Shown in pieces: positions 1-64,000 of a stretch of 64,000 nucleotides of DNA (position 1 is the stretch's first letter; every line of letters starts with the position of its first letter). The stretch is taken from the NCBI GenBank assembly GCA_963705105.1, contig CAVPIW010000009.1, positions 64,001 to 128,000 on the forward strand, read 5' to 3'. Below the pieces are notes generated by a model, which ran no database searches, was not told the origin of the DNA, and saw only the letters and a list, made by a program, of their open reading frames with translations. This DNA comes from an uncultured Nitrospiraceae bacterium. Lineage in GTDB: Bacteria; Nitrospirota; Thermodesulfovibrionia; Thermodesulfovibrionales; Dissulfurispiraceae. A program made the position numbers and the translations under genes.

Positions 1-143
1 TGCGAAACGCCTCAAAGTCTTTCCGGATGCGGACTGATCTTCTCGTCTATCCGCATGTCCGCCCGTTTCGATCGGTACTTAAATAGCATGTTATAAATGA
101 AGTGGTATCTTTCTGTCAAGCAAACGGGCCGCCGCCGGGTCGT

Positions 144-938
144 TCAGACAGGGACCCGGAGCGCCCTCCCGGGCTCGCGGAGGGACGGGACGGCCGCTGT
201 AAAATCCGATGATTTCAGAGGCTTCGAGAGGACCGCCCGCAGATGCCTGTCGACGAGGCCTCTCATCTCGTCAAGGATCGGGGCCGGCACACGAACCCGC
301 GACACCGCTTCCACAGGCCAGGAGATCAGGCCCCGGTATACCTTCAGTGTTCTGTCGGAAAAAGAAACGGCCTCCCCGTCGCCGGCCGGGCATTTTCCGC
401 ACAGCACCGAGCCGTGGGTGGGGAAAAAGCGGTACATTTCCCTCCTCTCGCTGCTCCCGCAGCGGCCGCAACTGTCAAGCCTCGGCTGATAGCCGCTCAG
501 AGCGAGAAACCGTATCTTGCAGTAGAGCGGGGGAAGCCTGTTGCCCTTGTCCTCGTCGACGGCCCGGAGTGTGGCGAGGAGGAGCGTGAAGAAGCTGTCG
601 TTCCGCTCCCTTTCCGGCAACAGGCGGAGGTTCATTTCGAGGAGTTCCGACACTGCGAGAAAGCAGTGGTAGTTATCCCGGATCGCCTGAAAGGACTCGC
701 CGATATCCGACTGCGTCAGCCTCGGCAGAGGACTCTGCTCCCTGCCGATGAAGGAAATGCGGGCGCAGGTGAGCGGTTCGAGGCTGCTCCCGAACCTGCT
801 CTTCGTCTTTCTCGGGCTCTTGGCGAAAACACTGAGCAGACCGCAGTCGCGCGTGAGATAGGTGACGATCAGATCGGCCTCGCCGAAAGGAGAGCTCCTC
901 AGGACGATCCCCTCGGTCCGGACCGGACGGGCAGTCAT
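144..938 (-). CDS. recO: DNA repair protein RecO
   Basis: N-terminal OB-fold (GIVLR..EADLIV..LT..G), Zn-finger CGRC...CGKC; lies downstream of era. Confidence 0.93.
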   Translation of the reverse strand: MTARPVRTEGIVLRSSPFGEADLIVTYLTRDCGLLSVFAKSPRKTKSRFGSSLEPLTCARISFIGREQSPLPRLTQSDIGESFQAIRDNYHCFLAVSELLEMNLRLLPERERNDSFFTLLLATLRAVDEDKGNRLPPLYCKIRFLALSGYQPRLDSCGRCGSSERREMYRFFPTHGSVLCGKCPAGDGEAVSFSDRTLKVYRGLISWPVEAVSRVRVPAPILDEMRGLVDRHLRAVLSKPLKSSDFTAAVPSLREPGRALRVPV

Positions 939-953
939 GGGACGGGAACGCCG

Positions 954-1406
954 CTACATGACATTCCCGAAATCTTCGGGCTTGAGGTTCTTAAGCCACT
1001 CCTCAAGCTCGTCGGCCCGCCTGACTTCAAGGACGGTGTCCTTGACGAATATGGGGGCCTGCACCCTGAGGGCGACGGCGACGGCGTCGGAAGGTCTGGA
1101 ATCTATGGTAATCTCGCGTTCTCCGTTATTTGCATGGATGAGGGCGTAGTAAGTGTTGTCGACGATCTCGGTGATGACGATCCGTGTCACCTTTGCCTGG
1201 AGGCCCTCAAAGACGTTTTTCACGAGGTCATGGGTCAAAGGCCTCGGTGTGATCACCTTGCCGAGGGCGAGCGCTATGGCATCCGCCTCGGGCTTGCCGA
1301 TCCAAATGGGAAGCGTTTCATTCCCGTCCACCTGCTGCAGAAGCAGGATATACATGCTGCTCCTCGGATCGAAGAGGAGACCCTCAACCTTCATCTGTAT
1401 CAACAT
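954..1406 (-). CDS. Bifunctional nuclease family (DUF151) protein
   Basis: LPIWIG..EA.AI, RPLTHDL and DSRPSDA motifs. Confidence 0.9.
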   Translation of the reverse strand: MLIQMKVEGLLFDPRSSMYILLLQQVDGNETLPIWIGKPEADAIALALGKVITPRPLTHDLVKNVFEGLQAKVTRIVITEIVDNTYYALIHANNGEREITIDSRPSDAVAVALRVQAPIFVKDTVLEVRRADELEEWLKNLKPEDFGNVM

Positions 1407-2332
1407 CACGCAAACCCCAGTTCCTTTAGAAATTGATTGTTACTTCTCCAGTCTTTTCGCATCTTGACCCAGAGAGAGAGGTGGACCTTCGCCCCCAGCA
1501 ATCCTTCGATCTCCTCGCGGGCGCTCGTCCCGATCGCCTTCAGGCGCGATCCGCCTTTGCCTATTATTATACCCTTTTGCCCTTCCCTTTCGATATAGAT
1601 ATTCGCGCCGATGAGGATGATCCCGTCCTCCCTCTCCTGCCAGGTCATGATCTCCGTCGCAATGGCGAAGGGGACCTCCTTTTCCGTCAGCTCCATCGCC
1701 TTTTCGCGGATAATCTCAGCCACCATGAACCGTTCGAGCTGGTCCGTGACGAGATCGTCGGGATAGTAGCGCGGCCCCTCGGGGAGGTATGAGACGATCG
1801 TGCCGACGAGCAGGTCGACGCCGTCTCCTGTCAGGGCCGAAAGGGGGATGATCTCCCTGAAGGCATAGAGCTTCCGGTAGGCTTCAATGACGGGAAGCAG
1901 CCTTGGCTTTTTCACCGTGTCCGCCTTGTTGATGACGAGGAAGACAGGCGAGGCGACGTCCCTGAGGAGGTCCAGGATGAGGCGATTTCCGGCTCCGGGC
2001 ATGACGGGCTCGACGAGAAAGAGGACCACGTCAACGTTTTTCATTGACTCCCGGGCCTCCTTCACCATGATCTCGCCGAGGCGGTGCAGGGGCCGGTGGA
2101 TGCCCGGCGTGTCGACAAAGATGATCTGGGCCTCCGGCAACGTCCTGATCCCGGTGATCCTCTTCCTCGTCGTCTGGGGCTTCGCGGTGACGATGGCGAT
2201 CTTCTCGCCCAGTATGGCGTTGAGCAGGGTCGATTTCCCGACGTTCGGCCTCCCGATGAGGCAGGCATAGCCGCTCCGGAAGGCCGTTTCGCCGCTGTTC
2301 GGATGATCCGATGTTTTACCTTGCGGTTGCAT
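1406..2332 (-). CDS. era: GTPase Era; probable start ATG lies in a repeat terminus
   Basis: GRPNVGKST, QTTR, DTPG, NKAD motifs and KH-domain GIIIGKGG. Confidence 0.95.
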   Translation of the reverse strand: MQPQGKTSDHPNSGETAFRSGYACLIGRPNVGKSTLLNAILGEKIAIVTAKPQTTRKRITGIRTLPEAQIIFVDTPGIHRPLHRLGEIMVKEARESMKNVDVVLFLVEPVMPGAGNRLILDLLRDVASPVFLVINKADTVKKPRLLPVIEAYRKLYAFREIIPLSALTGDGVDLLVGTIVSYLPEGPRYYPDDLVTDQLERFMVAEIIREKAMELTEKEVPFAIATEIMTWQEREDGIILIGANIYIEREGQKGIIIGKGGSRLKAIGTSAREEIEGLLGAKVHLSLWVKMRKDWRSNNQFLKELGFA

Positions 2333-2625
2333 GAAAAGGCGGGGCAAAGCGCCTCAAAGCCTCGCTGATAGCGACATTGCTTATTTCAGTCTCGGTTCTC
2401 ATCGTTCATAATCGTACGCTGTTCTGCCGTGAAGGCAGATATGGTTCAAAACCTTTCCAATGCGATGATCTTAGCGGAAAGGCTTTTCACCACATCAGCC
2501 TTCCCGCCCGCGTGTTCGTTCCTGCTATCCACTAATGACTCAATGACTGAGTGTCTTAATGACTTAATGACTGTTATGATGGCGCCTTCGCCCCGCCTTT
2601 CCCGACTGCTTAAGCAACGATGAGG
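2319..2625. mobile_element. Composite family-A MITE containing an internally deleted family-B unit (2429-2505) and AATGACT repeats
   Basis: Left CCTTGCGGTTGCATGAAAAGGCGGGG, right CCCCGCCTTTCCC...GCAACGATGAGG; no matching TSD. Confidence 0.7.
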
Positions 2626-2644
2626 TGCCGGAGTCTTCATAATG

Positions 2645-3841
2645 TCAGGAGAGACGCTCCCGTGCAGCCTTGATCCGCTCGACGCCCTTTTCGATGTTCT
2701 CCATCGATGTCGCATAGGAAAGCCTGATATAACGGTCGTCGCCGAAGGCCTCTCCATGGACGAGGGCCACCTGGGCCTCTTCGAGGAGGTACAGGGCGAA
2801 ATCGAGGGAGGAATTGATCGTCCTGTCGCCCGCTTTCTTTCCGTACAGGGCCGACACGTCCGGGAAGGCGTAGAAGGCGCCGTTGGGCTTGAGACAGCGC
2901 ACGCCGTCGATGGCGTTGAGCCTGTCGACGAGGTACGATCTCCTGCGGTCGAACTCGGCTCTCATGGTGCCGATGAAATCCTGGGGGCCTCTCAGTGCCG
3001 CCACGGCCGCCTTCTGGCTGATCGATGTGGGGTTCGACGTGGACTGGCTCTGGATGTTGGTCATCGCCTTGATGACGTCCTTCGGCCCCGCCGCATACCC
3101 CATCCTCCAGCCCGTCATGGCATGAGACTTCGACAGGCCGTTCACCACGATCGTGAGGTCCCTGATTTCCTTTCCCAGTGACGCGATGCTGATATGTTCG
3201 GTGCCGTCGTACACGAGTTTCTCATAGATCTCGTCCGAGACGATCACGATATTGTGCTTCACGGCGATCCGGGCGATCGCTTCGAGGGTCTTCCTGTCAT
3301 AGGCGAGGCCCGTCGGGTTCGACGGCGAATTGAGGATGAGGGCCTTCGTCTTCTTGGTGATCGCCGCTTCGAGCGCCTCAGGCCTGATCATAAAGTTGTC
3401 GGACTCGCTCGTCGCGACGATGACGGGTATTCCGTCATTCAGGAGCACCTGGTCGGGATAGGACACCCAGTAGGGGGCGGGGATGATGACTTCGTCCCCC
3501 GGGCCGAAGAGGGCCTGGGCGATGTTGTAGAGGCTGTGCTTCGCCCCGCAGGAGACGAGTATTTCCTCCCTCGCGTATTCGAGGCCGTTGTCGGTTTTGA
3601 ATTTATCGATAACCGCATCCTTCAGTTCGTCGATGCCGCCGACAGGGGTGTACTTCGTGAACCCCTCCCGGATTGCCTTTATGGCCGCCTCTTTTATGTG
3701 ATCGGGTGTATCGTAGTCCGGCTCTCCAACGCCGAAATTGACGACATCAACCCCCTGGGCCTTCATTGCTTTCGCTTTCGCATCCATGGCGAGCGTCGGC
3801 GACGGCTTGATCTTCTTTGCCCTTTCCGATAGCATGGACAT
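2645..3841 (-). CDS. aspC: PLP-dependent class I/II aminotransferase (aspartate aminotransferase)
   Basis: GEPD, SPSNPTG, DEIY and SKSHAMTGWRMG motifs. Confidence 0.9.
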   Translation of the reverse strand: MSMLSERAKKIKPSPTLAMDAKAKAMKAQGVDVVNFGVGEPDYDTPDHIKEAAIKAIREGFTKYTPVGGIDELKDAVIDKFKTDNGLEYAREEILVSCGAKHSLYNIAQALFGPGDEVIIPAPYWVSYPDQVLLNDGIPVIVATSESDNFMIRPEALEAAITKKTKALILNSPSNPTGLAYDRKTLEAIARIAVKHNIVIVSDEIYEKLVYDGTEHISIASLGKEIRDLTIVVNGLSKSHAMTGWRMGYAAGPKDVIKAMTNIQSQSTSNPTSISQKAAVAALRGPQDFIGTMRAEFDRRRSYLVDRLNAIDGVRCLKPNGAFYAFPDVSALYGKKAGDRTINSSLDFALYLLEEAQVALVHGEAFGDDRYIRLSYATSMENIEKGVERIKAARERLS

Positions 3842-3887
3842 GTCCTCCTCGCGTCAATGATTTTTCACTGAGACAGTGCAACCATCA

Positions 3888-4373
3888 TTATAACCCATTC
3901 CCCGACCTCCTCGCCCTGATTTTCTCGAGGGTCTCCCGGAAGTTCTCGTCTGCAGGCTTCAGTTCCGTCGCCTTCAGAGCCAGGGTCTCCGCCTCTGCGA
4001 GGTTTTCACCTTTGGTATAAAAAAGCCAGGCGAGGTTGTTGTATGCATCGGCGAGGGCAGGCCTCTCCCGGATGGCGCGGCGGTAATACGTCTCGGCGTC
4101 ATCCAGATCGCCCTTCTGAAAGGCGACGTTGCCCATGTAGAGAAAGGCCTCGGGCAGCTTCTTCGAGGCCCGGCGGTACTCCTCGAAGGCGGGATCGAGC
4201 TCGCCCTTCCTCTCATAGGCAAGGCCGAGGCTGATGTGCTCCTCCGGCGTGAGAGGGTCCTCGAGCACGATGATCCGGGGAAGGGAACAGGAGACCAGGG
4301 CACAGAAGCAAAGGAGAATCAGCATTAACCTTGAAGTTGCACGAAAAGGCGGGGGAAAGCGCCCCGCAGACAT
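3888..4373 (-). CDS. TPR-repeat lipoprotein
   Basis: Lipobox LVSC and TPR motifs (AYNNLAW); start uncertain. Confidence 0.8.
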   Translation of the reverse strand: MSAGRFPPPFRATSRLMLILLCFCALVSCSLPRIIVLEDPLTPEEHISLGLAYERKGELDPAFEEYRRASKKLPEAFLYMGNVAFQKGDLDDAETYYRRAIRERPALADAYNNLAWLFYTKGENLAEAETLALKATELKPADENFRETLEKIRARRSGNGL

Positions 4374-4381
4374 GTTCCCGA

Positions 4382-5041
4382 TCATTGAGGTCTCACCCAA
4401 AGGGTCCAGTAATCCGTCTTTTTCCACATGCCGAGGAACTCCCCTCTCTCCATATGGGCAGCCTCGTCCAGGCCGGAATGGACCATGACACCGCGGTCAT
4501 CTATGCCAAAGACGACCATGTAGTGGTGGATCCGGTAAACCGAAATCCCCCGGTCGACGAGGACGATGACGGGAAAGCGGCCGCTGATCTTCTCCCGGAG
4601 ATCGTCCCAACTCCCCCGGTAATAATCAGCCTTCAGTCCCTTCTTCCGCGCATAGATCATGAGGTCGACGTTGAGCGTGCCCCTTGCCGCGGGGCTGAAG
4701 ATGTCCGCGGCGACGGATTCGGGAGAGACAGCGACACGCCAGAACTGCAGCACGCTCGCGAGGGACGCAGGCCCGCATTGGTACTCCTCCTGGGGGAAGA
4801 AGGGGACCCCCTGGATGATGATCATCGGCGACGGAGCCTCTTGAGAAGGTTTCTGCTCCGGCAGGGCGGCGCATCCCCAGGCCGCCAGGAGCAGCAAGGC
4901 CGGAATGAACCATGCGATTGCACGAAAAGGCAAGGCAAAGCGCCTCAATGCCTTTCTGATCGCTACGCTGCAGCCGGGGGGGCAGATATGGTTCAAAGCC
5001 TTTCCGGAAGTTCTATGCGACGGTATGATGAAGGTACGCAT
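4382..5041 (-). CDS. C39-like cysteine peptidase lipoprotein (PA2778-like) with a 41-aa repeat-derived insertion
   Basis: VPFFPQEEYQCGPASLASVL, HYMVVFG, HSG motifs; lipobox AWGC. Confidence 0.85.
   Translation of the reverse strand: MRTFIIPSHRTSGKALNHICPPGCSVAIRKALRRFALPFRAIAWFIPALLLLAAWGCAALPEQKPSQEAPSPMIIIQGVPFFPQEEYQCGPASLASVLQFWRVAVSPESVAADIFSPAARGTLNVDLMIYARKKGLKADYYRGSWDDLREKISGRFPVIVLVDRGISVYRIHHYMVVFGIDDRGVMVHSGLDEAAHMERGEFLGMWKKTDYWTLWVRPQ
4910..5028. mobile_element. 119-bp family-A/B hybrid MITE with TGAA TSD, in-frame in a CDS
   Basis: TGAA at 4906-4909 and 5029-5032; both termini match the family-A TIRs. Confidence 0.8.
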
Positions 5042-5147
5042 TTTCGTGATGGTGACGGCTGTTTGGATATTCAGGACCGCAGGGCCGCCGGATTCCGTCT
5101 TATGTCCGGCGGCCCTGCGGCTGTCGTGACCGGGAGGATTTCAACAT

Positions 5148-5537
5148 CTATTTGACGATTATCCTGTGTCCCGTCAACTGTATGATGACAATGATGAGAA
5201 TGATGATGACGAGGATGGCGATGATCACCCCTGCGGCATCACCCCCGACCTGCAGGTCGTCGATTTTGAGGGCAAGCTGATGAATCTGCTGGTCGTCAAG
5301 CTGCTCCAGTCTGCCGGCGATCTCCTCCTGCGTGAATCCGAGTTTTTCCATCCGTTCCCTGACGACCTTCATCTCCAGGATCTGCCGGATCTTATCAAGA
5401 TCGGCATGCCTGTCGACGCTTGTCAGGGCGGCCAGGTCGGACGGGGAGAAGCCCGCATCGACCTTCGGGGCAACGGCAAGAAGGGCCATAATCAGAACGA
5501 GATACCACGTGATGTGCTTCATAAAGGGAATCCTCAT
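5148..5537 (-). CDS. PA2779-like membrane/secreted protein
   Basis: GGAGG RBS, signal peptide, LG...RL..L.D.QIHQLA motif, hydrophobic C-terminus; neighbours the C39 peptidase. Confidence 0.75.
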   Translation of the reverse strand: MRIPFMKHITWYLVLIMALLAVAPKVDAGFSPSDLAALTSVDRHADLDKIRQILEMKVVRERMEKLGFTQEEIAGRLEQLDDQQIHQLALKIDDLQVGGDAAGVIIAILVIIILIIVIIQLTGHRIIVK

Positions 5538-5578
5538 GCTCCGTATCACCTCCTTTCTCTTCGATCGGGAATAGTAAA

Positions 5579-5774
5579 CCTTATCGCTGCAATACACTCC
5601 CGGGAAAGGCGGGGCGTATGCGCCGAAAACCTTGCTGCGGCGACACCTGTATCGAGACTGAAGACGAGGCATAAGCCAATGTCAGGAGAATTGGGCATCT
5701 TTTCCGACACGGACACGCACTACTGACACTGTTTTCAGGGTGCTTCGCCCCGCCTTTCAATGCAACTAACACGG
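5579..5774. mobile_element. Family-A MITE (196 bp) with TAAA TSD
   Basis: TAAA|CCTTATCGCTGCAAT...ATGCAACTAACACGG|TAAA. Confidence 0.85.
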
Positions 5775-5784
5775 TAAACGCTCG

Positions 5785-6978
5785 TTACCGGTGCTTGTTC
5801 TGTTCAGCCCCTGGTGATGCCTCCGCTGCGGCACCGCATGTCCCGTCCTGCCCGGCACGATAGCGCTTCCGGGCCCTGCTGCCGATCGATGTGAGCACCT
5901 CGTAGGGGATGGTCCGCGCCCTCGCGGCGAGACCTGCGGCGTCGACGGCCTCCTCTCCCCCGTGACCGAGAAGGATGACATCGTCCCCCTCTTCCACGTC
6001 ATCGCAGCCGGTCAGGTCGATCATGGTCAGGTCCATGCAGACCCTCCCGACGACGGGATATCTCCTGCCCCTCACGACGACCTCGGCATTGTTCGAAAAG
6101 CAGCGGCCGTACCCGTCGGCATATCCGGCGGACATGACGCCGATGAGACTGGGCCTCGCCGTGACAAAGGTCCTGCCATAGCTGACGGGTGTGCCGGCGG
6201 GAAGCCTTCTGAGGGCCACAAGCCTCGCCTTCACTGTCATCACAGGTCTGAGAGTGTATGAAAAGTTTCCCTTGTGGCTTTCCGGCAGGGACAATGATCT
6301 CTCCACCGGTGAATACCCGTAGAGCATGAGCCCCGGCCGCACGGCATCAAAGTGGGATTCGGGGAGCGTCATGACGGCGGCGCTGTTGGCGATATGGTAA
6401 AGGGGGACTTCAATGCCCATGGCGGCGAGTCTCTGCCTGAGAGTCGCGAAGGTCGTGATCTGATGGTGTGCAAAAGAGACATCGAGCAGGTCGGCCTCGG
6501 AAAAGTGGCTCATGATCCCCCCGATGCGGATGCCTCTCAATGCGGCGATCCCTGCAATTTCAGAGTCCACATCTCCCGTCAGCCCCATCCGTCCCATGCC
6601 CGTATCGATCTTGACATGAATCGTGAGTGTCCGCCCCCGGCGTTCGGCTTCGTCGGAAAGGGCGGAGGCGGCTCTCCTGTCGCTCACAACGGGAATAAGA
6701 CCGTAACGGAAGACGTCCCTGAGATCGGGATCGAAAAAAACGATGACCGGCGCCGTTATGCCGGCGTCGCGCAGCTCCCTTGCCTCCTCGGTGAAAGCGA
6801 CACCGAGATACTCGACACGGAGCCTGGCGAGTTCACGGGAGACAGCGACAGCGCCGTGACCGTATGCATCGGCCTTAACGACGCCGATGACGGGTCGATG
6901 GGCCGCCAGGGCCCTGACCACCCCGAGATTCCGGGACAGCGCGTCAAGATCTATCTCTGCGACGGTTCCTCTATGCAT
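5785..6978 (-). CDS. alr: Alanine racemase
   Basis: VVKADAYGHG, KIDTGMGRMG, GYADGY and GRVCMD motifs. Confidence 0.96.
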   Translation of the reverse strand: MHRGTVAEIDLDALSRNLGVVRALAAHRPVIGVVKADAYGHGAVAVSRELARLRVEYLGVAFTEEARELRDAGITAPVIVFFDPDLRDVFRYGLIPVVSDRRAASALSDEAERRGRTLTIHVKIDTGMGRMGLTGDVDSEIAGIAALRGIRIGGIMSHFSEADLLDVSFAHHQITTFATLRQRLAAMGIEVPLYHIANSAAVMTLPESHFDAVRPGLMLYGYSPVERSLSLPESHKGNFSYTLRPVMTVKARLVALRRLPAGTPVSYGRTFVTARPSLIGVMSAGYADGYGRCFSNNAEVVVRGRRYPVVGRVCMDLTMIDLTGCDDVEEGDDVILLGHGGEEAVDAAGLAARARTIPYEVLTSIGSRARKRYRAGQDGTCGAAAEASPGAEQNKHR

Positions 6979-7021
6979 CGATGGCTCGTGATGAACTTCG
7001 CCGTGCAATCACGGGAGAGGG

Positions 7022-7255
7022 TCAGGCCTTCTTGCCGCCCCCTTCACCTTCCTGTTTCTCCGGTTCGCCCTCCTTGCCTTCAGGGGCAGGCTTCTTGGGC
7101 GTTACATCGATCTCATCGGGTTCATTCGTCGCTTTTTTAAAATTCCTGATCGCCTCGCCGACGCCTTTTCCGATCTGCGGCAGGCGCGTGGCTCCGAAAA
7201 GCACGATGACGATGATCAGAATGATGATCAATTCCTGCATCCCGAGTCCGAACAT
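7022..7255 (-). CDS. tatA: Twin-arginine translocase TatA/E
   Basis: TM helix, FG..RLP..GKG.G.AI..FK. Confidence 0.93.
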
Positions 7256-7302
7256 AGAATCCTCCGCGTTGTTGGTAACGACCGAAGCCGGTGTATGACC
7301 CT

Positions 7303-7920
7303 TTATCCCCTGCCCCTTTGAAGGGTCCGCATGATTTCCTCAAGGTCCTCAGGGGTGTTGATATTCAGGAACGAACGGCCGAAGGGGTCCTTCGCCCTCA
7401 CCTTCTCCTCATCAACGAAGCGAGACTTTATCTCTGCCAGGAACCTCTTCATCGTCGTCTTTTCCCCGCCGATCGCCTCTTCGAGAAAAGGCAAAGCACT
7501 CCACGAGTATACACCAAAGAGGGGTTGCGGTTCACCATGGCAGACGGGGACGGTCGCATCGGGCGATGTCGTCTCCCGTGCCGCCTCATGTTCAGCGCGG
7601 ACGAGAGATATGACGCCGGCGTTTACAAGGGGCATATCGCAGGCCAGGACGAAGACATCGCCTCCGGCGTTCAGCAGCGCCGAATAGATGCCGGACATGG
7701 GCCCCCTCGACGGAAGCACATCGCCGATGAGGGGAACACCGAGATGGAAGTAGGCCTCAGGCATGTTCGTGCTGATCATGACCAGCGGGAACAGGCCGGA
7801 CAGGATACCGAGGGTCCTTTCAATGATCGTCGTCCCCTCGATTTGGATGAAAGACTTGAGGGCGGGAAACCGCCTGTTGCTTCCCCCGGCGAGAATGACG
7901 CCGGCAGCAACACCCGTCAC
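7303..7920 (-). CDS. mobA: Molybdenum cofactor guanylyltransferase
   Basis: ILAGG, GPMSGI, ACDMP and NINTPED motifs. Confidence 0.88.
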
Positions 7921-8741
7921 CGGACGGTGATCCCCGCATAGCCGACGACATGCTCATAATCGCCGCTCACCTCCGCCGATGTGGCGTATTTCACGAGCCG
8001 CGCTCCGCTCGCACCGAGCGCCCTGGCCGCAAAAAGCATGATGGTGGCGGGCATAACGCCGCACATCGATATCCTTTCCCGCTTCACCGTCCCGTAGAGG
8101 CCTTCGGGATCGAGGGCGAGGACCCTCTCGATTGCAAGCCCGTCGAGTCTCCGGGCCACCGTGTCGGGGACATAATGGCTCATGTCGGAACTCACTGCGA
8201 TCACGGCGGGGTATCCCGACCCTCTTATCGCCGCCGCAATGCTCTCTCCCACGGCCTGGCACATCTCCAGGCTGATCTGCATAACCGTGATGGGTACAAT
8301 CTTGACCGTGCTTGAAAAGTATGCGATGAAGGGGAGCTGGAGCTCAAGGGAGTGTTCATAGACGTGGGCCTGCACGTCATCGGAAACGATTCGCCCGGCG
8401 CCGGTGACCCTTTCCGCAAGGGCCTCGTCGATCTCGAATGACGCCGCCGGGATCTCCCACCGGCCCGACTTCATGATGGAGACGTCCGAACCCAGTCCCG
8501 TGTGGTTCGGACCGAGAAGCACGAAGGTCTGGGGAAACTCGATGGCGGAATACACGGCTCCGGCGACATGACCGGAATACATCAGTCCGGCGTGGGGAGA
8601 GACAAGGGCGATCACCTTCTCCCTGGCAGCCGTCTCAACGACATAATCGCCGACTTCCGACCGGAGCCCCTGGGCTGTGCCCGAATAAAACTGCCCTGCC
8701 ACGGCAGGACGACGGACGAGTGTGCGCGATGACCGCTCCAT
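7917..8741 (-). CDS. MEMO1-family protein (AmmeMemoRadiSam protein B)
   Basis: RRPAVAGQFY, PHAG, GPNH, EHSLE, SSDMSHY and MCG motifs. Confidence 0.92.
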   Translation of the reverse strand: MERSSRTLVRRPAVAGQFYSGTAQGLRSEVGDYVVETAAREKVIALVSPHAGLMYSGHVAGAVYSAIEFPQTFVLLGPNHTGLGSDVSIMKSGRWEIPAASFEIDEALAERVTGAGRIVSDDVQAHVYEHSLELQLPFIAYFSSTVKIVPITVMQISLEMCQAVGESIAAAIRGSGYPAVIAVSSDMSHYVPDTVARRLDGLAIERVLALDPEGLYGTVKRERISMCGVMPATIMLFAARALGASGARLVKYATSAEVSGDYEHVVGYAGITVR

Positions 8742-10111
8742 CAGTACACCTCCTCCTCATATTCATAAGAGAGGTTCGTGAAATCGACAAACCTCGTGCT
8801 GTCGGCGAGAAAGGTAAGCTGAAAGACACCGGTCGGCCCGTTCCTCTGTTTCGCCACGATCACCTCGGCCTTCCCCTTGTTCGCCGGATTATTCTTGTTG
8901 TAAACCTCATCCCTGTATAAGAAAAGGATGACATCGGCATCCTGCTCGATTGCGCCCGACTCCCTGAGATCGGCAAGGGTCGGCTTTTTTTCGCCCCTCT
9001 GCTCCACGGCCCTGTTGAGCTGGCTCAGGGCGATGACGGGGATCTTGAGCTCCTTCGCGAGGGCCTTCAGGGACCGCGAAATCTCCGATATCTCCTGCTC
9101 CCTTCGCTCGAAGTTCCCCCTGCTGCGCATGAGCTGGAGGTAATCGACGACGACGAGACTGAGGCCGCCGTGCTCCATCTTGAGTCTCCTCGCTTTTGCG
9201 CGGATCTCGAGCACGGTGATGGCCGACGAGTCATCGATGAAAATCGGCGCTTCGGCGAGACGCCCCGCGGCATTCGTCAGTTTCGGCCATTCCTCACGGC
9301 TGATGAATCCCTTTCTCACCCGTGACGAATCGACGAGGCTCTCGGCGCAGAGCATCCTCAGGGCAAGCTGTTCTTTCGCCATCTCGAGACTGAAGACGGC
9401 AACGGGCTCTTTGAGACTGATGCCGACATGCTGCGCGATGTTGAGGGCGAATGCCGTCTTCCCCATGCCGGGCCTGCCGCCGATGACGATGAGATCGCCG
9501 GGCTGAAACCCCGATGTCATCTCGTCGAGGTCCTTGAAACCCGAGGGAATGCCCGTGATCGCCTCCTTGCGGTCGAAGAGGTGCTCGATCATCTTGAACG
9601 TATCTTTGATGACATCCTTCATGCTCGCGAACGATGTCTTGGTCCTCTTGTCGGCGATGTCGAAGATCAGCCTTTCGGCATGATCGACCATCTCGTCGGC
9701 GTCGAGACCTTCCTCGTACACCTTCGTCGATATCTGCGTCGACGCCCTGATGAGGGACCTCAGGAGGGCCTTTTCCCGGACAATCTTGGCGTGGTAGGTA
9801 ATGTGCGCCGACGTGGGGACGGCGTTTGCAAGGAGGGAGAGGTAGGGCAGACCGCCGATCTCTTCAATCCCGTTGTCGCGCCTCAGGTAATCGCTGAGGG
9901 TCACGACGTCCATCGGCTCGTTGCGGTCGAAGAGGCCGAGCATGGCCCGGTAAATACGGCGGTGAGATTCCCTGTAAAAGTCCTCCGGTGAGAGGATCTC
10001 GATGGCTTTCGGCAGCGATTCGTTGTCGAGCAGGAGGGCGCCGAGCACCGACTGCTCCGCCTCGATGTTCTGCGGAGGGAGCCTGTCTATTGCGACATCG
10101 CCGTCTCTCAC
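8741..10111 (-). CDS. dnaB: Replicative DNA helicase
   Basis: PPQNIEAEQSVLG, GRPGMGKT, DYLQLM, LRESGAIEQDAD, KQRNGP. Confidence 0.97.
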   Translation of the reverse strand: MRDGDVAIDRLPPQNIEAEQSVLGALLLDNESLPKAIEILSPEDFYRESHRRIYRAMLGLFDRNEPMDVVTLSDYLRRDNGIEEIGGLPYLSLLANAVPTSAHITYHAKIVREKALLRSLIRASTQISTKVYEEGLDADEMVDHAERLIFDIADKRTKTSFASMKDVIKDTFKMIEHLFDRKEAITGIPSGFKDLDEMTSGFQPGDLIVIGGRPGMGKTAFALNIAQHVGISLKEPVAVFSLEMAKEQLALRMLCAESLVDSSRVRKGFISREEWPKLTNAAGRLAEAPIFIDDSSAITVLEIRAKARRLKMEHGGLSLVVVDYLQLMRSRGNFERREQEISEISRSLKALAKELKIPVIALSQLNRAVEQRGEKKPTLADLRESGAIEQDADVILFLYRDEVYNKNNPANKGKAEVIVAKQRNGPTGVFQLTFLADSTRFVDFTNLSYEYEEEVY

Positions 10112-10155
10112 GTGATACGAACCCAGGGCCCTCCCGCAGGGCGGAGGAAAAACAG

Positions 10156-10608
10156 TTACTCCGCCTGCTCGGGGACGACGCTGACGGTGATTTCGGACGC
10201 CACGTCCCTGTGAATCTTGACGGTCACCGTATAGGTGCCGAGCCTCTTGATAGGCTCTTCGAGATCGATTTTCCTGCGGTCGACCTCGATCCCCTGCTTC
10301 TGGAGGGCCTCGGCGATGTCCATGACCGTGACGGAACCGAAGAGCTTCTCCTCGTCGCCTGCCTTCGCAGGAATCGTGACGGCCAGACCGGAGAGCCTGG
10401 ATGCCACTTCTTCGGCACCGGCCCTGACCTTGCGCGCCTTTTCCTGTATGATCCTCTTCTCGTGCTCGAGAGCCTTCAGGTTTCTCGGGTTCGCCTCGAC
10501 GGCAAACCCCTTCGGGATGAGGAAATTCCGTGCGAATCCGTCCTTGACGGACACCATCTCCCCGATCTGACCCAGACTCTTGACATCCTCTTTCAGAATA
10601 ACCTTCAT
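10156..10608 (-). CDS. rplI: 50S ribosomal protein L9
   Basis: [22 protein letters not shown] and KLFGSVT. Confidence 0.96.
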
Positions 10609-10722
10609 GCGACAGTTCTCCTCTCCATAAACATTTCTCAATCGTATCGGATTAGTATAAACGATTTCGATTCATTTCCTCCATGGCACGGAAGGAACAT
10701 CATATGCGACAAATACAGATTA

Positions 10723-10920
10723 GCCACAGAGAGCACAGAGGACACAGAGAAAAGCCTGGTTTGACGGTAAACGGCAAACAGGAGAAATTGGGGATCGTTG
10801 TGATCAGGAATTGTATGGGTAGCCGCAGGCTTCAGCCTGCGCTTGAAGCATATGTAAAAGCCTCCTCTCCGGTCTCGTTGCAGGAACGTCTTTCTCTGTG
10901 TTCTCCGTGACCTCTGTGGC
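10723..10920. repeat. Inverted pair of 9-bp-periodic repeats enclosing a GTAG-type REP hairpin (10819-10841)
   Basis: GCCACAGAGAGCACAGAGGACACAGAGAAA versus TTTCTCTGTGTTCTCCGTGACCTCTGTGGC; GTAGCCGCAGGCTTCAGCCTGCG. Confidence 0.8.
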
Positions 10921-10994
10921 AGAGTTGCCGTTTTTGTTTTGCGCGAGACCTCCTGAAATATATTCCTTCACTCACACTCACACCATCACTCACA

Positions 10995-11360
10995 CTAACT
11001 CTTCAGGTGCTCATGCAGGAAGGATCCGGGGATCATCCCGGCGGGAGCGGATAACAGCAGAAGCCTCTCGAAGGCCCGCTGACGGTCACGGCGGAACTCC
11101 TGTCCGCGGGCTGACTTGAGGACGACGAAATCCAGGTAGACGAACCACTCCCTGTCAGCGGCACGGAGAAAGCCGCCGCGGTAGCCCCCGGGGGAAGGCG
11201 TCGGTGGCTCCCCCTCCCAATGCTCAAGGGCATCCCAGACGGAAAGGAAACGGGGAACGATTCCCCGCATGATGACCCATTTCGGGTCCGGCCGGCTCGT
11301 GAAGAGTCTGACTCCTCCGACCCAGTCTTCACGCACGTCATTTTGTCTTGAGATGTTCAT
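10995..11360 (-). CDS. Hypothetical protein
   Basis: ORF with genome-typical GC content between repeat blocks; no recognised domain. Confidence 0.5.
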   Translation of the reverse strand: MNISRQNDVREDWVGGVRLFTSRPDPKWVIMRGIVPRFLSVWDALEHWEGEPPTPSPGGYRGGFLRAADREWFVYLDFVVLKSARGQEFRRDRQRAFERLLLLSAPAGMIPGSFLHEHLKS

Positions 11361-11424
11361 ACACAACCGTCATGCAGATGTTCTTTCTTTGCGCTCTTTG
11401 CGGCTTTGCGCGAGTCTGACTTGA

Positions 11425-11641
11425 CCTTGTCGTTGCATACGCTTTTTGGAAAGGCGGGGCTGGGGTGAATGCGCCGAAAACCTTGCTGCGCGACTCCTGT
11501 ATCAGAACGACAGACGGTCTATACACCAATGATCGATGACACGAAGAGTGGAATCCTGAATGACGAACCTGACGAGGCTCATCGTCGTCTTCAGCAAGGC
11601 TTTGAGGCGCTTCGCCCCGCCTTTTATACGCAACTGTAAGG
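11425..11641. mobile_element. Family-A MITE (217 bp) with TTGA TSD
   Basis: TTGA|CCTTGTCGTTGCAT...GCAACTGTAAGG|TTGA. Confidence 0.88.
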
Positions 11642-11731
11642 TTGAGATATATTCCCGATACCGGCACGATCAATACACCGCATTCCTTTCACTCACACTC
11701 ACACTGACACTCGCACTGCATTTCCGGCGAG

Positions 11732-12367
11732 TCACGATCCGGGTTGCCCGGCCGGCAGAGTGTTGAGTGCCCTGGCCATGTCATCAGCCAGACGGTCCAA
11801 AGCCCTGCTCATGGCGGCAACGAGAGACTCATAGCCATCTCCCGACGTCTGTTCGACATAGGATGCCTCGCGGACAAGAAGCACGGCGGAGTCCTTTTCG
11901 TCAAACAGCGTCCATAAAGCCCTCAGCATCACTTTCCCTCCGGTCTCCCCTTCGAACTCCTCCACAAGCACGGCGATGCGATAGGAGACGGGGATCTGGA
12001 ACGAGGCAACGGGCCTCCATGGTATGACGGTGAAGCGATCAGCGGGGACCCGGGCCGAGATGTGCTGGGCAAGAAAACGGGGCACGGCGCTTCTCAGCGG
12101 TCCGGCCCATCGTTCGAACTCGGCAATATAAATTTCGTTCCCGGCACCGCGGGTGACGATCTGGGGCCTGTCGAGATAGTCGGGGATGTTGACCGGGCCG
12201 ACGGCGATGACAGAAGCGATCCCTTCCGCCACCCTCTGCTCCGATGCGGGAGTCCCTGATACCCCCAGTGTGTAAAAACGTGACGACTGGGTGCTCCCGC
12301 ACCCCATAATCGAAACGATCAGACTACCCAGCAGGACGATCATAGTCAGAGCACGACCATGTCTCAT
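11732..12367 (-). CDS. PqiC-family ABC auxiliary lipoprotein
   Basis: Lipobox IMGC, GPV.IPDYLDRPQIV and RWA.PL motifs. Confidence 0.88.
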   Translation of the reverse strand: MRHGRALTMIVLLGSLIVSIMGCGSTQSSRFYTLGVSGTPASEQRVAEGIASVIAVGPVNIPDYLDRPQIVTRGAGNEIYIAEFERWAGPLRSAVPRFLAQHISARVPADRFTVIPWRPVASFQIPVSYRIAVLVEEFEGETGGKVMLRALWTLFDEKDSAVLLVREASYVEQTSGDGYESLVAAMSRALDRLADDMARALNTLPAGQPGS

Positions 12368-13377
12368 TTCTTCACTCCTCCCCCTGCTCTTTTGCCTCTG
12401 ATCGGTGAGTCGGGATACCTTTCCAGCAGGTCGGCAAGATCCCGCAAGGATTGTGAGAGCGCGCTGATTTCCTCGAGAGTTTCGCTGATCCGGAACCAGA
12501 GGCCGTCCGTTTTCTGCAACGTCAACTGCGCCCTTTCCGCCGTCCTGCGCACCTCATCCAGGGAAGAACGTGCCGATGCCAGTGTCTCCTTCATGCCCGC
12601 TGCGATCTCACCGGAAGCCCCTTCATTCATGGCTATCGTCTTTTCAGCCTGCACCAGCGTGGACCGCGCAGTCCTGAGGGTTTCCTGGACACTTGCGGAA
12701 ATCGGTTTCACCTCGGCGTCTGCGTCTTGTGCGAGCTTATCAGCGCTCTTCAGGGCGTTGTCCAGAGACTTCAGGCTCGCCTGCAGGTCCGGGGAATTGA
12801 CCAGTTTATCCATGCCGTTGGCTATGCTCTCAAGCTTCTTGCCGATCTCCTGCCACGGTATCTCCTCAAGAGTCTTTCTGAGGCGTTCAAAATCCGTCGG
12901 TATGGTCGGCACTTCGGGGTGGCTCTTGTCGAGTCCGTAGAGTTTTCCTTTCTGCTCCGGCGGGTACATGTCGACGGCCACGATGAGCAGTCCTGTCACG
13001 AAGCTCTGGAGCTGAAGCTGTGCCCTGAGTCCCTGTTCTATGAGTCCGGACAGTTCTTCTCCCTCACCGATCTCTACACTATCTCCGAAGACCGAAACGG
13101 ATTCCGGGTCCATCTCCGTAATCACACGGACGAGAAACTCCTTCTTCTTCGCTATGTAGATAAGGTCGACGGCGGCGACCTGCCCGATCTTGACGCCGCG
13201 AAAGACGACGGGAGCGCCCACATTGAGGCCCTTTGCCGAGCCCTCGAAGAACATCACGTGTTTGTTGACCTTCTTGAAGAACTTGCCCGAGCCGAAGACC
13301 ATCAGGCCTGCGACGACAAGGGCGATCGCGCCTATGACAAAAACTCCGATGAGGGTCTTGTTCGCCTGCTTACTCAT
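12364..13377 (-). CDS. MCE/MlaD-domain protein (PqiB-like)
   Basis: GLNVGAPVVFRGVKIGQV, GLRAQL; C-terminal coiled coil. Confidence 0.9.
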   Translation of the reverse strand: MSKQANKTLIGVFVIGAIALVVAGLMVFGSGKFFKKVNKHVMFFEGSAKGLNVGAPVVFRGVKIGQVAAVDLIYIAKKKEFLVRVITEMDPESVSVFGDSVEIGEGEELSGLIEQGLRAQLQLQSFVTGLLIVAVDMYPPEQKGKLYGLDKSHPEVPTIPTDFERLRKTLEEIPWQEIGKKLESIANGMDKLVNSPDLQASLKSLDNALKSADKLAQDADAEVKPISASVQETLRTARSTLVQAEKTIAMNEGASGEIAAGMKETLASARSSLDEVRRTAERAQLTLQKTDGLWFRISETLEEISALSQSLRDLADLLERYPDSPIRGKRAGGGVKK

Positions 13378-13407
13378 ACGTCGCTCCTTCCGCCCGCTCT
13401 CTTCACA

Positions 13408-14172
13408 TTATGCCACATGTTTTCCCCTGGTGAGAAAACGTACGATCGTTGGGTCCGTCGACTCCGCAAGGAGTTTCCCGGGATTCCCACTTGCGATCAT
13501 CGTCTTCGTCTCGGCGTCGAGGAAGACGGAGTTGTTGCCGATGGCGAATATACTCGGAAGCTCGTGGGTTACGATAACGACCGTCGCGCCCAGGCTGTCC
13601 CGAATCTCGAGGATGAGGTCATCGAGCAGTTGTGAGCTGATCGGGTCGAGCCCTGCCGATGGTTCATCGAAAAACAGGATCTCCGGATCGAGGGCCATGG
13701 CCCGGGCAAGGCCGGCCCGCTTCCTCATGCCGCCGCTGATCTCAGACGGATAATAACCCTCGAACCCCGCCAGACCGACGAGGGAGAGCTTCAACGAGAC
13801 GATCTCCCCGATCTGCCGCGTGTTCAGGACCGTGAATTCATGAAGGGGAAGAGCCACGTTTTCCGCCAGCGTGAGGGAGCTCCAGAGGGCGCCGCTCTGG
13901 TAGAGGATCCCGAAGCTCCTCATGATGAGCTCCTGCTCCTCCGGCCCGGCGTCCCAGTAGCTCACGCCGTTGTAAAGGACCCGGCCCTTCGCGGGCCTCA
14001 CGAGACCCACCATGTTTCTGAGGAGTGTGCTTTTTCCGCACCCGCTGCCGCCCATGATGATGAAGATGTCACCCCTGCAGACGGTGAATGTGAGGTCGCG
14101 CTGGATCACCCTGTCCCCGTAGGCCATGGTCAGGTCCTCCACGACGATGTGCGGCTCCGGACTTCCTGTCAT
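13408..14172 (-). CDS. MlaF-type ABC ATP-binding protein
   Basis: GGSGCGKST, ISGGMRKRAGLARA and DEPSAGLDP motifs. Confidence 0.92.
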   Translation of the reverse strand: MTGSPEPHIVVEDLTMAYGDRVIQRDLTFTVCRGDIFIIMGGSGCGKSTLLRNMVGLVRPAKGRVLYNGVSYWDAGPEEQELIMRSFGILYQSGALWSSLTLAENVALPLHEFTVLNTRQIGEIVSLKLSLVGLAGFEGYYPSEISGGMRKRAGLARAMALDPEILFFDEPSAGLDPISSQLLDDLILEIRDSLGATVVIVTHELPSIFAIGNNSVFLDAETKTMIASGNPGKLLAESTDPTIVRFLTRGKHVA

Positions 14173-14190
14173 GCCCTTATCCGCATGGTG

Positions 14191-14619
14191 CCGTCACCTA
14201 TGCAATAGGACCTCCGGAAAGGCGGGGTAAATGCGCCGAAAAGCCTCGGTGCTGCGAAACCTTTGCCTTCCCGGAAAGACCATTTCAGGCCGACGATCGA
14301 TGACACAAAGGATGAATGCCCGATAAACCGATAATAAACCTTGTAGTTGTATAGAAAGGCGGGGCGAAACGCCTCAAAGCCTTGCTGAAGGCGACGATAC
14401 GCCTCGTCAGGTTTGTGTTTCAGGATTCCACTCTTTGTGTCATCGACTATGGAAGTATAGTTCATCATGCGTTTTGATATAGGAGTCGCCGCAGCAAGGT
14501 TTTCGGCGCATACACCCCGCCTTTCCCGGGAGTGTATTGCAACGATAAGGCAAACAATCATACCCTCTATCAGCGAGGCTTTGAGGCGTTTTGCCCCGCC
14601 TTTGCATGCAACGGGAATG
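14191..14619. mobile_element. Outer family-A MITE interrupted by an oppositely oriented copy
   Basis: The two halves align end-to-end with the reverse complement of the 31049-31258 copy. Confidence 0.7.
14339..14550. mobile_element. Inner family-A MITE (212 bp), TSD TAAA/CAAA
   Basis: Reverse complement of the 34395-34605 copy. Confidence 0.85.
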
Positions 14620-14620
14620 T

Positions 14621-15775
14621 TCATATCCCGAGGACATGGCAGACCACCGTAATGACGGCCGTCGCCACGACGATGCTCACTATGCCCGTCACGACGGCGG
14701 ATGTGGCGGCTTCGCCGACGGCAGACGCGCTCCTTCCGCACTGCATGCCCCTGAGACAGCCCGAAAGGGCGACGAGGACCCCGAAGACGGCGGCGCTGAA
14801 GAGGCCGACCCAGAAATCGTTCACCTTCACCGACTCCTGCGTCTTCAGATAGTACTCCATGAAGTTCAGATCGAGCATGAAGACGCCGATGACGACGCCC
14901 CCCAGGACACCCAGCAGGTCCGCATAGAGACTCAGAAGAGGCATCATGAGGGACAGGGCGAGCATCCTCGGCAGCACGAGGAATTCCACGGGAGAGATGC
15001 CGAGCGTCCTGAGCGCATCGATCTCCTCATTCACCTGCATCGTGCCCAGTTGGGCGGCAAAGGAGGCTCCTGTCCTGCCTGCCATGATGATGCCGGTCAT
15101 GACCGCGGCGAGGGCGCGGACCATACCGATGCCCACGAGGCTTGCCACGTAGATCTGAGCGCCGAAGATCTTGAGCTGAATGGCGCCGATAAAGGCGAGG
15201 ATGAGGCCGACGAGGAAGCTGATGAGCGAGACGATGGGAAGGGCCTGGGCGCCGCATTCCTGGATGATGACGAAGAGGTCGGATCGCCTGAACCGTGCCT
15301 TCCCTGCGAAGAGGCGAAGGAGGGCGAGCATGGCCTCCCCGAGAAAGGCCACCGTCTCCGTGACGCCCCGCTGGAACGACAGGGCTGATTCGCCTGCCTC
15401 TTCAAAGAAGGAGAAACGGGCCGCCTCCTTGCGTGTGCCCGCCCTTTCCGGGACGGCCGTCGCAAGCCGGAAGAGCCGTCGTGCGCCTTCCGGCAGGCCC
15501 TCCTGATCCATGGGAATGTTCATCTGTGCGCACTCGGCGGACATCTTCAACAGAAAGGTGAGGAGGCTGCTGTCCCAGCGGGCAAGCTCCGAGGAATCGA
15601 AGGCCACCCGTCTGACGGCAGTGAGGGATGACAGGTCCCTGAGGGTGTCATCGACTGGGGGCAAAGGGAGCGCCATTGTCCATTCGCCGCTCAGACGGAC
15701 CACGGCGGATTCATCGGCCCCCGGGACGACCCGCGCCTGCGGCGGCTGCACGTCTGCATGCAACGGTTCCAGCAT
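14621..15775 (-). CDS. MlaE-type ABC permease with N-terminal STAS domain
   Basis: AGRTGASFAAQLGTMQVNEEIDAL, LVLPR and VGEAATSAVV motifs. Confidence 0.92.
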   Translation of the reverse strand: MLEPLHADVQPPQARVVPGADESAVVRLSGEWTMALPLPPVDDTLRDLSSLTAVRRVAFDSSELARWDSSLLTFLLKMSAECAQMNIPMDQEGLPEGARRLFRLATAVPERAGTRKEAARFSFFEEAGESALSFQRGVTETVAFLGEAMLALLRLFAGKARFRRSDLFVIIQECGAQALPIVSLISFLVGLILAFIGAIQLKIFGAQIYVASLVGIGMVRALAAVMTGIIMAGRTGASFAAQLGTMQVNEEIDALRTLGISPVEFLVLPRMLALSLMMPLLSLYADLLGVLGGVVIGVFMLDLNFMEYYLKTQESVKVNDFWVGLFSAAVFGVLVALSGCLRGMQCGRSASAVGEAATSAVVTGIVSIVVATAVITVVCHVLGI

Positions 15776-15806
15776 CAACGATAACTCCCGTTTTGTCTGT
15801 CTTTTT

Positions 15807-16005
15807 CCTTATCGCTGTGAACGCCCAACCGGAAGGCGTGGCTGGGGTGAATGCGCCGAAAACCTTGATGCGGCGCCACCATAACCGTCACAGAAGGCAA
15901 TGTTTCAAGCCGATGTCAACGAAAAAAGTGATCCTGATTACAACATGACAATGCACATCCTGTCTTTCAGAGCGCTTCGCCCCGCCTTTTTCATGCAGCA
16001 ACAGG
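15807..16005. mobile_element. Family-A MITE (199 bp) with TTTT TSD
   Basis: TTTT|CCTTATCGCTG...ATGCAGCAACAGG|TTTT. Confidence 0.8.
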
Positions 16006-16070
16006 TTTTTTCAAAATCATACCCGAAAAGGACGGGGTCGTCAAGAGAAATGACGGACAGAGAGCGGGTG

Positions 16071-16862
16071 TCACTCTGCCGGCTGCGCCGGTGAAACAGC
16101 GGGCCCTGCGGGGAAGGCCTCCCGGATGTCCGGCGTTTCCGAGACCTCCTCGTACTCGGGGACGACGATGCCGCGGCGGACCATGATGCTGTAAATGATG
16201 CGGGACCGGTTTTCGACGTACCGCTGGTTACCGACGGGCGAGTATTTCCGCGGATTCGGCAGGACCGACGCCAGGCGGGCCGCCTCGGCAGGACCGAGGG
16301 CCGACGCGGGCTTCCCGTAATACTTCCGCGATGCCTCTTCAATGCCGAATATGCCCTCCCCCCACTCGGCGACATTCAGATAAATTTCGAGGATGCGCTT
16401 CTTCGACAGGTCTCTCTCGAGGCGCCAGGTATAAATCGCCTCACGAACCTTGCGAACCGGGTTTTTCGAGGGTGTCAGAAAGAGGTTCTTCGCAAGCTGC
16501 TGGCTTATGGTGCTGCCGCCGAATTTGAGCTTTCTCTCCTTCAGGTCCCGCTCCAGGGCCTTCTGGATCGCCTCGAAATCGAACCCCTCGTGCTTCCAGA
16601 ATTTGTCGTCCTCGGCGATGAGGACGGCCCTGGAAAGATAAGGGGAGACGCGGGAGAGGGGCACCCAGGTCTGCCTGATCCGGATCTTCTTCCCCTGCCC
16701 GCGCCATTCCCGTTCCCGGTATTCCATGAAGGAGGTCCTCCCCGGGTTTTCCTTCTCGTACTTACCGACACCGGGATAGACGAGGGGATATGCGATATAC
16801 GCCGTCAGTCCAAGAACGATGACGGCTGCAAGAAGGGCAGGCCAGCGTCTCCCTTTTTTCAT
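16071..16862 (-). CDS. mtgA: Monofunctional peptidoglycan transglycosylase
   Basis: AEDDKF, GGSTISQQLAKNLFL, RK..EA and YLNVAEWG motifs. Confidence 0.93.
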   Translation of the reverse strand: MKKGRRWPALLAAVIVLGLTAYIAYPLVYPGVGKYEKENPGRTSFMEYREREWRGQGKKIRIRQTWVPLSRVSPYLSRAVLIAEDDKFWKHEGFDFEAIQKALERDLKERKLKFGGSTISQQLAKNLFLTPSKNPVRKVREAIYTWRLERDLSKKRILEIYLNVAEWGEGIFGIEEASRKYYGKPASALGPAEAARLASVLPNPRKYSPVGNQRYVENRSRIIYSIMVRRGIVVPEYEEVSETPDIREAFPAGPAVSPAQPAE

Positions 16863-17025
16863 ATGCTCCAGCCTCTTTTCAAAATACTGATTGCATGATA
16901 GAATAGTTGACTTTGGTTCTGCAAGGGCGCCAATCTTCCGCGGGCTCTTCCTCCTTCTTCACCGATGCCTCGGAATACGGAACGCGGCTCACGCGAACGC
17001 TTAGAAAAAAAGCCAGGAGTGAATC

Positions 17026-18582
17026 ATGCAAAACATCGGCATCAATCCAAGCAACCACGGACTGGAGCACCACGGTCTCAGGAATATAGGCACCGCCTAT
17101 TGGAACCTCGGCGTTGCCTCCCTCGTTGAGCATGCCGTAAAGCGCGACGAGGGCATCCTCGCCTCGGGAGGCGCCCTCGTCGTGCGCACGGGCAAATACA
17201 CGGGCCGCTCCCCCCATGATAAATTCATCGTCCGTGATCCCGAAATGGAAGACCGCATCAACTGGGGCACTGTGAACCAGTCGATCGACCCCGACAGGTT
17301 CGAGGCGCTCCTGCAGAGGGTCCTCGCCTTTTACCAGGGCAGGGACGTCTTCGTCCAGGACTGCTATGTCGGCGCCGACAGGCGGCACAGCGTACCGATC
17401 CGTGCCGTCACCCAGTATGCCTGGCACAGTATCTTCGCCCGGCAGGTCTTCATCCGTCCCGACCGCTCCGAAACGAACGACCATGTTCCCGCGTTCGTCA
17501 TCCTCTCGGCGCCGGGATTCAAGGCCGACCCGGTCGCGGACGGCACGCGTTCCGAGGCTTTCATCATCGTCAGCTTCTCGAAGCGTCTTGTCCTCATCGG
17601 GGGATCGGAGTATGCCGGCGAGATGAAAAAGTCCATCTTCTCGATCCTGAATTACCTGCTGCCCGAACGGGGCATCCTTTCGATGCACTGCGCGGCGAAC
17701 ATGGGGACCGAAGGCGATACTGCCCTCTTCTTCGGCCTGAGCGGCACGGGAAAGACGTCCCTCTCGGCCGACCCGGAACGCTATCTCATCGGTGACGACG
17801 AGCACGGGTGGAGCGACAAGGGCATCTTCAATTTTGAAGGGGGCTGCTACGCCAAATGCATCCGCCTGTCAAAGGAGAACGAGCCCCAGATATGGAACGC
17901 CATCCGTTTCAGTTCGGTCCTCGAAAACGTCGTCGTCGATCCCGAAACGAGGATCATGAATTACAACGACGACAGCCACACCGAGAACACCCGAGCCGCC
18001 TACCCCCTCCACTTCATCGACAACGCCGTCATTCCGAGCATCGGCGTTCACCCGAACCATATCTTCTTCCTCACCTGCGACGCCTTCGGAGTTCTGCCTC
18101 CCATTTCCCGTCTTTCCCATGAACAGGCGATGCAGCAGTTCCTCCTTGGCTATACCGCAAAGGTGGCAGGCACCGAGACAGGCATCACCCAGCCCCAGGT
18201 GACCTTCAGCACCTGCTTCGGCGCGCCCTTCCTGCCTCTGCCGCCGAAAGTCTATGCGGACCTCCTGGGGAAGAAGCTGAAACGCCACGGCTCCCAGGTC
18301 TGGCTCGTCAACACGGGATGGAGCGGCGGCCCCTTCGGCATCGGCAGCAGGATCAGCATCCCCTATACACGGGCGATGGTCCGGGCCGCCCTGAAAGGGT
18401 CATTGAACGGTGTCGATTACCGGATGGATCCGATTTTCAAGCTCGAAGCCCCGCGCACCTGTCCCGGCGTCCCCGCGGTGGTGCTTGATACCAGGAGAAC
18501 ATGGAAAGACAAAAAGGCCTACGACGCCCAGGCCCGGCATCTCGCCGCCATGTGGGAGGAGCAGTTTCACAAGGCGAAGTAA
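17026..18582 (+). CDS. pckA: Phosphoenolpyruvate carboxykinase (ATP)
   Basis: [20 protein letters not shown] and IGDDEHGW motifs. Confidence 0.96.
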
Positions 18583-18598
18583 CTCCGACCGGCCTGGT

Positions 18599-19366
18599 AT
18601 GCGGACGATCAGAATCACCCTGCAGTATGATGGGACCGCCTACCGGGGCTGGCAGAGGCAGCTCAGCGACGACACAATACAAGCCCGTATCGAGGACTGC
18701 ATCGCGAAGATAACGGGAGAGTCCGCAAACGTCATGGGCGCCGGTCGGACCGACGCGGGCGTTCATGCCCTCGGCCAGGTCGCGTCGTTCAGAACCTCCT
18801 CGGCGCTGCCTTCTTCGACTCTCGCCCGTGCGATGAACGCCCGTCTTCCCGCCGATATACGGATCACCGAAGCCGGGGAGGCCCGCATTGATTTCCATGC
18901 CCGCCATGATGCCAGTGGCAAGACGTACCGCTACATTATCTCAAACGGGCGGGTCCTCTCTCCCTTCCTCCACCGCTACGCCTGGATGGTCCCCTGCCCC
19001 CTTGACGCCGCCTCCATGGCATCAGCAGCGGAGGTCCTGACGGGACGGCATGATTTCAGCTCCTTCCGGGGCGCCGGCTGCAGCTCCCGGAATCCGGTGA
19101 GGACCCTCAGCACGCTGAAGGTCGAACGGACCGACGGCGTCTCCTGTTTCGGTTTTCCGGTCGACGGCGTCTTTTACACGGTCACGGCAGAGGCGGAGGC
19201 ATTCATGCGGCACATGGTGAGAAACATCGTGGGGACCCTTGTCGAGGCGGGCAGGGGGAAAATAACGGTGCAGGATGTGGGGGGAATTTTAGAGGGGAGA
19301 GACCGGCGGCTTGCCGGTCCGACGGCTCCGCCCCAGGGTCTGTTCCTTGATCGTGTTCACTATTGA
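18599..19366 (+). CDS. truA: tRNA pseudouridine(38-40) synthase
   Basis: YDGT..GWQ, GRTDAGVHA, MVRNIVG and TAPPQGL motifs. Confidence 0.95.
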   Translation: MRTIRITLQYDGTAYRGWQRQLSDDTIQARIEDCIAKITGESANVMGAGRTDAGVHALGQVASFRTSSALPSSTLARAMNARLPADIRITEAGEARIDFHARHDASGKTYRYIISNGRVLSPFLHRYAWMVPCPLDAASMASAAEVLTGRHDFSSFRGAGCSSRNPVRTLSTLKVERTDGVSCFGFPVDGVFYTVTAEAEAFMRHMVRNIVGTLVEAGRGKITVQDVGGILEGRDRRLAGPTAPPQGLFLDRVHY

Positions 19367-19377
19367 ACGGCGCTCTT

Positions 19378-19803
19378 TTAAAAAGACTCCCTTTCAAACT
19401 TGTCCATGAGTTCCTTCTTTTCCTGGCAATCACGGCATAAAATCGCGAAGGGGATCACCTTCAGCCGTTCTTCACTGATCGTATCTCCGCAATCCTCGCA
19501 GATACCGTAGGTCCCTTCGTCGATCTTCTTGAGGGCCGCGTCGATCTTGATGAGGGTCTCGCGGTGCGTGCTGAGCTGTTTCAGGCTGATGTCCTCGGAG
19601 AGGTCGACGACGGAGAGGTCCCCGTCATCCATGACGGTCTCCACAAGCTGCCTCTTTTCTCCGGAGATGTACTTCTTGATCTCCGCCTTGGAGTCTTTGA
19701 CGATCTTCTCACGCCGCTCTATGAGGGCCCTGCGCAGCCTTTCTCTTCTCTGCCTTTCCTCGTCTTCGGCTTTCTTTATATTTTTCTTGGAACGCTCTGC
19801 CAT
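19378..19803 (-). CDS. DksA/TraR-family zinc-finger protein
   Basis: Coiled coil with D.GDLS, GTYGICEDC...RL...C.DC. Confidence 0.9.
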   Translation of the reverse strand: MAERSKKNIKKAEDEERQRRERLRRALIERREKIVKDSKAEIKKYISGEKRQLVETVMDDGDLSVVDLSEDISLKQLSTHRETLIKIDAALKKIDEGTYGICEDCGDTISEERLKVIPFAILCRDCQEKKELMDKFERESF

Positions 19804-19872
19804 GACTCCTCCTCACCCGTCAACAGGTATGGTGCGGTCCCGGAATGCTCCGGCCCCGTATCAGCGCGACCG

Positions 19873-20034
19873 TCAGGCCGGGGACGCTTCCTCTGCGGGC
19901 GCCCCTGCCGCAATCTCTTCTTTGAAGACCTCCGTAATGCTCCTCACCTTGATGCCTGCCTGTTCCAGGGCTTTCTGTATATCCACCGCCTTTGCGTCGG
20001 TCACTTTCACGACGAAGTTACTGTTCTTTGCCAT
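19873..20034 (-). CDS. 53-aa small protein (MAKNSNFVVKVTDAKAVDIQKALEQAGIKVRSITEVFKEE...), below the ORF-track cutoff
   Basis: ATG 3 bp after the frr stop, GGAGG RBS, typical codon usage. Confidence 0.7.
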   Translation of the reverse strand: MAKNSNFVVKVTDAKAVDIQKALEQAGIKVRSITEVFKEEIAAGAPAEEASPA

Positions 20035-20037
20035 CGA

Positions 20038-20604
20038 TCAAACCTCCATGATCTCCTTTTCCTTATGCTGAAGGGTCTCTTCCACTTTCACGATGAACGA
20101 GTCCGTCACTTTCTGTATCTCGTCCTGAACCTTCTTCACCTCGTCCTCGCTGATGCTCTGTTCCTTCTCGGCTTTTTTCAGTTCTTCGATGACGTCCCGC
20201 CTGATGTTCCGGACGGCGACCCGCGCTTCTTCCGACCTCTTCTTCACGATCTTGACGAGCTGCTTTCTCCTCTCCTCCGTCAGGGGTGGGATGTTGAGCC
20301 TGATCGTCTTGCCGTCATTGCCTGGATTGATGCCGAGGTCGGACTTTTGGATCGCCTTCTCTATGACCGGTATGAGCTTCGGTTCCCAGGGCTGGATCGT
20401 GATCTGCCTGCTCTGCGGTATGCCCAGCGTCGCCACCTGCGGCAGCGGTGTCGGCGTGCCGTAATAATCGACGATGATGCCGTCCAGAAGGGCCAGGGAC
20501 GCCCTGCCGGTCCTGATCCCCGAGAAATCCTTCTTCAGTGATTCGATCGCAGCGTTCATCCTGTCGTTCGTCTTTTTCCTGTATTCCTGTTTCAATTCCT
20601 GCAT
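20038..20604 (-). CDS. frr: Ribosome recycling factor
   Basis: [23 protein letters not shown] motifs; follows pyrH. Confidence 0.96.
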
Positions 20605-20628
20605 ATCCGTTCTCCCTCTTTCAAGGAT

Positions 20629-21426
<798 letters not shown>

Positions 21427-21457
21427 TCAGCTCATCGCCCGGGCCGACCGGGATTGA

Positions 21458-22078
21458 TCACTCTTCCCGGGGCTCTGTTGTTTCTAACTTTTCGCCCAAC
21501 TGGAAGCGGACGAACCGCCTGATGACGATGTTCTCTCCCAGCTTCGCTATCTTCTCCGTGATGAGATCCTTGATCTTCTGCTTCTGCTCGGGGTCCTTGA
21601 CAAAGACCTGATCGAGGAGGCAGGTGTCGCTGAAATACTTGTCCAGCTTGCCCTCGACGATCTTTTCGACCACCTGGGCGGGCTTGTTCGTCACCTGCGA
21701 CCGGTATATCTCTTTCTCCTTCTCGATGATGTCGCCGGGCACGTCTTCCCTCGAAACATAGAGGGGGCTGGACGCCGCGATATGCATGGCCACATCCTTG
21801 ACGAGCTCCTTGAAATCGGGGGTGCGGGCGACGAAATCGGTCTCGCAGTTCACCTCGATGAGGACGCCGATCTTGTCCATATGGATATACGAACCGACAT
21901 TGCCCTCCGATGCGGTCCTGCTCGCCTTTTTCGCGGCCGTCGCCAGACCCTTCTGCCTCAGCACGGTGACCGCCTTCTCCAAGTCCCCGCTGCTTTCGGA
22001 CAGGGCGCGCTTGCAGTCCATGAGGCCGGCGCCGGTCTTCTCCCGCAGTTCCTTTACCATGTCAGCCGATATCGTCAT
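21458..22078 (-). CDS. tsf: Elongation factor Ts (short type)
   Basis: [15 protein letters not shown] and NCETDFVA motifs. Confidence 0.97.
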
Positions 22079-22845
22079 TGAGTAATCTCCTCTTTCATCT
22101 CATCCCCGGCCGCCTTCACCTCCGCCGCGACCTTCTCCAGCTCCGCCTCCCTGCTCTTTTCGAGGAGGCTCCTGCCCTCTCGTATCGCCTCGGACATCTT
22201 TGCGGACAGCAGCTTGATCGCCCGGATGGCGTCGTCATTTCCGGGAATAACATAATCCACCTCGTCAGGGTCGCAGTTCGTGTCGACAACGGCGACGATC
22301 GGTATTGACAGCCGGCGCGCCTCAGCAATTGCGATGCGCTCCTTCTTCGGGTCGATCACGAAAAGCGCCCCTGGCAGCGTCCCCATATCCTTTATGCCGA
22401 TGAGGTTCTTGTCCAGTTTCAGCCGCTCCTTTTCGAGCTTCGCAACTTCTTTCTTTGTGAGGACCGAGTACGTCCCGTCTTCCTTCATCGTCTCGATTTT
22501 TTTCAGTCTCTCGATGCTCTTCCTGACCGTCGTATAGTTGGTGAGCATGCCGCCGAGCCATCTGCTGTTGACGTAAAAGGAATTCGACTTCTTCGCCTCG
22601 TCGGCGATCGCGTCCTGGGCCTGCTTCTTCGTCCCGACAAAAAGGACCGGCGCTCCCGTCACCGCCACATTCCTGACGAAATTGTATGCATCCTCGATGC
22701 CTTTCACCGTCTTCTGGAGATCGACGATGTGGATGCCGTTCCTCTCGCCGAAGATGTACTTCTTCATCTTCGGATTCCAACGTTTTACCTGATGTCCGAA
22801 ATGGACACCCGACTCGAGCAACTCCTTCATTGTGACAACACCCAT
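22075..22845 (-). CDS. rpsB: 30S ribosomal protein S2
   Basis: [24 protein letters not shown] and PGNDDAIR motifs. Confidence 0.97.
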
Positions 22846-22859
22846 GCTGTACTCCTCCT

Positions 22860-22935
22860 CTGGTTTGCCTCCGCCGTATTCCCCTTCACCCGTCTTCGCG
22901 GGACCACCGGGGAATCGCATTCAGGCGTGTGTTTT
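22860..22935 (-). promoter_or_regulatory. S2 (rpsB-tsf) autoregulatory leader
   Basis: ACACACGCC...CCGGTG...GGCGGAGGCAAACC pattern 5' of rpsB. Confidence 0.6.
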
Positions 22936-22984
22936 TGAATAGAAAAATTAGCATAAAGTATGCTGAATTATCAAGTGAACTCTA

Positions 22985-23163
22985 GATACGCCCTATCGAA
23001 AGGCGGGGCGTATGCTCCGAAAACCTTGATGCGGCGACACCATAACCGTTACGGAAGGCGACGTTTCAAGCCGATGATCGAAAAAGTGTTTACTGACACT
23101 GACACTCACACTGAAACTGTTTTTCAGAGCGCATACGCCCCGCCTTGTCATGCAACTGGGAAG
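22985..23163. mobile_element. Degenerate family-A MITE
   Basis: Both TIR cores present, interior matches 15807-16005; no clear TSD. Confidence 0.75.
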
Positions 23164-23170
23164 ACGAACC

Positions 23171-23845
23171 TCACAGCCGGCTGAATTTATCGAGGTCCTC
23201 GTTCTTCCCGATCAGGACGAGCAGGTCCCCGGCCGATACGGTATCGGTCGCGAGGGGGTTGAGGATCCACCGCTCCTTTTCGACTCCCCTTTCTCCCTCG
23301 GTCCTCTTAATTGCAATAACGCTTACACCATAGTTTCTCCTGAGCTGGCTTTCTCTCAGGGTCTTTCCGGCAAGCATCCCCGGCGCGGGCAGCTCGACGA
23401 TACTGAAATCCGGCGAAAGCTCGAGCTGCTCGACGATGCCCGGCCTGATCAGGCTCTGGGCGATCCTGATCGCCATGTCGCGTTCGGGATAGACGATCCT
23501 GTCGACTTTGAGGTTCTCAAGAACCCTTCCGTGGAGCTGCGTGACGGCTTTTGCCACGATGTTCTTCACGCCAATCTCCTTGAGGATCATGACGACGAGG
23601 ATGCTCGCCTCGATGTTTTCGCCGATGCTCACGACGGCGACATCGACGTTCTGGACGCCCACGGACCGGAGTGCCTTGTCGTCCATGGCATCGAGGACGA
23701 CGGCATAAGTAACGAGGTCGGCAAGGGCCTTCACCCTCTCCTCGTCATTGTCGATGGCAATGACTTCACAGTCCATTTCAGCCAATGTTTTCGCAACGGA
23801 ATATCCGAATCTCCCGAGCCCGATAACGGCATACTGCTTATTCAT
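23171..23845 (-). CDS. ktrA: Ktr/Trk K+ uptake NAD-binding subunit
   Basis: VIGLGRFG, TrkA-N/C domains, YPERDMA. Confidence 0.88.
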   Translation of the reverse strand: MNKQYAVIGLGRFGYSVAKTLAEMDCEVIAIDNDEERVKALADLVTYAVVLDAMDDKALRSVGVQNVDVAVVSIGENIEASILVVMILKEIGVKNIVAKAVTQLHGRVLENLKVDRIVYPERDMAIRIAQSLIRPGIVEQLELSPDFSIVELPAPGMLAGKTLRESQLRRNYGVSVIAIKRTEGERGVEKERWILNPLATDTVSAGDLLVLIGKNEDLDKFSRL

Positions 23846-25182
23846 CCCAGGATAACCCTCCCTTCAGGGTATCTGAATCGTTCCTCTGTTTTTCTGATGA
23901 GGGCGACGCCCACTGTCAGCGGTCCCAGCCTGCCGGCGAACATGGTGAGGCTGATCATGATTTTGCCGAATGGTGTAAAGAGTGCCGAAAGGCTCCTCAC
24001 CCCTCCGTCCCCGATGGAGAGGCCGACCGTTCCAAAGGCGGACGTCACTTCAAATAACGTTGAGAGGTATTTCGTGTCCTCTCCCCTGATAATGTTGAAG
24101 GTGACCACGACGACAAGGATGAAGGCAAGCGTGATGAGTAAAAAAGCCCTTGACACGACATCCTGCGAGATCCTGCGTCTGAACATCACCGTGTCCCTCC
24201 TGCTCCGGAGCGTCGCCCAGAGGGCCATGATCATGACAGCGAAAGTCGATGTCTTCACTCCTCCTCCGGTGCTGCCGGGCGACGCCCCGATGAACATGAG
24301 AATGATTGTCAGGAACAGCGTATCCAGCCGCAGCGTCGAGTAATCGACGGTATTGAACCCGGCAGTCCGCGGGGTGACCGATGCGAAATAGGAGACGAGG
24401 ATCTGTTCCCGGAGGGTCATCTGCCCGAAGGTAAGAGGATTGCCGAGCTCAAAGAGAAAGATGATGACCGCTCCGGCGACGATGAGGATCGCCGTCGTCG
24501 TCAGGACGACCTTTGAATGAAAGGAGAGCTTCAGGACCCTCTTCCGCGCAAAGGCATAGACATCGCTGATGACGATGAACCCGATCCCGCCCAGGATGAT
24601 GAGGCTCGTGATGACGAGGTTGATGATGATGTCCCCCCGGTATTTCATCAGGTTCTCCGAGAAAGTGCTGAAACCGGCGTTGTTGAAGGCGGAGACGGCG
24701 TGGAAAAGGCCGTAGAAAAAGGCTTCACCAAGCGGATAGTCGAGAGAGAAACGAAGGCTCAGCAACAAAGCGCCGGTCAGTTCAAAGAGAACGGTGATGA
24801 GAAGCACCGCTTTGGTGAACCGTACGACACCCTCCAGACTGAGGACATTGAGGGCCTCCTTCATGATGAGGCGCTCGCCGAGCCCGATCCTCTTGCCGAT
24901 CATCAGGGAGATGATCGTCGCCGATGTCATGTATCCGAGACCGCCGAACTGGATGAGGAGCATGATGATAATCTGGCCGGCTGTCGTAAATTCGTTGGGC
25001 GTATCCAGCACGATAAGACCGGTGACGCAGACTGCCGACGTCGATGTAAAGAGGGCGTCGACGAAGGATATGCCCTTCGGGGTCGAAAAGGGGAGCATGA
25101 GAAGCCCCGTTCCCGTGAGGATGATCGCAAGAAACCCGATGACGAGGATCTGGGAGGGATTGAGCTTCTTCGTCAAACCCAT
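23842..25182 (-). CDS. ktrB: Ktr/Trk K+ uptake membrane subunit
   Basis: SAVCVTGL, SAFNNAGF, RTAGFN, GSTGGG and SAFGTVGLS P-loops. Confidence 0.9.
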   Translation of the reverse strand: MGLTKKLNPSQILVIGFLAIILTGTGLLMLPFSTPKGISFVDALFTSTSAVCVTGLIVLDTPNEFTTAGQIIIMLLIQFGGLGYMTSATIISLMIGKRIGLGERLIMKEALNVLSLEGVVRFTKAVLLITVLFELTGALLLSLRFSLDYPLGEAFFYGLFHAVSAFNNAGFSTFSENLMKYRGDIIINLVITSLIILGGIGFIVISDVYAFARKRVLKLSFHSKVVLTTTAILIVAGAVIIFLFELGNPLTFGQMTLREQILVSYFASVTPRTAGFNTVDYSTLRLDTLFLTIILMFIGASPGSTGGGVKTSTFAVMIMALWATLRSRRDTVMFRRRISQDVVSRAFLLITLAFILVVVVTFNIIRGEDTKYLSTLFEVTSAFGTVGLSIGDGGVRSLSALFTPFGKIMISLTMFAGRLGPLTVGVALIRKTEERFRYPEGRVILG

Positions 25183-25187
25183 CGTTG

Positions 25188-26041
25188 TCAGTCCGTCGGG
25201 ATGCTGACCATCCCGCGCCTGACGGAGTCGGCGACGCGTGCCACCCTGGCCATCTCCCTGACGTCGTGCACCCTCACGATATGGGCGCCGTTGAAGATCG
25301 AAATCGCGACGGCAGCCGCCGTGCCTTCCAGTCGCTCCGAAGGAGGGGCGTCACCGAGGATCTTTCCGAGGAAGGCCTTCCGCGATACGCCGATGACGAT
25401 GGGGTGTCCCAGTTTGAGAAACTCGCCTAGGTCCCGGATGATCTGCAGGTTATGGTCGAAGGTCTTGCCGAAGCCGATGCCGGGGTCGATCATGACCATG
25501 CCGGGGGGAATGCCTGCCCTCGCGGCGATCGCGATGCTTTCCCTGAGGTATGCGGTGACCTCCGGAATGAGCGCTTCGTAGGTGGGATTCACCTGCATGA
25601 CCTTCGGCTTGCCCCTGATGTGCATGACGATGACGGGCACACCGGCGCGGGCGACGACGTCCGCCATCTCCGGATCGAACCGGAGGCCGCTGATGTCGTT
25701 CACCATGGAGGCGCCGGCGTCGAGGGCCTGCCGCGCCACGTCGGCCTTGCAGGTATCGATCGATACGGGAACGGAGACGGCCCGCGAGACGGCCCTGATG
25801 ACGGGGATGGTGCGCCGGAGCTCCTCGTCCCGACTCACGGGGTCGGACCCGGGCCTTGTCGATTCTCCGCCGATGTCGATGATGTCGGCGCCTTCTTCGG
25901 CGAGCCTCAGGGCATGTGCGACGGCGACTTCGCCGTCAAAGAAGAGGCCGCCGTCGGAGAAGGAGTCGGGGGTGGTGTTCACCACTCCCATGATGTGGGT
26001 CCTGGCTGTGAGGTTAAGGGAAAAGCTCCGCCATGACAGGA

Positions 26042-26045
<4 letters not shown>
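25188..26045 (-). CDS. folP: Dihydropteroate synthase
   Basis: [28 protein letters not shown] and RVHDV motifs. Confidence 0.96.
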
Positions 26046-27853
<1,808 letters not shown>

Positions 27854-27857
27854 AGCC

Positions 27858-28589
27858 TCAGTATTTTAACATATTTTCTTTCAGCATCTCCTGCTGAATT
27901 TTGATGAGATCGAGGTTCCCCTTTTCCGCGAGGGAGAGCATGACGTCGAGCTGGGGCAGTGAGAACGGTGTCGTTTCGGCGGTCCCCTGGATCTCGACGA
28001 AGTGGCCGCTGCCCGTCATGACGACGTTCATGTCCACCTCTGCGGCCGAGTCCTCGGCATAGCAGAGGTCGAGCCGTGGTTCGCCGCTGACGATGCCGAC
28101 ACTGACGGCGGCGAGATGATCACGTATGGGGTTCCTCGCTATCGCGCCCCGCTTCAGCGCCTGGCGGAAAGCGTCGCTGAGGGCGATGAAGGCACCGGTG
28201 ATCGAGGCGGTCCTCGTGCCTCCGTCGGCCTGGATCACGTCGCAGTCGACCCAGGCCGTGCGCTCGCCGAAGGCCGTGAGGTCGACGACGGCCCGGAGCG
28301 CCCTGCCGATGAGCCTCTGGATCTCCTGGGTCCGTCCGCCGAGACGGCCCGACGTCGCCTCCCGCATCGTCCGCGTGTGCGTTGCACGGGGGATCATGCC
28401 GTATTCGGCCGTCACCCAGCCCCTCTTCTGATCTCTCATAAAGAAGGGGACCTTTTCCTCGATCGTCGCCGTACAGATCACCTTCGTGTTGCCGATCTCG
28501 ATCAGCACCGATCCTTCGGCATACTGTATGTAGTTCCTCGTGACCGACACCTTTCTCAGTTCATCGTTCTTTCTTCCGTCAGGCCTCAT
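27858..28589 (-). CDS. rph: Ribonuclease PH
   Basis: [16 protein letters not shown] and VEIQGTAE motifs. Confidence 0.96.
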
Positions 28590-29410
28590 GATCCCTCTTT
28601 TCCTTTCAGTTTGATCGACAGCACGTCTCCCATCCTCTGTTCCAGGAACCGCTCACCGACGACGGCGAATTTTTCAGGCGAGTCGGTGACGAAGAACCTC
28701 CTGGCCGGGCGCTCCTCCGACCGGTTTTCCAACCCCGCCCCGGCGAGCACATCACGGACGACCCGCGCCGTCTCGACGGCTGAATCGATCAGGGCCACAT
28801 CACCCAGCACCTCCTGAATGACCTTCTTCAGCAGGGGGTAGTGCGTGCATCCGAGAACGATGGCATCGATGCCGATCTCCTTCAGATGTGCAAGATAACG
28901 CTCCGCCACCATCGTCGCAATGGGACCGTCCGTCCACCCCTCCTCGACGAGGGGAACGAAAAGAGGGCAGGGCTTTGCAACGACCTCTATGTCCGCGTCG
29001 ATCGCCTGGATCGCCCTGATATAGGCGCCGCTCCTGATCGTCGCCTCGGTGCCGATGACCCCGACCCGCTTGACCTTCGTCCTTGCCGTCGCAGTCTTCG
29101 CGCCCGGCTCGATCACACCGATGACGGGAATGGGGACCCGCTGGCGGATCTCCTGCAGGCAGATGGCCGACACGGTGTTGCAGGCCACAACGAGGAGCTT
29201 GATGTTCTGGCTCAGCAGAAAGTCGGTGCACTCGAACGAATACTGGGTCACCGTGTCCGCCGACCTCGTGCCGTAGGGAACCCGTGCCGTGTCGCCGAAA
29301 TAGACGATGCCCTCGTACGGCAGGATACTGCTCACCTCCTTGAAAACGGTGAGTCCGCCGATACCCGAGTCGAAGATGCCGACGGATTGATCCCTGACAT
29401 CCCGGCCCAC
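28586..29410 (-). CDS. murI: Glutamate racemase
   Basis: FDSGIGG, ACNT and LGCTHYP motifs. Confidence 0.96.
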
Positions 29411-29412
29411 TC

Positions 29413-30018
29413 CTATCCCCCTCCCTGTTTCACCGTCTCACGGAGCGGGTGAAGGGCGAAGAAATGTCCGCCGATGCTTTCGACCTCTTCTCCTTCGATC
29501 AGTATCTTGACGTTTTCCATACCCGTGACATTCGACGCAAGGGTGTCGAGCATCGATTTGAGGAAAAAAAACTCGTCCGCCGCATCACCCCGGAAGTGCC
29601 GCCTTATGTCGTCCGAGAGGTTCACATAGAGCATGCCCTCGCTGTCACGATATATGCCGAGCACCTTCGTGTCCCGCATCCCCTCGCGGAGCCCTTTCAG
29701 GTACTCCGAGAGCACGGCTTCCGCCATCTTGAGAGGATGCTGATGGGCTCTGACGGTCGCGACAGTGGCGGAAACGCCGCCGTCGGCGGGCAGGAATATG
29801 CGCACCGAGACGGTGTCGGCCGCCCCCGGTGCAGGAGCTTTCGCCTGCCCCGCGTCCTCCCCGGGCGCCTTTGAGACAGGGGACTCATCGTCCTGGCCGA
29901 AATAGTACTTCGTCGCCACCCATCCGGCGACGACGGCTGCGACGAGCACAACGGCTGCGATCAGGACAGTCCTGACGCTGATGCCGTTCTTCTGTGGTCC
30001 TTTTCCCGATGTGTTCAT
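29413..30018 (-). CDS. GerMN-domain membrane-anchored protein
   Basis: N-terminal TM, VKILIEG....IGGH; lies between amidase and murI. Confidence 0.8.
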   Translation of the reverse strand: MNTSGKGPQKNGISVRTVLIAAVVLVAAVVAGWVATKYYFGQDDESPVSKAPGEDAGQAKAPAPGAADTVSVRIFLPADGGVSATVATVRAHQHPLKMAEAVLSEYLKGLREGMRDTKVLGIYRDSEGMLYVNLSDDIRRHFRGDAADEFFFLKSMLDTLASNVTGMENVKILIEGEEVESIGGHFFALHPLRETVKQGGG

Positions 30019-30066
30019 CGTATCTTTACAATACACGAGGCACCGGAAAAAATCGATCAGGCGGGG

Positions 30067-31227
30067 TCAGAGGGAACTCGCGATCGCCTGTATGAGCCGG
30101 GCTTTCGCCGCCTCGTCATACTTGAAAAGGTCCGGAGAGGGCAGTTCGATGAGAAGGGCCGGGGTCTGCACCCGGCTCAGCATCGGCAGGGGCAGCTTCT
30201 CCTGCCGCACCGTCAGGTTGAGGTCGCGCTTGAGGTTTTGCACGATGTTGCCGGTGACCGTCGTTTCAATCCCCCTGCCCGCGGCCGTCTTCGTCTCCTG
30301 GCGCTCGTTTGCGGCCTCGCCGCCATCGCCTGCAGGCGCCGTAAAGACGACGACATCGCCCCTCCGCGAGAGATGGAGGCTGATGACCATGTCAGGCGCC
30401 GCCCTGCGCACCAACCGGATCCTCTCCTTGAGGGGGAGTCTCTGGTCTCCCTTTCGGGTCAGCTGGACGCGCTTCCCCTTTTTCGTCAGGGCCTGGGAAA
30501 GGTCTTTCGAAAGGGCAAGTACGAGGTTTTTTTCCATGAAACCCTCACCCTGGAGGCCGTGGTCGACCCCCCCGTGGCCGGCGTCGATGACGACAGTTTT
30601 CGGCGAAGGCGGCGCTTCGGGCTGCGGCGGAGCAGCGGCGGGCTTTTCCGGCTGTGCCTGCTGGGGAGGCTGGACGGGCGCCCCGGTATAGACATCGATG
30701 ACGAGCCTCGGCGGCGTCGTCAGTCTCGACACGGAATGGGTGCTCATTTGGTTAAACATGATCGTGCACCTGTCCTCGGAGGCGATGATCGTGACGCCGG
30801 GCCCCATTTCCGTCTGCACATTTTTTCCGAGGGGACCTTTCCTTTCGGTCATGAATTCGACGGGCCGCGGGAAGATGACCTGGAGAACCGGTCCTGTCAT
30901 GCGTTTGACCGACGCCTGCTGTGTCACGCTGTCGGAAGCGATGAAAACAATGCGGACGAAATCCACGTGGCGGCCCGTCCGGACGATGACACGGTTGTCC
31001 TCCTGGGCGGCGGCCCCTCCGGCAAGGAGAGCGAAAATGCAGAGCGATACTTTTACGGCATAAAAAGACGGGGCAAAGTGCCTCAACGCCTTGCCGATAG
31101 CGACATTGATCATTCTAAGTTCGTGTATCAGGATTTCGTCCTTTGTGGCATCGACCGTCTGCCTGAAATGGTCTTTATGCGAAGGCAAAGGTGTCGCAGC
31201 ACCAGGGCTATCCGGCACCTTCGCCAC
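30067..31227 (-). CDS. N-acetylmuramoyl-L-alanine amidase; 5' end overlaps a MITE, start uncertain
   Basis: PPRLVIDV (AMIN-like), VVIDAGHGG, EK, ISLH and LIE motifs. Confidence 0.85.
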   Translation of the reverse strand: MAKVPDSPGAATPLPSHKDHFRQTVDATKDEILIHELRMINVAIGKALRHFAPSFYAVKVSLCIFALLAGGAAAQEDNRVIVRTGRHVDFVRIVFIASDSVTQQASVKRMTGPVLQVIFPRPVEFMTERKGPLGKNVQTEMGPGVTIIASEDRCTIMFNQMSTHSVSRLTTPPRLVIDVYTGAPVQPPQQAQPEKPAAAPPQPEAPPSPKTVVIDAGHGGVDHGLQGEGFMEKNLVLALSKDLSQALTKKGKRVQLTRKGDQRLPLKERIRLVRRAAPDMVISLHLSRRGDVVVFTAPAGDGGEAANERQETKTAAGRGIETTVTGNIVQNLKRDLNLTVRQEKLPLPMLSRVQTPALLIELPSPDLFKYDEAAKARLIQAIASSL

Positions 31228-31258
31228 GCCTTTTGGGAGGGCTTGTGCAACAATGCGG
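31049..31258. mobile_element. Family-A MITE over the amidase 5' end
   Basis: GCATAAAAAGACGGGGCAAAGTGCCTCAA...GCCTTTTGGG..GTGCAACAATGCGG. Confidence 0.7.
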
Positions 31259-31373
31259 TTGAAACATCATGAAAAGGCAGGGCTTCGTACCTCAAAATCT
31301 TTTCGGATCAGACATTGATTATTCCGGTTATGCCGGGTGTTCAGAAAGCATACACAATGATTCCGCTATCTTT

Positions 31374-31548
31374 CAAGCTCGATGGATTGGAAAAAAGTCG
31401 TCATCCCCGGCAAAGCCTGTCCCCGCGGATAGTAAGCGGGAAGCAGGTATCCGGACCGCAGGAAAGGGACTCAAAATGCCGCATTCCCGTCTGCACGGGA
31501 ATGACGGACAAGCATCTGTCAGGCTTTCTTGCGAGGTTGTCATGCTTG
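31374..31548. repeat. Inverted-repeat element enclosing a GTCAT...GGGAATGAC palindromic repeat (31399-31506)
   Basis: Imperfect outer IR CAAGC..GATGG..AAAAAGTC / GGCTTTCTTGCGAGGTTGTC..GCTTG; inner ATTCCCGTCTGCACGGGAATGAC hairpin. Confidence 0.6.
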
Positions 31549-31579
31549 CAAAAGGAGAGCGGATTCGATTACAATTGAA

Positions 31580-31598
31580 ATTGAGACTTAATCTCATT
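31580..31598 (+). promoter_or_regulatory. Fur-box-like operator of the feoB-fur operon
   Basis: 7-1-7 IR TGAGACT-T-AATCTCA just after TTGCAA-N18-TACAAT. Confidence 0.65.
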
Positions 31599-31712
31599 TG
31601 ATTTTTGAATCGGATCGTAAGGACAGGGCGAAAATGCCACGACAGAAGCCATTGATGGAAAACGAACCATTCCTTCACTCACACTTGCACTCTCACAGGC
31701 ACTGACGCTGCT

Positions 31713-33701
31713 ATGGTGACGGAACAGGCCCAGAAGGCGCAGAAAACGAAGAAGCATGCCCCCAATCTTGAGAAGATCGCCCTCGTCGGCAATCCGAACG
31801 TCGGCAAAAGCGCCATCTTCGGGCTTCTGACGGGCAAATACGTCGCCGTCTCGAACTACCCCGGCACAACCGTCGAGGTGACGCAGGGCAACCTTTCCCT
31901 CGATCACCACCGCATCGTCCTCATCGACACTCCCGGCGTGAACAGCCTCATCCCCATGAGCGAAGACGAGAAAGTGACCCGTGACATCCTCCTCATCCAG
32001 GCGCCGTCCGCAGTCCTGCAGGTGGCCGACGCGAAAAACCTCAAAAGGTCCCTCCTCATCACGCTCCAACTCATCGAGATGGGCCTGCCTCTCATCCTCG
32101 ACCTCAACATGATCGACGAGGCCATGGACAAGGGGATCACCATCGATCTTCAGGCACTCAGAAAAGAGCTCGGCATCGATGTCGTCAGCACCATCGCCCC
32201 CCAGCGCAAGGGAATCAAAGAGCTGAGGGAGGCCATCGTGACGCCGCGGCGATCGTCTCTGACGTTCACCTACCATGAAACCATCGAGGCCCATGCGGCA
32301 AAGATCGCCCGTCTCCTGCCCCAGACGAACATTTCGAAGCGCTCCGTCGCCCTCATGATCCTGTCAGAGGACGAAAGCCTCGGGGACTGGCTCAAAGCGC
32401 ACGTCCGGCGCGATGTCCTCGCCCGGATCGAACAAATACGGGATGATTGCAAACTGAAGCTCAAAGAGAACATCGGCTACCTGATCAACAGGACGCGCAT
32501 CGCCGTCGCCGGGGAGATCGCCGGTAAGTTAATCGAGAAAGCACCACCCGCGGGCGGGCAATTCCTCGTGCAGCTCGGCCGCCTGAGCATGCATCCCCTG
32601 TACGGCATCCCCATCCTTGTCGCCGTTCTCTTTGCGCTCTTCCAGTTCGTGGGCGTCTTCGGCGCCGGCGTCCTCGTCGACTTCTTCGAGGACACGATCT
32701 TCGGGCAATACCTGAACCCTGCGATCACAAAACTGGTCGAGGTTATCGTCCCCGCGGGGCTCTTCCGGGAGCTCCTCGTCGGCGAATACGGCCTCTTCAC
32801 CGTCGCCCTGACATACGCCATCGCTATCATACTGCCGATAACGGCGACCTTCTTCGTCGCCTTCGCCATCCTCGAAGACAGCGGGTATCTGCCGAGGCTC
32901 GCCATCATGAGCAACAGGATATTCAACCTGATCGGGCTGAACGGCAAGGCCATCCTCCCCATGATCCTCGGCCTCGGCTGCGGCACCATGGCCGTCATGA
33001 CTTCGCGCATCCTCGAAACGAAGAGGGACCGGATCATCACCACCTTCCTCCTCGCCCTCGCCATTCCCTGTTCCGCCCAGATGGGGGTGGTCCTCGGCAT
33101 GCTGAGCCTCGTTTCCGTAAAGGCGACCTTCGTCTGGATGGGCAGCATCCTCTCTATCCTCTTCTTCGCCGGATTCCTCGCATCGAAACTCGTCAAAGGA
33201 GAACGGACGGAGTTCTTCCTCGAGATCCCCCCGATCAGGAAGCCCAACGTCATGAACATCCTCGTCAAGACCGTCGGCCGGATCGAGTGGTACCTGAAGG
33301 AAGCCGTTCCGCTCTTCATGCTGGGCACCTTCATCCTCTTCGTGCTTCACAAGTTCGACCTCCTGACCCATCTCGAAAACTGGGCGTCGCCCGTCGTCGT
33401 CCACTTCCTCGGCCTTCCCGCAAAGACGACAGAGTCCTTCATCCTCGGCTTCCTGCGGAGGGATTACGGGGCCGCCGGCCTTTTCGTCATGGCGCAGCAG
33501 GGGCTGCTGAATCCCGTGCAGACCGTCGTGAGCCTCGTCACGATCACCCTCTTCGTGCCCTGCCTGGCGAACTTCTTCATGATCATCAAGGAGAGGGGGG
33601 TGATGACGGCCCTCTGGATCATCGGGATCGTCTTTCCCGTGGCGATACTCTTCGGGGGCCTCCTCAACTGGGTGCTTCTTTCATTGGGGGTAAGCCTGTG
33701 A
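31713..33701 (+). CDS. feoB: Ferrous iron transporter B
   Basis: GNPNVGKS, NYPGTTVE, DTPG, LEDSGYLPR, LGLGC and IPCSA motifs. Confidence 0.95.
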   Translation: MVTEQAQKAQKTKKHAPNLEKIALVGNPNVGKSAIFGLLTGKYVAVSNYPGTTVEVTQGNLSLDHHRIVLIDTPGVNSLIPMSEDEKVTRDILLIQAPSAVLQVADAKNLKRSLLITLQLIEMGLPLILDLNMIDEAMDKGITIDLQALRKELGIDVVSTIAPQRKGIKELREAIVTPRRSSLTFTYHETIEAHAAKIARLLPQTNISKRSVALMILSEDESLGDWLKAHVRRDVLARIEQIRDDCKLKLKENIGYLINRTRIAVAGEIAGKLIEKAPPAGGQFLVQLGRLSMHPLYGIPILVAVLFALFQFVGVFGAGVLVDFFEDTIFGQYLNPAITKLVEVIVPAGLFRELLVGEYGLFTVALTYAIAIILPITATFFVAFAILEDSGYLPRLAIMSNRIFNLIGLNGKAILPMILGLGCGTMAVMTSRILETKRDRIITTFLLALAIPCSAQMGVVLGMLSLVSVKATFVWMGSILSILFFAGFLASKLVKGERTEFFLEIPPIRKPNVMNILVKTVGRIEWYLKEAVPLFMLGTFILFVLHKFDLLTHLENWASPVVVHFLGLPAKTTESFILGFLRRDYGAAGLFVMAQQGLLNPVQTVVSLVTITLFVPCLANFFMIIKERGVMTALWIIGIVFPVAILFGGLLNWVLLSLGVSL

Positions 33702-34156
33702 GCGGAAAAGTCATGGCCCTGCCGCGCGACCAGTTCAGAGACTTCGCCGCGAAGAGGGGACTCAAGCTTACGAAGGAACGGAAAATGATTCTCGACGAGA
33801 TCCTCGACACGCAGAGCCACTTCGATCCCGAAGGCCTCTTCGTCCGGCTCCGGGGAAAGGGGTCGAAGGTCTCCCGGGCCTCGGTCTACCGCATGATCCC
33901 CCTGCTGCTGGAGAGCGGCATCATCGCAAAAGTGGAGAGGACGGACAAGCATGCACACTATGAGCGTGTCCTGGAGGGCTCCCACCATGATCACATGATC
34001 TGCCTGGGCTGCGGCGCCGTCATCGAGTTCTACTCGGCGCCTCTCGAAAGGCTCCAGGAACAAATCTGCAGGCGGGAGCGGTTCATCGGCCTCCGCCACA
34101 GCCTCGAAATCTTCGGTTATTGCGGGCAATGCGGCGATGCCCGCGGAGCGCCGTAG
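33698..34156 (+). CDS. fur: Fur-family transcriptional regulator
   Basis: SRASVYR, HHDHMICLGCG and GYCGQC motifs; GTGA overlap with feoB. Confidence 0.88.
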   Translation: MSGKVMALPRDQFRDFAAKRGLKLTKERKMILDEILDTQSHFDPEGLFVRLRGKGSKVSRASVYRMIPLLLESGIIAKVERTDKHAHYERVLEGSHHDHMICLGCGAVIEFYSAPLERLQEQICRRERFIGLRHSLEIFGYCGQCGDARGAP

Positions 34157-34165
34157 GAGAGGGGA

Positions 34166-34393
34166 GTGGAGAACGTCCTCCTCCTCATGTTCCTCGCCTT
34201 CGCCCTGAATGTCCCCTTCGGATATCTCAGGGCACGCTCGCGCAAGTATTCATTCCGCTGGTTCCTCTGGATCCACCTGCCCGTCCCCTTCGTCATCCTG
34301 AGCAGGCTCGCGACGTCGACGGATTACAGGATCATCCCCCTCCTCCTCATCGCTTCGCTGGCTGGACAATTCCTGGGCGGAAGGATAGAATGA
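34166..34393 (+). CDS. Small membrane protein
   Basis: RBS, hydrophobic, NVPFGY.R...KYS..WF..IH.P. Confidence 0.7.
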   Translation: MENVLLLMFLAFALNVPFGYLRARSRKYSFRWFLWIHLPVPFVILSRLATSTDYRIIPLLLIASLAGQFLGGRIE

Positions 34394-34394
34394 A

Positions 34395-34605
34395 CCTTAT
34401 CGTTGCATACGCTTTCCGAAAAGGCGGGGTGTATGCGCTGAAAACCTTGCTGCGGCGACACCTGTATCAAAACGAGAGATGAACTATACGCCAATGGTCG
34501 ATGACACAAAGAGTGGAATCCTGACACACGAAGCTGACAAGGCGTATCGTCGCCTTCAGCAAGGCTTTGAGGCGCTTCGCCCCGCCTTTTCATGCAACAG
34601 AACGG
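34395..34605. mobile_element. Family-A MITE (211 bp) with TGAA TSD on the upstream stop codon
   Basis: TGAA|CCTTATCGTTGCAT...ATGCAACAGAACGG|TGAA. Confidence 0.9.
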
Positions 34606-34614
34606 TGAATTGAT

Positions 34615-35637
34615 ATGATTTCGAGTTACCTCGTCCGCCCCGGTCACATCGAACTGCGCGAAATCCCCACACCTGTCCCGTCCCGGGGAGAGGTGCTGGT
34701 CCGCGTCAGGGCCGCACTGACCTGCGGCACCGATCTCAAGGCCTTCCTGCGGGGACATCCCCTCATCCCGATGCCGGGCCCCTTCGGCCACGAATACGCC
34801 GGCATCGTCGCCGCCGCGGGAAAGGGCGTGCGGCGTTTCAGGGAAGGAGACGAGGTGATGGGAGTGCACACTGCCCCCTGCCGTGCCTGCATGTACTGCC
34901 GGAAGGGGCTCTACAACCTGTGTGAGCACATCATGGAAGACAAGGTCCTCGGCGCATTTTCCGAATACATCCTCCTGCCCGAAGGAATCGTCCGGCAGAA
35001 CCTCTTCCCGAAGCCCGCGGCCCTGCGCCATGAAGAGGCGGCGTGTCTCGAGCCGCTGTCCTGCGTGGTCCACGGCATGGAAGGGACCAGGATCAGGCAG
35101 GGAGACTATGCCTTTGTCATCGGCACGGGGGCCATCGGGCTGCTCCACCTCCTGCTCCTGAAAAACCTCGGCGCCCGGGTCATCGTGACGGGACTGGAAG
35201 AGGACCGCCTCGCCCTCGCCCGCGAACTCGGGGCTGACGACATAATCCCGCCGATGCCGCCGAAGGACCTGGAAGAGGCCGTGAAGGCCGTCTCGGGCGG
35301 TCCCGGCTGCGACGCCGTCTTCGAGTGCACGGGCCAGCCCGATGTCTGGCAGAACGCCGTGCATTATGTGCGGCGGGGGGGGACTGTTGTCCTCTTCGGC
35401 GGCTGCAGGGAGGGGACGTCCGTCACCTATGACACATACCGCCTCCACTATGACGAACTCACCATCAGGGGAGCGTTTCACTACACGCCTGCAAATGTCA
35501 GGAAAGCCCGGCAATTCCTGCTGAACGGACTGGCCGTTTCCCGGCTCATCAGCGGCGCCTGTCCGCTCGCTGAGCTGCCCGCCGCCTTCGGTAAACTGAG
35601 CAGGGGGGAAGGGGTCAAATATGCCGTGCTTCCTTAA
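34615..35637 (+). CDS. Zinc-dependent MDR alcohol/polyol dehydrogenase
   Basis: CGTD, GHE, CRACMYC...C and GTGAIG motifs. Confidence 0.9.
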   Translation: MISSYLVRPGHIELREIPTPVPSRGEVLVRVRAALTCGTDLKAFLRGHPLIPMPGPFGHEYAGIVAAAGKGVRRFREGDEVMGVHTAPCRACMYCRKGLYNLCEHIMEDKVLGAFSEYILLPEGIVRQNLFPKPAALRHEEAACLEPLSCVVHGMEGTRIRQGDYAFVIGTGAIGLLHLLLLKNLGARVIVTGLEEDRLALARELGADDIIPPMPPKDLEEAVKAVSGGPGCDAVFECTGQPDVWQNAVHYVRRGGTVVLFGGCREGTSVTYDTYRLHYDELTIRGAFHYTPANVRKARQFLLNGLAVSRLISGACPLAELPAAFGKLSRGEGVKYAVLP

Positions 35638-36841
35638 GGGCTTCGGCCGTGCCTGTCTCGCGGCGCTCCGGGCGGCACTGCCCGCGCTGCTCTTCCTTTT
35701 TACACTTCTCCCGCCCGCCCAGGCGATAATCCCCGGCGTCGTTGCGCAGCAGAGGCAGGCCGTCGTGGCCGTATCGGTCCACAACAAACAGGGCGGGGAA
35801 GTCCTTTCACGGCCCGGCTTCATCATCGAGGGAACGGGCGTCATCATAGCAGGCTGTCCTGTTGTCGCCCGGTGGTTCGATTCCGGCAACGCCATCTATG
35901 TGAAGACTGCCGAGGGGCTGATCTATCCGATCGAATCGCTCATCTCCGAGCGGTGCGGCCGGAATATGGCCCTGCTGTCGGTCCGCGGGGCCGCCCTGCC
36001 GAAGGTAAGGCTCGCGTCGAACTACAAGGCGAAGAAAGGGGCCCGCGTCTTCATCGCATCTTTCCGCCCGGGAAAGGATGACGTCACGGAGGGCACGATA
36101 TCCGAAGTCCACAAGACCGGCGGATCCTTTGACCTGTCCTTTTCCGTCCCGCCGGAGAGGAGCGGCAGCCCCCTCTTTAATGAAAGGGGCGAAGTCATCG
36201 GCATCGTCGCGGTGACGCCCGGCAAGGGCGGCGTGGCGGCCGTCACGGTCGTCCCCGTCTCTGACATCATCGCAGAGATAAAAGCTCACAGCCAGGCCAT
36301 CGCCAAAATAGCCCGTCTCCGCCAGCTCTACCCTCCTCCGCCTCCCCAGGCCCTGCCTGATGAAGTGCCTGCCAGGGAAGTGACGGAGGAGATGCCGAGT
36401 GACCCCCGGTCGCTGTTCCTGAGGGGATGCGCCCTCGAAGATACCCGCAGGTACACGGAAGCCATCGAATCATTCAGGCGGGCCATTGCGTTGAGGCCGG
36501 ACTTTGCCGAAGCCCATGTCCAGCTCGGTGTCACGTACTATAAGCTCGGGCGGTACGAAGATGCGATCGCGGCGTATTACGAAGCGCTCAGGCTCAAACC
36601 GGACGACCAGTCCGTCTACATCAAGATCGCCTCGTCCCATATCATCCTTGAACAGCACAACTTGGCGATCTCCGTACTCAAGCAGGCCCTGTACCGTTTT
36701 CCCATGAGTCCCGACCTGCACTTTCAGCTCGGCCTGGCGTACCACCTCAACAACGAGCGGGCCGAGGCCTTCCTCGAATACGCCGCCCTCAAGAAGATCA
36801 ATCCCAAGATGGCCGAACGCCTGCTCGACCTGCTGAACTGA
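35621..36841 (+). CDS. Trypsin-like domain plus TPR protein
   Basis: SGSPLFNERGEVIGI and C-terminal TPRs. Confidence 0.75.
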   Translation: MPCFLKGFGRACLAALRAALPALLFLFTLLPPAQAIIPGVVAQQRQAVVAVSVHNKQGGEVLSRPGFIIEGTGVIIAGCPVVARWFDSGNAIYVKTAEGLIYPIESLISERCGRNMALLSVRGAALPKVRLASNYKAKKGARVFIASFRPGKDDVTEGTISEVHKTGGSFDLSFSVPPERSGSPLFNERGEVIGIVAVTPGKGGVAAVTVVPVSDIIAEIKAHSQAIAKIARLRQLYPPPPPQALPDEVPAREVTEEMPSDPRSLFLRGCALEDTRRYTEAIESFRRAIALRPDFAEAHVQLGVTYYKLGRYEDAIAAYYEALRLKPDDQSVYIKIASSHIILEQHNLAISVLKQALYRFPMSPDLHFQLGLAYHLNNERAEAFLEYAALKKINPKMAERLLDLLN

Positions 36842-36902
36842 GACGCACAGGATAGCGGCGCAAAGCGTCTCAGGGTCCTGCTAATAGCGGCAATGCTCCT
36901 CC

Positions 36903-37070
36903 GGGAAGGCAGATATGGTTCAACGCCTTTCCAATGCGATGATAAGACATCTCAGGGTGTTCAGCGCCTGTTGCCTGACGGGCTTGTGGTATCAACAGAC
37001 ACGGCAAAGGGTGGTCTGGGGATGAACAAGGTATCTTAGCGGAAAGGCCTTTCACCACATCAGCCTTCCC
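36903..37070. mobile_element. Family-B 168-bp inverted-repeat element, preceded by a degenerate family-A end
   Basis: ~38-bp IR GGGAAGGC(A/T)GAT(A/G)TGGT...CCTTTCC; same length as the 63134-63301 copy. Confidence 0.8.
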
Positions 37071-37113
37071 GCCCGCATGTTCTCGGCCTTGTTCTAAACT
37101 GACGACTGCCGGA

Positions 37114-37854
37114 TTATGACTCTTGTGGCGCGATTGCTTGCTTCTTTTTCGTTTTTCTGCTGCCGCTCATGATGTTCAATGTTTCGACAAAAGCGGAGAA
37201 AGCCATGGCGAAGTAGATGTAGCCCTTGGGAAAGTGGAATTCCAGCCCCTCCGCGACGAGCGTCACTCCCACCATGAGGAGGAAGCTCAGGGCGAGCATC
37301 TTCAGGGACGGATGGCGGAGGATGAAGGCGCCGATCGTCCTGGACGAAAAGAGCATGAGGAGCATGGCGATGATGATTGCCGTGATCATGACCCCCAGTC
37401 GCTGCGCCATGCCGATGGCGGTGATGACCGAGTCGAGGGAAAAGACGATGTCGAAGAGGACGATCTGCGTGATCACCGCGGCGAAGGACGTCTTCAGCGT
37501 GCGGTGCACCTCCTTGCCCTCCGGCTCGAAGGCGTTGTGGATCTCGTGCGTGCCCTTATACAGCAGGAAAAGTCCTCCACCGACAAGGATGAGGTCACGG
37601 ACGGAGAAGTCTCTGCCGATCAGTGAAAAGAGCGGCGCCGTCAGACCGGCGAGCCAGGCGATACTCAGCAGCAGCAGCAGCCGTGTGATGAGCGCGAGAC
37701 TCAAACCCGTCATGCGGGCGGTCTGCTGCCTCTCTGCGGGCAGTTTGTTCGCAAGAATCGAAATGACGACGATATTGTCGATGCCGAGAATGATCTCCAG
37801 CGCCGTCAGCGTAATCAGGCTCGCCCATAACTGGGAATCGAAAATCCAATCCAT
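37114..37854 (-). CDS. TerC-family membrane protein
   Basis: LEIILGIDN and DIVFSLDSVITA motifs. Confidence 0.92.
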   Translation of the reverse strand: MDWIFDSQLWASLITLTALEIILGIDNIVVISILANKLPAERQQTARMTGLSLALITRLLLLLSIAWLAGLTAPLFSLIGRDFSVRDLILVGGGLFLLYKGTHEIHNAFEPEGKEVHRTLKTSFAAVITQIVLFDIVFSLDSVITAIGMAQRLGVMITAIIIAMLLMLFSSRTIGAFILRHPSLKMLALSFLLMVGVTLVAEGLEFHFPKGYIYFAMAFSAFVETLNIMSGSRKTKKKQAIAPQES

Positions 37855-37882
37855 ATATGCCTCCTAATAGTTCATCCTGCAC

Positions 37883-37933
37883 AAAAAAAGCGAGAGTCGT
37901 CAGCATGACACCGGGTCATGCTGAAGCTCTCGC
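37883..37933 (-). terminator. Intrinsic terminator forming the riboswitch expression platform
   Basis: GCGAGAG..CAGCATGAC-CCGGT-GTCATGCTG..CTCTCGC followed by T7. Confidence 0.8.
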
Positions 37934-38017
37934 TTACTGGTCTGATTTCAGCCAATGACAAGGCCAGGTGTTCCCACCGGCATGTTGACCCTGCCTGAAT
38001 AGCTACTCCGCTTCAGC
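37920..38017 (-). ncRNA. yybP-ykoY (Mn2+) riboswitch
   Basis: P1 GCTGAAGC...GCTTCAGC, GGAGTAGC, GTCAACA, GCGAGA; directly 5' of terC. Confidence 0.85.
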
Positions 38018-38188
38018 AGAGAAATTTTACCAGTCTTTCCCCGTTCAAATCAAGCCGGGACGTGAACCGCCACGGACGACACACCTTGCAGTTTCATGGA
38101 AAAGGCAGGGATGAAACGGACCTGCTCTGGGAGAGATATTTCACTTCCCGGCAAGTTCTTTCAGGGCAGATTTGTACTGTGAGATAAA

Positions 38189-38212
38189 ATCCGGTGCACG
38201 CCGTTGTTCGCT
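38189..38212 (-). other. Truncated attC (R'' AGCGAAC plus L'' half) after relE
   Basis: AGCGAAC-AACGG-CGTGCAC-CGGAT; complements the GTTCGCT core that opens the cassette. Confidence 0.65.
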
Positions 38213-38470
38213 TCAACGATATACTTCCTTTCTATGGCCAACCTTCACGACCCATACCGTAAGCTCTCTGTCTTGAATGGAATAGACAATTCTATACCGA
38301 CCCTGACGAATACGGTATCTCTCTTTGCCTGTCAGTTTTTCGTGCCCCTGTGGTCTGGGGTCTTCGGCCAGAGCCTCTATGCGACGAAGGATCTTTCGGA
38401 GGTCTTTCTTCGGTATGGTGCCAAAATCTTTTTCAACCGACTCTTTGAAATAGACCCTATATTCGGCCAT
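38213..38470 (-). CDS. RelE/ParE-family toxin (gene cassette)
   Basis: PRP.G.EKL.G..RYRIRQG.YRIVY...VVKVGHRKEVYR. Confidence 0.9.
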   Translation of the reverse strand: MAEYRVYFKESVEKDFGTIPKKDLRKILRRIEALAEDPRPQGHEKLTGKERYRIRQGRYRIVYSIQDRELTVWVVKVGHRKEVYR

Positions 38471-38690
38471 CTTTCTTTAGTTTCTTAACCATTTCGTCAT
38501 AACTGATCAACGGTTCTTTAGCCCTTTCTTCAAATGCCGTAATGTCCTCAGCGTCTTCCGCCAGAGCTTCCCTAACGGCGTCGTTGACAAGTTCGGATAC
38601 TGACCGGGATGTCTCTACTGCTTTTAGTCTCAAAGCCTTATGTAGATCCGGGTCCAAGTATACTGTAGCCCTTCTGGCTGCTGTTGCCAT
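38457..38690 (-). CDS. RHH/CopG-type antitoxin
   Basis: RATVYLD.DLH.AL...SVSELVN.AV; overlaps the toxin gene. Confidence 0.85.
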   Translation of the reverse strand: MATAARRATVYLDPDLHKALRLKAVETSRSVSELVNDAVREALAEDAEDITAFEERAKEPLISYDEMVKKLKKDGRI

Positions 38691-38716
38691 GATATCACCT
38701 CCACTGTGGCTAAGTA

Positions 38717-38745
38717 ACTATAGCATTAAGACGCTATGACGTCAA
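38717..38745 (-). promoter_or_regulatory. Sigma70 promoter of the TA cassette
   Basis: TTGACG-N17-TATAGT with an ATAGC..GCTAT palindrome. Confidence 0.7.
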
Positions 38746-38763
38746 AGAACGGTCTTTCTTGAA

Positions 38764-38824
38764 AGCGAACGCCACGCATCACCGGTGCCGCGGAGCGGCA
38801 TCCACGTGCATGCGCTTGTTCGGC
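38764..38824 (-). other. Integron attC site (61 bp)
   Basis: GCCGAAC-N5-CATGCAC...TGCCGC-TCC-GCGGCA...GTGATG-N-GTTCGCT; extra base in L''. Confidence 0.85.
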
Positions 38825-38851
38825 ACCTCCTGCTCGATGAGGTGTCCCGTC

Positions 38852-39328
38852 TCAACCTTTCTCCATTGCTTTTGCCTTCGCTCCGGCAGTCCAGATCCGA
38901 TAACGCACCTCAACGCCTTCGGGTACATAGACCACGATGGGCAAACGGCTGTTGTATCGGATGAGATAGGGATCACCGCCAAGCGTGATAAACCGGGCCA
39001 CTTTCGGCGCGTTTGGATCGATTGCCATAAGCGTGCCTGCCATCGGCCCAAGCTTGCTGACAATGTAACGTGGGAATCCCCACCCCTGGATGGTTTCTTC
39101 CTCGATTGTCCCGCCGAAGAAGTAATTGTTCTTCTCGTCAACGTGAACTGTCTTTCCGACGATCAGCTCCACTTTGAAAGCGGATTCGTCATCTTGTGTC
39201 GGAAGTTGCAAGACATATCGAACCTTGCCCTGATCCGCTGGGGGAAACGCCTTCATGTTGTCCTTCGCGTAGGCAGGCAACATTGAAGAGAGTAGCAAGA
39301 CTGCAATCAATGAACACATCTTTTTCAT
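38852..39328 (-). CDS. eco: Ecotin serine-protease inhibitor (gene cassette)
   Basis: KVEL.VG, IQGWGF..Y, GTLMA, RYNSRLP.VVY.P.GV.V.YR.W; signal peptide. Confidence 0.9.
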   Translation of the reverse strand: MKKMCSLIAVLLLSSMLPAYAKDNMKAFPPADQGKVRYVLQLPTQDDESAFKVELIVGKTVHVDEKNNYFFGGTIEEETIQGWGFPRYIVSKLGPMAGTLMAIDPNAPKVARFITLGGDPYLIRYNSRLPIVVYVPEGVEVRYRIWTAGAKAKAMEKG

Positions 39329-39340
39329 GTTATCTCCTCA

Positions 39341-39375
39341 TGCCGAACATTACTCTTTAGTTGCCGACTGCTTTT
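39341..39375 (-). other. attI-like site
   Basis: AAAAAAAGCAGTCGGCAACTAAAGAGTAATG|TTCGGCA with no attC palindrome upstream. Confidence 0.55.
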
Positions 39376-39381
39376 TTTCAC

Positions 39382-39410
39382 ATCATATCGAAAATGCGAG
39401 GGCGAGTCAA
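39382..39410 (-). promoter_or_regulatory. Pc-like sigma70 promoter facing the cassettes
   Basis: TTGACT-N17-TATGAT. Confidence 0.7.
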
Positions 39411-39542
39411 GCAAAAGACAGGTTTTCGGGCATTCTGGGGACAGAGCAGCCGTCTTATATGACCGAAAAGGTATATTATACGGTCATAACAACGAGAATT
39501 TATTATTCCAGGATTGTCTGTCTCAAGCGACGATCATGTGCC

Positions 39543-39962
39543 TTATTCCTCTCCGGGATAATGGAAAGACCTGAGGCTCTTCTTTTCGGAAATGTGCGCT
39601 TTGTCGGCGAGCACCTTTTCCTTTGCCCTCTTGGAGCGTTTCCGTTTCTGGCGCCGGATCTTCTCGATCCGCTGCCGCTCGGCGCTCTCCTCTCCTTTCC
39701 GGATTTCCTCAATCTTGTTCGTCAGGAGCACCCGTGCCCGGTAACGGTTCAGGCCCTGCGAGCGCTCTTCCTGGCACTTGACCTCGAGGCCCGTCGGCCG
39801 GTGCTTGAGGTAGACGCAGGTCGAGACCTTGTTGACGTTCTGTCCTCCCCTGCCCCCGGAACGGACAAAACTCTCCTCGATGTCCTCCTCACGGATGTCC
39901 AGGGACTCCATCCTCTCCCTGAGGGACTTTTCCTTCGCCTCTGAAACCGGGAATATGCTCAT
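39543..39962 (-). CDS. RF-1-domain peptidyl-tRNA hydrolase (ArfB-like)
   Basis: GGRGGQNVNK, RSQ..NR and a basic C-terminal tail. Confidence 0.88.
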   Translation of the reverse strand: MSIFPVSEAKEKSLRERMESLDIREEDIEESFVRSGGRGGQNVNKVSTCVYLKHRPTGLEVKCQEERSQGLNRYRARVLLTNKIEEIRKGEESAERQRIEKIRRQKRKRSKRAKEKVLADKAHISEKKSLRSFHYPGEE

Positions 39963-40097
39963 GTATGTGCTCCCTCGTATCTCTATGTATGAATAGGCGG
40001 GAATGACGTTGATGTCGTCATTCCTGCGCACCCCGCAGTGCCATAACAGGGTCTGCAGCGCACTTCAATGCCTGACGGCACTGTTCCGAATCGATGA

Positions 40098-40442
40098 CTA
40101 AAGAAAGATGAACGCATAGGGTTGAAATACGTTCGGACAATCCTGAGACAAGATTGTAAGGGCCTTGGCGATTCTTGCCGGTTGATTGCCCGGGTAAGAT
40201 CGGGGGATTATGATGATGCCATGGTGAGGGCGGCCTTCATGAAAATAGTACTCCGTGAGCATAAGGAAATCGTTTCGGTTGCGGGTCATGACACAGCGCC
40301 CCTGACGGGCAGCCTCATCAAGCACCTCCTGATCTTCCGCGCCGGACAGGCCGATCTCTCTGACATGAACAGCGTCGACACCTTCGGCTCTCAGGATAAC
40401 GGCAATTTCATCACTTAAATCCTCATCGACAAGGACCTTCAC
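40098..40442 (-). CDS. DUF5615 PIN-like putative toxin
   Basis: VLVDEDL, D.EVL..A..GR...T.N..DF, HHGII. Confidence 0.85.
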   Translation of the reverse strand: MKVLVDEDLSDEIAVILRAEGVDAVHVREIGLSGAEDQEVLDEAARQGRCVMTRNRNDFLMLTEYYFHEGRPHHGIIIIPRSYPGNQPARIAKALTILSQDCPNVFQPYAFIFL

Positions 40443-40852
40443 CGGCCTTTGCCTCCCGGCAGAGAGAACCGGGTCCCAACTGTTTCCGGCGTAATGGCCT
40501 CATTGCTTTGTATGAGCTCGTCGATTTCTTCCGGGTAGGACCGGTAGTAGTTGAGCGCTGCAATGAGTTGTCTTTCCGTAAGGTGGGGCAGGGCCTTCCT
40601 GAGCGCCTCCGCATCCTTGCCGACGATGTGATATTCGTAGATGACTTCCCAGACCTCGACGCCCGTACCGGCGATACGGGCACGCCGTCCCGAAACACCC
40701 TCCGAAAAAATGACGCCCGGACAACGACGCATTTTCAGGGCCTCTTCGAGCAGTTCGTTGGCGATCGCATTGGCAGTCTTGTTTTTCCTGATGCTCTCGA
40801 TTTCCCGAAGTATCGGTTCTTTGATGCGGAAACTGCGTTGGATTGTCGACAT
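40439..40852 (-). CDS. DUF433-domain putative antitoxin
   Basis: G.RARIAGTGV.VWEVI, LT..Q..AAL.YY..YPEEID; GTGA overlap with the PIN gene. Confidence 0.85.
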   Translation of the reverse strand: MSTIQRSFRIKEPILREIESIRKNKTANAIANELLEEALKMRRCPGVIFSEGVSGRRARIAGTGVEVWEVIYEYHIVGKDAEALRKALPHLTERQLIAALNYYRSYPEEIDELIQSNEAITPETVGTRFSLPGGKGR

Positions 40853-40957
40853 GGCGAAACCTCTTGTCACTTTATGTATTACATTATATCACAAGCTGGG
40901 CTGAAAGAGGTTCCGGCAACTGAGTCTTAAGCTTTCAAATCTCCCGTCACCTTGAGG

Positions 40958-41368
40958 TCAGGGAGCCCTCCCGAGACGGTAGAACACATACGGTCCGATG
41001 AGCGTCCATAGCGGGATGAGCACCCAGACGCGGCCGACGAAAATGTTGTAGTCGTAAAGCACTGTGCTCCAGGGATTGCCCGCAATGAAACGGACCATGA
41101 CAATCTCGAATGCCAGCGTCATAACGAGCCACATGAACCCGATCTTCCAGGCCTCCCCGGACGACCGGATGGGCCAAAGCGACGCCAGCAGCCTGAAATA
41201 GAAAGCGAATAGGATCAGGAGGATAACGGTCGAGATCTGATGAGCCGGAAGGTAGCCCACGTATGGCTTGTACAGCATGTCCCGCAGCCCCCCGTTGAGC
41301 ACCGCCAGGACCATCATGCCGAACCAGCCCAGGAAATACCTGCGCATCACCTGTTTCATTCCTGTCAC
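40958..41368 (-). CDS. Conserved-looking membrane protein of unknown function
   Basis: About 4 TM segments, NG.LR motif; start overlaps the radical-SAM stop. Confidence 0.75.
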   Translation of the reverse strand: MTGMKQVMRRYFLGWFGMMVLAVLNGGLRDMLYKPYVGYLPAHQISTVILLILFAFYFRLLASLWPIRSSGEAWKIGFMWLVMTLAFEIVMVRFIAGNPWSTVLYDYNIFVGRVWVLIPLWTLIGPYVFYRLGRAP

Positions 41369-42486
41369 TCGAAAATCACATGTTCCATGGCCTTTTCAAG
41401 TCTCCTCCCTCTCATGCCGACCGCACGAAGGTCAGTCACCCTCCTTTCGGCCCGGGCAGTCAGAATTCTTCTCACCGTCTCCGGCCCGATCCCGGGGACC
41501 CTGAGCAACACCTCCCTGTCTGCGGTGTTGATCCTGACGGGAAAGAACTCGGAATGCCCCTCGGCCCAGATATCCTTCGGGTCCCTGTCGAGACGCAGAT
41601 TCCCCTGCCCGTCGAGCGGAATCTCCCCTGCAGAGAAGCCGTATTTCCTGAAGAGAAAGTCGGCCTGGTAGAGCCGGTGCTCGCGCATGAACGCATCTTC
41701 GCCGACCCGCGTGAACCATCGCTCGCCGGGGATGTCCGGCTCGCCCAGCCCCTTCTGGTAGGCCGAGAAGTAGACGCGTTTGAAGTTCAGGTTCCCGTAA
41801 AGATCCGACATGCTCCCGATGATCTCGCCGTCCGTCTCGTCTGCGGCGCCGACAATGAACTGTGTCGTGCACTTCACGCGCGAGAACCTGTTGCCCCTGC
41901 CGGTAAGTTTCCCCATGAGCCTGAGGGGGCGGACGATATCGTTCACGTAGTCTTTCCTGTTCGAAAGCAGGTCGAAGTGCCTTTTGGCGGGAGTCTCGAT
42001 GTTCAGCGACACTGCCGTGGCGAGCGAGAGGGCATCCTCTATGGCGCCGTCGGAGGCGCCGGGGATGATCTTCAGGTGGATGTAACCCTTGAACCGGTGA
42101 CGATACCTCAAGCTCCTGGCGACGGCATTGATGCGCTCCATCGTATATTCGGGGCTCCTCATGACCGCCGAACTGAGAAAGAGCCCGAAGGCCCTCTTCC
42201 GACTCAGGTATTCGAGAAAGACCCGGGCCACCTCTTCCGGTTCAAGCGCACACCGTTTTATATCGGCTTTTGAGCGGAGGGGGCAGTACTTGCAGTCGTT
42301 GATGCAGGCGTTCGAAAGGAGGGTTTTCAGGAGGACCGAGTATCCGCCCTGGGGAAGGGCAACGGGATAGAGCCACTTCCCGTCCTGTCCCCTCGACCTC
42401 CGGTCATCGTCCCTCGTGCCGCAGGCACAGGCGAGGTCATAGCGGGAGTCATCCGAAAGAATCTTGAGTTTTTCGATCGTCTCCAT
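41365..42486 (-). CDS. Radical SAM protein with C-terminal HhH (putative DNA modification/repair, TIGR03916-like)
   Basis: YDLACAC, CINDCKYC, REHRLYQADFL and LLRVPGIG motifs. Confidence 0.88.
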   Translation of the reverse strand: METIEKLKILSDDSRYDLACACGTRDDDRRSRGQDGKWLYPVALPQGGYSVLLKTLLSNACINDCKYCPLRSKADIKRCALEPEEVARVFLEYLSRKRAFGLFLSSAVMRSPEYTMERINAVARSLRYRHRFKGYIHLKIIPGASDGAIEDALSLATAVSLNIETPAKRHFDLLSNRKDYVNDIVRPLRLMGKLTGRGNRFSRVKCTTQFIVGAADETDGEIIGSMSDLYGNLNFKRVYFSAYQKGLGEPDIPGERWFTRVGEDAFMREHRLYQADFLFRKYGFSAGEIPLDGQGNLRLDRDPKDIWAEGHSEFFPVRINTADREVLLRVPGIGPETVRRILTARAERRVTDLRAVGMRGRRLEKAMEHVIFE

Positions 42487-42502
42487 GGCACATCCCCTTC
42501 CG

Positions 42503-43705
42503 TCAGCAGATGAGGTATACCCCCCTGCTGAGGTCGTCGCAAAAGACCCTGATGTCCGCAAACTCCCTCTCGATGACTTCCCGGACCTGCTTCCTTACGT
42601 GCGCGATCGTCTGCCCGCGTTCGAGGATGATTCGGGCAGAAGCCATCTGCGGCCGATCGATAGGGGTACCGATGCGGCTGAGCAGCAAAACGGAGACTTC
42701 CCTGATACCTTCGACGGATCCATAAATCTCTTTCGCGATCTTATGGGCGAGCACATTATAGATTTTGCCGACGTGGCTCACGGGATTCTTCCCCGCTGCC
42801 GCCTCCGTCCCCAGGGGCCTGCTGACGGAGATGATGCCGTTGACGCGGTTTCCCCTTCCAACCTGGCCGGAGTCTGCGTCTTCTGAGGAGGTGCCTGTCA
42901 GTGTCAGGTAGACGCCGCCCAGTCCCCGTTTTCTCTCATCGAGAGCGTTGTAGTGCACAGCCTGTTTATCGAATCCGCCGGCCCGCCCGACAAAGCCCCT
43001 TATCTCTTCCAGCACCCGTTCCTTCCGTCCGAAATACTCCTCTTCAGACCCGATGAACCGCGCGATGAGCGGCATGGCGACGGTCACATCGAGACGTTTC
43101 CCCACCCTGAGGCCCATCACCTTCACGTCCTCCCCCGTTTCAGGGAATGCCTCTTTGAAGGCCCGCGCGTTCAGATGCCGTTCGAGATCGAGGACGATCT
43201 GTTCCGTCGGGGTCAGCGGATAGTATCCCACCGCCGCCGAGGTGTCGTTTGCGCCCAGCACCTGACCCTGCCGGCTGAAGATGTCGCTCAGCTCCTCGGA
43301 ACCGGGCGAGAGCACGACCCGGTAATTGACACCCCTTTCCGGATCCACGAAACGGAGGTGCCTGTGCAACCAGTCCTTTGCCGCGGTGACGGCGATGTCT
43401 GCGACGGGAATCTCCTTGCCCGCGGCAGTGAACGTCGCCCTGTCGCCGATGATCAGCTCCATGGGACTGACGATCCTCCCGCCGCCGAAATGACGCTCGA
43501 CGGACCCTGCAGCGAGAAGACCCTTGTCGATATTGTGGTGCAGGATCGTCCCGAAAGCCTCCCGGTAGGCGGCGCAGAGGGCGACCGAAACGGCATCCAT
43601 AATGGAGTCGCACATCGTGTCCGGGTGGCCGATGCCCTTCCGCTCGACGATCTCCACCTTTCCGGCGGCGACGGGTCTTCCCCTGGTGCTTTCGATGACG
43701 ATCAT
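42503..43705 (-). CDS. Archaeal-type methionine adenosyltransferase
   Basis: VERKGIGHPD, ANDTS, GEDVKVMG, DSGQVGRGNR and GKNPVSHVGKIYN motifs. Confidence 0.92.
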   Translation of the reverse strand: MIVIESTRGRPVAAGKVEIVERKGIGHPDTMCDSIMDAVSVALCAAYREAFGTILHHNIDKGLLAAGSVERHFGGGRIVSPMELIIGDRATFTAAGKEIPVADIAVTAAKDWLHRHLRFVDPERGVNYRVVLSPGSEELSDIFSRQGQVLGANDTSAAVGYYPLTPTEQIVLDLERHLNARAFKEAFPETGEDVKVMGLRVGKRLDVTVAMPLIARFIGSEEEYFGRKERVLEEIRGFVGRAGGFDKQAVHYNALDERKRGLGGVYLTLTGTSSEDADSGQVGRGNRVNGIISVSRPLGTEAAAGKNPVSHVGKIYNVLAHKIAKEIYGSVEGIREVSVLLLSRIGTPIDRPQMASARIILERGQTIAHVRKQVREVIEREFADIRVFCDDLSRGVYLIC

Positions 43706-44058
43706 GGCTTCAGTTTATCATACTTGTCCGCCCTGCCTCTCGACTTCCCGACGGGGTATCTCAGCTCATTCTGCCTGATCTTGTCTTTGACGGCGGCGGC
43801 GAGATCTATGCCGAGGTCATGGGACAGGAGGAGTATGTAGATGGCAATGTCCGCAATTTCTTCTTTCACCCTTGCCATACCCTCACCGGCCAGGTGCGCC
43901 TTCACTTCGTCATCGGTCTTCCACTGAAAGACTTCAAGCAGCTCGGCAGCCTCGAGGACGACGGAGACGGCGAGGTCCTTGGGACGATGAAACTGCTCCC
44001 AGTCCCGCTCTTTGCGGAACTGCAGGAGCATATCCGTCATTTCCCTTATATCGCTCAT
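43702..44058 (-). CDS. MazG-like all-alpha NTP pyrophosphohydrolase
   Basis: RDWEQFH.PK.L, E..ELLE.FQW, EE.AD and N..RYP motifs. Confidence 0.9.
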   Translation of the reverse strand: MSDIREMTDMLLQFRKERDWEQFHRPKDLAVSVVLEAAELLEVFQWKTDDEVKAHLAGEGMARVKEEIADIAIYILLLSHDLGIDLAAAVKDKIRQNELRYPVGKSRGRADKYDKLKP

Positions 44059-44303
44059 CACTCGTGTCCGAAACAACTAACAGCGAGACCGTGAAAACGA
44101 GGATAGGGTTTGGTTTCTGAAGCAAAATTCACGGGTAACGTGAACGGCGGCGGGAGTCGAAGGCGCAAGCCGCAGCGGGAGCCGCACAGTGTACCGGAGA
44201 AAGCAAAGGGTTTCATAACAAAGGCATACACATGAAAAGAGGGAGTTTATTTTGCGAAGAAATCATGCCCTATCCTCGTGTCAGATTATTTTGGACACCA
44301 GTG
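44059..44303. mobile_element. 245-bp MITE (family C) with 9-bp TSD ATCGCTCAT
   Basis: TSD at 44050-44058 and 44304-44312; TIR CACTCGTGTCCGAAA/TTTTGGACACCAGTG; subterminal IR ACGAGGATAGGG. Confidence 0.85.
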
Positions 44304-44314
44304 ATCGCTCATCA

Positions 44315-44353
44315 GAAAAGAAGAGCCCGGGGGAAGATCATAACCCCGGGCTC
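44315..44353 (-). terminator. Intrinsic terminator after dodecin
   Basis: GAGCCCGGGG...CCCCGGGCTC-TTCTTTTC. Confidence 0.7.
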
Positions 44354-44423
44354 GGAAGAATGAAGTGACATTTTAGTAATGCTACGGGCGTGCGAGCGGT
44401 CTGTGCCACCCGCCCCGGAAGGA

Positions 44424-44630
44424 TTAGCTGCCCTCGTATTTGAAGGAGAGTCTAAGCTTCGTGCGATACAGTGCAATCTTGCCGTTTTCGATTGTCACAT
44501 CCATCTCTTTAACCTCGGCGACACGGATCTCACGGAGCGACTTGGCTGCGGTCTCCACGGCGATTGCAGCAGCTTTCTCCCAGGATTCAGAGCTTGTTCC
44601 CACGAGATCGATAAACCTGTAAACTGACAT
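44424..44630 (-). CDS. Dodecin-family protein
   Basis: VY..I.LVGTS.ESWE.A...A, LSFK. Confidence 0.9.
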   Translation of the reverse strand: MSVYRFIDLVGTSSESWEKAAAIAVETAAKSLREIRVAEVKEMDVTIENGKIALYRTKLRLSFKYEGS

Positions 44631-44848
44631 GTGCTCCTCCTTTCGCCCTGCCGGTCAGTAGGGCCTGCGGGCGTCTTCATATGATGGTTGTACTTTTCCC
44701 CCATGGATATGGGGATATTTGGTCACGTTTCCCTCAACAGCATCGACGGTAAACGGTTTCAGCCGGTTATCACGCCTCTGCCACCGCAGAAATTATAAAT
44801 GAAAACTTCGCCATAATCCAGCAAAAAGTTCTTATATGCCTATTAACG

Positions 44849-45054
44849 ACAGTGACAGTGTGAGTGTCAGTGTCAGTGAAGGACTTTTCTTCTATCGACT
44901 ATTTACGAGTGACTCAGTCTTATATGGATGCCCATTCCCACAGATCATTTCGGGCAAAAGACTGAAAAAGGCGAACCTTTCACTGGCACTCGCACTGTCA
45001 CTGACACTTTACCTTTTCAGAGCGCTTTGCCCGCCTTTTCATGCGACTGAAAGG
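44849..45054. repeat. Inverted hexamer-repeat pair followed by a family-A terminus
   Basis: ACAGTGACAGTGTGAGTGTCAGTG at 44849-44878 versus CACTGGCACTCGCACTGTCACTG at 44981-45008; ends ATGCGACTGAAAGG. Confidence 0.65.
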
Positions 45055-45059
45055 TTACT

Positions 45060-45572
45060 CTATCCCGCTGCGGGGCGTTCTTTCGTAAACGTCAGGACGC
45101 AGCACTCCCCGCCCCTGCAGAGGCGGTCTCCGAGGTCGAACCGGATGTCGTCACCGAACTCGGCGGCCCAGACGGAATATTCTCTCGAACAGATGACGCC
45201 GCCGATCGTTCCGGACAGGTGCTCCCGCTTCGATTTCACGAGGAGGTCGTGCCAGACGCAGTGGCCGATGTGCATGTCGAAACCGTCGGGACGCTGCTCC
45301 GTGCTGAACCTGAACCCATCAATCGACAGCTTCGTCGTCAGGCAAGCAAGCAGGTTGCCGATGCCGTCGCCTCTCTTCATGAGTTGCCGCAGCATGCGGG
45401 CCTGGATCTTCGGCATGACGCCCCAGACGTCCAGGTCGATGTCGAGGGCGCGGTCGAAACCGTAGGCTTCCTCCACCTTCATGAACCATAGACCGTCAAC
45501 AGCCGTATAGCTCCTGTGGAGATAGGCGGCGAGCTGTTCGGCGTTGAGACCGGGCACGGGCCCTTCACTCAT
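45060..45572 (-). CDS. DUF6125/V4R-like small-ligand-binding protein
   Basis: AVDGLWF..VE..YG...A..ID..VW and conserved Cys residues. Confidence 0.7.
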   Translation of the reverse strand: MSEGPVPGLNAEQLAAYLHRSYTAVDGLWFMKVEEAYGFDRALDIDLDVWGVMPKIQARMLRQLMKRGDGIGNLLACLTTKLSIDGFRFSTEQRPDGFDMHIGHCVWHDLLVKSKREHLSGTIGGVICSREYSVWAAEFGDDIRFDLGDRLCRGGECCVLTFTKERPAAG

Positions 45573-46776
45573 TCGAGTAATCGCTCCTGCAGACCTGTCC
45601 TCCCGCAACGTCCGCCGATCCTGCCTTGCCGTAGGGCGACAGCGCCCTGAGGTCGCGGATGATCCCCGGCAGCACATCGATCACCCTGTCGACGTCGCCG
45701 TCGGTGTTGTACCTGCTCAGGGAGAACCGGACCGAGCCGTGTATGGCGGTATAGGGCACGCCCATGGCCCTCAGGACATGGCTCGGTTCGAGGGAGCCGG
45801 AAGTACAGGCGGAGCCTGAGGATGCACAGATGCCGAATTCGTCCAGCCTGAGCAGAATGGCCTCGCCTTCGACATATTGAAAGCTGATGTTGAGCGTGTT
45901 CGGCAGGCGGTGCTCCCTGTCTCCGTTGACGAGGGCATCGGGGCACCTGTCGAGGAGTTCCCTTTCGAGCCTGTCTCTCAGCCGCGAGATATGGGCGGAT
46001 TCTGCGCCCACGTCCTTCGCTGCAAGTTCGCAGGCCTTGCCGAGGCCGATGATGGAGGCGACGTTCTCCGTGCCTGCACGTCTTCCATGCTCCTGGTGTC
46101 CGCCGACGAGATAGGGGGAAAAACGCGTCCCCCTCCTCACATAAAGCACGCCGATCCCTTTCGGCGCATGGAGTTTGTGACCTGACAGGGAGATCATGTC
46201 AACGGGAAGTTTCTTCACGTCGAGAGGGATCTTTCCCGCTACCTGGACCGCGTCGGTATGAAAGAGGATGCCGCGGTCCCTCACCATCTCCCCGACCTCC
46301 TGGATGGGGAAGATGACACCCGTCTCATTGTTCGCAAACATGACCGACACGATTGCGGTATCGTCGTCAAGTGTCTTGCCGAGGGCTTCGAGGTCGAGCC
46401 TGCCGAGGCCGTCGACGGGGATGAACGTCACCCTGTATCCCCTGCGCGCCAGTCTTTTTCCGACATTGTACACGGCCGGGTGTTCGACCCTCGTGGTGAT
46501 GACGTGTTTTCTCTTCGAATAGGATTCGACGGCGCTCATGATCGCCGTATTGTCGCTCTCGGTGCCGCAGCTCGTGAAGATGATCTCCTCCGGCTCGGCC
46601 CCTATGAGTGAGGAGACCTTCTGCCTCGCCTCTTCGACCTTCCTGTGCAGCTGACCGCCGAAGGTATGCATGCTCGACGGGTTGCCGTAGAGGTCCGTGA
46701 AATAGGGGAGCATCTCGGCGAGGACTTCCGGCGCCACGGCCGTCGTCGCATTGTTGTCGAGATACACAGGTTTCAC
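45565..46776 (-). CDS. nifS: Cysteine desulfurase
   Basis: YLDNNATT, SGHK and SSGSACTS motifs. Confidence 0.95.
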   Translation of the reverse strand: MKPVYLDNNATTAVAPEVLAEMLPYFTDLYGNPSSMHTFGGQLHRKVEEARQKVSSLIGAEPEEIIFTSCGTESDNTAIMSAVESYSKRKHVITTRVEHPAVYNVGKRLARRGYRVTFIPVDGLGRLDLEALGKTLDDDTAIVSVMFANNETGVIFPIQEVGEMVRDRGILFHTDAVQVAGKIPLDVKKLPVDMISLSGHKLHAPKGIGVLYVRRGTRFSPYLVGGHQEHGRRAGTENVASIIGLGKACELAAKDVGAESAHISRLRDRLERELLDRCPDALVNGDREHRLPNTLNISFQYVEGEAILLRLDEFGICASSGSACTSGSLEPSHVLRAMGVPYTAIHGSVRFSLSRYNTDGDVDRVIDVLPGIIRDLRALSPYGKAGSADVAGGQVCRSDYSNE

Positions 46777-47606
46777 GCCGTCTCCACGACGATGTCGCCG
46801 CTCACGAGTTCCCTCAGCTTCTCCTCGATCCCCTTGAGGGTCACGCCTCCCATGGGACAGGAGACGCACATTGCACGCAATGCGACGATGACCCTGTTTC
46901 CGTCGACGTCGATCAGTTCCAGGTCTCCCCCGTCGGCCTGGAGCATGGGCCTGATCTCTTTTTCGAGAATATCCTGGATGAGGGCGATCTTTTGGAGGTT
47001 CGTCAGTTTTTTCGGCGTCCCCGGTTTTTCGACAGAGGGCTTGACCGCCCACAGGTCTTTCAGGATCGCCTCGATGTCGTGAATGCAGGACCCGCAGCTT
47101 CCCCCGGCTTTCGTGAAAGCCGTGATGTCCTCGACCGTGGTCAGGTGATTTTCGAGGGCGACGCTCCTGATCTTCTCTTCCGTCACGATGAAGCACTTGC
47201 AGACGACCTTTATGCCCGTGTCAGGCTCCATCTTGACGCCGCGATAGTTCTCGATTGCGGCCTCGAGGGCCTCCCTGCCCATGACGGAGCAGTGCATCTT
47301 CTCCCTCGGCAACCCGCCCAGGAATTCGGCAATGTCCTGATTGGACAGGGCCATGGCCTCCTCGACGGTCTTTCCCTTGATAAGCTCAGTAAGGGCCGAA
47401 GAGCTCGCAATTGCCGACGCGCACCCGAAGGTCTGGAACTTCGCATCGACGATCCTGCCCGTCTCCTTATCGATCCTGAGGGTGAGCCTGAGGGCGTCGC
47501 CGCAGACGATGCTGCCCACTTCGCCGACGGCGTCGGGGTTTTCGATCTCCCCGACGTTCTTCGGATGCAGAAAGAGGTCCCTTACTTTATCCGTGTAATC
47601 CCACAC
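46773..47606 (-). CDS. nifU: Three-domain Fe-S scaffold NifU
   Basis: CGD, FGC.SA, KMHCS, VCKC..CGSC and DGGD..CVSC motifs. Confidence 0.93.
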   Translation of the reverse strand: MWDYTDKVRDLFLHPKNVGEIENPDAVGEVGSIVCGDALRLTLRIDKETGRIVDAKFQTFGCASAIASSSALTELIKGKTVEEAMALSNQDIAEFLGGLPREKMHCSVMGREALEAAIENYRGVKMEPDTGIKVVCKCFIVTEEKIRSVALENHLTTVEDITAFTKAGGSCGSCIHDIEAILKDLWAVKPSVEKPGTPKKLTNLQKIALIQDILEKEIRPMLQADGGDLELIDVDGNRVIVALRAMCVSCPMGGVTLKGIEEKLRELVSGDIVVETA

Positions 47607-47673
47607 CGTATCTTTTTACCAGAGATGAACAGTCTTGTCAACCTTAAAACTTGGTACCCCGGCCTGAAGAACT

Positions 47674-47757
47674 GTCATTGCCGCAACCCCGCACTTGATG
47701 CGGGGGCGTCGGCAATCCTTCCGAAAATCAGAAGGATTCCGGACAAGCCGGAATGAC
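47674..47757. repeat. GTCATT...GGAATGAC palindromic repeat
   Basis: Three nested hairpins ending ATTCCGGACAAGCCGGAATGAC. Confidence 0.65.
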
Positions 47758-47774
47758 CAGCGTCGAGCACTTCA

Positions 47775-47837
47775 CCCCCTCGTTGCATAGGAAGGCGGGG
47801 CAAATGCGCCGAAAACCCTGATGCGGCGACCCTGTTC
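47775..47837. mobile_element. Solo family-A terminus
   Basis: TTCA|CCCCCTCGTTGCATAGGAAGGCGGGGCAAATGCGCCGAAAACCC. Confidence 0.65.
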
Positions 47838-47874
47838 CGGCCGCCTCCGCTCACCAGCCGTACGACCCCATGCT

Positions 47875-50313
47875 CTATGAGCCCTCCTCCTCAGCCGATG
47901 ACCGTGCCTCGTCCTCGTTTTCCTTCCCCTTTCCCTTCTTTTCCATGATGTCGGCGATCTCGTCGAGCCGCTTCATGACGAGGAAATTGACGGTGTTTTC
48001 CGGATAGGTCCCGTCTTCCTGCAGCGCTCCGGCGGGCATCCCCGTGAGGATCTCGATGCCCTCTTCGATGCGATCTATCGGGTAGATCGAGAATTTCCCC
48101 GCGCTCACGGCGTCGAGCACCTCCTGTTTCAGCATGAGGTGCTTCACATTCCGCTTTGGGATGATGACGCCGTGGCTTCCGTCGAGTCCCCTGATCCTGC
48201 AGAGATCGAAGAAACCCTCTATCTTCTCGTTCACACCGCCGATGGGCTGAACGTCGCCGTTCTGGTCCATCGATCCCGTCAGGGCGATGCTCTGCTTGAG
48301 GGGGACGCCCCCTATACTGCTCAGCAGGGCATAGAGTTCGGCGCAGGTCGCACTGTCGCCCTCGATCATCTCGTAGAGCTGTTCGAAGGTGATGGATGCC
48401 GACAGGCTGAGAGGGCGTTTCGTCGCATAGGTGCTCCCCAGGTAGCTGGTGATGATCATGATCGCCTTCTCGTGGATCCTGCCGCTCATCTTCGTCTCCC
48501 TCTCGATGTTCACGATGCCCGCCTTGCCGATATAGGTGCGGGCCGAGATCCTCGAGGGCTTCCCGAAGCTGTAATCCCCGAGATCGAGAACGGCAAGGCC
48601 ATTCACCTGGCCGACTTTCTCTCCCGCTGTGTTGACGATGAGGGTGTCCTCGACGATCATTTCCCGGAGACGCTCTTCGATCCTGTTGGCCCTGAGCACC
48701 TTTTCATTGAGCGCCTTCACCACATGCCCGGACTGCACAACGGCGCTGTCCGCTTTCTTGGCCCAGTAGTGGGCCTCCCTGAGGAGGTCGGCAACGTCCC
48801 TGAACCTGGTCGAGAGCTTGTCCTGCTGCCCCGCCAGCCGGGCCCCGTATTCGACGATCTTCGCCACGCCGCCGCGATCGAAAGGAAGGAGCTTCTCCTC
48901 CCTCTGGAAATTGGCGATGAAAGCCACGTATTTCTGCATGTTTTCCGGCGTCCGGTCCATTCTCGTGTCGAAATCGGACTTGACCTTGAAAAGCTCCCGG
49001 TACTCGTCGTCGAGATTGTACAGGAGATAGTAGACGTTGGGATTGCCGATGAGGATGACCTTCACGTTCAGGGGGATCGGCTCCGGCTTGACTCCCGTCG
49101 TGCTGAGCAGGCGGTATTGCTCCCAGACGTCCTCGATCCTGATCTCCCGGTTCTTGATGGCACGCTTCAGTCCGTCGTAAGAGAAAATGTTTTTTAGGAG
49201 ATCCATGACGTTCACGACAAGATATCCGCCGTTGGCATGATGGAGGGAGCCGGCCTTGATCATCGAGAAATCGGTCATGGCCATGCCGTACTGGACCTTG
49301 TACTCGATCCTCCCCATGAGATTGAGATAGGTCGGGTTGCTTTCGAAGATGACGGGCGCTCCCGTCAGCCCTCCGTTGTTCACGACAACGTTTGCGGAGT
49401 ACTTGGCGAAGGAGACTTCCTGTTTCGGCATCTTCATGAAGGGCAGCGGCGGTGTCTGCTCCTCCTGGGGCTTGAAATCATCGAGATGAGACAGGACATC
49501 CTCCCGGACGGCATTCAGGTAATCGACGATCTTCTCGTGATCGCCGTACTTCGCCTGAAGCTCCTCGATGAGATGGCCCACCGCCCCCAGGGCGACCTCC
49601 CGTTCGAGCCTGCTCAGCATCTCCTTGACGAGTTTCTCCGCCTCCCTGACGGCGCGGACGATGTCGTCGAGCCGCTCCTGGAGCATTTTGCCGAGTTCCT
49701 CGATCTTCTTCCTCGTCTTGTCGTCGAGGGCTGCGAACTCTTCTTCCGTCAGGGATTCGCCGTTCTTTTTGATCGGGACGATGAGGAGACCCGCCACGGC
49801 CTTCCTGATTGCAAACCCCTTCTCCTGCGCCTCTTCCTCGAGGCTCGTGAAGAGCTCCTTCTGTTTCTGCTGAAACTCCTCGACGATCTTCGCCCGCTGC
49901 TTCTCATACTCCTTCGATTCAAATACCCGCGGGATGTCGAGCCGGAGGGTCTTGACGAAGTCCTCCATGTCTTTCTGGAACACCATGCCCCGGCCCGGCG
50001 TCAGCGATATGGCGAAGGGCGCGTCAGGGTCCTTGAAGTTGTAAACATAGCACCAATCCGGCGGAACGGGCTCCCGGGCCGCCTTGTCCCTGAGAAGCAG
50101 GCGCACGGACCTGAGCCTGCCGGTGCCGTTCTCGCCGAGGACAAAGATGTTGAACCCCCGGCTGTCGAGACTGAGACCGAAATCGAGGGATTGCAGAGCC
50201 CTTTCCTGGCCGATCGCCTCGACCGTATCGGTGATGTCTTCTGTTGTATCAAAGGTGAAAGCGCCCGGATCGCAACACTTATGGAGCTCTTCAGCCGTCA
50301 GCTTCGTTGCCAT
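47875..50313 (-). CDS. LonC-type (Lon-like) protease
   Basis: GQERAL, DWCYV.NF, ANGGYL, EGDSA and GGVNEKIEGF motifs. Confidence 0.9.
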   Translation of the reverse strand: MATKLTAEELHKCCDPGAFTFDTTEDITDTVEAIGQERALQSLDFGLSLDSRGFNIFVLGENGTGRLRSVRLLLRDKAAREPVPPDWCYVYNFKDPDAPFAISLTPGRGMVFQKDMEDFVKTLRLDIPRVFESKEYEKQRAKIVEEFQQKQKELFTSLEEEAQEKGFAIRKAVAGLLIVPIKKNGESLTEEEFAALDDKTRKKIEELGKMLQERLDDIVRAVREAEKLVKEMLSRLEREVALGAVGHLIEELQAKYGDHEKIVDYLNAVREDVLSHLDDFKPQEEQTPPLPFMKMPKQEVSFAKYSANVVVNNGGLTGAPVIFESNPTYLNLMGRIEYKVQYGMAMTDFSMIKAGSLHHANGGYLVVNVMDLLKNIFSYDGLKRAIKNREIRIEDVWEQYRLLSTTGVKPEPIPLNVKVILIGNPNVYYLLYNLDDEYRELFKVKSDFDTRMDRTPENMQKYVAFIANFQREEKLLPFDRGGVAKIVEYGARLAGQQDKLSTRFRDVADLLREAHYWAKKADSAVVQSGHVVKALNEKVLRANRIEERLREMIVEDTLIVNTAGEKVGQVNGLAVLDLGDYSFGKPSRISARTYIGKAGIVNIERETKMSGRIHEKAIMIITSYLGSTYATKRPLSLSASITFEQLYEMIEGDSATCAELYALLSSIGGVPLKQSIALTGSMDQNGDVQPIGGVNEKIEGFFDLCRIRGLDGSHGVIIPKRNVKHLMLKQEVLDAVSAGKFSIYPIDRIEEGIEILTGMPAGALQEDGTYPENTVNFLVMKRLDEIADIMEKKGKGKENEDEARSSAEEEGS

Positions 50314-50346
50314 GTTTCCTCCTTCATCGCTGATTGTGCCTGTGCC

Positions 50347-51252
50347 CTATTTCGCCCTCGGATGGTGCTCGGCGTATACCGACCGTATCCGCTGCATGGT
50401 GACCTTCGTGTAAATCTGCGTCGTCGAGATATCGGAGTGGCCGAGCATCTTCTGCACGGACCGCAGGTCAGCGCCTCCCTCGAGCAGGTGAGTTGCAAAA
50501 CTGTGCCTGAGGGTATGGGGACTGAGCTGCAGGCCCGCTGCGGCGCCGAATGTCTTCAGGGACTGCCAGAACCGCTGCCGGGTCATCGGCCCGCCACGGC
50601 CCGTCAGGAAAAGATACGGCGACTGTCTCTTCTTCTCCTGGAAAGGCCTCAGCTCGGCCATGTACCGCCTGATTTTTTCCATCGCCCGCCCGTTGACGGG
50701 GACAACCCGCTCCTTGGAGCCCTTCCCGGTGACCTTGAGAAACCCCGCATCGAAATGGAGATCGTGAATCTTGATCGAAATGATCTCGCTCGCCCGCAGT
50801 CCCGAGGAGTAGAGAAGTTCGAGCATCGCCGTATCTCTCAGGAAGACCCGGTTTGCGATCTCGACGGCGAGCAGTTTTTCGATATCTCCGAAGTCGAGAG
50901 CCTTCGGCAGACGCTCCCACCGAAGGGGCACCCTGAGGGCTTCCGTCGGGTCTTCTTCGATCACCTTTTCGATGAGGAGGAATTTGCAAAACCCCTTCAG
51001 AGAGGACAGGAGCCTGCAGACGCTCGATGCGGAATATCCCCTGTCCTTCAATATGCCGAGATAGGATGTGATGTGGCCCCTCGTGAACCGGTCAGAGGAG
51101 GTTCCCTGTTCTTTAAGAAATGTGCCGAAGCCCTTCAGGTCCTGGGCATAGGAAGCGACGGTGTTTCTGGACAGGCCCCTCTCGACGGCAAGGTACGCGA
51201 GGAAGCCTGACACGAGCCCCTCCTCCGCCGCCTCCGGGTTCGCGGGTTTCAT
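50347..51252 (-). CDS. xerD: Tyrosine recombinase XerD
   Basis: [23 protein letters not shown] and [12 protein letters not shown] motifs. Confidence 0.9.
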
Positions 51253-51277
51253 GACGGCAGGAACCTTCGAAATGGTT

Positions 51278-52066
51278 TCATGACAGGCACCGGCGGACCG
51301 GCAGATATTGGTGGATGCCCGTGGAGCTCTTCATCTGATCATAGAGGATGGCGGCCAGCTCCATAAGGTGTATCGTGTCCTCCCTGTTGTACGTGACGAG
51401 GAGGTCCAGGGCCTCGGAGCTGCCTCTCCTGGCCCGCTCCCAGAGCTTCACGGCGTCATAGCCGTCGAGGCCCCGCACAGTTTCATCGCGGTCAATGCCG
51501 AAGATCCTTTCCAGTTTTTTCAGGCCCCCGTTGATGCCGAGCCGCCGGGCGGCGAAACAGAGATCGAAGTGGGGGATGTTGAACCGCACGCCCGGAACGG
51601 TTCTGAGAAGGAAGGGGACGTCGAAGGCGGCCCCGTAAAAGGTGATGAGATATTTGTAGCCCGAGAGGGCGCTGTTGAGCGCCTCGGCGCTGAGGTTCTC
51701 GCCCCGGATGAAGCAGCGGGCGTCATAGCCGTCATAGAGCCCGACGACGGTGACGTAACCGCCGATGCCGGGCTGAAAACCGTTCGTCTCAATGTCGAGG
51801 CAGACGGCGCCTTGTTTGAAGACCTCGAAGAGCCGCCAGTGCTCCCGCCTCTTCATGATGCGCGCGAAGTACTCGGCGTTTTCGACGGCCAGTTCGACGG
51901 AGGACTGGATCAACTGATTATCGTAGCCGCTCTTGCGCTCGGCGCTGATGCCCTCAATGCCTCCGCAACGGCAGAAATCCTCCCACATCAGGATGCCCCG
52001 GCTCCAGAGTCGCCGTTCCAGTTTCTCGCCGATGCCGCTGAGCATGGAAAAAGTGTGTCGTATCAC
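51278..52066 (-). CDS. RNase H-like (YprB-type) 3'-5' exonuclease
   Basis: LDIET, FD.PF, HFDL and YNRED motifs. Confidence 0.82.
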
Positions 52067-52148
52067 GGGTACTCCTCTTTTTAGCTCTTATTATACTCCA
52101 AAAGGAAGCGATCGGGGGCGGCGGTTATTTATGATGTAAAATATAGAC

Positions 52149-53996
52149 ATGACCCGACCATCATTGATCAAACACCTGGAGGGCCTTGCCCGCCTCGTCC
52201 GTTATTTCATCCTCCTGTCGACAACGGAGGCCCGTTCCGGTCATCCCACGTCGTCCCTCTCCGCGGCGGACCTCATGACGGGCCTTCTGTTCGGCGGGTC
52301 CTTCTTTTTTTCCCCTGATGAGCCCCGTCATCCCAACAACGATCGCCTCATCTTTTCAAAGGGCCATGCGGCGCCGCTGCTCTATGCGCTCTGGGCGGCG
52401 GCAGGAGCGATGACCGAAGAGGACCTCCGGACCCTCCGGAAGTTCGGCAGTCCCCTCGAAGGCCACCCGACGCCCCGTTTCCGGTATGCCGAAGCCGCCA
52501 CGGGGTCACTGGGGCAGGGCCTGTCCGTCGGGCTCGGCATGGCCCTCAACGGCCGCTATATCGACGGGCTTCCCTACCGGACCTATGTGCTCCTCGGTGA
52601 CAGTGAGATGACCGAAGGGTCCGTCTGGGAGGCGATCCAGCTCGCCGCCCATTACAGACTGGACAACCTCATCGGGATTCTCGATGTGAACCGCCTCGGT
52701 CAGCGGGGAGAGACCCTGTACGGTCACGATGTCGAGGCCTACCGTCGGCGTGTCTCCTCTTTCGGTTGGGAGACGGAAGTGATCGACGGACACTCGATGG
52801 ACGACATCATCCCGGCCTTCGAAAAGGCGAGGGAAGTCAGGGAGCGGCCCTTCATGGTCATCGCGAAGACGATCAAAGGCAAAGGTATCTCGTTTTTCGA
52901 GGACAAGGAAGGATGGCACGGCAAGGCGCTCTCTCCTGAGGAATATCGTGAGGCCCTCGGGGAGCTTGGCGGCATCGACAGGGACATCAGGGCAACGGTC
53001 CCGTCGCCTCCCGATCTCAGGCCCGGTCCCCGGGAACGGCAGGGAATCGCCGAACCCGTTTATACAGCGGGGAAGGCCGTTTCGACCCGGAGGGCGTACG
53101 GAAACGCTCTCGTGAGGATCTGCCCGGGATTCCCTGACATGGTCGTCCTCGACGCCGAGGTCGGCAATTCGACCTATGCCGGGCTCTTCGGCGAAGCCTT
53201 TTCCGCGCGTTTCTTCGAGATGTATGTGGCGGAACAGAACATGGTCGGAGCGGCCCTCGGACTATCGCTGAGATCGAAGAGGCCCTTCGTCTCCACCTTC
53301 GCAGCCTTCCTCACCCGCGCCTTCGATCAGATACGCATGAGCAGGTACTCCGATGCCGGCATCGTCTTCTGCGGGTCTCATGCGGGCGTGTCCATCGGAG
53401 AAGACGGCTCTTCCCAGATGGGTCTCGAGGACATCGCAATGTTCAGGGCCGTCATGGACGGCATCGTGCTCTACCCGTCCGATGCGATCTCGGCAGAAAG
53501 GCTCGTCGAGGAGGCGGCCCGGCAGAAAGGAATCGTGTATATCAGGACGACGCGGCAGGAGACACCCGTCCTGTACGGACCAGACGAATCCTTTCCCATC
53601 GGCGGATGCAAGGTCCTCCGGAAAAGTGATCAGGACAGACTGACCGTCGTTGCGGCGGGCATCACGGTCCACGAGGCCCTTGCGGCATATGAAGAGCTGA
53701 AAAGACGGGACATCGATGTCCGCATCATCGACCTCTACAGTATAAAGCCGATCGACACGCCGGCACTCGTCGGGGCGGCAAAAGAAACGGGCTGCCTCGT
53801 GACCGTCGAAGACCATGTCGCCGAGGGCGGTATCGGGGAAGCCGTCAGGAGCGCACTGGCAGTCCATCCCGTGCCGGTTCATTCCCTGGCTGTACGAAAA
53901 ATCCCGATGAGCGGCAGGCCCGATGAACTGCTCGACTATGAGGACATCTCGCGGAAAGCCATCGTGAAGACCGTTCTGGGCTTGCTCGACTCATGA
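52149..53996 (+). CDS. tkt: Transketolase
   Basis: SGHP, SKGHA, LEGHP, GSLGQG, GDSE and GEDG.SQ motifs. Confidence 0.93.
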   Translation: MTRPSLIKHLEGLARLVRYFILLSTTEARSGHPTSSLSAADLMTGLLFGGSFFFSPDEPRHPNNDRLIFSKGHAAPLLYALWAAAGAMTEEDLRTLRKFGSPLEGHPTPRFRYAEAATGSLGQGLSVGLGMALNGRYIDGLPYRTYVLLGDSEMTEGSVWEAIQLAAHYRLDNLIGILDVNRLGQRGETLYGHDVEAYRRRVSSFGWETEVIDGHSMDDIIPAFEKAREVRERPFMVIAKTIKGKGISFFEDKEGWHGKALSPEEYREALGELGGIDRDIRATVPSPPDLRPGPRERQGIAEPVYTAGKAVSTRRAYGNALVRICPGFPDMVVLDAEVGNSTYAGLFGEAFSARFFEMYVAEQNMVGAALGLSLRSKRPFVSTFAAFLTRAFDQIRMSRYSDAGIVFCGSHAGVSIGEDGSSQMGLEDIAMFRAVMDGIVLYPSDAISAERLVEEAARQKGIVYIRTTRQETPVLYGPDESFPIGGCKVLRKSDQDRLTVVAAGITVHEALAAYEELKRRDIDVRIIDLYSIKPIDTPALVGAAKETGCLVTVEDHVAEGGIGEAVRSALAVHPVPVHSLAVRKIPMSGRPDELLDYEDISRKAIVKTVLGLLDS

Positions 53997-55334
53997 TGAC
54001 CGGTAGGCCCTGAGCCTCCTCATCAGAGTCGACAGGGAAACACCCAGCGCCTGCGCGGTCCTGCCCCTGTTTCCCCTGAAATGCTCGAGAGCCGCTTCTA
54101 TATACTGCCGCTCGAGCTCTTCAAGCGTCATGCACTTCTCCGACGGGGCGGGCACACACCAGCCGCCGTCGGTCCTGTTTTCACCGGCCTCTTTCATCAG
54201 GAATTCCGAAGGCCTTAGTTTTCTCCCCCTCTGGACGATGACGGCGCGCTCAAGGACATTCCTCAGTTCCCGCACATTTCCCGGCCACGGATAATCCCTG
54301 ATCAGATCGATTTCACCACCGGCAAGCTGGTCCTCTCCCCTGCCCAGGGTGCGGAGGAAATGCGAACAGAGTTCGGGGATGTCCTGGGTGCGCTCTCTGA
54401 GGGGCGGGATGTGGATCCGCAGGACGCCGATGCGATAATACAGGTCTCTCCGGAAGGTCCGCCCGACGGCCTGTTCGATGTCGATGTTCGTCGACGCGAT
54501 GATGCGGGAATGGACGGACCTCATAAGTTCGCCGCCGAGTCTCCTGAACTGCCTGTCCTCTATCACACTCAGCAGCTTGCCCTGCAGGTGATAGGGCATC
54601 TCCCCGATCTCGTCGAGAAAAAGCGTTCCTCCGCCGGCCATCTCGAAGAGTCCCTTTTTGGCGGAAGCGGCGCCCGTGAAAGCACCCTTTTCATAACCGA
54701 ACATCTCCGCTTCGATGAGGCTTTCCGGGATGGTCAGGCAGTTGATGCTGACGAAGGGCTCGTTCCGGAGGGCGCTCCGGTAATGGATGGCCCTGGCGAC
54801 GAGATTTTTCCCCGTGCCCGTCTCTCCCGTCACGAGCACGAGCGAAGAGTTCGATGCTGCGAGGTCAACAAGTCCGAGCACGTCCGTGAGGGCCTTGCTG
54901 CTTCCAACGATATGCGATTCCTCGGATTCCCTGTCACGGAGGATCCTGACCCGGTCTTCGGCGCTTCGCTGCCTGATAATCCGTTCGATCAGCACGGGGA
55001 GCACGTCGAGATAGCTGTGATCCTGGTCCTTGATGAGATAGTCGTAGGCGCCGGCCTTCATCGCCCTGACGGCGACCTGCTCGCTCCCTGCGCCGGTGGT
55101 GATGATGAGGGGGATATCCAGGTTGAGATCGAGGATGTCGAACACTGTACCGTCTCCGAGAAGGTAATCGGAGACGACGGCATCGAAGGCCTCCGATGCG
55201 ATGATACGCCGCGCTTCCTCGACGGACCGGGCCATGCGGAACTCGCATGCATAGCCGCCGCCGGCGAAGAACCTTTCGAAAGCCATCCGGTCGACGAGGT
55301 CATCCTCTATGATCAGCAGATTAACGGGTTTCAT
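53991..55334 (-). CDS. Sigma54-dependent response regulator (NtrC family)
   Basis: Receiver domain, GETGTGK, GAFTGA, WPGNVREL and Fis HTH. Confidence 0.92.
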   Translation of the reverse strand: MKPVNLLIIEDDLVDRMAFERFFAGGGYACEFRMARSVEEARRIIASEAFDAVVSDYLLGDGTVFDILDLNLDIPLIITTGAGSEQVAVRAMKAGAYDYLIKDQDHSYLDVLPVLIERIIRQRSAEDRVRILRDRESEESHIVGSSKALTDVLGLVDLAASNSSLVLVTGETGTGKNLVARAIHYRSALRNEPFVSINCLTIPESLIEAEMFGYEKGAFTGAASAKKGLFEMAGGGTLFLDEIGEMPYHLQGKLLSVIEDRQFRRLGGELMRSVHSRIIASTNIDIEQAVGRTFRRDLYYRIGVLRIHIPPLRERTQDIPELCSHFLRTLGRGEDQLAGGEIDLIRDYPWPGNVRELRNVLERAVIVQRGRKLRPSEFLMKEAGENRTDGGWCVPAPSEKCMTLEELERQYIEAALEHFRGNRGRTAQALGVSLSTLMRRLRAYRSS

Positions 55335-56544
55335 CGACTGCTCCCGGTGCCCCCCCGACGCCCTCGCTGGAAGGCGGCGCACCGTGATTCCCCCGGATGT
55401 CACGGCGCGGCAATGTGAAGAGGAAGGTGCTTCCCTGTCCCTTCTTCGATTCCACCCGGACGAATCCGCCGTGGTCCTCGACGATCCTCTTGACGATCGC
55501 AAGGCCGATACCGCTGCCGGCGTCATGCTCACCGGCCCGGACGGTCTGGAAGATCTTGAAGATCCTCTCGAAGTGTCTCTCCTCGATGCCCGGGCCGTTG
55601 TCACTGACGCCGAATTCCCAGTGATCACCGCCCGGCCTGCACGTGATCCGCACCTCGCCTTCAGGCTTATCCATAAAGGCGATGGCATTCTGGAGCAGAT
55701 TCTGGAAGACCTGGCGGATCTGCGTCCTTTCGCAGGACACCACGGGCAGCTCGTCGTCGATCGTGACCCGGACCGTCACGGGCGGCGAGAGCATGTCGAT
55801 GATCCTCGGCACTTCCGCCGCCAGTGCGACAGGCCGCCTCTCCGACCGTCCCCGCGTCGACCGGGAGTATGCAAGGATCCCGTCGATGAGTCGGCTCATC
55901 TTGCCGGTCCGTTCCATGATATGCATGACTTTCTCCTTTCCCGCTTCCTCCATCCGTCCCCCCTCATCGTCCATCAGCGTCTTCGCGAGAAAACCGATCG
56001 CCCTGAGGGGCGCCTTCAGGTCATGGGAGACGATGGAGGCGAACTCGTCGAGGTCCCTGTTCATCCTCCCCAGTTCCCTGATGAGCAGGGCCTGCCTCTC
56101 CGAAAGAAGCCGGTACCGTTCTTCCGACGCCCCGAGGGCGTCCCTGAGTTTTTTCGCGGCAAGGCATTCGTCGATCGCCTCGCGCAGTTTCTCTGTATCG
56201 AGAGGCTTCTGGAGGTACTTGTTGATGCCGATGTTGATGGAATCGAGGAAATATTCCGTGTCGTTGTATGCCGTCGTCACGATAATCGGCGTGTCCGCAC
56301 CGGTCTGCCTGATGCGTTTCGCCATCGACAGCCCGCTCATGACAGGCATGCGTATATCGGTGATGACGACGTCCGGTTGCTGCTCATGGTACAGCAGGAG
56401 GCCGTCCTTTCCGTCACGGGCCGTGAAGACGCGTTCGTAGAAGAGAGACAAAAACATCCCCATTTCGGTCCTCGTCAACTCGTCGTCTTCGACAAACAGG
56501 ATGGCCGTCCCGTCGGGCGGCGCGTCCCTTTTCTCATCCTTCAT
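55321..56544 (-). CDS. Receiver plus histidine kinase hybrid
   Basis: DIRMP receiver, SHDLKAPL H-box, N/G1/G2 boxes. Confidence 0.9.
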   Translation of the reverse strand: MKDEKRDAPPDGTAILFVEDDELTRTEMGMFLSLFYERVFTARDGKDGLLLYHEQQPDVVITDIRMPVMSGLSMAKRIRQTGADTPIIVTTAYNDTEYFLDSINIGINKYLQKPLDTEKLREAIDECLAAKKLRDALGASEERYRLLSERQALLIRELGRMNRDLDEFASIVSHDLKAPLRAIGFLAKTLMDDEGGRMEEAGKEKVMHIMERTGKMSRLIDGILAYSRSTRGRSERRPVALAAEVPRIIDMLSPPVTVRVTIDDELPVVSCERTQIRQVFQNLLQNAIAFMDKPEGEVRITCRPGGDHWEFGVSDNGPGIEERHFERIFKIFQTVRAGEHDAGSGIGLAIVKRIVEDHGGFVRVESKKGQGSTFLFTLPRRDIRGNHGAPPSSEGVGGAPGAVDETR

Positions 56545-58118
56545 GTCATCCTCGCTCGGGGAAGCCTTATTGTGAAACGGGCGCCCCGGGGCAGGCTTTC
56601 AGCGCTTAGTCTGCCGTCCATGTTTTTTTCTATAATGATCTTGGCCATGTAGAGACCGATCCCCGTTCCCTTGCCCGGCTCCTTCGTTGTGAAGTAGGGA
56701 TCGAAGATCCTTTCGGAGCCGTTCTCCGGCAATCCCCTGCCGTTGTCTTCTATCCTGACCTCCACGACATCCTCTTTGCCGGCTATGTCAATGGATACTT
56801 CTCCATTATAGCAATCCGGACCTTCGTCCCCGCAGGACCGCTCCAGTATAGTGTCGACGGCATTGTTGAGGATATTGACGACGGCCTGCTGGAATTCACT
56901 CTGAAAACCGGAAACCTTGCATCCGTTGCCGTCGCCGGTTCTCCTGACGTGAACAGCCACCCCGTGGCTCCTGAACTGGGCGGAGAGGAGAGAGAGGGCC
57001 TGATCGACGGAGTCGCACACATCGAAAAGCTCCTTACCCGTTCCCGGCCGGATGAAACTTCTGAAGTCGTCGATCGTCTCCGACATGAAACGGATCTGTT
57101 CCATCGTCTTTTCGACGGTCTGATCGAGGTACGCCGTGTTCAGAACTCCCCTGTGGTATGTGCTGCGGATGTTCTGTATCATTATCGCGACGGCATTAAG
57201 GGGCTGGCGCCACTGGTGGGAAATCGCCGCCAGCATCCCTCCCATGGCGGCGAGGCTCGACTGCCGGATCAGCATCTGCTCCTGTTCTCTCCTCTCGGCC
57301 TCTTTCTGCTCCAGGGCGGCGCCCATGCTGTTGAAGGCCCGCGTCAGCCTCCTGACCTCCCAGTCCCCGGCCTCGTCGATGAGGCCGAAGCGCCCTTCCC
57401 GTTCGATTTCCGTGACTCTTCTCGTCAGTCTGTCGAGAGGGCCGGTGATCCTTCTGACCATTACGAAAAGCAGCAGCGAACCGGCGAGGATGAACGCGGC
57501 GGTCGATGCGATCATGGTCCAAAGCGCCCTTTCGCTCTCCCGGACCATCTCCTCCTTGTCGAGGATGATCGCGGCATACCCGATCGTATAGGAAGGGGCG
57601 CGGGAATCTCCGCCGTGAGCGGCGTCACCGAAGAGATACTCCTCGGAGGATGGCGTATTGACCGACAGGATGGGTCTCCAGAATGCCGCAAACCGTCCCG
57701 ACTCGATGACGATGGCGCCGGGATTGCCCGTGTCCGTGCCCTGGAATCTCTTCATCGCCGCCTCTTTCATCCTCTCCGTGACATCTGCCGGCTGAGGCTC
57801 TTTCCAGGACCTGAAAAGCGGGACCCATTGCCGGTCGAAGACGAGGACCGATTTGACGTAGCGCTCCTTCAGCGTCGTTACCCCGCTGTTTTCAACGAGA
57901 AGCGCATTGCCTGAAAAAACACCGATCGTCGCATTGTCGGCGAGCATTCTCGAGAGCATGTTTCCCCTGTGCGCGATCTCTTTCGCGAGGTCCTCCTGCT
58001 GGTGACGGACGAACAGGAAGATAATTGATACCGCCATTCCCGCGATGAAGAGGGTGAACGTCAGGTAGATCCTGAAGCGGAAGCTCCGGTGTTTCCAGGG
58101 TTCTCCGCCGGCCGTCAT
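56541..58118 (-). CDS. Membrane HAMP sensor histidine kinase
   Basis: Two TMs, HAMP, SHQWRQPL, PYFTTK..GTGIGL. Confidence 0.9.
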   Translation of the reverse strand: MTAGGEPWKHRSFRFRIYLTFTLFIAGMAVSIIFLFVRHQQEDLAKEIAHRGNMLSRMLADNATIGVFSGNALLVENSGVTTLKERYVKSVLVFDRQWVPLFRSWKEPQPADVTERMKEAAMKRFQGTDTGNPGAIVIESGRFAAFWRPILSVNTPSSEEYLFGDAAHGGDSRAPSYTIGYAAIILDKEEMVRESERALWTMIASTAAFILAGSLLLFVMVRRITGPLDRLTRRVTEIEREGRFGLIDEAGDWEVRRLTRAFNSMGAALEQKEAERREQEQMLIRQSSLAAMGGMLAAISHQWRQPLNAVAIMIQNIRSTYHRGVLNTAYLDQTVEKTMEQIRFMSETIDDFRSFIRPGTGKELFDVCDSVDQALSLLSAQFRSHGVAVHVRRTGDGNGCKVSGFQSEFQQAVVNILNNAVDTILERSCGDEGPDCYNGEVSIDIAGKEDVVEVRIEDNGRGLPENGSERIFDPYFTTKEPGKGTGIGLYMAKIIIEKNMDGRLSAESLPRGARFTIRLPRARMT

Positions 58119-59017
58119 CGCATGACCTGCGCTTTCCGGATCGCCTCGGCGCTGATGGTGAGACCCAGGGACCGTGCGACATGCATGTTTAAAAATCGCG
58201 TCACGGCAGGAGGCTCATATTGAACAGACGGTCTGTTCCGAACGTGGTGCGTCTCCCGCACGATTTCCCCGATCTTTCTGCCGATGTCGCGCCCTCCGTA
58301 TCCGACTGAAATGAGTGCCCCCTCCCTGACATACCGCTCGGAGAACGCAAGAACGGGGACCCTCGCCTTCAGGGAAAAGGAAAAGATGATCATCGTCGTG
58401 TCTGCGGTGACCGCCGTCGTATCGGGAACAAGCCAGAGCCCGTCGATCTTCCCCTCCAGGTCCTCAAGCGCGGCGGAGACCTCTTTCGGCAGGGCGATCC
58501 TCCGCTCGACGAGTGTCACCTGGGCCTTCTCCGCAGCGTCCTTCATTTTCCTGACGAGGGGGGCTGACTTGGCAGGGTCATAGATGACGCCGATCCTCCT
58601 GACGGAGGGCACGGTCTCCAGCAGCGCCGACAACTGCGTCTCCGGAGGCGGCATGACATCGACGCCGGTGATATTCTTCCTGTCGTTGAGCGACGACGGG
58701 CGTGACAGCACCATCGTATAGATGATCGGGACGGTCGTGGACCTTGCCGCCCTCGTCAGGGCGTCGCTCCCGATCGCCACGATGATGTCAGGTTTCAGCC
58801 GGGCCGCTTCTCGGGCGATGTTTAACCCCGGGTCGGTATCGAGAGAGATCAGATCCACCTGCAATCCCTGCTCTTCCCTGATCCCCTCGACGATGCGCGC
58901 GTGGAATGCCGATGCGACGGTCTGGACAACGAGCACCACGGGATGCTCATGGGCAGATGCCCGTCCCAGGAGGAGCGGGAGGCACAATGCAGCGATGATG
59001 GCTGCGACGATCCGCAT
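58115..59017 (-). CDS. ABC_sub_bind-type periplasmic binding protein
   Basis: Signal peptide, RIGVIYDP, LWL.PD and A..LGL.I motifs. Confidence 0.8.
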   Translation of the reverse strand: MRIVAAIIAALCLPLLLGRASAHEHPVVLVVQTVASAFHARIVEGIREEQGLQVDLISLDTDPGLNIAREAARLKPDIIVAIGSDALTRAARSTTVPIIYTMVLSRPSSLNDRKNITGVDVMPPPETQLSALLETVPSVRRIGVIYDPAKSAPLVRKMKDAAEKAQVTLVERRIALPKEVSAALEDLEGKIDGLWLVPDTTAVTADTTMIIFSFSLKARVPVLAFSERYVREGALISVGYGGRDIGRKIGEIVRETHHVRNRPSVQYEPPAVTRFLNMHVARSLGLTISAEAIRKAQVMR

Positions 59018-59090
59018 ACCCTTTCGAAGCGATATCCCTATTTTTTCACTCGTGAGCAGTTCTCATGCAGTCGTCAGCTTCCGGATCCTG

Positions 59091-60989
59091 TCAGAAGTAA
59101 GCCCTCAGGCCGCCTTCGAACACCCGCTTCGGGTTCCTGATGACCGGTATCGCGTATTGCACATTGTTGAAGAGATTCTTGACGGACAGGAAAAGCTCGG
59201 GCGTCACAAATCCCGCCGCCTTGAAAGTCTTCGTGACATTGAGATCGAAGATGAAGGAGTCATAACGGGCGCCGTCTTCCTGTGGCGCGTCCCACCAGAC
59301 ATATCTGCCGTCGAGAGAAGCCCTCAGGGATCCCCTGACATAGTTGATCCCGATGTTATAGAGATAGCGGGGAGCGATACCCCGGATGCGCATGCCCGTC
59401 TCCCTGTCTTCCGAATCGATGAAGGCCATCGCGAAATAGGGGAAGAGACCGGCCGGGAGAGAGGCCCTGATCTCCGCATCGAATCCCTGTATTCTCTGTT
59501 TGCCGCTGTTGATCTCCGTCGTTGTGCTCCCGGCAGGCACTCTCACCAGGGTGTTTCTCGTATTATGGAGAAAGGCCGTCACCTTTGCCGCCAGGGACTG
59601 AAGCGGGGAAAACTCGATCCCGCCCTGATACGATGTGACCCGCTCCATTTCAAGGTCGGGGTTCCCCGTAAAGGTGAACGTCCTCGCCAGCGTTGTCGCG
59701 AGCGGCGGAATGCTGAACCCCTCGGCGACGTAGAACTTCACAACGGTGCTGTCCGAGACCTTGCAGGAGATGCCGAGACTGGGGCTCGTATTGTTGCCGT
59801 TTGTGCTCGTATCGTCATAGCGTATGCCCGGCGTGATATTCAGCGGTCCCACCCGTACCGTGCCGTTGGCGAAAAAGGCCCACTGCTCAAGGTCACCCCC
59901 GCCGCCGGTCAGGGCTGATGAAACCACCTTCCCCTTCTTGTATTCGAAGCCGGCGGCAAAATCATGCTTGCCAGCCTCTCCCAGGAAAAGAAGACTCAAA
60001 CCGCGGTTCACCTCGTCGAAGTCCTGCCTGTTCAGAAGCGATCGTTGTCCCAATTCCAGCACATCGAGCGTCGTATCGAAGGAGGCATACTTGAATTTCA
60101 GTTCCGACCGGAGCCATTCCGTGATCCTCTTGTCCAACTTCAGGGAAAGATAGAGGAACCGTGATTCCGTTTCAAAGGCGATGTCCTGCTCGTTGACGGC
60201 GCCGCTGCCCTGGTCAAAGGTCGAGTAGCCGAATGCGGCGGAGAGACTGTCCGACGGACCGAGGTCCCAGATCACCTTGCCATGGATGTTCCCCCCGGAG
60301 AACTCCGTATTTTCACGGGACCCGTTCGTATGGGCATGATTTCCGTAGAGATAGTACCCGAGGCGGTTCACCTGCCCCCTGATCTCCGCCCCTGTATCAT
60401 AGGTGGCATAAGACCCGTACGAGACATGGGCGAAGCCCGAGAGGGGACGCTCGCCCGGGTTTTTCGTGATCACGTTGATGACCCCGCCGAGAGATGACCC
60501 CCAGGCCGATGACGCCGGTCCCTTGATGACCTCGACACGATCGATCATGTGAACGGGAATGAACTCCAGGTTGGCGTGACGATCGGAGGTCGTCGAGACC
60601 TCGACACCGTCGATCATGACGAGGACGTGCCTGAAGTCGGAACCGAGGATGCCCACAGGACCATAGTTGCCGATGGCGCCGTACCGGTCCATATAGACGC
60701 CGATGACCCGCGTGATGACGTCGCCGAGAGTATGGGCGTTCCATTGTTTGATCTGCTGCTCCGTCAGGACGGAAACATTCTCCGCCACCTGGCTGATCGG
60801 AAGGACCCTCCGCGACGACGAGAGGAAACCTTCATCAAACATGAGCGTGATACCCTCGTCCTCGGACAGGCGGGATTCCTGCTCCGCCGCCTGACAGGGA
60901 CCCGAGAGAATGACGATGACATAGAGGACAAAGAGGAAAAGAATGATGCCGTTGACGCGAAGGACACCGCTTCGTCCCGCCGCGCTCAC
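59091..60989 (-). CDS. TonB-dependent receptor
   Basis: Plug motif IDRVEVIKGPASS.WG...GGVIN; KNLFN and terminal F. Confidence 0.92.
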   Translation of the reverse strand: MSAAGRSGVLRVNGIILFLFVLYVIVILSGPCQAAEQESRLSEDEGITLMFDEGFLSSSRRVLPISQVAENVSVLTEQQIKQWNAHTLGDVITRVIGVYMDRYGAIGNYGPVGILGSDFRHVLVMIDGVEVSTTSDRHANLEFIPVHMIDRVEVIKGPASSAWGSSLGGVINVITKNPGERPLSGFAHVSYGSYATYDTGAEIRGQVNRLGYYLYGNHAHTNGSRENTEFSGGNIHGKVIWDLGPSDSLSAAFGYSTFDQGSGAVNEQDIAFETESRFLYLSLKLDKRITEWLRSELKFKYASFDTTLDVLELGQRSLLNRQDFDEVNRGLSLLFLGEAGKHDFAAGFEYKKGKVVSSALTGGGGDLEQWAFFANGTVRVGPLNITPGIRYDDTSTNGNNTSPSLGISCKVSDSTVVKFYVAEGFSIPPLATTLARTFTFTGNPDLEMERVTSYQGGIEFSPLQSLAAKVTAFLHNTRNTLVRVPAGSTTTEINSGKQRIQGFDAEIRASLPAGLFPYFAMAFIDSEDRETGMRIRGIAPRYLYNIGINYVRGSLRASLDGRYVWWDAPQEDGARYDSFIFDLNVTKTFKAAGFVTPELFLSVKNLFNNVQYAIPVIRNPKRVFEGGLRAYF

Positions 60990-61156
60990 AGACCTCCCGA
61001 AGTGACATTGATCCAGCGGACACCACCTCCCGGCGTTTCATCGATGCTCCGATTCCGGAGCTGCAAAAAGTCGTGTTATCAAGAATATGCGATTACCGTT
61101 CCCCAAGTCAACCGTCCGCCGGGGACGTGTGGTATCATGTCACTGGAATACATGAT

Positions 61157-62089
61157 ATGCTCCGATACATCCTGAAAAGAACCGTCCTCCTCGTTCCCGT
61201 CCTCCTGGGGATCACCCTCTGCACCTTCGCGCTCCTGAAGACCCTGCCGGGAGACCCTGTTCTGAGCCTTGTCGGTGAAAGGGCAAGCCCTGAGACGATC
61301 GCCCTCATGCGGGAGCATCTCGGCGCCGACAGGGGACTCTTCGAGCAGTACAGGGGCTATCTCGGCCTCCTCCTGCGCGGCGACTTCGGGCGTTCCCATT
61401 ACACGGGAAGGCCGGTCCGGGCGGACATGGCCTCGAAATTCCCGAACACCCTGATGCTCGCCTTCGGGGCGCTCCTTGCCGCCGTTCCTCTCGGCGTGAC
61501 AGCAGGCTTCTTATCCGCCTTCTTCAGGGAAAGGATGATCGGGCGGTGCATCGACGGCTGCGCGATGGCGGCCCTGAGTGTTCCCGTCTTCTGGAGCGCC
61601 ATCATCATCATGATGGTAATGAGCCTGCAGATGAAATGGTTCCCTCCTTCGGGCACAGGCGGCATCAGGTTCCTCGTGCTGCCCTGTCTCGTCCTCGCCA
61701 TCCCCGCGATGGCGACCCTCTGCCGGGTGACAAAGACAGCCGTCGTCGACGTCCTGCGCATGCCCTGCATCCTCACGGCCCGGGCAAAAGGACTTCCCCA
61801 ATTTTCGATCACCGCCGTCCACGTGCTGAAAAACGCCGTCATCCCTATCGTCACCGTGATCGGCCTCGACTTCGGCAGCTACCTCAACGGTGCGGTCGTC
61901 ACGGAAACCATCTTCGGCTGGGACGGCATCGGCCGTTTCACCATGGAAGGGATCATCAAGCGGGATTACCCGGTCATCATGGGATGCATCATCATCGGGA
62001 CGGTGACTTTCGTGGTGGTGAACCTGATCACCGACCTCCTCTATCACGCCCTTGACCCGAGGATCAGGATCCATGTCAAAGACAGGTAG
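61157..62089 (+). CDS. Dpp/Opp ABC permease (DppB-like)
   Basis: PGDP, TARAKGL, H.LKNA and RDYP motifs. Confidence 0.9.
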   Translation: MLRYILKRTVLLVPVLLGITLCTFALLKTLPGDPVLSLVGERASPETIALMREHLGADRGLFEQYRGYLGLLLRGDFGRSHYTGRPVRADMASKFPNTLMLAFGALLAAVPLGVTAGFLSAFFRERMIGRCIDGCAMAALSVPVFWSAIIIMMVMSLQMKWFPPSGTGGIRFLVLPCLVLAIPAMATLCRVTKTAVVDVLRMPCILTARAKGLPQFSITAVHVLKNAVIPIVTVIGLDFGSYLNGAVVTETIFGWDGIGRFTMEGIIKRDYPVIMGCIIIGTVTFVVVNLITDLLYHALDPRIRIHVKDR

Positions 62090-62879
62090 CATCCTTCTCG
62101 TCGCCCTCCTGGCGCTCTTTGCCTTTTCGCTCCTGTCTCCCCTTATCACGCCGCTGGACCCTTACGGCATCGACCTCGATGCCCTCCGACTGCCTCCTTC
62201 GCCGGAGCATCCCTTCGGCACCGACAGCAAAGGCCGGGACATCCTCTCACGGATCATCCACGGGGCCCGCATCTCGATCGGCATCGCCCTCCTTTCAGCC
62301 CTCGTCTCCGCCTCCGTCGGGTTTGCCGTCGGCCTGACATCGGGGTACTTCGGGGGGCGGTTCGACACAATAATGATGGCAGTCGTCGATTTCGTCCTCT
62401 CATTCCCGTCGCTGCTGCTCGCTGTCGCCATCTCGATCGTCCTGCCGCCGGGTCCGGCAACAGCCGTTATCGCCATAGCCGCCGTCGGGTGGACGTCCTT
62501 TGCGCGGCTCATCAGGGGATACGTGATGACCGTCAGGACCATGCCCTTCATTGAAGCGGCCCGTGCCATGGGGTGCAGCCACGCGAGGGTGCTGCTCGCC
62601 CACATCGCTCCCCTTTGCATTCCCCTGAGCCTCGTTCTCATGGGCATCAAGATCGGGGGGTTCATTCTCACCGAGGCGACCCTCAGTTTCCTGGGGCTCG
62701 GCGTGCAGCCCCCCACACCGACGTGGGGCTCCATGATCAGCGCCCACAGGGGATACCTGCTGAGCGCGCCCTGGATGGTCCTGTTCCCGGGCCTTGCCAT
62801 TTCCCTGACGGCATTCTGTTTCAACGTGATCGGCGAATCACTGCGGAAGAGGTTCGATTTCAAAGACCCGGGGGTATAG
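62073..62879 (+). CDS. Dpp/Opp ABC permease (DppC-like)
   Basis: HPFGTD..GRD, EAARAMG and LSFLGLG..P.WG motifs. Confidence 0.9.
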   Translation: MSKTGSILLVALLALFAFSLLSPLITPLDPYGIDLDALRLPPSPEHPFGTDSKGRDILSRIIHGARISIGIALLSALVSASVGFAVGLTSGYFGGRFDTIMMAVVDFVLSFPSLLLAVAISIVLPPGPATAVIAIAAVGWTSFARLIRGYVMTVRTMPFIEAARAMGCSHARVLLAHIAPLCIPLSLVLMGIKIGGFILTEATLSFLGLGVQPPTPTWGSMISAHRGYLLSAPWMVLFPGLAISLTAFCFNVIGESLRKRFDFKDPGV

Positions 62880-63017
62880 AAAAACAGTGCAAGTGTGAGT
62901 GTCAGTGTGAGTGAACAAAACAGTAAGAAAAACAGTGCAAGTGCGAGTGTCAGTGTGAGTGAACAAAACAGTAAGAAAAACAGTGATAGTGTCAGTGTCA
63001 GTGTGAGTGATAGTGAC
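62878..63017. repeat. 48-bp tandem repeat (2 full copies plus 1 partial) built on hexamers
   Basis: Units start at 62878, 62926 and 62974. Confidence 0.9.
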
Positions 63018-63133
63018 AACGAGAGGATCCATCAATCCCTATTATTGGATACGTTTTTCGGTAAGGCAAGGGCGAAGATACCTCTATAACAGTCATTCAG
63101 TCATTTGTGGATAGTCGGAACGAACACCCAGGA

Positions 63134-63301
63134 GGGAAGGCTGATGTGGTGAAAAACCTTTCCGCTACGATACCTTATTCGTCACCAGACCACACTTTGC
63201 CGTGTCTATCGGCAGCAAATGCCCGCCAGGCAACAAGCGCTGAACACCCTGAGATGTCTCATCATCGCATTGGAAAGGCTTTGAACCATATCTGCCTTCC
63301 C
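63134..63301. mobile_element. Family-B 168-bp inverted-repeat element, followed by hexamer repeats and a family-A end (63318-63380)
   Basis: Reverse complement of 36903-37070. Confidence 0.8.
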
Positions 63302-63511
63302 GGAGGCAGCGGTAGTGACACCGACACTGACACTCACACTGTCACTGTTTTTCAGAGCGCTTCGCCCCGCCTTTTCACACGCCGCTGTCCACTTGCACTC
63401 ACACTGTCACTGCCTTATTCTTTGCGCTCTTTGCGGCTTTGCGTGAGACAGTCCTGGTCTTTAAACAATTCCTTTCAATGACACTCGCACTCACACTCAC
63501 ACTGGTTCTAA

Positions 63512-64000
63512 TCAGGATACGACGATGCCGTCTTTGAGCTGGATGAGACGCTTGGCGTAGGACGCGACGGCCTGATCGTGGGTGATGACGATGACGGTCT
63601 TCCCCCGTTCGTGCATGGTGGTGAGGAGGCTCATGATCTCCGTCGCCGTTTTACTGTCGAGCTGACCTGTCGGCTCGTCGGCGAGGAGGAGGTCCGGGTC
63701 GTTGACGAGGGCGCGGGCGATGGCGACGCGCTGCTGCTGACCTCCCGAGAGCTGGTTCGGCTTGAACTTCTTTCTGTCGCCGAGGCCCACGAGTTCGAGG
63801 AGTTCGAGGGCCCGTTTCTCCGCGCTGTCCCGCTTCTTGTCCATGTAGAGCGTCGGCAGGAGGACGTTTTCGAGGACCGTCGCGTAGGGCAGCAGGTAGA
63901 AATTCTGGAAGACGAAGCCGATGTGCTCGTTCCGTATCACCGAGAGCTCGTCGTCCGACAGATGGGAGACTTCTTTCCCTGCGAGGACGTACCGGCCCGA
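63512..64000 (-). CDS. LolD/MacB-type ABC ATP-binding protein; 5' end outside the window
   Basis: IGFVFQ.F.LL, LSGGQQQRVAIARAL and ADEPTG motifs. Confidence 0.9.
   Translation of the reverse strand, partial: SGRYVLAGKEVSHLSDDELSVIRNEHIGFVFQNFYLLPYATVLENVLLPTLYMDKKRDSAEKRALELLELVGLGDRKKFKPNQLSGGQQQRVAIARALVNDPDLLLADEPTGQLDSKTATEIMSLLTTMHERGKTVIVITHDQAVASYAKRLIQLKDGIVVS

Follow-up and report, generated by a model that had tools for sequence, protein, structure and literature searches.

In-frame fusions of MITEs to genes are not unusual according to PMC10969869, which names the Rickettsia palindromic elements (RPE; Ogata et al, 2000, as cited in PMC10969869 and PMC2229807) as the extreme case, with nearly half of the elements of three families lying in ORFs. 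For the Neisseria Correia repeats, PMC2229807 describes a 107-bp short form that is open and fused to ORFs and a long form that contains stops and is intergenic, together with ORF fusions of ERIC/RU-1. In Yersinia, RU-2 (YPAL) makes up the first 30 residues of the predicted signal peptide of YPO1552 (Delihas 2007, PMC2759123). Claims that bacterial repeats yield new protein sequence mostly rest on single-genome annotation. The locus described here is an instance of this known phenomenon (RPE; Yersinia RU-2) in a new MITE family, a new host and by a new route, and the history of its frame rescue is unusually readable: the target duplication, the parent subfamily, a unique joint, the remnant in a second allele and a directional change of the end codons can all be followed in the sequence. 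No new biochemical system is revealed, and the added peptide would be cleaved off.

The window, a 64,000-nucleotide stretch of the genome of an uncultured Nitrospiraceae bacterium (Nitrospirota, Dissulfurispiraceae), carries the insertion four codons into a lipoprotein gene (Table 1). The insert comprises 119 bp and the 4-bp TGAA duplication, together 123 bp or 41 codons without a stop; the TGAA repeat of this site extends by one base, to ATGAA. When the 123 bp (4910-5032, or any equivalent register) are taken out of the minus-strand ORF, MRTFIPALLLLAAWGC results, as the first-pass annotation had predicted, and the filled ORF is stop-free over 219 aa with the N-terminus given there. The claim at the core of that annotation, a MITE with a 4-bp target duplication inside signal-peptide codons and with the frame left open, is borne out by the borders, the duplication and the ORF. 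The left-end family profile scores 37.7 at 4906-4944, and in reversed-genome controls a single match exceeded 18. The right end fails its profile (score −7.3) because its core is deleted; the right border is based on an 11/16 match to the terminal consensus, judged by eye, plus the duplication. BLAST finds bases 5006-5032 nowhere else in the genome. Contigs of four public runs, each from a different study (X1 to X4, with X1 possibly being the source sample), were compared with the junctions: those of X1, X2, and X4 bridge the left one and those of X1, X2, and X3 the right one, so the insertion is not an assembly artefact. An X2 contig has 48 unplaced bases before 4998, which is consistent with a longer remnant. 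Rfam has no match in the window.

Table 1. Features of the focal locus and of related element insertions in the window (positions are those of the window).
Feature	Position	Strand	Basis
Complete 307-bp MITE upstream of era; outward ATG (2330-2332, minus) is the nearest in-frame start for era	2319..2625	+	Locus and ortholog comparison
Solitary left end of a MITE, located 5′ in the TPR lipoprotein gene (minus strand, 3888-4427)	4329..4363	+	Profile, interval screen
219-aa C39-type cysteine-peptidase lipoprotein gene, PA2778-like	4382..5041	-	ORF; NF033920, PF13529, PF03412 matches; orthologs
Host h-region and putative lipobox (FIPALLLLAAWGC; Cys57)	4871..4909	-	Sequence; Cys at the corresponding place in most orthologs
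TGAA target duplication, left copy	4906..4909	+	Sequence, family duplication statistics
119-bp MITE remnant: left end, internal modules, terminal 31 bp of right end	4910..5028	+	Profile, duplication, family comparison
MITE left end; minus-strand reading ends ...LPFRAIAW directly before host h-region	4910..4944	+	Profile score 37.7; hydrophobicity rank
Alternative start: TTG at codon 37, in frame and within the element, preceded by GAGG (4943-4946) at a distance of 9 nt	4931..4933	-	-5.6 kcal/mol; TTG there in 4/599 left ends
8-bp microhomology GCCTTTCC at inferred in-place deletion joint, right end/internal module	4998..5005	+	Joint at 1/144 module sites
TGAA target duplication, right copy	5029..5032	+	Sequence, family duplication statistics
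Original ATG	5039..5041	-	No Shine-Dalgarno match, -1.5 kcal/mol
211-bp MITE, complete, at the amidase 5′ end, with a minus-strand ATG in its interior (31111-31113)	31048..31258	+	Locus and allele comparison

The interrupted gene is the middle one of a three-gene cluster (PA2779-family, C39, TPR). Its product matches NF033920 (E 2e-33) over model positions 2-144 of 255 with 115.7 bits, which is under the cut-off of 150, and the TPR gene covers the remaining part of the model (164-255). By these matches, the C39 and TPR genes are a putative split form related to the PA2778 family, and a non-member by the cut-off. Orthologs of the C39 gene were found in 38 of 60 GTDB relatives, at 39-55% identity; the N-termini of the orthologs vary freely, and the insert peptide was present in none of the 28 ortholog N-termini examined. 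The body of the gene is undamaged, including the catalytic QCG motif. Ahead of the h-region, the predicted protein has eight Lys or Arg and no acidic residue, and the h-region leads into AWGC, which we take to be the lipobox. A Tat motif was ruled out for the Arg-Arg pair of the insert, since the neighbouring residues, Leu and Phe, do not suit one. Between the PA2779-family and C39 genes, at 5076-5124, lies a strong single-copy hairpin that is unrelated to the MITE.

Profile search of the genome recovered 599 left and 554 right ends that belong to a single family. CCTT-NNN-GTTGCA opens either end, and the two have in common the GC-rich core AAAGGCGGGGC, the right copy of which is deleted in the focal element. 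There are 408 complete copies of less than 700 bp, with a mode at 211-213 bp and a dominant 212-bp class (94 copies), and the repeat intervals, 817 in number, account for 3.8% of the genome. A target duplication of exactly 4 bp flanks 135 of the 408 complete copies, compared with 15.7 in shuffled pairings, and 119 of the 234 clean-ended ones, compared with 14.3; at the same border, other duplication lengths occur at background level. The commonest duplication words are TTAA, TTTA, TAAA, and TGAA. With terminal inverted repeats, a duplication of fixed length, short size, many copies and no transposase of its own, the family is a bacterial MITE.

An autonomous partner with matching ends was not found in this genome, which is 99.4% complete. 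PF13701 is absent from it; PF01609 has 15 matches, of which the IS1634-like one is nested inside a MITE and has ends of its own, and the repeated IS ends of the genome differ from those of the MITE. Two kinds of candidate for an autonomous element were rejected: a 2355-bp end pair with a 565-aa transposase is the IS1634-like element nested in a MITE, and four other long end pairs enclose host genes. Scanning the wider genome contigs for the end pattern gave at least 80 matches, each single and apparently due to chance, and viral contigs gave none. The pattern occurs 280 times in this genome versus once in one of 60 relatives, and weak matches were seen in four of 300 genomes of the class. The family is close to lineage-specific. 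In two of these four genomes, G004 and G198, the matches resemble related left ends by eye; these diverged left-end-like sequences (L285 and L290 in G004, L286 in G198) have no visible transposase within 1.5 kb. A full-text search, with most subscription journals outside its scope, returned no published account of this repeat or of Nitrospirota MITEs.

Several other repeats accompany the family. The IS1634-like element is 1953 bp long and present in four full copies and one partial copy (C10:241130-243082 and four other sites), of which one is nested inside a MITE and one adjoins a MITE end. A 1375-bp element (C10:130207-131581 and elsewhere) yields ∼46 grouped copies or fragments in self-comparison. 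Tandem repeats of 6-8 bp (CAGTGT, AGTCATTG, and TAGACAG types) occur in MITE interiors (10962-11002, 11380-11414, 62878-63021, and 63313-63517), and a separate CTTTGCG-type repeat stands beside some MITE copies.

The first-pass annotation treated the 119 bp as an element in its own right that had arrived exactly in frame. Its borders hold, as does the open frame; the element itself does not, being an internally deleted remnant of a subfamily of 295-400 bp. The left 96 bp of the focal copy match 21 complete copies, of which 18 measure 306-364 bp, and the right terminus is joined directly to an internal module at an 8-bp word common to both places. This internal joint is unique, occurring at one of the 144 module sites in the genome, and therefore the deletion that shaped the focal copy was most likely an in-place event. 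In the focal phase, not one of 41 parent-type copies reads through. Taken with the unique joint, this makes it most likely that the frame was not kept on arrival but was regained by a later deletion. Random deletions of parent-type copies give an open frame in 1,693 of 16,400 cases (10%), whereas the exact 8-bp microhomology deletion does so in 10 of 37 parents, so that the chance figure for the focal allele is nearer to 25% than to 10%. The 3′ two-thirds of the insert (GKALNHIC...KALRRF) are open in most parents and family members, and their openness alone is therefore no sign of selection. The last four codons of the focal copy read AIAW as opposed to the ATER, ATGR, or ATAR usual in the family. 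Among the 599 left ends, AIAW ranks first in hydrophobicity on the Wimley-White scale and 12th on the Kyte-Doolittle scale, and the last eight element codons rank fifth (post hoc tests). The shift extends the h-region, which favours translation of at least these last eight codons.

At 90% identity, the protein cluster of the focal product has two further members, P0121 and P0122. In P0122 (234 aa), the start-proximal and left-end residues are as in the focal protein, and the middle is longer by 15 residues that match the right-end region of the full element; this remnant spans 56 codons and is open from the upstream start. The focal and P0122 remnants each hold sequence that is missing in the other, and therefore go back to separate deletions or conversions. 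P0121 (HWR89708.1; 184 aa) is without the insert, begins MRIIPIPKLLIPALL, and shares the IIP codons. Over the mature part, 161-164 of 174 residues of the focal protein match those of the two others; P0121 is identical to P0122 at 171 of 174 positions and to the focal genome at 161 of 174. As P0121 and the insert-bearing P0122 resemble each other more than either resembles the focal genome, loss in P0121 is the simpler reading, and the comparison points to a secondary loss of the element by P0121, which is known from its protein alone. The two insert-bearing alleles are likewise known as proteins, from gene callers that favour the longest frame, by which frameshifted alleles could be missed.

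The empty allele that had been predicted to begin MRTFIPALL was not found, and the short relative has the P0121 N-terminus instead. The empty-site joint occurs in none of the four runs (whose contigs show presence, not absence). The 60 GTDB relatives are too distant for an empty allele to be recognized (39-55% identity), and a metagenome scan returned only relatives at 56% or less. Nor did the proposed search of proteomes for the insert peptide extend the finding: among cluster representatives of 120-384 aa it returned only the query itself, and at 50% clustering two representatives, of which one is an ORF reading through a MITE and the other is of low complexity.

Where translation begins decides how much of the insert becomes protein. 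The stretch from the element to the lipobox is free of ATG and GTG codons; any exported product must therefore begin within or ahead of the element. In the preferred reading, which we hold to be about as probable as not, the remnant forms an extended basic front of the signal peptide, translated from the original ATG. According to it, a copy of 295-400 bp would have been moved in trans by a DDE-type transposase into the AT-rich TGAA site, where it would have broken read-through; a deletion between two copies of the 8-bp word would then have cut the element to 119 bp and restored the frame, and the sister lineage would have reached an open frame through a different deletion. Substitutions would last have made the final element codons hydrophobic and lengthened the h-region. 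Signal peptidase II would cut off the extra residues and the mature lipoprotein would stay as it was, which would explain why they are tolerated. In favour of translation from the ATG are the two different remnants, in the focal gene and in P0122, that are both open; the unique joint (1/144) next to parents none of which reads through (0/41) and random deletions of which only 10% are open; the hydrophobic ranks of AIAW; the intact gene body; and the bridging of the junctions in public runs. Against it, the ATG lacks a Shine-Dalgarno match, and its energy of −1.5 kcal/mol is weaker than that of 90% of 1,069 confident starts. Counted from this ATG, Cys57 lies past the 95th percentile (47) of the lipobox position in homologs, the median of which is 26.5 (84 scored of 119 homologs, with two at position 58 or beyond). 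The long form is moreover dispensable, as P0121 has no insert peptide, and the higher chance figure of ∼25% from exact microhomology deletion makes the open frame less telling.

The in-frame TTG with its better ribosome-binding match also speaks against the ATG. If translation restarted at this TTG (codon 37), with the GAGG of the element as ribosome-binding site, the signal peptide would be 21 residues long and contain only eight element codons, and the open frame upstream would be incidental. We hold this to be possible but rather unlikely. A TTG at this place is found in four of 599 left ends and needs two changes in the best-conserved core; GAGG stands 9 nt upstream (−5.6 kcal/mol), and 21 residues are an ordinary length for a signal peptide. 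P0122 also has Leu at the corresponding position, as far as its protein sequence tells, the hydrophobic shift of the element end fits a restart equally well, and the starts of bioD, rlmB, era, and the amidase gene likewise seem to come from element ends. TTG starts are weak, though, and a restart does not account for the fact that both remnants, different as they are, can be read through from the upstream start; selection on the peptide, and not on a start codon, may lie behind the Pro-to-Leu change. That the TTG falls within a predicted stem weighs little, the stem not being strong (z −0.6). The two starts could also have acted in turn.

It is unlikely that the locus is a neutral wreck, that is, a gene poorly expressed or with an unexported product, whose open frame and hydrophobic drift came about by chance. 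Family members have most of this frame open in any case, and among ∼600 left ends some extreme ranks are expected, but the mature part is without a lesion in three alleles. Moreover, few element ends adjoin an h-region in frame, and the end with the extreme hydrophobic rank is one of them. In addition, there were no disrupting insertions in gene interiors among the 408 complete copies (311 of 400 control sites being detected by the test), and therefore broken genes are usually purged. Least probable is that the ancestral N-terminus was nearer to that of P0121 than to MRTFIPALL. The right TGAA and the IIP codons would then belong to the host, and a deletion spanning the right border would have reset the frame. 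P0121 does have the IIP codons and no insert, and the right terminus is the most decayed part of the focal copy. That terminus is, however, still in register with the family terminus and has the expected 4-bp duplication behind it, and the closeness of P0121 to the insert-bearing P0122 makes loss of the element simpler.

With translation from the original ATG as the preferred reading, the focal copy resembles an RPE in that a small multicopy repeat lies in frame within a coding gene, to which it contributes a foreign peptide of comparable length. The first-pass annotation had drawn this parallel, and as to frequency it was overstated: a screen for ORF-spanning copies found one deep in-gene copy among the 817 repeat intervals, unlike the RPE with nearly half in ORFs in three families, and the focal copy is in frame by way of a deletion. 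The MITE further differs from the RPE in having terminal inverted repeats and a 4-bp TNNA-type duplication, the two being set apart by description and not by sequence. Region 4895-5075 folds no better than its shuffles (z −0.60), that is, it forms no stable palindromic hairpin. With both the frequency and the hairpin test failing, the focal MITE is not an RPE. The likeness to Yersinia RU-2 is that a MITE lies in a signal peptide, in both cases by prediction only; distant homologs of YPO1552 have unrelated signal peptides. RU-2 forms the gene start, whereas the focal copy splits a pre-existing lipoprotein signal peptide. At the focal locus, target duplication, allelic remnants and end remodelling are visible, and family and phylum are others. 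As with Correia and ERIC, a shorter, internally deleted form is open and fused to an ORF; the Correia short form is, however, a propagated subfamily, and the 119-bp form is a single in-place derivative.

Genome-wide, the gene calls were made with a dicodon model (2,910 genes used, ∼74% of the genome covered, starts placed roughly). The test for empty sites flagged 4 of the 408 complete copies, all at junctions between genes, and no gene-splitting copy; target words lie in gene interiors in 47% of cases. On control sites, this test has a sensitivity of 311/400, and it missed the copy that is closest to the RPE in this genome. In a GT9 heptosyltransferase-like gene, a complete 206-bp MITE and its 4-bp duplication lengthen the inter-domain linker by 70 codons in frame (C17:40934-41139); the linker is 107 residues long compared with 32-46 in seven usable orthologs (nine loci, of which one was not extracted and one was a wrong ORF). 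This 70-codon copy is directly comparable to an RPE, and in the GT9 gene as in the focal gene, the in-frame insert peptide is missing in orthologs, as it is for RPE. As to copy lengths divisible by three, for which a test had been suggested, the 184 of 408 copies that fit (copy length plus 4) reflect the dominant 212-bp class of 94 copies.

Copies hug gene borders, and 58 called genes stop in or at a MITE copy; the target word is often the stop codon itself in these. The first-pass annotation had also suggested a repeat-driven route to new N-termini, with related events at era, the TPR gene, and the amidase gene. For the amidase gene and era this holds, with ATGs in the element; at the TPR gene, the ATG follows the element end. 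Orthologs of era start within five codons of the FRSG motif in 14 of 16 cases, as does one cluster member. In this genome, no ATG, GTG, or TTG is present at the usual start, and the nearest is the ATG in the MITE end; era thus appears from its sequence to be a case of start capture, not of in-frame insertion. In the amidase gene, the ATG nearest ahead of the h-region is in the element, and the frame is kept in all four alleles despite in-frame length differences. In bioD, a 265-bp MITE sits out of frame in codons 2-3 (C6:860037-860301) and strands the native ribosome-binding site and ATG upstream, with GTG and TTG of the element end in frame. The empty site has the ribosome-binding site followed by MAKGIF, a start shared with 10 of 13 orthologs; by this comparison, the filled gene presumably has only the element's end to start in. 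A MITE at codons 2-3 of rlmB (C6 near 106184) offers an element ATG that gives MQLKD-; the empty site has GGAGGG and an in-frame TTG, now stranded upstream, and three alleles are called from the element ATG. Insertion at ATG-AAn or GTG-AAn leaves a GTG made of the terminal G and the duplicated bases, as in a rimO-like gene and a glycosyltransferase gene.

The phase of the ends relative to the downstream gene is nevertheless flat (left 84/74/74, right 82/72/66), and among reconstructed empty sites with an upstream ATG within four codons, the gene frame is not enriched (9 versus 14 and 6). Because these enrichment tests are negative or weak, the start-capture cases are individual examples without statistical excess. 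The route from element end to gene start is real but rare, at about ten loci by our estimate. Signal peptides and gene starts are a tolerant entry point for mobile DNA, and annotators should be warned that gene callers often extend starts into the MITE in this genome. A broader view remains doubtful: that gene starts in this lineage have been systematically rebuilt by a MITE without transposase, the preferred target of which overlaps with start codons and stop codons (ATG-AAn, TAA, TGA). Its termini would regenerate or supply start codons (bioD, rlmB, era, rimO, amidase), its left-end frame would give basic n-regions to signal peptides, the focal copy would be a case of domestication still under way (with two deletions that restored the frame independently and an end remodelled towards hydrophobicity), and the element's ends would be partly pre-adapted to harmlessness at gene starts.

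Insertions at the start codon with a TGAA target, leaving a GTG of this make-up, were seen at C18:5581, C5:218779, C6:243995, and C6:506851. At C6:243995, the terminal base is A, which gives ATG; here two alleles moreover have an open frame through all 212 bp of the copy. DUF3187, TolB, and di-heme secreted proteins apparently have the front of their signal peptide from a MITE end (C14:293437, C14:200166, and C6:828327); TolB of this genome has Leu at the position where the start Met stands in three relatives.
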